NCBI GenBank assembly: GCA_013390375.1
Contig: JACATA010000007.1
Span: 1-28,412 of the forward strand
DNA length: 28,412 bases
Reading direction: 5' to 3'
Source of the DNA: Marine Group I thaumarchaeote
GTDB lineage: Archaea > Thermoproteota > Nitrososphaeria > Nitrososphaerales > Nitrosopumilaceae
A model generated the notes under the pieces. That model ran no database searches and was not told the DNA's origin. It saw nothing but the letters and a program-made list of their open reading frames with translations. This document shows, piece by piece, positions 1 to 28,412 of the stretch; within the stretch, counting starts at the first letter, position 1, and the number at the start of each line of letters is the position of its first letter. The position numbers and the translations under genes were made by a program.

Positions 1-16
1 CTGATTTATCAGACAT
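1..16 (-). CDS. 5' end (MSDKS...) of a small ORF running off the left edge; paralogue of 2054..2239
   Basis: nt 4..23 are identical to 2227..2246, which contain the ATG and first codons (MSDK) of the 61-aa ORF. Preceded on the minus strand by junction repeat J1. Confidence 0.3.
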
Positions 17-50
17 AAAAAAAGAAAAGGTCAGGATTAAGATAAAGTTT
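14..50 (-). repeat. junction repeat J1 (minus strand: ...TTATCTTAA-TCCTGACCTTTTCTTTTTTT-ATG)
   Basis: Near-identical to 757..793. The first 23 nt are also shared with 927..949. Spans the stop of one micro-ORF, a ~20-nt spacer and the ATG of the next. Confidence 0.8.
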
Positions 51-168
51 TTTTGATTTTTTGATCGTTACTTGTACCGTGTAGAATTTTGTCTACTTTA
101 CTTTCAAATTCCTTTTGTGACTTATCTTCATCGGTTTCATTGTAATTCATCTTTAGGTTATCATCCAT
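37..168 (-). CDS. hypothetical micro-protein, 43 aa (MDDNLKMNYNETDEDKSQKEFESKVDKILHGTSNDQKIKKTLS)
   Basis: Hand-translated ATG..TAA ORF, below the ORF-track cutoff. C-terminal ...IKKTLS matches the family C-terminus. The stop lies inside junction repeat J1. Confidence 0.35.
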   Translation of the reverse strand: MDDNLKMNYNETDEDKSQKEFESKVDKILHGTSNDQKIKKTLS

Positions 169-226
169 AATGTCATTTAGCAACCAACCTTATCTTAAGA
201 ATTGTGTAAGCCTGAAAACTCGTTTT

Positions 227-340
227 TTATGGCGAAACTAACTCATCAAACATAGGCTGTCCAAACACCAGCACAAGAAAACCAAGTATTACAATACCTA
301 TGAGAGACAAGTTTCTGTTAATTCGTTTTGATCTTTTCAT
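227..340 (-). CDS. hypothetical single-pass membrane micro-protein, 37 aa (MKRSKRINRNLSLIGIVILGFLVLVFGQPMFDELVSP)
   Basis: Hand-translated ORF with a basic N-terminus followed by a 17-residue hydrophobic helix. Lies directly downstream of the 53-nt repeat copy A. Confidence 0.35.
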   Translation of the reverse strand: MKRSKRINRNLSLIGIVILGFLVLVFGQPMFDELVSP

Positions 341-343
341 ATA

Positions 344-396
344 ATTCTAAATTCTGCTAGGTAAGACTTCTACATAAATCGAGTTAAGATTCTAAG
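344..396. repeat. 53-nt dispersed repeat, copy A
   Basis: attctaaattctgctaggtaagacttctacataaatcgagttaagattctaag differs at about 5 positions from 1037..1089. Covers the last codons (LES*) of a micro-ORF plus 40 nt downstream. Confidence 0.85.
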
Positions 397-611
397 ATTT
401 TATTGATTTTTTCATTATGCTCGAGAACAGTTCCATCAATGTATTTTCCAATACGTTTGAGTTGCTCATTATTACTCAACTTGTTCCATCTAGTTGATGC
501 AAATAGAGACTTCCAACCTGTAATCTGCTTAGTACCTGGCACTATACCTGAAGCCTCTTCAAGTTCGATAAGTATTTTCTTAATCGCTTCAAGTTTTTCC
601 TTATCGTTCAT
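384..611 (-). CDS. hypothetical small protein, 75 aa (MNDKEKLEAIKKIL...NEKINKILES)
   Basis: ORF track. ATG lies 1 nt after the TGA of the upstream 48-aa ORF. Shares the MNDK start and the ...KILES end with neighbours. No domain recognised. Confidence 0.6.
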   Translation of the reverse strand: MNDKEKLEAIKKILIELEEASGIVPGTKQITGWKSLFASTRWNKLSNNEQLKRIGKYIDGTVLEHNEKINKILES

Positions 612-612
612 G

Positions 613-759
613 TCATTCTTCTAAGATTTTTTTGATATCTTCTAACGACTTTTGTATGTATGAAGTGTTATTGTAGGCATTACTAGGATTACCAACAAAC
701 GTTTCCAAATCAACAACAAGTCGTAAAACTTCTATGATTTTTAGCTCACTTTTATTCAT
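613..759 (-). CDS. hypothetical micro-protein, 48 aa (MNKSELKIIEVLRLVVDLETFVGNPSNAYNNTSYIQKSLEDIKKILEE)
   Basis: Hand-translated ORF. ATG is directly preceded by junction repeat J2. The stop lies 1 nt before the ATG of 384..611. Family-type C-terminus ...IKKILEE. Confidence 0.45.
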   Translation of the reverse strand: MNKSELKIIEVLRLVVDLETFVGNPSNAYNNTSYIQKSLEDIKKILEE

Positions 760-793
760 AAAAAAGAAAAGGTCAGGATTAAGATAAGGTTTC
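757..793 (-). repeat. junction repeat J2
   Basis: cataaaaaagaaaaggtcaggattaagataaggtttc matches 14..50 with one A-run length difference and one substitution. Confidence 0.8.
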
Positions 794-841
794 TTTCAGT
801 TTTTCTAATAGGGTTTTTTCAAGGCTAAAAAATGTATTAAA
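779..841 (-). pseudogene. C-terminal fragment (FNTFFSLEKTLLEKLKETLS*) of a gene like 1235..1450
   Basis: DNA is about 80% identical by eye over ~60 nt to 1239..1300. The translation aligns with ...FTNTYFEAQKVLLEKLKKTLEK. An in-frame stop lies at 842..844, so only the tail survives. Confidence 0.4.
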
Positions 842-929
842 TTAGATTAAACAAAAGTATTATTGCTCCAACGACTATAATGCAAAGCGGAACAAATGGA
901 TTATGTATCATTTTATCATATCTGCTCAT
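837..929 (-). CDS. hypothetical membrane micro-protein, 30 aa (MSRYDKMIHNPFVPLCIIVVGAIILLFNLI)
   Basis: Hand-translated ORF with a hydrophobic C-terminal helix. ATG is directly preceded by junction repeat J3. Confidence 0.3.
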   Translation of the reverse strand: MSRYDKMIHNPFVPLCIIVVGAIILLFNLI

Positions 930-949
930 AAAAAAAGAAAAGGTCAGGA
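927..949 (-). repeat. junction repeat J3 (spacer part only)
   Basis: cataaaaaaagaaaaggtcagga is identical to 14..36, then diverges. Confidence 0.75.
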
Positions 950-1036
950 AGTACAAAAGTCTGAGTGCTTCATAAGCTTGCCATGCTCATCATAAGTCAG
1001 AGCAAATCGTTCAATTCATCAGCACTATACAGACAC

Positions 1037-1089
1037 ATTCTAAATCCTACTAGGTAAAGCTTCTACATAAATCGAGTTAAGATTCTAAG
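1037..1089. repeat. 53-nt dispersed repeat, copy B
   Basis: attctaaatcctactaggtaaagcttctacataaatcgagttaagattctaag pairs with 344..396. Its first 13 nt, with the preceding c, recur at 23458..23470. Confidence 0.85.
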
Positions 1090-1238
1090 GTTTTTTTAAT
1101 TGCATCTAGCATTATTCTCATCTTCTGTGCGTTTGCTTTGTAATGTTTAGATGATCCCGAATCCTCAAAATCTTGAATTAATTCTAAAGTCTTTTTGATT
1201 TTTTCCTTATCAGTTAGTGTCCATACTGGCTGTGTCAT
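1077..1238 (-). CDS. hypothetical micro-protein, 53 aa (MTQPVWTLTDKEKIKKTLELIQDFEDSGSSKHYKANAQKMRIMLDAIKKTLES)
   Basis: Hand-translated ORF. Its ATG overlaps the TGA of 1235..1450 (ATGA). C-terminal ...KKTLES* plus downstream sequence lie in repeat copy B. Confidence 0.5.
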   Translation of the reverse strand: MTQPVWTLTDKEKIKKTLELIQDFEDSGSSKHYKANAQKMRIMLDAIKKTLES

Positions 1239-1450
1239 TTTTCTAAGGTTTTTTTCAGTTTTTCCAATAAGACTTTTTGAGCTTCAAAATAAGTATTAGT
1301 AAATTTATCAGCGTCATCGCTTCTATTTTCATTCTGATACCATTCTAGTCTTTGTTTATCAAGAAAATTCTGTGTTGACTTGATAGTTTCTAAAGCTTCT
1401 TTGATTCTTTCCCTATTTGTAAAAAATTCCTTGAGAGTTTTATCGTTCAT
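1235..1450 (-). CDS. hypothetical small protein, 71 aa (MNDKTLKEFF...LLEKLKKTLEK)
   Basis: ORF track gives 1235..1495 from a TTG. I prefer the ATG at 1450 because MNDK starts the paralogue 384..611 and because ATGAACGAT recurs at 603..611, 23452..23460 and 23609..23617. Confidence 0.55.
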   Translation of the reverse strand: MNDKTLKEFFTNRERIKEALETIKSTQNFLDKQRLEWYQNENRSDDADKFTNTYFEAQKVLLEKLKKTLEK

Positions 1451-1548
1451 TCTTTCACACATGGCTTTGAATGGTGGATTAACTTTTTTCCACAAATTTT
1501 ACAATAGTGTCTTAATGTGTTCATGTCTTTAGAATAATGGTATACCAT
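1447..1548 (-). CDS. hypothetical Cys/His micro-protein, 33 aa (MVYHYSKDMNTLRHYCKICGKKLIHHSKPCVKE)
   Basis: 3' part of track ORF 1447..1656, trimmed to an internal ATG. Carries a CKICG motif as in 23457..23594. Its stop overlaps the ATG of 1235..1450 (ATGA). Confidence 0.35.
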   Translation of the reverse strand: MVYHYSKDMNTLRHYCKICGKKLIHHSKPCVKE

Positions 1549-1577
1549 ATTAAGTACATACGATAGTAATTTGTAAT

Positions 1578-1733
1578 ATGATTCCAATAGGTGAATTACA
1601 ATTACTTGCTTGTCTAACCTGTGGCGTAGTAGTTGCTGGTTATCTTTTTTACACAATACGCAACAAAAGACGAGAAAAAAAATTCAAAAAGCCTACTGCC
1701 AAATTGTCAGCAAAGTGTAGAAGGTATTCCTAA
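1578..1733 (+). CDS. hypothetical membrane micro-protein, 51 aa (MIPIGELQLLACLTCGVVVAGYLFYTIRNKRREKKFKKPTAKLSAKCRRYS)
   Basis: Hand-translated ATG..TAA ORF with one hydrophobic helix followed by a strongly basic tail. Divergent from the minus-strand array. Confidence 0.4.
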   Translation: MIPIGELQLLACLTCGVVVAGYLFYTIRNKRREKKFKKPTAKLSAKCRRYS

Positions 1734-1756
1734 GAAATCAAAAAAGTCTTAGAAAA

Positions 1757-1924
1757 ATGACACTAACAGATAAGGAAATATTGGAAATTGAGCGAATACT
1801 TGACGATTTAGAAATATATGTTCAGAGTCATATCAAAGAACGAAGAGTAATTTCAGCAGAAGTTCTAAAAATTAGGAGAATATTAAAATCTGGCGAGCAA
1901 CAAATATTTTATAAAGACTCTTGA
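1757..1924 (+). CDS. hypothetical micro-protein, 55 aa (MTLTDKEILEIERILDDLEIYVQSHIKERRVISAEVLKIRRILKSGEQQIFYKDS)
   Basis: Hand-translated ORF. N-terminal TLTDKE matches TLTDKEK in 1077..1238. Confidence 0.45.
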   Translation: MTLTDKEILEIERILDDLEIYVQSHIKERRVISAEVLKIRRILKSGEQQIFYKDS

Positions 1925-1925
1925 T

Positions 1926-2027
1926 ATGTTCTTGAAATTCATTCGCAAATATTATAGAGAAATCTTAATTGTAATAGCTGGTGTTACTGGCTTCATACTT
2001 TATGTAAATTATGCTAGTATTCACTAG
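1926..2027 (+). CDS. hypothetical membrane micro-protein, 33 aa (MFLKFIRKYYREILIVIAGVTGFILYVNYASIH)
   Basis: Hand-translated ORF starting 1 nt after the stop of 1757..1924. Contains one hydrophobic helix. Confidence 0.3.
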   Translation: MFLKFIRKYYREILIVIAGVTGFILYVNYASIH

Positions 2028-2053
2028 GCTTTGAGATTCTTGATAACTTAATT

Positions 2054-2239
2054 TTAGCTTAATTCTTCTTTCAGTTTTTTGATTTCATTTTTTAAATCGT
2101 TTGCCATGATTTGCGTAGTACAGGAGACCTTCTCATCATTTGTATGAGTCCATTTAGCCTTATTACAAATTGAACACATACCAAAAATATCGTTTGTCGC
2201 ATTTTCCATAATTTGAGGAATTTCTAATTTATCAGACAT
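2054..2239 (-). CDS. hypothetical small Cys-containing protein, 61 aa
   Basis: ORF track. Contains a CSIC motif plus a later Cys. C-terminal ...IKKLKEELS resembles the family tail. Its start region is duplicated at 4..23. Confidence 0.55.
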   Translation of the reverse strand: MSDKLEIPQIMENATNDIFGMCSICNKAKWTHTNDEKVSCTTQIMANDLKNEIKKLKEELS

Positions 2240-2330
2240 AAAAAAATAGAAAGACTATGAAGTATGAATAGTTTTCCGCCCTACGCGTGTGGTTTACAAA
2301 ATCTAATTAACTAAATTTGACAATAAATTA

Positions 2331-3017
2331 TTAATTAATTAATGTTGAAATATCTACTTGGCTTGTAATCATCTCTGAAAAATCAGCTAGATTAAATTTT
2401 GTTAGATGTGGTAATGAACATAACACAGGCAAATTAGTCAATACACTTAGATCTCTTTCTAATTCAGATATAGGATACCCAGTAGAGTCAAAATTATTTA
2501 TGATCAATCCCTTCACTGGAATTTTCATATTTTTACACATGTTACACGTCATTATTGTATGGTTCATGGTTCCCATCTTTGAACTTGTAACGATAATTGT
2601 GTTTGCATTAAGATCTTTTATCAAGTCTATGATTGCATAATCTTTCAAAATTGGCGTCATAATACCACCAATGCCTTCAACTAGTATTATGTCATGAATT
2701 TTGTTTAGTTTTCTAAAACATTTTGTTACATGTTTAATATCTATTTTAACACCAAGATTTTTTGCTGCTGTATAAGGTGATGTAGGTATAGGAAAAAAGA
2801 ATGGGTTGACAAATTCCTCAGGATCACAAACATTTGCTGCATTAGAAAGTATACTTAGATCTTTAGATGAAAATCCAGTTTTTTGTTTAACGCCGCAAGC
2901 AAACGGCTTCATAATTCCAACATCAATACCTGATTTTTTTAATGAATGTGCTATTCCAGCACAGACAGATGTTTTCCCTATATCAGTGTCAGTGGCAGTA
3001 ACAAAAAGTGATTTCAT
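2331..3017 (-). CDS. bioD: dethiobiotin synthetase
   Basis: N-terminal P-loop-like FVTATDTDIGKTSV and overall BioD-like sequence. ATGA overlap with bioA. Sits in a bio cluster. Confidence 0.9.
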   Translation of the reverse strand: MKSLFVTATDTDIGKTSVCAGIAHSLKKSGIDVGIMKPFACGVKQKTGFSSKDLSILSNAANVCDPEEFVNPFFFPIPTSPYTAAKNLGVKIDIKHVTKCFRKLNKIHDIILVEGIGGIMTPILKDYAIIDLIKDLNANTIIVTSSKMGTMNHTIMTCNMCKNMKIPVKGLIINNFDSTGYPISELERDLSVLTNLPVLCSLPHLTKFNLADFSEMITSQVDISTLIN

Positions 3018-4345
3018 TTTAATGACTTTGAAATTCCTTTAACTGTTTTTAATGCCCCATCAACTAGTAAATTAATTTCATTATTAGATATTGCGAGTGG
3101 TGGTACCAACATGACAACATTTCCTAACGTTCTAAAAAATATATTATGCTTTCTGCCCTCATCAAAAACAATTTTATTAATTGACTTTTTTGTTTTTATT
3201 AAATAATCATTTACTAATTCAACACCCATAAGCATCCCTTTTTGTCTTACATCACCAACCAGTTCTAACTCATAAAATTCATTTGCTCTATTTTCAAAAA
3301 CTTTGGATGTTTTTTGAATTTTTTGAATTAGTTTTGTTTTTTCATATAATTTTATATTTTCAAGCGCAAGCGATGCAGCTATAGGATTTCCCGTATATGT
3401 ATGACCATGAAACAAATGTTTTCCCTCAGAGAATTTGCCTAAAAATGAATTTGAAATCTTTTTTGCTGTTAAAGTAGCTGCGAATGTTAAATATCCGCCA
3501 GTCAGCATTTTACCAAAGGAAACAATATCCGGATGACAATCTTGGTTTTTGTATTCAATCATTGAACCAAGTCTACCAAATCCTGTAGCAATTTCATCTA
3601 AAACAAACAAAATATTATATTTTTTGCATATTGTATTAATCCGTTTTTGAAAGTTTTTCGGATAAATATTCACACCTCCAGCTACTTGCGCGCCACTCTC
3701 CATAACAAATGCAGCAATCATATCATCCTTAGATAGTCTATCTTCGATTTTTTCTAAGCAAATATTCTCAAACTCTTTAAGAGTAATATTCCTGGGTAGA
3801 TGATATTGTCTTGGAACCTTAAACTGTAAAGTTGAAAATAGTTTGGATCTAAACTTTGAAAAAAATTCTGGTACATATCCGACTGACATTGCACCAAATG
3901 TATCTCCGTGATATCCATTTTCAAGTGTAGCAATTTTGGTTTTATTCTTTAACCCCAGGTTATTCCAATATTGCAGGGCAATTTTTATAGCAATTTCCAT
4001 TGCAGTTGAACCATTATCAGAAAAAAAAACTTGAGCCATATTTGGAGACATCTTTACCAGTTTTTTAGCCAACATCTCAGCCGGCTCATTTGTTAGATTG
4101 AATAATGACGAATGCTGAAGTTTTTTTGTTTGTTTAATTATTGCGCTAATTAATTCTTTTTTAGAATGTCCCCAAACATTACACCACATACTTGCTACAC
4201 CGTCAAGTAACTTGTTTCCATCATCATCAATTAACCACATTCCTTCACCACGAACAATTTTTGGGAATTTTGTCCATTCTAACATCTGTGTATTTGGGTG
4301 CCATAGATAATTTTGATTTTTCATTACTGCATAAAGATTATTCAC
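3014..4345 (-). CDS. bioA: adenosylmethionine-8-amino-7-oxononanoate aminotransferase
   Basis: Class-III aminotransferase features (YLWHPNTQM, WCNVWGH, FVLDEIATGFGRLG, SFGKMLTGG with the PLP lysine). The track start is a GTG at 4345; an alternative ATG lies at 4324. Confidence 0.92.
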   Translation of the reverse strand: MNNLYAVMKNQNYLWHPNTQMLEWTKFPKIVRGEGMWLIDDDGNKLLDGVASMWCNVWGHSKKELISAIIKQTKKLQHSSLFNLTNEPAEMLAKKLVKMSPNMAQVFFSDNGSTAMEIAIKIALQYWNNLGLKNKTKIATLENGYHGDTFGAMSVGYVPEFFSKFRSKLFSTLQFKVPRQYHLPRNITLKEFENICLEKIEDRLSKDDMIAAFVMESGAQVAGGVNIYPKNFQKRINTICKKYNILFVLDEIATGFGRLGSMIEYKNQDCHPDIVSFGKMLTGGYLTFAATLTAKKISNSFLGKFSEGKHLFHGHTYTGNPIAASLALENIKLYEKTKLIQKIQKTSKVFENRANEFYELELVGDVRQKGMLMGVELVNDYLIKTKKSINKIVFDEGRKHNIFFRTLGNVVMLVPPLAISNNEINLLVDGALKTVKGISKSLK

Positions 4346-4356
4346 TGCTAAATAAT

Positions 4357-4386
4357 CGTTAACTTCAAAAAATATTTTGGTTAACG
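4357..4386. promoter_or_regulatory. inverted repeat CGTTAAC-N16-GTTAACG in the divergent bioA/bioB intergenic region (candidate operator)
   Basis: 7-nt perfect arms, each containing palindromic GTTAAC. Lies in the spacer between the two divergent bio transcription units. Confidence 0.35.
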
Positions 4387-4416
4387 CTTAATTATAGATC
4401 AAAATTAAAAAAATTA

Positions 4417-5397
4417 ATGACCGAAAAGCCTGAATTAATTTTAAAATATCGTAATGATGTTATTATTGGCAGAAAAATAACAAAATCTAGTGCATCTGAA
4501 TTATTTAATCTAGATAATGAATTTCTTCTGAATTTATCAGATTCCGCAAATTTCATCACAAGACATTTCCAAGGTTCAAGGGTTGATATTGAAGAATTAG
4601 CAAATATTAAAAAAAATTTTTGTAGTGAAGACTGTGTATTTTGTTCCCAGTCAGCGTTTTTCAACACAGAAATTAATGGCTATCAACTTCCACCACCTGA
4701 GGAGATAGTTCAACAGGCATTAAAGGCAAAAAATGAAGGGGCGAATTCATTTTGTCTTGTGGCTGCATGGCGAGAACCTAATACACCTGATTTTGAAAAG
4801 GTATGTAAAATAATTGAAGAGATTAATAAAAAAGTTGGAATTTCGATTGAATGCAGTCTTGGATTTTTAACAGCCAAACAAGCTAAAACATTAAAAAAAC
4901 TTCAAGTAAAAAGATATAATCATAATTTAGAAACCTCACGTAGTAAATTCTCAGAAATTTGCTCAACTCATACTTATCAAGATAGAGTGAAGACATTGAA
5001 AATTGTAAGAAATGCTGGTTTAGAAATTTGCACCGGTGGGATAATCGGTCTTGGTGAGACTAGAAAACAACGTGAGGAACTTATTTTTGAAATTGCAGAA
5101 TTTGAACCTGAGGAAGTTACTATTAACATGCTAATTCCAATGCCAGGTACACCCTTAGAACTTCAAACACCTTTAGATATCACAGAAATTTTGAGAGTGT
5201 TTAGTACCCTTAGATTCCTTTTACCAAAATCAATAATCAAAATTTCAGGAGGAAGAGAAGTTAATCTGAAAGATGATGGGAAAAAATTGCTACTAGGTGG
5301 AGCAAACGGAATTATCAGTACAGGATATTTAACTATGGGTGGAAATCCAATAAAAAAAGACCTTGAAATGATTAAAGAGATAAATCTTGAAACCTAA
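4417..5397 (+). CDS. bioB: biotin synthase (radical SAM)
   Basis: CSEDCVFCSQS (CxxxCxxC radical-SAM motif) and BioB-like length and sequence. Overlaps bioF by 11 nt. Confidence 0.93.
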   Translation: MTEKPELILKYRNDVIIGRKITKSSASELFNLDNEFLLNLSDSANFITRHFQGSRVDIEELANIKKNFCSEDCVFCSQSAFFNTEINGYQLPPPEEIVQQALKAKNEGANSFCLVAAWREPNTPDFEKVCKIIEEINKKVGISIECSLGFLTAKQAKTLKKLQVKRYNHNLETSRSKFSEICSTHTYQDRVKTLKIVRNAGLEICTGGIIGLGETRKQREELIFEIAEFEPEEVTINMLIPMPGTPLELQTPLDITEILRVFSTLRFLLPKSIIKISGGREVNLKDDGKKLLLGGANGIISTGYLTMGGNPIKKDLEMIKEINLET

Positions 5398-6517
5398 ATT
5401 AGAATATATTAATTCTCAATTAAAAAATATCAGAAAAAATAATCTTTATAGAAAAATGTATGATAGTAAAATTACTGGTCCATATATCACAATTAATTCC
5501 AAAACTCTCATTAATCTTTGTTCAAATGATTACTTAGGAATAACGCAGCCTAAGATTTCAAACAAACAAAATCAATCTAGCTCTCGTCTGGTTGCTGGAA
5601 ATGACAATTCGTTTAGAATTCTTGAAGAAAAATTAGCAAAACACAAATCACAAGAACGTTCATTAATTTTCCCAACTGGATACATGGCAAACCTTGGTGT
5701 AATATCTTCACTTATTGGAAAAAATGATCTAGTATTAAGTGATAAACTAAATCATGCAAGTCTTATTGAAGCCTGTAAACTATGCAATGCAAAATTATCA
5801 ATTTTTAAACACAACAACATGAGTGATTTAATTCATAAAATCAAAACAAAAGCCAGACGAAAATTCATAATTACAGAAGGAATATTTAGTATGGATGGAG
5901 ATTTTTCCAATTTAAATACTATTTCTGAAATTTCTGAAAAAAACAATGCGATAATCATACTAGATGATGCCCATGGTGACTTTGTTGTGGGTAATGATGG
6001 TAAAGGTACAGCAAATTATTTTGGAGTTTCAAAAAAAATTGATGTTTATATCAGTAGTTTAAGCAAGGGGTTAGGATCATTTGGAGGATATGTATCATCA
6101 AGGAAAAGCATCATTGAATTATGTATTAATAAATCAAAATCTTTTATCTATACGTCTGCACTGCCTAGACTCCTGATTGATGATGCCACAAAAAGATTTG
6201 AATCCAATAGAGAAAAAAATCGAAAAAAATTATGGAAAAACGTGAAAAAGTTTTCAGCAGGTTTAAAAAAAATAGGTTTTAATGTAAATTCAAATTCGCA
6301 TATATTTCCAATTATAATTGGAAAAGAAAAAGCAGCAATAGAATTTGGAGAATATCTTTTTAAAAATGGAATTTTTGCTCAGCCCATCAGATATCCAACT
6401 GTTTCACGTAATCATGCAAGAATTAGAATTTCAATTACTGCTAGGCTAACAGATGATCATATAACAAAATCGTTGTCTGTATTAGAAAGTGCAAAAAGGA
6501 AATTTCATTTAATATAA
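5387..6517 (+). CDS. bioF: 8-amino-7-oxononanoate synthase
   Basis: Alpha-oxoamine synthase features (NDYLG, DDAHG, SSLSKGLGSFGG with the PLP lysine). TTG start at 5387 keeps a normal N-terminal length; first ATG is 23 codons later. Confidence 0.9.
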   Translation: MKPKLEYINSQLKNIRKNNLYRKMYDSKITGPYITINSKTLINLCSNDYLGITQPKISNKQNQSSSRLVAGNDNSFRILEEKLAKHKSQERSLIFPTGYMANLGVISSLIGKNDLVLSDKLNHASLIEACKLCNAKLSIFKHNNMSDLIHKIKTKARRKFIITEGIFSMDGDFSNLNTISEISEKNNAIIILDDAHGDFVVGNDGKGTANYFGVSKKIDVYISSLSKGLGSFGGYVSSRKSIIELCINKSKSFIYTSALPRLLIDDATKRFESNREKNRKKLWKNVKKFSAGLKKIGFNVNSNSHIFPIIIGKEKAAIEFGEYLFKNGIFAQPIRYPTVSRNHARIRISITARLTDDHITKSLSVLESAKRKFHLI

Positions 6518-6631
6518 TTATTTCATATCAAAGCCCAAACAACCAATTGCTTTGTTTGGACAACCAATAAAAAATGCTATTGTAATAACAATTCCTAGGA
6601 AGATAGCAATCATAATAAATCGCTTATTCAT
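6518..6631 (-). CDS. hypothetical membrane micro-protein, 37 aa (MNKRFIMIAIFLGIVITIAFFIGCPNKAIGCLGFDMK)
   Basis: Hand-translated ORF abutting the bioF stop. Hydrophobic helix followed by two Cys. Confidence 0.3.
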   Translation of the reverse strand: MNKRFIMIAIFLGIVITIAFFIGCPNKAIGCLGFDMK

Positions 6632-6788
6632 ATCCAAAATAAAAAATAGTTAGATAAAAAGCAATGGAATTTCAAAATTTCGAAACATTTACGTTCAAAA
6701 ATGAAGTTACATGAAATTTTTCGATCCGATTAGATCAAAAAATTTTAGTTAAGTCACAAAATGTAGATTTCTTGAATTACTTTTGAAA

Positions 6789-7433
6789 ATGGGTTATATA
6801 ACTAAAAATTGGCGTGAGGGTATAAATTTATCACAGAAATTTCTAGATAAAATAAAGCCACAAACTGCATTAAAAAATAGAATCAATGATGCAGAAAAAA
6901 AAATGGAATGCCAAATTTTACGTCTTGAACAGGTACATAATAAATTAAAGCAAAATCATGATTACGTTTTCAAAAAAATTGTTGATGCACAATTATCACG
7001 AAATGAATCAAGAGCAAGAACATATGCAATAGAATTACAAGAAATTAGAAAAATAAAAAATAAAATCGCTGGAGCAAAATTAGCGATGGAGCAAATTAAG
7101 CTTAGATTAGGTACTGTTTCTGAATTAGGTGATATTGTTGTTACACTAAGTCCATGTATGTCATTAATTAAAGGACTAGCTCCATCTATTTCTGGATTAT
7201 TCCCACAAATGAATGCCTCGATGCAAGATTTACCTAATATGCTTCAAGATTTACTAACTGATTCATCATTATCAGCAGAACCAATAATACCATCTTATCA
7301 AGGAAATGCAGACACAGAAGCAATACTTCAGGATGCACAAAATGTTCTTGAAGGAAGAATAAGAACCACTATGCCAGAACCACCAACTGCATCATCGGAA
7401 AATTTTTCAAAAGAAAAAGAAGCTATGATTTAG
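6789..7433 (+). CDS. cdvB: ESCRT-III (Snf7/CdvB family) paralogue
   Basis: Long helical-hairpin sequence typical of Snf7/Vps24-type proteins (...ESRARTYAIELQEIRKIKNKIAGAKLAMEQIKLRLGTVSELGDIV...). Track starts at TTG 6783; ATG at 6789 preferred. Confidence 0.7.
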   Translation: MGYITKNWREGINLSQKFLDKIKPQTALKNRINDAEKKMECQILRLEQVHNKLKQNHDYVFKKIVDAQLSRNESRARTYAIELQEIRKIKNKIAGAKLAMEQIKLRLGTVSELGDIVVTLSPCMSLIKGLAPSISGLFPQMNASMQDLPNMLQDLLTDSSLSAEPIIPSYQGNADTEAILQDAQNVLEGRIRTTMPEPPTASSENFSKEKEAMI

Positions 7434-7767
7434 ATTTTTTTTTACTAATCTGAATAAGTAATTTTTTAATTCGAGAAATTGTTGGATAACTATAACCTCT
7501 TCTACGGTAATTGGCAATCATCATTTTCCAGTTTTTTAATCTCCATTGAGCCTGTTCGACAGTAACAGAATGAATTTCCTTTTGTAAAATACTTTTCCTA
7601 CCAACTTTTAGTACACCAGCATCTTTAGCAACCCAACGATTATTTGCAAATTTTAAACCAAATAATATTTCAGATAGTGGAATTTCCTTGAAGTAATTTT
7701 TTAGTTTTTTAATCTGAAGATCAGTAGGTGTTTCAGAAAATTTCAAATTAATTTCAAATTCATCCAT
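7423..7767 (-). CDS. hypothetical protein, 114 aa, basic C-terminus
   Basis: ORF track. No domain recognised. Its 3' end overlaps the 3' end of the cdvB-like gene by 11 nt (convergent). Confidence 0.6.
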   Translation of the reverse strand: MDEFEINLKFSETPTDLQIKKLKNYFKEIPLSEILFGLKFANNRWVAKDAGVLKVGRKSILQKEIHSVTVEQAQWRLKNWKMMIANYRRRGYSYPTISRIKKLLIQISKKKSKS

Positions 7768-7841
7768 AATAAATAATCAATATTATTTATTAAAAAGTGT
7801 TAAATCATAAATTTACGGTCTAATATCAAATCAGTACTAAT

Positions 7842-7955
7842 TCAACAATCTAACCTAAGAGGACCATTACAAATTATATTAATAACAGTTGGAATAAAAA
7901 ATGCAGATATAAAAACAGCAAGTAAGATAACAACAATTTTTTGAATAACTCGCAT
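7842..7955 (-). CDS. hypothetical membrane micro-protein, 37 aa (MRVIQKIVVILLAVFISAFFIPTVINIICNGPLRLDC)
   Basis: Hand-translated ATG..TGA ORF in an otherwise empty 300-nt intergenic region. Contains one hydrophobic helix. Confidence 0.3.
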   Translation of the reverse strand: MRVIQKIVVILLAVFISAFFIPTVINIICNGPLRLDC

Positions 7956-8068
7956 AAAAAATTTATAATATGACTAAACCAATATTTGTTCCTATTATTA
8001 ATTCAACTAGGTAATTTTCATTATAGTATGTTATTCTAGCATCGAAAGATGAATAATTTTCAATCGAT

Positions 8069-8371
8069 TTAAGCATTGCAACATGGTAATTCACCATGTT
8101 CTTTCTTATAATCTTCTAAAAGCTGTCTTGCTCGTTCTTTTGGATTTTCAATAAATAATCTTTGATATGTATGAGTTTTTTGTTTACATTCATCATTCCC
8201 AAAGTCTGTATCAACATACTTTTCAAATTCTTTCTGAAGACTATCACTTTCCCCAATGTATAACGCATTTAGCTTTTTATCATAAAGAACATAAACTCCA
8301 GGCTTATTTTTTACAAATCTTGCACTTTCAAGCCACAGGAGAATCTTTCCTTCAAGGATTTCCATGTTCAT
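8069..8371 (-). CDS. small GIY-YIG-like domain protein
   Basis: GVYVLYDKKLNALYIGES reproduces the GIY-(10 aa)-YIG spacing. A later E and a terminal N lie at plausible positions. Domain assignment is by eye only. Confidence 0.55.
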   Translation of the reverse strand: MNMEILEGKILLWLESARFVKNKPGVYVLYDKKLNALYIGESDSLQKEFEKYVDTDFGNDECKQKTHTYQRLFIENPKERARQLLEDYKKEHGELPCCNA

Positions 8372-8557
8372 TTTTATTCATATTAATAATATTAAGCTAA
8401 AGCTAGAAAAGTGAAAATATGAACAGGAAGTAATCGATCAGTTACCATTTTTGTTAGAATGTTAAACAAGTTTACTCATGAAATTGTTTGTTGAATTAAC
8501 ATTTTCCGGTAAAGTGCTAAACTTAAATTAAACTTTCCAAGTTTCTGAATTAAATTG

Positions 8558-9292
8558 ATGCCAACACAACAAGGTTATGATCGAGCAATTACTGTTTTTT
8601 CACCAGATGGAAGATTGTATCAAGTTGAATATGCTATTGAAACGGTAAAAAGAGGCACAATCGCTCTTGGTATTAAAACAAAATATGGCATTATATTTGC
8701 AGCAGACGAAAGACCAAGAAAATTGCAGGTTGTTGATGAACCACAAAAATTATTCAAGATTGATCAACATATTGGGATTGCAGCAGCAGGTTATATTCCA
8801 GATGCACGTAGACAAGTAGATGATGCAAGATTTTTTTCACAGAGTAGCAAGATAGTTTATGATGAATCAGTAAGTGTTGAAACTGTTACAAAACATATAG
8901 CTGATCAATGTCAACAATACACTCAATATGCTGGTGCTAGACCAATTGGTGTATCATTAATTATTGGAGGTGTAGATCAAAATGGAAATTCGTTATTTTT
9001 AACTGATCCCAGTGGAACATATATTCCTTATAACGCAGTTGCAATTGGTGCAGATTCGGATAGAGTCACAGAATTTTTAAAGAAACACTACAAACCAGAA
9101 ATGACATTAGAAGAATCTAAAATGTTAGCCATATCATCAATTAATATGGTAAGTAATGATGCAAAAGGTTCTGAGCACATTAAAATCTCTCAAATTGAAT
9201 CTGATACTAAACAATTTGAGATTGTAGATAAAAATCAGATTACAAAATTGTTGCAATCTGCAACAGAAAAATATCCGGCTGAAGAAAAATAA
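8558..9292 (+). CDS. psmA: proteasome subunit alpha
   Basis: YDRAITVFSPDGRLYQVEYA signature at the N-terminus. Track starts at TTG 8555; the adjacent ATG at 8558 is preferred. Confidence 0.93.
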   Translation: MPTQQGYDRAITVFSPDGRLYQVEYAIETVKRGTIALGIKTKYGIIFAADERPRKLQVVDEPQKLFKIDQHIGIAAAGYIPDARRQVDDARFFSQSSKIVYDESVSVETVTKHIADQCQQYTQYAGARPIGVSLIIGGVDQNGNSLFLTDPSGTYIPYNAVAIGADSDRVTEFLKKHYKPEMTLEESKMLAISSINMVSNDAKGSEHIKISQIESDTKQFEIVDKNQITKLLQSATEKYPAEEK

Positions 9293-9329
9293 TCATCATA
9301 GTTTTATAATTATGGAACAACGTTAGTTA

Positions 9330-10154
9330 TTGAATTTATCAATTGCGATACCTGATTCATCATTAGCAGATGAATCAACCATTTTGTATAAGACCAAAAA
9401 AATATCCATGATTGCAAGAGCATGTGCAATTTTTAAAATAAATCAGATTTTTATTTATCAAGATGGAAAACAGAATAAAAATGATTTAGCGCTTTTATCA
9501 ACATCATTAAAATATTTAGAAACGCCACAATATTTTCGTAAGGATATATTTCCAAAAACACAATTACTGAAATATGCTGGCGCACTACAACCATTGAATA
9601 TTTCTAGTCATTTAACGACATCAGATCAAAAGATGATAAAAATTGGTGACACACGTGATGCACTAATTATAAACTACAAAGGAAAAAAATTTCTGGACAT
9701 TGGAATAAACAAACTCATTCAATATTTTGGAAAAATGAAATCTGGTACAAGAATTGCTATACAAATTAAAACTATACAGCCAGAACTCACTGTTAAAGAG
9801 ATTTCAAGAAAGGATATCAAAGATTATTGGGGATACAGTGTAAAAGAAAGGGCCAATTTACTTTCTATTTTATCAACATGGAAAGGCAAAATAATCCTAA
9901 CTTCAAAAAAAGGAAAAAATTTTACTATATTAGACGCAAAAAAAATGACTGAACCAGATGAACCCATACTTATTGTGTTTGGAACGACGAATAAGGGAAT
10001 TTATGACATTTTGGGTACTGACATTAAGAAAATCCAAAATGCAAAGATCTTTAACTTTTTCCCGAATCAGGCAACACAAACTGTACGCCTTGAAGAAGCA
10101 ATACTAGGAATATTATCAATAATTAACATCCATAATTATAATTATATTAAATAA
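9330..10154 (+). CDS. putative RNA methyltransferase, SPOUT superfamily (DUF171/COG2106-like)
   Basis: N-terminal LSIAIPDSSLADESTILYKTKKISMIARACAIFKINQIFIY and YLETPQYFRK motifs are typical of this family. TTG start. Confidence 0.7.
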   Translation: MNLSIAIPDSSLADESTILYKTKKISMIARACAIFKINQIFIYQDGKQNKNDLALLSTSLKYLETPQYFRKDIFPKTQLLKYAGALQPLNISSHLTTSDQKMIKIGDTRDALIINYKGKKFLDIGINKLIQYFGKMKSGTRIAIQIKTIQPELTVKEISRKDIKDYWGYSVKERANLLSILSTWKGKIILTSKKGKNFTILDAKKMTEPDEPILIVFGTTNKGIYDILGTDIKKIQNAKIFNFFPNQATQTVRLEEAILGILSIINIHNYNYIK

Positions 10155-10170
10155 TAAATCATCTAAAGTA

Positions 10171-10281
10171 ATGGTTATAAAAAAAAATTTTTTGTTATTA
10201 GCAATAGCTGTTGGATTTGTTGGGCTTGCTTTAGGAGGTTACACAATGTTTTTGTCAATTAATGATATCATTAAACCATAA
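10171..10281 (+). CDS. hypothetical membrane micro-protein, 36 aa (MVIKKNFLLLAIAVGFVGLALGGYTMFLSINDIIKP)
   Basis: Hand-translated ATG..TAA ORF between the SPOUT gene and rpl3. Contains one hydrophobic helix. Confidence 0.3.
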   Translation: MVIKKNFLLLAIAVGFVGLALGGYTMFLSINDIIKP

Positions 10282-10323
10282 GATCTATTACGGTAAAACA
10301 AAAAAGAATTAAAATTTTAGTAG

Positions 10324-10332
10324 ATATATAAT
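10324..10332 (+). promoter_or_regulatory. TATA-box-like element upstream of the r-protein cluster
   Basis: ATATATAAT is centred about 31 nt upstream of the rpl3 ATG, consistent with an archaeal promoter giving a very short leader. Confidence 0.4.
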
Positions 10333-10358
10333 GGGGTTAGCGACTTTTTTCGTTTGTC

Positions 10359-11351
10359 ATGGGTCATCGAAGACATAGTGCACCGCGTAGAGGTAGTCTT
10401 GCATACCTTCCTAGGGGTAGAGCTAAAAGTATGGAAGCTCGAATAAGAGCATGGCCTAAAGTTAACTCAGATGAACCAAAATTATTGGCACATGCAGGAT
10501 TCAAAGCAGGTTGTGTACAGATAGTAAATATTGACGATCGTGAAAAAACACCTAATCATGGAAAGCAGCTTGTTAGCCTTGGTACAGTGATTGTGACACC
10601 GCCTATTCTTATTGCTGGAATTAGAGGATATTCAAAAGATCCAGATGGTAAACATGCACAATTTGATTTGTATGCTGATAATTTACCAAAAAATGTTTCA
10701 CAATTTTTGAAATCTAAAAATAAAGAAGAGTTGTTAGAATATTCAGAAAAAGCATTTAAAAAAATTAAAGAGATTTATGCTATAATTGCTGTTATGCCTC
10801 AAAATGCTGGTTTAGAACAAAAAAAACCATATGTTTTTGAAGCATCTGTAAAAGGTGGAGATGTTAAAAAACAATTTACATTTGTAAAAGAACTTTTAGG
10901 TAAAGAAGTAAAAATTGATCAAGTTTTTGAAGCTGGTACTACTGTTGATACGGCTGCAATTACTAAGGGTAAAGGCTGGGAAGGTCCTATTACAAGATGG
11001 GGAGTAAAAAGAAAACAGCATAAATCAAGAAAAAGTGTTAGAGAAGTAGGTTCTCTTGGTCCCATATCACCACAATATGTAATGTATACTGTACCAAGAG
11101 CAGGTCAACGTGGTCTTCATCAAAGAACAGAGTATGACAAAAGAATTATGGTTATGGATAATACTGAAAATATAAAATACAGAATAAACCCAAAAGGTGG
11201 CTTCAAACACTTTGGAAATGTTAATGGAGATTTTATTATATTACGTGGGTCTGTACCTGGAACCTATAATCGATTAATTAAATTAAGATCACAAATGCGA
11301 AACATACCCAAAAAGATAACCAAACCAAATATTTTAGAGGTAGTTGTGTAA
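10359..11351 (+). CDS. rpl3: 50S ribosomal protein L3
   Basis: MGHRRHSAPRRGSLAYLPRGRA N-terminus is typical of archaeal L3. First gene of the cluster. Confidence 0.95.
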   Translation: MGHRRHSAPRRGSLAYLPRGRAKSMEARIRAWPKVNSDEPKLLAHAGFKAGCVQIVNIDDREKTPNHGKQLVSLGTVIVTPPILIAGIRGYSKDPDGKHAQFDLYADNLPKNVSQFLKSKNKEELLEYSEKAFKKIKEIYAIIAVMPQNAGLEQKKPYVFEASVKGGDVKKQFTFVKELLGKEVKIDQVFEAGTTVDTAAITKGKGWEGPITRWGVKRKQHKSRKSVREVGSLGPISPQYVMYTVPRAGQRGLHQRTEYDKRIMVMDNTENIKYRINPKGGFKHFGNVNGDFIILRGSVPGTYNRLIKLRSQMRNIPKKITKPNILEVVV

Positions 11352-12163
11352 TGAAAGTTTCAACATTTACTATAAATGGAACAAAAGAAAATGAGATAGA
11401 ATTGCCATTAGTGTTTTCAACTTCATTTAGAAAAGATTTGATCAGTAATGCATTTACCAATCTAACTTCACACAAATTTCAACCGCAAGGAAGGCATCCA
11501 ACTGCTGGAATGGATGTTGTTGCAAGATCGAATGACCCACCGACTGGCCAAGGAGTATCAAGAATTGCTAAGATGCGTGGTGGTGGAGGTGGACGTCAGG
11601 GTCAAGCAGGTGGAGTAGCCTCAGTAAGAGGCGGAAGACAAGCGCATCCACCTAAAGTTCAAAAAGTAATTTTTAAAAAATTAAACAAAAAAGAAAACAA
11701 GCTTGCATTATGTTCAGCTATTGCTGCTACACAATCAAAAGAAATTATTGAATCAAGAGGACACAAAGTTGAAAAACTAAAAACATTTCCTATTGTTATA
11801 TCAGACGATATAGAATCTGTTACAAAAACTAAAGAAGTGATAAAAATATTGGATTCATTAAATTTAATGCAAGATGTTGATAGATTAAAATCACGAAGAG
11901 CTAGGACAGGAAAATCATCACTGCGAGGAAGAGGTACAAAAATTGGTAAAAGTGTGTTGTTTGTTGTATCAAACTCAAAAAAACTATCAAATGCTTGTGG
12001 TGCAATTCCTGGAGTAGAAGCCCGAGCAGCTAAAGATTTGAGTGTATTAGATCTAGCACCTGGTGGAGTACCAATTAGATTAGTTGTATACTCAAAAAGT
12101 GCATTAAAAGAAATTGAAAAAATAAAGTCGCCTCATTTAGAATTATTGGTGAGTGTTATATGA
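11351..12163 (+). CDS. rpl4: 50S ribosomal protein L4 (L1e)
   Basis: Gly-rich loop RGGGGGRQGQAGGVASVRGGRQAHPPK. 1-nt overlap with the rpl3 stop. Confidence 0.93.
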   Translation: MKVSTFTINGTKENEIELPLVFSTSFRKDLISNAFTNLTSHKFQPQGRHPTAGMDVVARSNDPPTGQGVSRIAKMRGGGGGRQGQAGGVASVRGGRQAHPPKVQKVIFKKLNKKENKLALCSAIAATQSKEIIESRGHKVEKLKTFPIVISDDIESVTKTKEVIKILDSLNLMQDVDRLKSRRARTGKSSLRGRGTKIGKSVLFVVSNSKKLSNACGAIPGVEARAAKDLSVLDLAPGGVPIRLVVYSKSALKEIEKIKSPHLELLVSVI

Positions 12164-12426
12164 GAGTAGAACTTGCAAGCAAAATTATTCTAAATCCTTA
12201 CATTACGGAAAAAACATTTGAATTAGTAGAAACTGAGAAAAAAATTTGCTTCATTGTAGAAAAAACAGCATCAAAATCGACAATAAAGGATGCAATAAAT
12301 ACTCTTTATGAACAAAAAGCTGTAACAGTTAATACCGCAAGAACAATCTATGGTAAAAAAGCATTTGTAGAATTTGAATCTGTTGATATAGCAAGAAACT
12401 TGGCAACTAAAATAGGAATGCTATAA
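12160..12426 (+). CDS. rpl23: 50S ribosomal protein L23
   Basis: LNPYITEKTFELVE... and position after L4. ATGA overlap with rpl4. Confidence 0.9.
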   Translation: MRVELASKIILNPYITEKTFELVETEKKICFIVEKTASKSTIKDAINTLYEQKAVTVNTARTIYGKKAFVEFESVDIARNLATKIGML

Positions 12427-12469
12427 TATGAACCAACAAATGTCTTTAACGGAACAATGGTGAAAATAG

Positions 12470-12865
12470 TTGGTTAAACAATTTACATACCGTGGATTAT
12501 CACAAAAGGAATTAGAAGAATTACCTTTAGAAAAATTGCTTAAATTATTTCCTGCACGAGCTAGAAGATCATTAACCAGAGGAATAAACGATGGTAAAAG
12601 AAAATTAATTGAAGAAATTAAGGCTACAAAAGCAGGCAAACTAAAGACTGTGATTAACACACATCTTCGTGATTTACTTGTTTTACCATATATGGTAGGA
12701 GTAACTCTAAATGTTTATTCAGGTAAGGAATTTGTTCCTGTAACTATAACTACAGAAATGGTTAGCCATTATTTGGGAGAATATGTAATTACAAATAAAC
12801 GTGTAAGTCATGGTGCTCCAGGAGTAGGATCATCAAGATCTAGCTTGTATGTACCATTAAAGTGA
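12470..12865 (+). CDS. rps19: 30S ribosomal protein S19
   Basis: FTYRGLS...ARARRSLTRG...HGAPGVG motifs. TTG start is forced by the in-frame TAG at 12467..12469 and the lack of an early ATG. Confidence 0.92.
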   Translation: MVKQFTYRGLSQKELEELPLEKLLKLFPARARRSLTRGINDGKRKLIEEIKATKAGKLKTVINTHLRDLLVLPYMVGVTLNVYSGKEFVPVTITTEMVSHYLGEYVITNKRVSHGAPGVGSSRSSLYVPLK

Positions 12866-13329
12866 GAAATATGCCCAAACGTTATTTTGCATTTCAAAAT
12901 TTTGATGCGACTAAACATGTTCGTGCTGCAATAAGAGAAAAAACAATTTCTCACAAGCATGCTAGAGAAATAGCTGTTGCCATGAAAGGACTCACACTTG
13001 AAAAGGCTAGGGACTATCTACTCGATGTAACAAATTTCAAACGAAGTATTCCGTTTAGAAGATATAAGAACCAAGTGGGACACAAGTCTGACCCTGGAAC
13101 AATGTCAGGCAGATACCCACAAAAAGCTGCAACTGAAATTTTAAAATTATTAGATAATCTAGAATCAAATGCAGAATACAAAGGAATGGATTTGGATAGA
13201 CTTAAAATAATCAATACAACAGTGCATAAAGGCAGACTGCTTAAACGATTTATACCACGTGCAATGGGTAGATCCTCAGCTAAAAATGATGCAATGGTTC
13301 ATGTAGAAATTGTTGCACAAGAGGCATAA
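12862..13329 (+). CDS. rpl22: 50S ribosomal protein L22
   Basis: ISHKHAREIAVAMKGLTLEKARDYL motif and conserved position. Confidence 0.92.
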   Translation: MRNMPKRYFAFQNFDATKHVRAAIREKTISHKHAREIAVAMKGLTLEKARDYLLDVTNFKRSIPFRRYKNQVGHKSDPGTMSGRYPQKAATEILKLLDNLESNAEYKGMDLDRLKIINTTVHKGRLLKRFIPRAMGRSSAKNDAMVHVEIVAQEA

Positions 13330-13332
13330 CAA

Positions 13333-14064
13333 ATGGCACAACTAAAAAATGTAATCAAAGATAATTATAATATGATGCTTCTTAACGATTTTCTTCGAAA
13401 AGAAATTAAAGAGTCTGGATTCCATAAAGTAGAAGTTTCAAAAACTCCTACTGGAACAAAAATTACGCTTTATGTTACTAGACCGGGAATTGTTATAGGC
13501 AGAAAGGGTGTAGGCATTAAACAACTAACAGAAAAAGTTGAAACAGACTTTGGATTCAAAAATCCTCAAATTTCAGTTGAAGAGGTTCCAAAAGCAGAAT
13601 TATCACCCAGTGTGATGTGCAACAGATTGGCAGCACATATTGAACGTGGAACAGCATTTAGAAGAGCAACTATGTGGACACTGAACCAAATAATGGAAGC
13701 TGGTGCAATGGGTGTTCAAATAACAATCTCAGGAAAATTACGTGGTGATCGTTCTGCTTTTGAAAAACACACGCAAGGTATTCTTCCAAGAGCTGGTAAC
13801 TATGCAAAAGACATAGTCTCTGAGGATGTTACTCACGTGAGGGTGGCGATGGGATTAATTGGAATCAAAATTAGAATTGCAAGTAAAGAAAAAGTAGTTC
13901 CTGAATTTGAACTTAAGGGATTACCAGAACATAAACTAAAAACTGAAGATGAAAAAATTAAACAAGAAATAATTGCAAAAACTGAATCAGAGCAAATAAA
14001 AATTGAAGGAGAAAAAATGAAAACGCTTGTAACTTTAGAAGAAGAAGAACAGGAGCTAAAATAA
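13333..14064 (+). CDS. rps3: 30S ribosomal protein S3
   Basis: KH-domain region ([20 protein letters not shown]) and conserved position. Carries a K/E-rich C-terminal tail. Confidence 0.93.
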
Positions 14065-14267
14065 TGGCACATTTAAAAAATAAAACAATTAGAGAGTTTA
14101 ATGAAAAAGATCTGCGAGATAGACTAAGGCAAACTCGTACTGATCTTTTTAAGCTTAATGTTGAATCAAAAAAAGGCACATTACGGAAAGAAAGTGGAAA
14201 GCTTAAACCACTTCGAAAAGATATTGCAAGAATGCTGACTAGAATAAATGAATTGAAAAAGAAATGA
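14064..14267 (+). CDS. rpl29: 50S ribosomal protein L29
   Basis: Small helical protein (LRDRLRQTRTDLFKLNVESKKG) at the L29 position. Confidence 0.9.
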   Translation: MAHLKNKTIREFNEKDLRDRLRQTRTDLFKLNVESKKGTLRKESGKLKPLRKDIARMLTRINELKKK

Positions 14268-14593
14268 CAAGAAATATCGGATTACCAGTAATTGAACCAA
14301 AGGAAAAACCAGTTAAAAATGAAAACAATAATCCATTTAATGGTTCTTTGACAATACGTGGTAAGCTATTTGAAGGGATTGTTATCAATGCAAAAGCAAA
14401 AGGAACTGCTGTTATTCAAAAGGAATCACCAGTTTATTTCAAGAAATTTAAAAGATTTGGACGAAGTAAAAATACGATTCATGCTCATATTCCTTCCAAC
14501 TTGAATGTACAGAAAGGAGATTACGTTGTAGCTGCTGAATGTCGACCAATCTCAAAATCAGTTTCCTTTGTTATAGTTGAGGTCAAATCATAA
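14264..14593 (+). CDS. rps17: 30S ribosomal protein S17
   Basis: OB-fold S17-like sequence (GDYVVAAECRPISKSVSFVIVEV). Directly follows L29. Confidence 0.9.
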   Translation: MTRNIGLPVIEPKEKPVKNENNNPFNGSLTIRGKLFEGIVINAKAKGTAVIQKESPVYFKKFKRFGRSKNTIHAHIPSNLNVQKGDYVVAAECRPISKSVSFVIVEVKS

Positions 14594-15030
14594 TGTCACA
14601 AGGAAGAAGTCGTGGAAAAGCTTCCAAGGGAGTTATAGAATTTCGACCACGTGTAACCAGAGTTCTTCCAGTGGGCGCACAGATTGTATGTGCTGATAAT
14701 TCTGGGGCTAAAATACTAGAAATTATTAACGTTCACAAGTACCACACAAGGTTATCAAGATTACCAGCTGCTGCAGTTGGTGACTTCTGTAATGTAGTTG
14801 TAAAAAAAGGCCCAGCTGAGTTAAGAAAGCAAGTGCATGGTGCAGTTATTATTAGACAAAAATACGCAATCAGAAGATTGAACGGAGTAAGAGTATCATT
14901 CGAAGATAATGCAGCTGTCATAATTACACCTGAAGGCGAACTTAAAGGAACTGACATTAAAGGACCAGTAGCTGTAGAAGCATCTGAAAAATGGCCAAGA
15001 ATAGCTAATCTGGCATCAATGGTGGTCTAG
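14593..15030 (+). CDS. rpl14: 50S ribosomal protein L14
   Basis: LPVGAQIVCADNSGAK motif. Confidence 0.95.
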   Translation: MSQGRSRGKASKGVIEFRPRVTRVLPVGAQIVCADNSGAKILEIINVHKYHTRLSRLPAAAVGDFCNVVVKKGPAELRKQVHGAVIIRQKYAIRRLNGVRVSFEDNAAVIITPEGELKGTDIKGPVAVEASEKWPRIANLASMVV

Positions 15031-15510
15031 ATGAAACCAACTAAAAGTAGAAATCACCAAACTTATCGAGCTATGAACCAAGTTGTAAATAAACAAATTT
15101 GTGCTCCAATATCAAAAGAACTCCGTAAAAAATATTCTCGACGTAGTATTCGAATTATGCCTGATGATATAGTCAAAGTTGTACGTGGAGAATACAAGGG
15201 TCTTACTGGTAAAGTTACTAAAATCTCAATGCAAAGTAGTGGTGTTGCTATAGAAGGCAATAAAAAAGAAAAATTAAAAGGTGAAAAAATTGATGTTTAT
15301 ATTCATTCTACAAATATGATTATCACATCATTAAATACCGATGATAAATGGCGTCTCAAAATATTAGAAAAAAAGCCAAAATCAAAAATTAAATCTATGA
15401 AAGAAGAAGCTAAAAAGAAAAGTGAAGTTAAATCAACAGCTAAAAAGAAAAGTGAAGTTAAATCAACAGCTAAAAAGAAAGATGACAACAAAAAGAGTGA
15501 GAAAAAATAA
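15031..15510 (+). CDS. rpl24: 50S ribosomal protein L24 with Lys-rich C-terminal extension
   Basis: KOW region (IVKVVRGEYKGLTGKVTKI). The C-terminal ~35 aa are a K/S/E-rich tail containing a duplicated decapeptide. Confidence 0.92.
   Translation: MKPTKSRNHQTYRAMNQVVNKQICAPISKELRKKYSRRSIRIMPDDIVKVVRGEYKGLTGKVTKISMQSSGVAIEGNKKEKLKGEKIDVYIHSTNMIITSLNTDDKWRLKILEKKPKSKIKSMKEEAKKKSEVKSTAKKKSEVKSTAKKKDDNKKSEKK
15409..15480 (+). repeat. perfect 30-nt tandem repeat, about 2.4 copies, inside the rpl24 3' end
   Basis: gctaaaaagaaaagtgaagttaaatcaaca occurs at 15409..15438 and 15439..15468, followed by 12 more matching nt. In frame; encodes AKKKSEVKST twice. Confidence 0.95.
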
Positions 15511-16226
15511 TGGGTTCAATAGCAGGTAGCAAAAAACTAAAGCGGCAAATGGCCCCTATGTTTTGGGGAATAAATAGAAAAGAGAAAAGATTTGTTATTA
15601 CGGTTAGACCTGGGTCGCATCCAAAAAATAATTCAATACCTACTGCAGTTTTATTGCGTGATACATTAAAAAAAGTAAAAACACTAAGAGAGGCTAAATC
15701 TTCAATATATGGTGGTAAAGTAAAAGTTGATGGTATTATACAAAAATCTCTTCACCATTCGATTGGTTTAATGGATGTAGTAGAATTGGAAGGAATCACA
15801 GATGTGTATAGATTAGTTCCTTATAATAGACATCTACTTGAACCAATAAAAATTAATGCTGCGGAAAAATCTAAAAAACTTGTTAAAGTAAAAAGTAAAA
15901 CAACTATCAAAGGTGGAAAAACACAGCTAGGCTTTCATGATGGAAGAACAATAATTACTGATATAAATGCAAATATTGATGACACATGTCTATTACAAAT
16001 TCCTGAACAAAAAATTTTGGATGTGATTAAGTTTGAAAAAAATTCTCAAGTAATTGTAACAAGTGGAATAAACGCTGGACGTATTGGGCTTATTAATGAA
16101 ATTAAACAGGGTACATTCACATTACCAAAAAGAATCAGCCTTCTCATTGATGATAAAACGATTGAAATCCCTGCAAATATTACTATGGTTGTTGGAAAAG
16201 AAAAACCAGTAATACAAATTATGTGA
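15510..16226 (+). CDS. rps4e: 30S ribosomal protein S4e
   Basis: GSKKLKRQMAPMFWGINRKEKRFVITVRPGSH N-terminus is typical of S4e. Confidence 0.93.
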   Translation: MGSIAGSKKLKRQMAPMFWGINRKEKRFVITVRPGSHPKNNSIPTAVLLRDTLKKVKTLREAKSSIYGGKVKVDGIIQKSLHHSIGLMDVVELEGITDVYRLVPYNRHLLEPIKINAAEKSKKLVKVKSKTTIKGGKTQLGFHDGRTIITDINANIDDTCLLQIPEQKILDVIKFEKNSQVIVTSGINAGRIGLINEIKQGTFTLPKRISLLIDDKTIEIPANITMVVGKEKPVIQIM

Positions 16227-16230
16227 TAAT

Positions 16231-16752
16231 ATGTCTCAACAAACTCAAAATTTAATGAAAAAAATTTCGCTTGCTAAGGTAGTCTTAAACATGGGAGTTG
16301 GACAGTCTGGTGATCCAATTGAAATAGGAAAAAAAGCTTTAGAACAAATTACTGGAAAAAAACCAAATGCGCGGAATGCAAAAAAATCACAAAGAGATTG
16401 GGGTGTCAGAAAGGGAGAACCTATTGGTGTTGCTGTAACTGTTAGAGGTAATGATGCAACAAAATTATTAAAAAGACTGTTAGCAGCAAAAGACAATCAA
16501 ATCATGGAAAGATCAATTGATAACGAAGGAAATTTATCATTTGGATTAAAGGAATACATTGACATTCCTGAAATAAAGTATGATCCTAAGATAGGTATTC
16601 TAGGCTTAGAAGTATCAGTATCATTAGCAAGACCTGGATTTAATATTAAACTTAGAAGTAGGCGTAAAACAAAGGTTGGTAAAAATCATAGAATAACAAA
16701 AAATGAAACGATTAAATTTTTAACTGAAGAATTTGGGGTGCAAATTGTATAA
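16231..16752 (+). CDS. rpl5: 50S ribosomal protein L5
   Basis: L5-like sequence ([12 protein letters not shown]..., [12 protein letters not shown]) and conserved position. Confidence 0.93.
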
Positions 16753-16946
16753 TGCCTAAAGATAGATCATATGGAGACCGTGGAACCGGTTATACGCCAA
16801 GACTTGAACATAAATTTGGAAGAGGTTCTAAGTGGTGTAAAAGATGTGGTGATTATACAGCCGTTATTCAAAAGTATAAACTATACTTATGTAGACGTTG
16901 TTTTAGAGAAGTAGCAATCTCTTTAGGATTTAAAAAAAATGGATAG
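16752..16946 (+). CDS. rps14: 30S ribosomal protein S14 (zinc-binding type)
   Basis: CKRCGD...CRRCFRE CxxC pairs and conserved position. Confidence 0.9.
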
Positions 16947-16953
16947 ATGAAAT

Positions 16954-17346
16954 ATGCCAACAACTAATATTCTAGCAAATCTGTTTACAACATTATTTAA
17001 TACAGAAGATCGAAGAAAAAATAGTTGTATTGTTGTACCAACTTCAAAGCTTGGGTTGGAAGTACTCAAAACGCTAAAAAACGAAGGGTATATTGTAGAA
17101 TTTGAACATATTGACGATAATCGAGGTGGAAAATTTAAGATCCAACTTTCAGCAAAAATTACTAAGTGTGGAACAATTACACCGAGATTTAAAGTAAAAA
17201 AAGACGAATACAACATTTGGGAACAACAATTTCTTCCAGCATACAACAGAGGAATGTTACTTGTAACCACAAATCAGGGTGTGATGTCACATAAAGAAGC
17301 TGCGAATAAAGGTATTGGAGGATTTTTGATAGGATATGTCTACTAA
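16954..17346 (+). CDS. rps8: 30S ribosomal protein S8
   Basis: S8-like sequence (LANLFTTLFNTEDRRK, GGFLIGYVY C-terminus) and conserved position. Confidence 0.92.
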   Translation: MPTTNILANLFTTLFNTEDRRKNSCIVVPTSKLGLEVLKTLKNEGYIVEFEHIDDNRGGKFKIQLSAKITKCGTITPRFKVKKDEYNIWEQQFLPAYNRGMLLVTTNQGVMSHKEAANKGIGGFLIGYVY

Positions 17347-17893
17347 ACAAATAGAAAAATCCACAACAGAAATTCAAATACCTAAAGATGTTAAAGTTAA
17401 TTTAAAGGGCAGTATGTTGCAGGTCCAAGGACCATTGGGTAAAGTGTATAAAAATTTCAAGAAAATTCCTGTTCTTATTCAAATAAATGATAACAAAATA
17501 CTTCTTAGGAAAACAGGTGAACGAAAAAAACATCAAGCCATACTTAATACCGCTAAATCATTAATCCAAACACTTTGTACAGGTGTTGTAGATGGATTTA
17601 CGATAAAAATGAAAATTGTTTATTCACATTTTCCTGTCACTGTTAAAGTAGAAGCTAAAAAAGTTTTGATTAAAAATTTTCAAGGAGAAAGAGCACCAAG
17701 AATTTCTATGATAAAAGGAGACACAAAGGTTGTTGTAAAGGGAGATGATGTTATAATAACAGGACCAGTTTTGACAGATGTTTCACAAACAGCTGCAAAT
17801 ATTCAATTAAAATCTAAGGTAAAGAATAAAGATCATCGTGTATTTCTAGATGGGATTTATAGGTATTCCAAATCAAAAGGAATCGAAGAATAA
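17336..17893 (+). CDS. rpl6: 50S ribosomal protein L6
   Basis: Two-domain L6-like sequence (IQIPKDVKVNLKGSMLQVQGPLGK). Last r-protein gene before the tRNA. Confidence 0.92.
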   Translation: MSTKQIEKSTTEIQIPKDVKVNLKGSMLQVQGPLGKVYKNFKKIPVLIQINDNKILLRKTGERKKHQAILNTAKSLIQTLCTGVVDGFTIKMKIVYSHFPVTVKVEAKKVLIKNFQGERAPRISMIKGDTKVVVKGDDVIITGPVLTDVSQTAANIQLKSKVKNKDHRVFLDGIYRYSKSKGIEE

Positions 17894-17958
17894 TACAATA
17901 TATCGTTTCTTATGTTGATCATAAGGATTAAATCGCTTTTGACTTGGTAAAAATTTAT

Positions 17959-18032
17959 GCCGCCCTAGCTCAGCGTGGTAGAGCGTCGGACTGTTAATCC
18001 GTTGGTCGTCAGTTCAAGTCTGACGGGCGGCG
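17959..18032 (+). tRNA. tRNA-Asn (anticodon GTT), 74 nt, no intron, CCA not encoded
   Basis: Hand-folded cloverleaf. Acceptor GCCGCCC/GGGCGGC, D stem GCTC/GAGC, anticodon loop CTGTTAA, T arm GTCAG-TTCAAGT-CTGAC, 5-nt variable loop. One U-U at the top of the anticodon stem. Confidence 0.93.
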
Positions 18033-18035
18033 CAT

Positions 18036-18060
18036 ATATTTCTAAATTCGAATTTAGAAA
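18036..18060. repeat. palindromic element, copy 1 (atatttctaaattcgaatttagaaa; 22-nt perfect palindrome core)
   Basis: Starts 3 nt after the tRNA discriminator base. An identical 25-mer recurs at 19390..19414. Could form a hairpin (terminator or processing signal) or be a protein-binding site. Confidence 0.85.
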
Positions 18061-18151
18061 CATTGATCGATTAAACCTAAATGGTGTATCGAATTAGACT
18101 GTAACGATCTAATAGATGATCGCATATTAGTAGTAATGCAGGAGGTCTACA

Positions 18152-18406
18152 ATGGCCAGAACTAAACGAGCAAATAGATACTGTGTTGATTGTGGTTCCA
18201 GGCTAGTTTACTACCCACGATTATCAAACCCGAAGGCTCCTAATGAATATAGAGTACTAGTTTATGCTTGTCCTGACTGTAGTAATGACTTTGATAGGCC
18301 AAAAATGTTCTCAATAAAAAGAAATCAAGTTGAAAATCCACTTGAAACAGTGGAAATTGAGATAAAACAAGTGCAAAAACAACTTCAAAATAATCCAAAA
18401 AAATAA
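18152..18406 (+). CDS. hypothetical zinc-ribbon protein, 84 aa
   Basis: CVDCGS...CPDCSN CxxC pairs. A strong SD-like GGAGGT lies 7 nt upstream of the ATG. Confidence 0.65.
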   Translation: MARTKRANRYCVDCGSRLVYYPRLSNPKAPNEYRVLVYACPDCSNDFDRPKMFSIKRNQVENPLETVEIEIKQVQKQLQNNPKK

Positions 18407-18416
18407 CAGAGTATAC

Positions 18417-18641
18417 TTGGAACCTGAAAGACAAAGAAGTAATTGGTGGTATCTTGTACCAATTTTTTTAGGATTGATAGGAGGGATCATAGCATATTTT
18501 GCGTTAAGAAATGATGATCGTAGAAAGGCAAAAAATTGCCTTTTTCTTGGAATAATCCTTGGAGCTATAGGAATAATTGTTAATCTGCTGTTTTTGACTT
18601 CAGAAATTCCAATTGAAAAGCAGTTTGGTGTAAATTTATGA
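18417..18641 (+). CDS. hypothetical small membrane protein, two TM helices, 74 aa
   Basis: SNWWYLVPIFLGLIGGIIAYFALRNDDRRKAKNCLFLGIILGAIGIIV. I recall this motif from archaeal small membrane or Zn-ribbon-fused proteins (from memory, unverified). TTG start. Confidence 0.6.
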   Translation: MEPERQRSNWWYLVPIFLGLIGGIIAYFALRNDDRRKAKNCLFLGIILGAIGIIVNLLFLTSEIPIEKQFGVNL

Positions 18642-18680
18642 AAATTTTTAAAATAATAACATAGTAGGTGATATATTCGA

Positions 18681-18872
18681 TTTCATGCGTAAATGCTCAA
18701 CCCCACCTATAGATCAAGTGATTTACGAACAACATGATTTTTTCAAAAACAGTGATTTTAGCGGGGGGTTGAACATTTATGCGTAAATATACGATCCAAC
18801 ACTCAAAAGACCCTGCTAGGCCATCCACAAACCGATCATCATTTTTTACTAAGCACAAACATTCAACCCCCC
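18681..18872. repeat. three copies of a ~24-nt G-run/C-run element in alternating orientation within a 340-nt non-coding region
   Basis: Copies are 18681..18704 (reverse), 18765..18788 (forward, ggggttgaacatttatgcgtaaat) and 18847..18870 (reverse). Core GGGGTTGA is in all three. The last copy is followed by T6 at 18873..18878. Confidence 0.6.
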
Positions 18873-18985
18873 TTTTTTGTGAAAAAAACGTGATCGAAGA
18901 TGAAAATTTTGTCAAAAAAAGACTGTAATTAACCAAAAATTCGTGACAAGCAGTACATAAGACACAATGTTTTAGGGGAAAATTA

Positions 18986-19315
18986 ATGGCTATTTCAAAA
19001 GCAAAACGTAGTGCTGCTGCAAAAAAGGCAGCACGAACTAGAAAGAGAAACGCTGCAGCCAAGAAAGCTAAGCGAACAACGGCCGCAAGAAAGAGAAAAC
19101 GCGGCGGCGCCAAGAAGAAAGGTGGCGCCAAGAAACGCGGCGGCGGCGGTAAGAAACGCGGCGGCGGCGGTAAGAAACGCGGCGGCGGCGGTAAGAAACG
19201 CGGCGGCGGCGGTAAGAAACGCGGCGGCGCTAAGAGAAAAGCACCTAAGAGAAAAGGCGGCGCTAAGAGAAAAGCACCTAAGAGAAAAGGCGGCGCTAAG
19301 AAGCGAAAAAGATAA
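18986..19315 (+). CDS. hyper-basic low-complexity repeat protein, 109 aa (K/R/G/A-rich; histone-H1/protamine-like composition)
   Basis: ATG with SD-like AGGGGA about 8 nt upstream and a T-rich tract downstream. Contains only M,A,I,S,K,R,T,N,G,P. KKRGGGG x4 and KRKAPKRKGGA x2. The region is open in three frames; this frame is chosen on start and terminator context. Confidence 0.65.
   Translation: MAISKAKRSAAAKKAARTRKRNAAAKKAKRTTAARKRKRGGAKKKGGAKKRGGGGKKRGGGGKKRGGGGKKRGGGGKKRGGAKRKAPKRKGGAKRKAPKRKGGAKKRKR
19130..19231 (+). repeat. perfect 21-nt tandem repeat, 4 full copies plus a partial fifth
   Basis: aagaaacgcggcggcggcggt occurs at 19130, 19151, 19172 and 19193, followed by aagaaacgcggcggcgct. 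In frame (KKRGGGG). Confidence 0.95.
19232..19297 (+). repeat. perfect 33-nt tandem repeat, 2 copies
   Basis: aagagaaaagcacctaagagaaaaggcggcgct occurs at 19232 and 19265. In frame (KRKAPKRKGGA). Confidence 0.95.
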
Positions 19316-19339
19316 GCAATCTTTGACGTTGATAGCCCC

Positions 19340-19353
19340 TTTTTTATTTTTTT
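19340..19353 (+). terminator. oligo-T tract (TTTTTTATTTTTTT), candidate archaeal terminator
   Basis: Lies 25 nt after the stop of 18986..19315. Archaeal termination commonly uses T-runs. Confidence 0.45.
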
Positions 19354-19388
19354 AATTAAACCTAAGAAGACTTACTGCATTAACATGT

Positions 19389-19418
19389 AATATTTCTAAA
19401 TTCGAATTTAGAAATATT
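19389..19418. repeat. palindromic element, copy 2 (30-nt perfect palindrome aatatttctaaattcgaatttagaaatatt)
   Basis: Contains the same 25-mer as 18036..18060. Sits between the convergent genes 18986..19315 (+) and 19426..19833 (-). Confidence 0.85.
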
Positions 19419-19425
19419 GTAAATC

Positions 19426-19833
19426 TTACCCTTGATTCATGTTAATTGAAGGCAAAATGTATACATGCCCAGGCTTAATTTTGAAGATTATACGTTTTTC
19501 ATTAATTCTTTTAAATGGATATTTTTCCAAATTCATGTATTTCTTGGCCAATTGATCAGCATGAGTATAATCATAATCTGGAATAATTTCTATGACTGTG
19601 CCCCTAATGGTAGTCATATCAAGAGGATTATCATGCGCCACTACACATACTGCTACACGTGAATCATGTAATACGTTTCTATGTTTTATTCTGCCTTCAG
19701 CAGTATTTACCAAAATATGACCATCCTGGTAATCACCCCAAACAGGGGTAAGTTGAGGGGAACCATCTAAATTGATTGTTGCAATAAAAATAAGATTTTT
19801 TTCCTGAAATAACCTCTCGACTTTTTGATCCAT
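19426..19833 (-). CDS. pyridoxamine 5'-phosphate oxidase-like FMN-binding protein
   Basis: Split-barrel PNPOx-like pattern (LIFIATINLDGSPQLTPVWGDYQDGHILVNTAEGRIKHRNVLHDSRVAV). Confidence 0.75.
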   Translation of the reverse strand: MDQKVERLFQEKNLIFIATINLDGSPQLTPVWGDYQDGHILVNTAEGRIKHRNVLHDSRVAVCVVAHDNPLDMTTIRGTVIEIIPDYDYTHADQLAKKYMNLEKYPFKRINEKRIIFKIKPGHVYILPSINMNQG

Positions 19834-19883
19834 AAATTAGTTAAAAAAATCTAGTATTTATTCGAGTATTTTTTTAGATCAAT

Positions 19884-20300
19884 ATGAAAATCGAGATTCC
19901 ATTCAGTGGCCATAAAAATATACTTTCATTACACAAAAAGACCATAGAAATCACAAAGGATAATGAATTGACCGTTAATGGTGATTGCATTGTTGGCACA
20001 AATTCTAGCCTGGCCTGCATAGATCTACCAGAAAAATTCAAAAAAAAGATACAAAACCCGGATACAACGATTGTGTTTACTATTGTAGCTGATGACTATT
20101 CTTTTTCAATACACGGAAAGGGATCAGAAAAACTAACGCTAAAACATCCAAATGACATAGTATTACGTAAAAGTGCATTCACATGTTCTAGAACCATTGC
20201 TATAAAATGCGACAAAGCTTCAGACGATATACCAAGAGAGATGATAAAAAAACTTCAAAACCCAAAAACTAGTGGAAAATTAGTTATAGAAATAAAATAA
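19884..20300 (+). CDS. DUF371 domain protein
   Basis: GHKNILSLHKKTIEITKDNELTVNGDCIVG resembles the DUF371 N-terminal signature. Size fits the family. Confidence 0.7.
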   Translation: MKIEIPFSGHKNILSLHKKTIEITKDNELTVNGDCIVGTNSSLACIDLPEKFKKKIQNPDTTIVFTIVADDYSFSIHGKGSEKLTLKHPNDIVLRKSAFTCSRTIAIKCDKASDDIPREMIKKLQNPKTSGKLVIEIK

Positions 20301-20795
20301 TTACTTTTTTTCTAACAAATTAGTCATAGCTCTATTGATAATTTCCATAATGATGAAGTTGTTGTAATTAATTTGTTGTATTTTACGTGTTTTCAAAAAA
20401 TTTTTTGAAATTAGACTGACTAATTTATTGAGCTTTAACGATGTTTTTGATATAAGATTTGAATAATTTTTATCAAAATCTGATGGTAATGTAAAATCTA
20501 AAAGTTTAGTAGAAGAGCCATAATATTTTGTTATTGCACCTCGAGCTTCTTCAATTTTGACTATTTCAATTAGGCCAGAATCTTTAAGGATTTCAACATG
20601 ATGACGTATTGTTGTAACCGCTTTTTTGTAACCGAATTTTTTAAGACGACGGGTAATTTGTTCTACATTCAATTGTTTTTTATGCAACAATTGTACAATT
20701 TTTCCTCTAATTGGATCATTAAGTGCTTTGAATACATCATAATTCGCTAACATAATCCTGTCAATCGTTATCACTCTCTCCATCAATATTGACAT
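20301..20795 (-). CDS. ArsR-family winged-helix transcriptional regulator with C-terminal extension
   Basis: FKALNDPIRGKIVQLLHKKQLNVEQITRRL...TIRHHVEILKDSGLIE is a typical ArsR HTH. The start could be an internal Met. Confidence 0.8.
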   Translation of the reverse strand: MSILMERVITIDRIMLANYDVFKALNDPIRGKIVQLLHKKQLNVEQITRRLKKFGYKKAVTTIRHHVEILKDSGLIEIVKIEEARGAITKYYGSSTKLLDFTLPSDFDKNYSNLISKTSLKLNKLVSLISKNFLKTRKIQQINYNNFIIMEIINRAMTNLLEKK

Positions 20796-20811
20796 GTATT
20801 ACGTAGAGAAC

Positions 20812-20858
20812 TATTGCTAAAAGAGAGTTATGTTTATGTTTATTAACCATTAGCAATA
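20812..20858. promoter_or_regulatory. inverted repeat TATTGCTAA-N29-TTAGCAATA upstream of the ArsR-type gene
   Basis: 9-nt perfect arms, 17-63 nt upstream of the annotated start at 20795. Confidence 0.3.
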
Positions 20859-20890
20859 ATTTGTTAATGCTACTAATATTATCATTATAC

Positions 20891-20906
20891 TACTAATATA
20901 TTAGTA
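20891..20906. promoter_or_regulatory. 16-nt perfect palindrome TACTAATATATTAGTA (candidate operator)
   Basis: Perfect palindrome. An extra half-site TACTAATAT lies at 20871..20879. Located between the purC stop and the ArsR-type gene start. Confidence 0.35.
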
Positions 20907-20938
20907 ACGGTTAAAAGTTTTAAAAAATAAAAATTGGG

Positions 20939-21763
20939 CTAAAGCGTATTGTCAGTTAGCCGCTCATAAGCGGTAACATAACGCTGAGTCATTTTAGAAA
21001 CCAAGTCAAACGGAATAGAAGGAGCAATAGGTTCATCACCGCTTGAACGCGCATCATCAAATTTTTTCTGATAGCCGTTTTCAGTCAACCAATCACGCAA
21101 AAGTTGTTTATCGTATGCTTCTTGTGTTTCGCCAATTTTGAATGCATCTTTGGGCCATAAGCGAAATTCATCAGGACCAATTGAATCAGCCAAAATTATT
21201 TCGTTATTTAATTTTCCAAATTCTAACTTTAGATCCGCTAGAATGAATCCAGCATTATCAGCAATCCGAGCCATTTTTTCATAGATTTTGATTGACTCTT
21301 CTGATAGCCAATCATATTCATCGTTAGTAACAAGTTTCTGCGAAATTGCTTCTTCCTTATTTACTGGCATGTCATGTGTTGATTTAGTAGTTGGATCAAA
21401 AATTGGGCTTGGCAATTTAGCAGCAAGATCTGTTTGTGTACCATCTTCTAATGAAATTTTCCCATCCTTCCATCGTGAAACTAAACTACCATAAAAATAA
21501 CCGCGCACAACACATTCAATTGGAAGCATATTGAGTTTTCTTACTACAATTTCTGTATCTGACTTTCTTTCTACAAAATGATTAGGCACACAAAGTTTCT
21601 TAAACCAATATTCAGCAAATTTGCAAAGAACTTCCCCTTTTTTTGGTATTTCATCTTTAAATTTTACATCATATGCAGAAACACGGTTACTAAATTTGAA
21701 TAGTAATTTTCCATCTTCAAGTTCATAAACGTCTTTAACTTTACCAGAGGTTAAAAATTTCAA
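20939..21763 (-). CDS. purC: phosphoribosylaminoimidazole-succinocarboxamide (SAICAR) synthase
   Basis: [27 protein letters not shown]... is a typical PurC N-terminus. TTG start. Confidence 0.93.
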
Positions 21764-21804
21764 CTGTAATCAGTGTGTATTAATATTATTGCGTTATATG
21801 TAAA

Positions 21805-22224
21805 TTAAGAGCCCATCATACCCGGCATTGCAATTGGTTCTCTGTATGCTTTGTAAACATCAATACCACCATCAGCAGTTACTCTTACAAATTGCAGGCT
21901 ATTTTCCTCTGGTGGTGACAGTATGATAGTTTTACCAGGTTTTAAAGTTGGGATAAAATCCTTATCACCGTCACCATAATCGATTGTAATATTTGTTAAA
22001 GATTGACTGCCAGTGTTTTGTACTGTTACACGAGCCAAAAGAAAAAGACTCTGTTTTTCTTTGGTAGGATCAACCAAAATTGAATAATCAGAAGTTGTAG
22101 TAGAACCAGGAAATGCCATAGTAATTACTAAAATAATAACAGCTGCAGCGCCACCAATGCCACATCCTATCAAAATATTTTTTTGTGATGGAAGAGTTGG
22201 TTTTGATTTTGCTGGAAGCGTCAT
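21805..22224 (-). CDS. hypothetical membrane-anchored protein, 139 aa
   Basis: ORF track. N-terminal TM helix (ILIGCGIGGAAAVIILVITMAF) followed by a probable extracytoplasmic domain. Confidence 0.65.
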   Translation of the reverse strand: MTLPAKSKPTLPSQKNILIGCGIGGAAAVIILVITMAFPGSTTTSDYSILVDPTKEKQSLFLLARVTVQNTGSQSLTNITIDYGDGDKDFIPTLKPGKTIILSPPEENSLQFVRVTADGGIDVYKAYREPIAMPGMMGS

Positions 22225-22261
22225 TGTATTTCAATAAACATAGTGTGCTATAAGGTTGAAA

Positions 22262-22774
22262 TTAATCATAAAAATCCACAATGTTCATCATCTTTCTGGC
22301 TCCATCATTAATTGAAATAATTTCTTCTGTCTCAATATTTACATTCCAAATATACTCCCTAACATCATCATATGTCTGGAAGGTAAATTTGACCTCATAA
22401 AACCCAACATCCTTTTGTTCCCGTATATCTAGTACAGAAATTTCTAACATTGTATCCCTATGCTGAAGTATTTTTTCATTAGGATATGCATTTTCTGTTT
22501 GTGTTATTATTGTATCAAATAAATTAGAACCCTCATCATCAGCACCCTTGTACGATTTTATTATATTCCACGCAATGTTTTGTTCATCACTCTCAAAATC
22601 TGCTGGAAGTTTCTTTTCCAAATCACTTGGTGCAATCATATCAGGAACAAAAAAGACAACAAAAACAACTGCACACATAAGATAAAGAAAAGATCTCTTT
22701 TTTAGAAATTTTTTCAGATCAGATTCCTTTTTGACATTCTTGTCATCCTTGTCCGGCTTTGAATCTTCAACCAT
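22262..22774 (-). CDS. hypothetical membrane-anchored protein, 170 aa
   Basis: ORF track. Charged N-terminus, one TM helix (FLYLMCAVVFVVFFV), then a soluble domain. Confidence 0.65.
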   Translation of the reverse strand: MVEDSKPDKDDKNVKKESDLKKFLKKRSFLYLMCAVVFVVFFVPDMIAPSDLEKKLPADFESDEQNIAWNIIKSYKGADDEGSNLFDTIITQTENAYPNEKILQHRDTMLEISVLDIREQKDVGFYEVKFTFQTYDDVREYIWNVNIETEEIISINDGARKMMNIVDFYD

Positions 22775-22836
22775 GTTATGACTAATTTTGTTAAAAATAA
22801 TGCTAAAAAAACCTAACTTAAAACATGCGAAAAATA

Positions 22837-22962
22837 TTATTCCTCATTTTTCCGAATTTTTTTTGCACATTCTTGTTGCTGCTCAAAGGAATGCTCTTTA
22901 AGTGGTTTGTGGCATATTCTGCACAATGGATCTTTTGGGCTACCTGGCCCAGATTCGCTCAT
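22837..22962 (-). CDS. hypothetical Cys/His micro-protein, 41 aa (MSESGPGSPKDPLCRICHKPLKEHSFEQQQECAKKIRKNEE)
   Basis: Hand-translated ATG..TAA ORF. CRICH...H...C suggests metal binding. Confidence 0.4.
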   Translation of the reverse strand: MSESGPGSPKDPLCRICHKPLKEHSFEQQQECAKKIRKNEE

Positions 22963-23035
22963 CAATTTCGGCTAATAAATATGTCACATAATATAAAATA
23001 AACATAGATATTTGGTGATTTTTCATCCATTTAAA

Positions 23036-23194
23036 ATGGTAAAAGCAGTTTGTAGAGATTATGGTTTTGACTGTGATTTCACTTGTGAAGGTGATCTTGA
23101 TACAGTTACGGATGGTTTTGGTAAACACTGTACTGAAGAACATGGAATTGAATACCAAAAAGAAACTATAACTAAATTTATGTTAAATAAATAA
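23036..23194 (+). CDS. DUF1059-like small metal-binding protein, 52 aa
   Basis: MVKAVCRDYGFDCDFTCEGD...HCTEEHG resembles DUF1059. Track starts at TTG 23012; ATG at 23036 preferred. Confidence 0.65.
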   Translation: MVKAVCRDYGFDCDFTCEGDLDTVTDGFGKHCTEEHGIEYQKETITKFMLNK

Positions 23195-23360
23195 AAAAGA
23201 AATTAACACAATTGATAATATAATTCGGTATACCATGCCTTTTCGTGCGTGAAAAATCGGTACTAGAACTAGTTCCAGTTCTTTTCTTTATACTGTCAAA
23301 TGAGGCGTTTTTACTGTGAATGATCAAAGAGTTTGCAAAGTCGATTAGAAAAGAATCGAG

Positions 23361-23460
23361 TTAATCACCATAATGCCGACTTGGTCGTCTGAAAATATCA
23401 AGCAAATCTTCTAAAATTAGTCGTAAAGATTCTTTAGTTGATTTTTTCATTATCGTTCAT
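23361..23460 (-). pseudogene. decayed copy of an island-1-type micro-gene (MNDNEKIN* then out-of-frame MKKSTKESLRLILEDLLDIFRRPSRHYGD*)
   Basis: 23438..23453 is a 16-nt exact match to 403..418 (codons NEKIN of 384..611). TAACTCGATT after the stop is also conserved at 377..386 and 1070..1079. ATGAACGAT start retained. Confidence 0.35.
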
Positions 23461-23594
23461 TCTAAATCCTGATGCTCTTTAGCCAAATGTTCTTCTTTTG
23501 GGAGTTTGGTATTGCCCTGAAAATGTGGTTGAACTACAACACCACATATTTTACATTTTGAGTTATCAAAATATTTTTCAACATCTTTAACCAT
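23457..23594 (-). CDS. hypothetical Cys/His micro-protein, 45 aa (MVKDVEKYFDNSKCKICGVVVQPHFQGNTKLPKEEHLAKEHQDLE)
   Basis: Hand-translated ORF with a CKICG motif plus downstream His residues. Its TGA overlaps the ATG of the MND remnant (ATGA), as at 1447..1450. Confidence 0.4.
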   Translation of the reverse strand: MVKDVEKYFDNSKCKICGVVVQPHFQGNTKLPKEEHLAKEHQDLE

Positions 23595-23708
23595 ATTCTT
23601 TATCCCTCATCGTTCATAACATTGTAAAATAACACTTATCTAAAAAATTTATGGTGTTCAGGATCTTTGTATGGCAATATCACAGATTTATGACGATTGG
23701 AATTTAGG

Positions 23709-23858
23709 TTATTTTATTTTCTCAAAAGCATTTAGGTAGCTGTTTGAGTTTGTTTTGAGTTGATTTTTTATGTAAGATTCTGAAAAACCATGCACTTTCT
23801 TAACATGTTCCACAATATCACTACAAGTCGTTTTACAAGTTTTACACAAGTATTTCAT
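23709..23858 (-). CDS. hypothetical C2H2-like zinc-finger micro-protein, 49 aa (MKYLCKTCKTTCSDIVEHVKKVHGFSESYIKNQLKTNSNSYLNAFEKIK)
   Basis: Hand-translated ORF with a CxxC...HxxxxH arrangement. Lies downstream of the palindrome array 23909..23970. Confidence 0.45.
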   Translation of the reverse strand: MKYLCKTCKTTCSDIVEHVKKVHGFSESYIKNQLKTNSNSYLNAFEKIK

Positions 23859-23908
23859 ATCTAGTATGATATATCACACTATACATATCCATCTTATTGT
23901 TTAGACGA

Positions 23909-23970
23909 ATATGACTAATGTTAGTCATATGAGAATGACTAGTCATCGTTAGATAGGAATGACTAGTCAT
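23909..23970. promoter_or_regulatory. array of three palindromic sites with half-site ATGACTA (candidate operators)
   Basis: Sites are ATGACTAA-TG-TTAGTCAT (23911..23928), ATGACTAGTCAT (23935..23946) and ATGACTAGTCAT (23959..23970). Centre spacing is 21 and 24 bp. Located 50-110 nt upstream of the 23858 ATG. Confidence 0.5.
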
Positions 23971-23980
23971 AGCTAGTAAG

Positions 23981-24001
23981 ATTAGCTAGATTCTAGCTAA
24001 T
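23981..24001. promoter_or_regulatory. 21-nt palindrome ATTAGCTAGA-T-TCTAGCTAAT, copy 1
   Basis: Perfect 10-nt arms. Overlaps the stop codon of 23997..24227. Near-identical copy at 24262..24282. Confidence 0.5.
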
Positions 24002-24227
24002 TATCTTGTAATATTTTTAATCTTATTTCATTGGCACAGATTTCACAGACAGTCAAATCAAAGACTTTATGCCGTTTTCTTAAACCAAAAGGATCTTTGC
24101 ATGCAGCACAAATAGACGGAGATAGATAATATGGTGGAGTAAATTCTGTCATTAACGACCTGAGCTTCTTCCTGCTGTTTTTCCTATCTTTTTCTTTTTG
24201 TTTTTGTGTGTACCCATAGCTAATCAT
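23997..24227 (-). CDS. hypothetical zinc-ribbon protein with basic N-terminus, 76 aa
   Basis: ORF track. CAAC...CEIC CxxC pairs. N-terminal KQKEKDRKNSRKKLR. Confidence 0.6.
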   Translation of the reverse strand: MISYGYTQKQKEKDRKNSRKKLRSLMTEFTPPYYLSPSICAACKDPFGLRKRHKVFDLTVCEICANEIRLKILQDN

Positions 24228-24258
24228 AGTTAGTACGCATAGCTAATCATAGCTGATA
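24213..24258. repeat. 23-nt tandem duplication covering the start codon of 23997..24227
   Basis: 24213..24235 and 24236..24258 match at 19/23 positions. On the minus strand the upstream copy reads ATGATTAGCTATGCGTACTAA (MISYAY*), ending 2 nt before the real ATGATTAGCTATGGG... Confidence 0.7.
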
Positions 24259-24261
24259 GAA

Positions 24262-24282
24262 ATTAGATAGATTCTAGCTAAT
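24262..24282. promoter_or_regulatory. 21-nt palindrome, copy 2 (ATTAGATAGA-T-TCTAGCTAAT)
   Basis: One mismatch to copy 1. Lies 35-55 nt upstream of the ATG at 24227, i.e. at promoter position. Confidence 0.5.
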
Positions 24283-24347
24283 TTAATCAACAATTGTTTA
24301 CAACGTGTAAAAATACAATTAAAAATTAATTCTAGTATCACTAAAAA

Positions 24348-24593
24348 TTATAGTTCTTCTTGTTCTGAAATTACAGAAAGCGTTGTAGTTGTATTAACAT
24401 TTTTAACCTTCCTTATTTTTTTTGTAATAATTCTTACAATTTCCTTTTCTGATGATGCCTCAATTTTTACAAGAATATCATAATAGCCAAAAGTGCCTTT
24501 TGCCTCTTTAACAAAATCAATTTTTAATAGATCACTTAGCACTTCCATTTCATGCCCAATTGTACTTTGAACTAGTACATATGCAATATTCAT
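24348..24593 (-). CDS. stand-alone Lrp/AsnC-type ligand-binding (RAM) domain protein, 81 aa
   Basis: AYVLVQSTIGHEMEVLSDLLKIDFVKEAKGTFGYYDILVKIEASSEKEI...VNTTTTLSV matches the Lrp/AsnC C-terminal domain pattern. No HTH. ATGA overlap with the purF stop. Confidence 0.75.
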   Translation of the reverse strand: MNIAYVLVQSTIGHEMEVLSDLLKIDFVKEAKGTFGYYDILVKIEASSEKEIVRIITKKIRKVKNVNTTTTLSVISEQEEL

Positions 24594-26026
24594 TTACTGC
24601 CCTCCAATTGTGCTAGAGTTTTAAAAATTGGTTTTATTCCTAATGAAGAATAATTTCCTGTTGTACATGTAAAACACATGGAATCTATTGGAATGCCAAT
24701 AGCACGTGCAAGATTTTCAGGATCATTGTAACCAAGAAAATCAGCGCCTATATCATTTCGTACTTTTTCTATAATTTGTTCATCTGAATAATCTTTACCA
24801 TCAGTATATGTTGCAAGCTCTTCCTGGGATGGAAAATCTATACCAGCGAAACAGGGAAATTTAATTGGCGGATATGTTATAACCAGGCTAATTTTACGCG
24901 CGCCGCCCCTTCGTAATGCTTTGATAATTGCACGAGAGCTAGTACCCCTAACTAAACTATCATCCACAACAACAACATGTTTTCCCTCAATAATTTCTTG
25001 AATGGGAATAATCCATCTATTGATCTCTATTCTATCAGATTGATGTGGTTCAATAAAACTTCGAAGTGGACCCTTTTTGCTATAACGATCTTTTAACAAT
25101 CCTTCGTCAAAAGGAATCCCAAGCTCTTGTGCATAACCTAATGCAGCTGGTCTGGCTGAATCAGGAACAGGAATAACCAAATCCGCCTCTTTGAACGGAA
25201 ATTTTTTTGCAAGAAATCTACCAATGTTTTTTCTTGCTACGTATATGTTAGAACCCTCCATTTTGCTTGAGGGATGTGCAAAATATGTAAACTCAAAAGA
25301 ACAATGAGCTCTAGACGTATCAGTTGAAAACATTTCAGTTTCAACACCATTTTTACTTAATTTAATAAGCTCACCAGGTGTGACATCTCGTTCTAACTTA
25401 GCACCAATAGCAGACAGCGCTGACGATTCTGATGCAACAATATGTGTTTTACCGTCTTCTTTTTTTCCCATAACCATAGGTCTGAAGCCCTTTGGATCAC
25501 GTGCTGCAAAAACAGAAGAATCGTCAGAAAGAAAAGTAAAACAATAAGATCCCACCATTTCATTTTTTAAAATTGATAGTGCCTTGCTAAGTTTTCCCTT
25601 CTCAGATATTAGAGAAACTAAACGTTGTGCGACAATTAGAGTGTCACTTGCGTGTTGTGGTGTAAATGAGCATCCACCAACCATGTTGGAAAGTTCTTCT
25701 ACATTAGAAATTGTCCCATTATGGGCAATACATAGATCCTTAACTTTTAGTGGCTGAGCGTTTTCCAAATTGCTTTTACCAATAGTAGAGTATCTAACAT
25801 GACCAATCGCAGCAAATGATGAATATTCTTCAGAGATTTTCTTAAATTCAGAGGCAGCCGCCGAAACAAGCCCTAATTTTTTTAATGGTAATCTTTTAGG
25901 TACGGCAATACCCCAAGCCTCTTGACCTCTATGTTGCAATGCACGCAATGAATCAATAAGCATAGGAATTACGTTAATTCCATCCAAACTAAAAATTCCT
26001 ACAACGCCGCAATTTTCTTTAACCAT
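24590..26026 (-). CDS. purF: amidophosphoribosyltransferase
   Basis: N-terminal MVKEN-CGVVGIF (Ntn catalytic Cys), PRTase motif VVVVDDSLVRGTS, and C-terminal Cys residues consistent with the Fe-S type. Confidence 0.95.
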   Translation of the reverse strand: MVKENCGVVGIFSLDGINVIPMLIDSLRALQHRGQEAWGIAVPKRLPLKKLGLVSAAASEFKKISEEYSSFAAIGHVRYSTIGKSNLENAQPLKVKDLCIAHNGTISNVEELSNMVGGCSFTPQHASDTLIVAQRLVSLISEKGKLSKALSILKNEMVGSYCFTFLSDDSSVFAARDPKGFRPMVMGKKEDGKTHIVASESSALSAIGAKLERDVTPGELIKLSKNGVETEMFSTDTSRAHCSFEFTYFAHPSSKMEGSNIYVARKNIGRFLAKKFPFKEADLVIPVPDSARPAALGYAQELGIPFDEGLLKDRYSKKGPLRSFIEPHQSDRIEINRWIIPIQEIIEGKHVVVVDDSLVRGTSSRAIIKALRRGGARKISLVITYPPIKFPCFAGIDFPSQEELATYTDGKDYSDEQIIEKVRNDIGADFLGYNDPENLARAIGIPIDSMCFTCTTGNYSSLGIKPIFKTLAQLEGSK

Positions 26027-28187
26027 GTTTCAACAAATCCTCTAACCCATTGAAATATCTTTTTCGCAGTATATCAACAATGATTTTAACCAGGTTTTTT
26101 GATTTATACGTAATGTTGATCTGATCGCCAGAAAATTTTCCTAAAACAGCAAACGAGATTTTTTTCTTAGAAAGAAATTGTTTTACGCGTATTATATTTT
26201 TTTGATCAATTACCAACAAATAACGAGAATGACTTTCTGAGAATAATATTTTTTCGGAACTAAGATTTTTTACAAATGGCATATTATTAATATCAATATT
26301 ACATCCAATGTTCCCAAAAATTGAAAGTTCTGATACCGCTATTGCAAATCCGCCTTTTGAGCAATCATGTACTGATTTTACTAGTTTATTTTTTATTAAT
26401 GATAATACTGCAAGCATGTTAATTTTTGAATCTTTAAAATCAACACTTGGACAAATTCCACCAATAAATTTATGAATGTATTCAAAATATTCAGAACCGC
26501 CAAGTTCATCCCTTGTCTTTCCAATAATTATCAAATAATCCCCGTTATTTGGTGGGACTGGCAAAAATGGAGTTTTATCTATAATTCCTAAAACACCAAT
26601 AAGTGGAGTCGGTTTAATTGGACCTAAAGGAGTTTCGTTATAAAAACTCACTTTGCCTCCAACACATGGTATCCTGAGAAATTTTGCGTATTCAGTTAAT
26701 CCTTCAAGTGATTCCATAAACGTCCAAAATATTTCTGGATCCTCTGGATTACCAAATTGAAGATGATCAACCATTCCAATTGGATTTGCTCCTGTACAAA
26801 CAACATTTCTACATGCCTCCTCAAAGCAACCAATTGCACCCTGTCTAGGATCAAGATAACAATGTTTTGGATTACCATCAATTTTTGTTGAAAGAAATTT
26901 TCCATTATCTAATCTTAAAACAGAAGCATCAAAACCTGGCTTTACAACAGTTCTAATCCCAACTTCATGATCATATTGACGAAAAACCCAATGTTTGCTT
27001 GAAATATTTGGACTGGACAGTAATTTTAGAATTGTTTTTGAATAATCCAAGGTTTTTTTTGCTTTATTTTCTTTTTTGATCTGCTTCAGATATTTTGGTT
27101 TGGTTTTTTTTCTATCAAGTAACGGTGCACGAGCAACAAATTCTGCGGGAAGTAATGCAAGTGTGTTTTTACCCTTTTTCACATGCATCATTTTATCATC
27201 TTTAACGTGACCAATTGTTGAGCAAGTTACTCCAAATTTATCACAGATTTGCTTCAGTTTTGACAATTTTTCCTTACATGTAATTATTAACATCCTTTCC
27301 TGTGATTCAGAAATCATTATTTCGTCTGGTGATAATCCAGACTCTCTAGTATGAACACTGTCAACATCTAATTCAATTCCAATTCCTAAGCTTTCAGCAG
27401 TCTCAGAAATTGCACATGACAATCCACCGCCACCCAAATCTTTCATTGCATTAATGCATTTTTCATTTCTTGCTTCAAGAATTGTTTCTATAATTAATTT
27501 TTCAATGAAAGGATCAGGAATTTGCACTGCTGATCTATCTTCACTTTCCAATGAATTAGAAGCAAATTGTGAGCCTCCTATTCCATCACGACCTGTAGGA
27601 CCACCTATAAGAACAACCAAATCTCCTTTGTTGGCATGATTTTTTATTAGCCTATCTTTTTTTCCATATCCAATTGCAGCAACATCAACCAAAGCATAAT
27701 TTTTGTAACAGTCATCAAATTCAACTTCACCACCAATAGTTGGAATACCTAAACAATTTCCATAATCAGCTATTCCAGAAACCACATTTTTAAAAAGCCA
27801 GCGTGCATGGGCATCATTTTCAATATTCCCAAAACGTAATCCGTCAAGTATTGCAATGGGACGGGTTCCAGTCGACAAAATATCACGAATAACACCACCT
27901 ACACCTGTTGCTGCTCCTCCAAATGGCTCCACCGCAGATGGATGATTATGGCTTTCAATGTGTACAGTTACAACATAACTATCACCAACATCTAAAACGC
28001 CAGAATCATATCCTTTTTCAAGTATTACATTTGGACCTGTAGTTGGAAGCATCTTCAGGTGTTTCTTTGAAGATTTGTATGAACAATGTTCTGACCATTC
28101 TGCAGCAACAATTTGTAATTCAGTCTTTGTTAATTTTCTTTTAATTGTATCTTTAACGTACTTAGTTTCGTGTTTTTGTAAACTCAA
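26019..28187 (-). CDS. purL: phosphoribosylformylglycinamidine synthase subunit PurL (FGAM synthase II)
   Basis: 722 aa with EWSEHCSYKSS, ESHNHPSAVEPFGGAATGVGGVIRD and duplicated AIR-synthase-like domains. Overlaps purF by 8 nt. Confidence 0.95.
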   Translation of the reverse strand: MSLQKHETKYVKDTIKRKLTKTELQIVAAEWSEHCSYKSSKKHLKMLPTTGPNVILEKGYDSGVLDVGDSYVVTVHIESHNHPSAVEPFGGAATGVGGVIRDILSTGTRPIAILDGLRFGNIENDAHARWLFKNVVSGIADYGNCLGIPTIGGEVEFDDCYKNYALVDVAAIGYGKKDRLIKNHANKGDLVVLIGGPTGRDGIGGSQFASNSLESEDRSAVQIPDPFIEKLIIETILEARNEKCINAMKDLGGGGLSCAISETAESLGIGIELDVDSVHTRESGLSPDEIMISESQERMLIITCKEKLSKLKQICDKFGVTCSTIGHVKDDKMMHVKKGKNTLALLPAEFVARAPLLDRKKTKPKYLKQIKKENKAKKTLDYSKTILKLLSSPNISSKHWVFRQYDHEVGIRTVVKPGFDASVLRLDNGKFLSTKIDGNPKHCYLDPRQGAIGCFEEACRNVVCTGANPIGMVDHLQFGNPEDPEIFWTFMESLEGLTEYAKFLRIPCVGGKVSFYNETPLGPIKPTPLIGVLGIIDKTPFLPVPPNNGDYLIIIGKTRDELGGSEYFEYIHKFIGGICPSVDFKDSKINMLAVLSLIKNKLVKSVHDCSKGGFAIAVSELSIFGNIGCNIDINNMPFVKNLSSEKILFSESHSRYLLVIDQKNIIRVKQFLSKKKISFAVLGKFSGDQINITYKSKNLVKIIVDILRKRYFNGLEDLLKHG

Positions 28188-28412
28188 TTTTTTACTCCAA
28201 TTGTATGTATCAATGATTCAAAAATTAATGATGAGGGCTTGTTATCTAGTGGGTTGATCACTCCTTCAGCAGCACGCTCAGGATGTGGCATCATTCCTAC
28301 AATATTGCCATCCTCATTACATATACCAGCAATTTGTTGTAGAGAACCATTAACATAATTTTCATATGTAAAAACAATTTGATTATGCTTGTTTAAATCA
28401 TGCATTAATTGG
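28184..28412 (-). CDS. purQ: phosphoribosylformylglycinamidine synthase subunit PurQ (glutaminase), C-terminal part; gene continues beyond the right edge
   Basis: GMMPHPERA motif (catalytic His/Glu region of class-I glutamine amidotransferases). ATGA overlap with purL. The M at 28405 is internal. Confidence 0.88.
   Translation of the reverse strand, partial: QLMHDLNKHNQIVFTYENYVNGSLQQIAGICNEDGNIVGMMPHPERAAEGVINPLDNKPSSLIFESLIHTIGVKN

Follow-up and report, generated by a model that had tools for sequence, protein, structure and literature searches.

The window, the whole 28,412-nt stretch of DNA from a Marine Group I thaumarchaeote that was analyzed, contains on its forward strand a coding sequence (18986..19315, ATG start, stop codon included, as given by the ORF listing) for a previously unannotated polycationic protein of 109 aa. 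The composition of the protein was K34 G26 A20 R19 T3 S2 P2 M1 I1 N1, with K and R accounting for 49% of the residues, a net charge of +53, and a computed pI of 12. Residues D, E, F, W, Y, C, and H were absent, as were L, V, and Q, and no hydrophobic stretch fit for a signal peptide or a membrane span was found in the 109-aa sequence. An earlier sequence-only reading had described this plus-strand ORF and its lack of acidic, aromatic, Cys, and His residues exactly as we found them; its claim that only K/R/G/A-type residues are used was incorrect, as 10 of the 109 residues are others. Across the whole window, 40-aa stretches that were free of stops and reached 45% K+R began only between 15401 and 19229, which covers the polycationic ORF and the part of the L24 ribosomal-protein gene encoding its lysine-rich C-terminal tail. 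All tryptic peptides computed for the protein were 5 aa or shorter, so its absence from trypsin-based proteomes would be expected. An exact-sequence look-up of the 109-aa protein returned no record.

The coding sequence demonstrated a GC content of 0.56 compared to 0.32 for the window. Under the codon preferences of the window, the same 109 aa would be expected to yield a GC content of 0.44; the amino-acid composition explains the excess only in part, and the remainder is due to codons of the repeat tail that are rare in the neighborhood. GGC made up 81% of the Gly codons (12% in neighboring genes) and CGC 32% of the Arg codons (2% in neighboring genes), and GC3 was 0.58 in the repeat tail, 0.28 in the N-terminal 40 codons, and 0.19 in neighboring genes. 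The in-frame codon counts (GGC 21, AAG 18, AAA 16, AGA 9, GCA 8, GCT 8, CGC 6) bore out the GC-rich codon usage proposed earlier for GGC, AAG, and CGC, whereas GCG, named in the same proposal, did not occur in frame.

The tail contains two perfect tandem repeats: a 21-nt repeat at 19130..19229 (plus strand, 4.8 copies of AAGAAACGCGGCGGCGGCGGT, encoding KKRGGGG; Tandem Repeats Finder, 100% matches, score 200) and a 33-nt repeat at 19223..19301 (plus strand, 2.4 copies, encoding KRKAPKRKGGA; 100% matches, score 158). The four KKRGGGG and two KRKAPKRKGGA units counted by the first reading were therefore recovered, the former with an additional partial copy. The 21-nt repeat was written in the locally rare codons GGC and CGC, and the tail was predicted to be disordered (AlphaFold2, pLDDT <50). 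The turnover of the repeats that had been proposed from their perfection was also observed: relatives about 84% identical in the flanks bore different arrays, with no KKRGGGG unit but four KRKAPKRKGGA units and a short KRKGGA copy in one (L023), and KKRGGG[GA] units without any KRKAP unit in another (L003). Gly-rich repeats were confined to the sublineage formed by the window and these two relatives. Across the family the tails were hypervariable, yet K+R was always 37-53% and acidic residues were absent in 29 of 30; the filler residues differed among members (G, A/P, T/S, or V) while the charge was kept. At the level of gene sequence, these comparisons demonstrated a tail built and rebuilt via in-frame tandem duplications and conserved only in charge density.

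A tri-RGG element comprises no fewer than three RGG tripeptides with 0-4 residues between them. The window tail falls within this definition, with at least three RGG tripeptides (KRGGAKK, four times KKRGGGG, and KKRGGAK) spaced by GGKK. It resembles RGG/GAR boxes in its four-residue spacing (RGG-GGKK-RGG…), its glycine richness, and its disorder, and differs from them in being dominated by lysine and devoid of aromatic residues. The RGG feature does not define the function of the protein because it is not conserved in the family, and it is not the functional core since other members use A/P, T/S, or V instead.

The conserved part of the protein is its N-terminal module (residues 1-40, MAISKAKRSAAAKKAARTRKRN followed by AAAKKAKRTTAARKRKRG; 18986..19105, plus strand), delimited by alignment and predicted by AlphaFold2 to form a single, uniformly basic alpha-helix. 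The 30 intact homologs shared a near-invariant N-terminal module, SKAKRS-AAKKAARTRKRN, in which the changes were mostly synonymous. Family-wide, the conserved module spanned about 22-45 residues (…KA[KQ]RS-AAKKAARTRKRN…), and R8, R17, T18, R19, K20, R21, and N22 were invariant among 25 aligned members. As a definition of the family we used the N-terminal motif [ST]KA[KQ]R[SA]xAxKKAARTRKRN, located in the first ~25 residues, together with a basic tail behind it that contains acidic residues rarely or not at all; residues 4-22 of the window protein (SKAKRSAAAKKAARTRKRN) match this definition with all invariant positions present. AlphaFold2 placed residues 5-40 in a helix, with block-mean pLDDT values of 90, 96, and 92 for residues 1-30, which for an Ala/Lys/Arg-rich peptide would be poor support for a defined fold. 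The predicted helix was basic on every face and not amphipathic; its charge moment of 0.02-0.07 led us to reject an amphipathic membrane or antimicrobial helix. The functional core of the family lies in this helical module of 22-45 conserved residues rather than in the K/R/G repeats, and the 22-residue RTRKRN helix may represent a new portable nucleic-acid-binding module. The earlier reading had overlooked the helical module, the widespread multi-copy family, and the conserved dedicated promoter and operator described below.

On comparative evidence, 18986..19315 was shown to be a genuine protein-coding gene under purifying selection. The proposed frame was the sole frame open in 30 of 30 homologous loci; over the motif, the entropy at codon positions 1/2/3 was 8.1/4.7/18.6, and pairwise codon differences comprised 3685 synonymous versus 1358 nonsynonymous changes. 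The synonymous changes included codon-family switches for Arg (CGN<->AGR) and Ser (AGY<->TCN), and each of the 19 tandem-repeat arrays detected among the family genes had a period divisible by 3. The open frame, the synonymous excess, and the repeat periods confirmed the reading frame proposed earlier. Two overlapping ORFs were considered compositional by-products rather than genes: a +1-frame ORF of 114 aa (19011..19355, plus strand), ruled out because stop codons interrupt it at 26 of the 30 homologous loci, and an antisense ORF of 144 aa (18697..19131, minus strand), rejected because the Arg and Ser codon switches fit the sense frame only. The antisense frame is stop-free by composition, since K, R, A, and G codons give no reverse-complement stops. 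Metagenome gene callers at times began in the +1 frame (P0001, P0007). The gene was frameshifted in three long-read metagenome contigs (L001-L003) of 2-14x coverage; phase variation or pseudogenization was rejected there, as S4e, L5, L6, and L24 in these contigs were also broken, and the frameshifts are most likely long-read indel errors because other genes were split as well. In L001, sequence identity switched partway through the gene, which might reflect recombination. A further contig, L004, terminated in Illumina adapter sequence.

Upstream of the gene, a composite-pattern scan identified the inverted repeat TTGTCA-N29-TGACAA (18909..18949, plus strand), a candidate operator common to the paralogs that lies upstream of the putative promoter. 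The composite pattern GTCAA-N24-34-TGAC-N6-14-ATAAS occurred once in the window versus 0.02 times expected by chance and once in each of 17 loci, covering both paralog groups A and C; it was located at -75..-25 of the ATG in loci with a set gene start. The putative promoter, a TATA-like box ACATAAGA (18955..18962, plus strand) ending 24 nt before the ATG, was recognized by conservation across paralog groups, all three of which kept it as ACATAAGA, ATATAAC, or CTATAAGA with nearly constant spacing to the ATG. Other genes of the window carried TATA-like boxes at -35..-25 from their start codons. Downstream, 21 nt past the stop codon, CCCC followed by a T6-A-T7 tract (19336..19353, plus strand) was read as a probable archaeal oligo-T terminator, and a T-run was present within ~10-30 nt past the stop codon in most homologous loci. 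With its own promoter-like box and T-tract, and with neighbors that are separate or convergent, the gene forms a single-gene unit; its transcript would be a monocistronic, leaderless mRNA that starts from the TATA-like box, is controlled by the operator shared with the paralogs, and ends at the oligo-T tract.

A perfect 22-nt palindrome, TTTCTAAATTCGAATTTAGAAA, lies between the polycationic gene and a convergent PNPOx-family gene (19393..19414), and a second exact copy lies 6 nt past tRNA-Asn (18039..18060), compared to 0 copies expected by chance. The pair brackets the genes for a Zn-ribbon protein, a TM protein, and the polycationic protein. The palindrome was conserved after the orthologous gene in other genera, and palindrome pairs were also present in L001, L002, L026, L027, L031, and L034. 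A distance of 1.1 kb separates the polycationic gene from the L3…L6 ribosomal-protein operon that precedes it in the window; tRNA-Asn is also upstream. The predicted fold of the 340-nt upstream spacer exceeded that of shuffled controls only slightly (z = -2.3), and Rfam scans of the locus were negative both at gathering thresholds and at E<=1.

A scan of reference genomes yielded the 30 intact homologous ORFs of the Nitrosopumilales, from Nitrosopumilus, Nitrosarchaeum, Cenarchaeum, Nitrosopelagicus, and others, and one motif-bearing protein from a Planctomycetia genome; two large protein searches gave 167 and 122 matches. Six full-length family proteins from reference genomes were missing from the 15-billion-protein collection, in which other full-length members were found by exhaustive search. 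Positional orthologs convergent with the PNPOx-family gene occurred across genera, and paralog groups were present as well. The family was multi-copy, with up to three matches per chromosome and lengths of 34-159 aa, including highly conserved mini-proteins of 34-37 aa that displayed no consistent genomic neighborhood. The module was also found in small high-GC proteins, probably bacterial, whose contigs were uninformatively short. In virus-like contigs of ~95-125 kb, five to eight tandem modules formed a 400-450-aa protein adjoining the gene for the terminase large subunit. An IMG/VR scan of 2.9 million viral contigs revealed only two loci with a relative, indicating that the small-protein family is not mainly viral. 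Two fusions were observed: the module was joined N-terminally to an HNH endonuclease in P0177 (PF13391, 26 bits versus a cutoff of 21), and a second fusion partner gave a weak VRR-NUC-like match.

The window protein and five other family members had no match in Pfam and NCBIfam even at E<=1, among them the models for histone fold, Alba, Cren7, Sul7d, and MC1, and the predicted structure of one helix plus disorder was not a histone fold, SH3-like fold, or Alba fold. This agrees with the earlier remark that the protein could not be assigned to a known archaeal chromatin family. A PHROGs scan of family members gave no match, and no description of the family emerged from the searchable literature, whether queried with the motif string or for lysine-rich or H1-like thaumarchaeal proteins. 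As judged from these searches, the family is widespread in the Nitrosopumilales (marine and freshwater ammonia-oxidizing archaea) and previously undescribed.

The best explanation, to which we assign a probability of about 0.5, is that the gene encodes a largely disordered, H1/protamine-like coating protein for nucleic acid, probably DNA, composed of a helix anchor and a polycationic tail. A nucleic-acid-coating or condensing role of the 109-aa protein is plausible and gains only indirect support from the fusion of the module to an HNH endonuclease and its multiplication in the terminase-adjacent viral protein. Upon binding, the helix would fold and anchor the protein with high affinity, surrounded by nucleic acid either within a groove or between a pair of duplexes. 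The tail, flexible and polycationic and composed in the window of KKR clusters with GGGG spacers followed by KRKAPKRKGGA, would neutralize backbone phosphates and bridge neighboring segments, and the polymer would be coated and condensed in the manner of linker-histone tails, protamines, and chlamydial Hc2. Chromosomal DNA would be the most likely target, which would make the protein nucleoid-associated. Known nucleoid-associated proteins are usually encoded in single-gene operons, and being small, basic, and single-gene serves as a criterion for them (PMC7613761); the window protein is all three (109 aa, pI 12, own promoter-like box and T-tract). The histone of N. maritimus accounts for <0.06% of the proteome (PMC7613761), indicating that known chromatin proteins are scarce in the lineage. 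What would favor DNA over RNA is a small number of domain fusions and a single viral setting. A dedicated operator, moreover, would point to expression under certain conditions instead of at all times, an unusual trait for a chromatin protein made in bulk.

Among known systems, the C-terminal domain of eukaryotic linker histone H1 and the protamines and sperm nuclear basic proteins share with the family an extreme K/R content, disorder, K/A/P/G/S/T filler, short tandem repeats, rapid sequence turnover with charge density kept, and a presumed charge-neutralizing condensation. The resemblance of the disordered lysine-rich tail with short repeats is one of type only: the family is archaeal, its anchor is a single basic helix, its nucleosome context is absent or minor, and the winged-helix model of linker histone H1/H5 (Linker_histone, PF00538) was not matched by the window protein and five members at E<=1. 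Chlamydial Hc1/Hc2 (HctA/HctB), AlgP, the PhaF C-terminus, and the actinobacterial HupB/MDP1 tails carry lysine/alanine-rich tandem repeats with strain-variable copy number; Hc1/Hc2 and bacterial H1-like repeat proteins bind and condense DNA, and the developmental regulation of Hc1/Hc2 would be in keeping with the operator-like element of the polycationic gene. The Pfam models for Hc1/HC2 and bacterial H1-like proteins gave no match at E<=1, and the family differs from this group in its unique N-terminal RTRKRN helix and, in the window, in its glycine filler. The module also resembles the ARM peptides (lambda/P22 N, HIV Rev/Tat) by type rather than by alignment, as a ~20-residue portable basic peptide with Thr, Arg, and Asn that is helical on binding and enveloped by a groove. 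ARMs bind specific RNA hairpins, whereas the fusions of the new family are to DNA nucleases.

A ribosome- or RNA-associated factor, such as a lineage-specific small ribosomal protein, an rRNA/RNA chaperone, or a hibernation-type factor, is a tentative alternative that we consider clearly less probable. Its basic helix could insert into rRNA and its tail decorate the surface. Basic side chains on all faces of a helix would be expected of an RNA-buried peptide, and in this respect the helix is no less similar to the RNA-embedded extensions of ribosomal proteins and to arginine-rich RNA-binding peptides than to DNA binders; the RGG tripeptides of the window tail are likewise of an RNA-binding type, but limited to its sublineage. 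A stretch of 22-25 residues is almost identical between the archaeal members and the high-GC, probably bacterial, proteins, as would suit a universally conserved target such as rRNA. The gene follows the L3…L6 operon and tRNA-Asn in the window and close relatives, and one 34-aa mini-form sits between SecY-Adk-Cmk-Cbf5 and eIF-1A; the two contexts could equally hint at a translation-related role. This proximity is not conserved, however: other orthologs have ~2 kb of unrelated genes in between, and paralogs and other mini-forms are located elsewhere. Small basic ribosomal proteins (eL29, eL14, eL41, actinobacterial bS22/bL37) are similar in size, charge, ribosomal-gene proximity in some genomes, and a layout in which the N-terminal segment is conserved and the repetitive tail varies, and the mini-forms match them in size and composition. 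In contrast to stoichiometric ribosomal proteins, the family is multi-copy, 34-159 aa in length, and variable in its tails, and it matched no ribosomal family or ribosome chain: a profile search of all PDB chain sequences, including many ribosome structures, returned only eL37, at a nonsignificant E=0.58, and no thaumarchaeal ribosome chain. For N. maritimus ribosomes, the literature search found only tomography work. The fusion partners, moreover, are DNA nucleases and not RNA enzymes.

A role with another polyanion or outside nucleic acids, as a counter-ion of polyphosphate granules, a nitrogen-rich storage polypeptide, or a secreted or lytic cationic peptide, appears improbable. Selection of the tail for charge density rather than sequence would suit any polyanion, K, R, and G are nitrogen-rich, and N. 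maritimus cells contain polyphosphate-like granules (PMC11082331). The invariant R/T/N helix, the nuclease fusions, and the viral arrays argue instead for a specific macromolecular target; the lack of a stretch fit for a signal peptide or membrane span and the non-amphipathic helix make secretion or a membrane-active antimicrobial mode unlikely, and a PADLOC scan of family members matched no defense system. That the locus is foreign (viral or horizontally transferred) or non-coding simple-sequence DNA with an accidental ORF, or a real gene in another frame or strand, as its GC content, atypical codons, two longer overlapping ORFs, frameshifted contigs, and viral relatives might suggest, is highly improbable and already largely refuted by positional orthologs with the same flanking genes in several genera, a near-normal GC3 (0.28) in the N-terminal third, the limitation of atypical codons to recently amplified repeat units, the closure of the alternative frames in most relatives, the synonymous pattern and repeat periods that demand the proposed frame, the probable indel origin of the frameshifts in low-coverage contigs with other broken genes, and the scarcity of viral relatives (2 of 2.9 million contigs).

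The in-frame tandem-repeat tails illustrate how selection in nature can act on charge density instead of sequence, and the RTRKRN helix is common to viruses, nucleases, and the small proteins of high GC content that are probably bacterial. Proteins in which K or R recurs every 1-5 residues give no detectable tryptic peptides, and their low-complexity ORFs may be mis-called, so that entire polycationic protein classes may be absent from catalogs. The Nitrosopumilales are among the most abundant microbes of the ocean and drive nitrification, and published proteomics puts their histones at <0.06% of the protein. A conserved multi-copy family of proteins with a charge of about +50 is an obvious candidate DNA packager in these organisms. 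It is possible, although we consider it unlikely, that the family is the main charge-neutralizing, nucleoid-condensing protein of marine ammonia-oxidizing archaea, a prokaryotic protamine/H1 analog whose anchor helix is exchanged with viruses and bacteria and whose tail tunes condensation between populations. If true, the family would have been overlooked since trypsin destroys the protein, gene callers sometimes mis-frame the gene, and domain databases hold no model of it, and it would explain how DNA is organized in tiny cells with almost no histone.

The open reading frame at 18986-19315 (+), which starts with ATG and encodes 109 residues (MAISKAKRSAAAKKAARTRKRNAAAKKAKRTTAARKRKRGGAKKKGGAKKRGGGGKKRGGGGKKRGGGGKKRGGGGKKRGGAKRKAPKRKGGAKRKAPKRKGGAKKRKR), was found exactly as the sequence-only reading had described it. 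Lysine (34), glycine (26), alanine (20) and arginine (19) dominated the product, but ten other residues were present, and the claim of a protein made only of K/R/G/A-type residues thus held for the bulk of the composition. Acidic, aromatic, Cys and His residues were absent, as had been stated, together with Leu, Val and Gln; the computed net charge was +53 and the computed pI 12. The tryptic peptides were all five residues or shorter, and trypsin-based proteomes could therefore not have reported the protein. Tandem Repeats Finder recovered both of the proposed perfect repeats at 100% identity, a 21-nt unit in 4.8 copies (19130-19229) and a 33-nt unit in 2.4 copies (19223-19301). The gene was GC-rich in an AT-rich setting, as claimed (0.56 for the CDS versus 0.32 for the window), with 0.44 predicted from amino-acid composition alone; the GC beyond this value came from codons that neighbouring genes seldom use and that cluster in the repeat tail, including GGC (21 of 26 Gly codons; 12% locally) and CGC (6 of 19 Arg codons; 2% locally). 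GC3 was 0.58 in the tail and 0.28 in the N-terminal 40 codons. Of the proposed GGC/GCG/CGC/AAG codons, GCG was absent in frame. The codon pattern suits a recent amplification of a small number of GC-rich units better than an origin in foreign DNA.

Scanning reference genomes for the protein's conserved N-terminus yielded 31 loci, 30 of them Nitrosopumilales-type (Nitrosopumilus, Nitrosarchaeum, Cenarchaeum, Nitrosopelagicus, Ca. N. limneticus and Nitrosomaritimum), including two that were labelled as other phyla yet were very similar in sequence. A complete ORF of 34-159 aa was present in 29 of the 30, and the remaining one was truncated where the stored stretch ended. Of the possible frames, the proposed one alone was open throughout the 30 loci tested. 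Stops interrupted the +1 frame in 26 of them, and one antisense frame was frequently open, solely owing to the inability of K, R, A and G codons to give reverse-complement stops; a conserved alternative frame, which would have spoken against the gene, was not supported. Within the 18-codon core motif, column entropies for codon positions 1, 2 and 3 were 8.1, 4.7 and 18.6, and pairwise codon differences were 3685 synonymous versus 1358 nonsynonymous, including Arg CGN<->AGR and Ser AGY<->TCN switches that are explained only by protein-level selection. DNA tandem repeats occurred in 19 of 30 family genes, with best periods of 15-84 nt that were multiples of three in all 19. Judged by this pattern of conservation, the ORF is a real gene in the proposed frame.

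Apparent frame-hybrid proteins in metagenome databases (P0001, P0002, P0006 and P0007) stemmed from contigs of 2-14x coverage and are most likely indel errors, since S4e, L5, L6 and L24 were also split there. Three contigs of relatives (L001-L003) carried frameshifts within the gene, a fourth (L004, ~2400-2506) terminated inside its repeats in Illumina adapter sequence (AGATCGGAAGAGCACACGTCTGAACTCCAGTCAC), and the single-cell contig behind locus L023 stopped immediately after it; the repeats thus break assemblies and mislead gene callers.

The N-terminal ~22 residues were nearly invariant (M-[AV]-x-[ST]-K-A-[KQ]-R-S-[AE]-A-x-K-K-A-A-R-T-R-K-R-N), and a second, weaker conserved segment (…AAKRKRS-AAKK) lengthened this module to about residue 45. 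AlphaFold2, run on a 19-sequence alignment, predicted a single helix at residues 5-40 (pLDDT 90-96 across the first 30) and a disordered tail (pLDDT <50). Basic residues were distributed evenly all round the helix (charge moment 0.02-0.07, the same as shuffled sequence), so the helix is not amphipathic and would need a ligand all around it. The tails had no alignable sequence in common, yet K+R made up 37-53% of every one, and Asp and Glu were absent from 29 of 30. Their filler varied by lineage, with Gly in the window and L023 and Ala/Pro, Thr/Ser or Val elsewhere, and many lineages had tandem repeats of their own (TAKRT x8, VARKVVRRA x3, KRRAPA…). Selection therefore maintains charge density and flexibility rather than a particular sequence. 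The ORF can be regarded as established as a conserved gene, whose polycationic product has a helical anchor and a disordered tail.

Homologues in related genomes also bore on the proposal that the repeats are still expanding and contracting. Relatives with ~84% identical flanks bore different arrays: L023 had four KRKAPKRKGGA units and a short KRKGGA copy without KKRGGGG, and L003 had KKRGGG[GA] units without KRKAP units. Copies were perfect within each genome, and both observations favour the proposal. Between L001 (7149-9273) and the window (18152-20300), identity was ~83% upstream of the gene and ~97% downstream, with the switch falling within the repeat tail; the cause is homologous recombination at the repeats or else a chimeric assembly.

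Profile searches of two large protein collections gave 167 and 122 family members, among which minimal forms of 34-37 aa were abundant (e.g., MAQTKAQRSAAAKKAARTRKRNAAAKKGSKSKKRKR). Database names were "hypothetical protein" or, for two NCBI fragments, "histone, partial". Neighbour clustering separated three groups. Group A comprised positional orthologues of the window gene in several genera, always convergent with a PNPOx-family gene; group B was found close to gamma-glutamyltransferase and ATP-grasp genes; and group C had a second motif copy inside the protein. One Nitrosarchaeum chromosome carried three copies.

The module also occurred outside these small proteins. On virus-like contigs of 95-125 kb, proteins of 400-450 aa had an N-terminal half of five to eight tandem modules and a hydrophobic C-terminal domain; their genes adjoined those for a terminase large subunit and a thermosome-type chaperonin. 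One of these contigs, L036 (8001-9332; also L037 and L038), encoded a 443-aa protein with eight modules (SKRSAAAKKAAATRKRNA) and a hydrophobic domain ending …RVNLF, beside a 2785-aa gene in which guanylate kinase and DNA ligase domains are encoded; such contigs may belong to a large marine, possibly archaeal, virus with a DNA-binding structural protein. The module further formed the N-terminus of ~70-aa proteins on high-GC contigs, probably actinobacterial, and was an N-terminal appendage of globular proteins (P0177, P0168, P0184 and P0151). P0177 had a significant HNH endonuclease domain (HNH_2, PF13391; 26 bits versus a cutoff of 21), P0168 resembles an HNH endonuclease on visual inspection, P0184 had a weak VRR-NUC-like match, and P0151, P0145 and P0136 had one unassigned domain in common.

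The window was archaeal (~31% GC), and its closest reference-genome match was the marine thaumarchaeal single-cell genome SCGC AAA007-O23, with flanks ~84% identical. Upstream of the gene lay a ribosomal-protein operon (L3…S4e…L6, 10359-17893) and tRNA-Asn (17959-18033), followed by genes for an 84-aa zinc-ribbon protein with two CxxC pairs and a 74-aa two-TM membrane protein (18152-18641). These two genes were kept as upstream neighbours in 8-9 loci across genera, and neither product had a significant Pfam family. The operon ended after L6 at the tRNA (17893-18152), as in L001-L003; in many archaea it runs on into L32e, L19e, L18 and S5. L24 (15031-15510) carried a lysine-rich C-terminal extension with a perfect 30-nt tandem repeat (AKKKSEVKST, x2.4, 15408-15480), a second repeat-built basic tail in this genome; L24 had 159 aa in the window and 195 aa in L002, and in L001 its gene was split. 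Downstream lay the convergent PNPOx-family gene, DUF371, an ArsR-type regulator and purC/purF/purL.

The ATG was preceded by a TATA-like box (ACATAAGA, 18955-18962) that ended 24 nt away and was conserved, with nearly the same spacing, across the three paralogue groups; other window genes had such boxes at the same distance, which would fit leaderless mRNAs. An inverted repeat (TTGTCA-N29-TGACAA, 18909-18949) stood just upstream of the box. For the composite pattern, the window had a single occurrence (0.02 expected by chance), as did each of 17 loci; where the gene start was defined, it lay at -75 to -25 of the ATG, with groups A and C both covered. Common to paralogues in different neighbourhoods, it appears to be a dedicated, shared transcription-factor operator. 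The ArsR-type HTH gene lay 1 kb downstream. A CCCC-T6-A-T7 tract followed the stop codon. A perfect 22-nt palindrome (TTTCTAAATTCGAATTTAGAAA; 0 expected by chance) stood 6 nt after tRNA-Asn (18039-18060) and again between the gene and the convergent PNPOx-family gene (19393-19414), bracketing the zinc-ribbon, TM-protein and polycationic-protein genes; such pairs were kept in group-A loci of other genera and may be bidirectional terminator hairpins or protein-binding sites. The 340-nt upstream spacer (18642-18985) contained a long-range G6TTGAA…TTCAAC6 inverted repeat (~18763-18873) and then a T-run; its RNA folded only slightly more favourably than shuffled sequence (z = -2.3), and Rfam gave no match.

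Binding to nucleic acid is strongly suggested for the protein. The module is portable, being carried by DNA-cutting enzymes and present among virion-morphogenesis genes, and this use points towards a nucleic-acid ligand, most simply DNA. The most likely specific target would be chromosomal DNA, which the protein would coat and bridge as an H1/protamine/Hc2-like nucleoid protein (probability about 0.5). A ribosome- or RNA-associated factor is the main rival and a tentative one: family genes lie near translation genes in two contexts, the helix is basic on all sides and the tail in the window's lineage is RGG-type, but the family is multi-copy and variable in length, its synteny with translation genes is not conserved, and it matched no ribosome chain. 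Another polyanion such as polyphosphate is an unlikely ligand, and a non-coding or foreign origin is less probable still.

Lysine/arginine-rich, repeat-bearing nucleic-acid condensers are a kind of protein already known from eukaryotes and bacteria. Neither this family with its RTRKRN helix module and promoter/operator, nor its spread across archaea, viruses and bacteria, is described in the libraries and papers that could be searched: Pfam, NCBIfam, PHROGs and PADLOC held no family model, PDB chain sequences gave no significant match, and the motif was absent from the searchable literature. The earlier view that the protein cannot be assigned to a known archaeal chromatin family is in keeping with Pfam and NCBIfam. 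Published proteomics provides independent context (PMC7613761): known chromatin proteins account for very little of what N. maritimus produces, histone for <0.06% of its proteome, and nucleoid-associated proteins are typically single-gene units.
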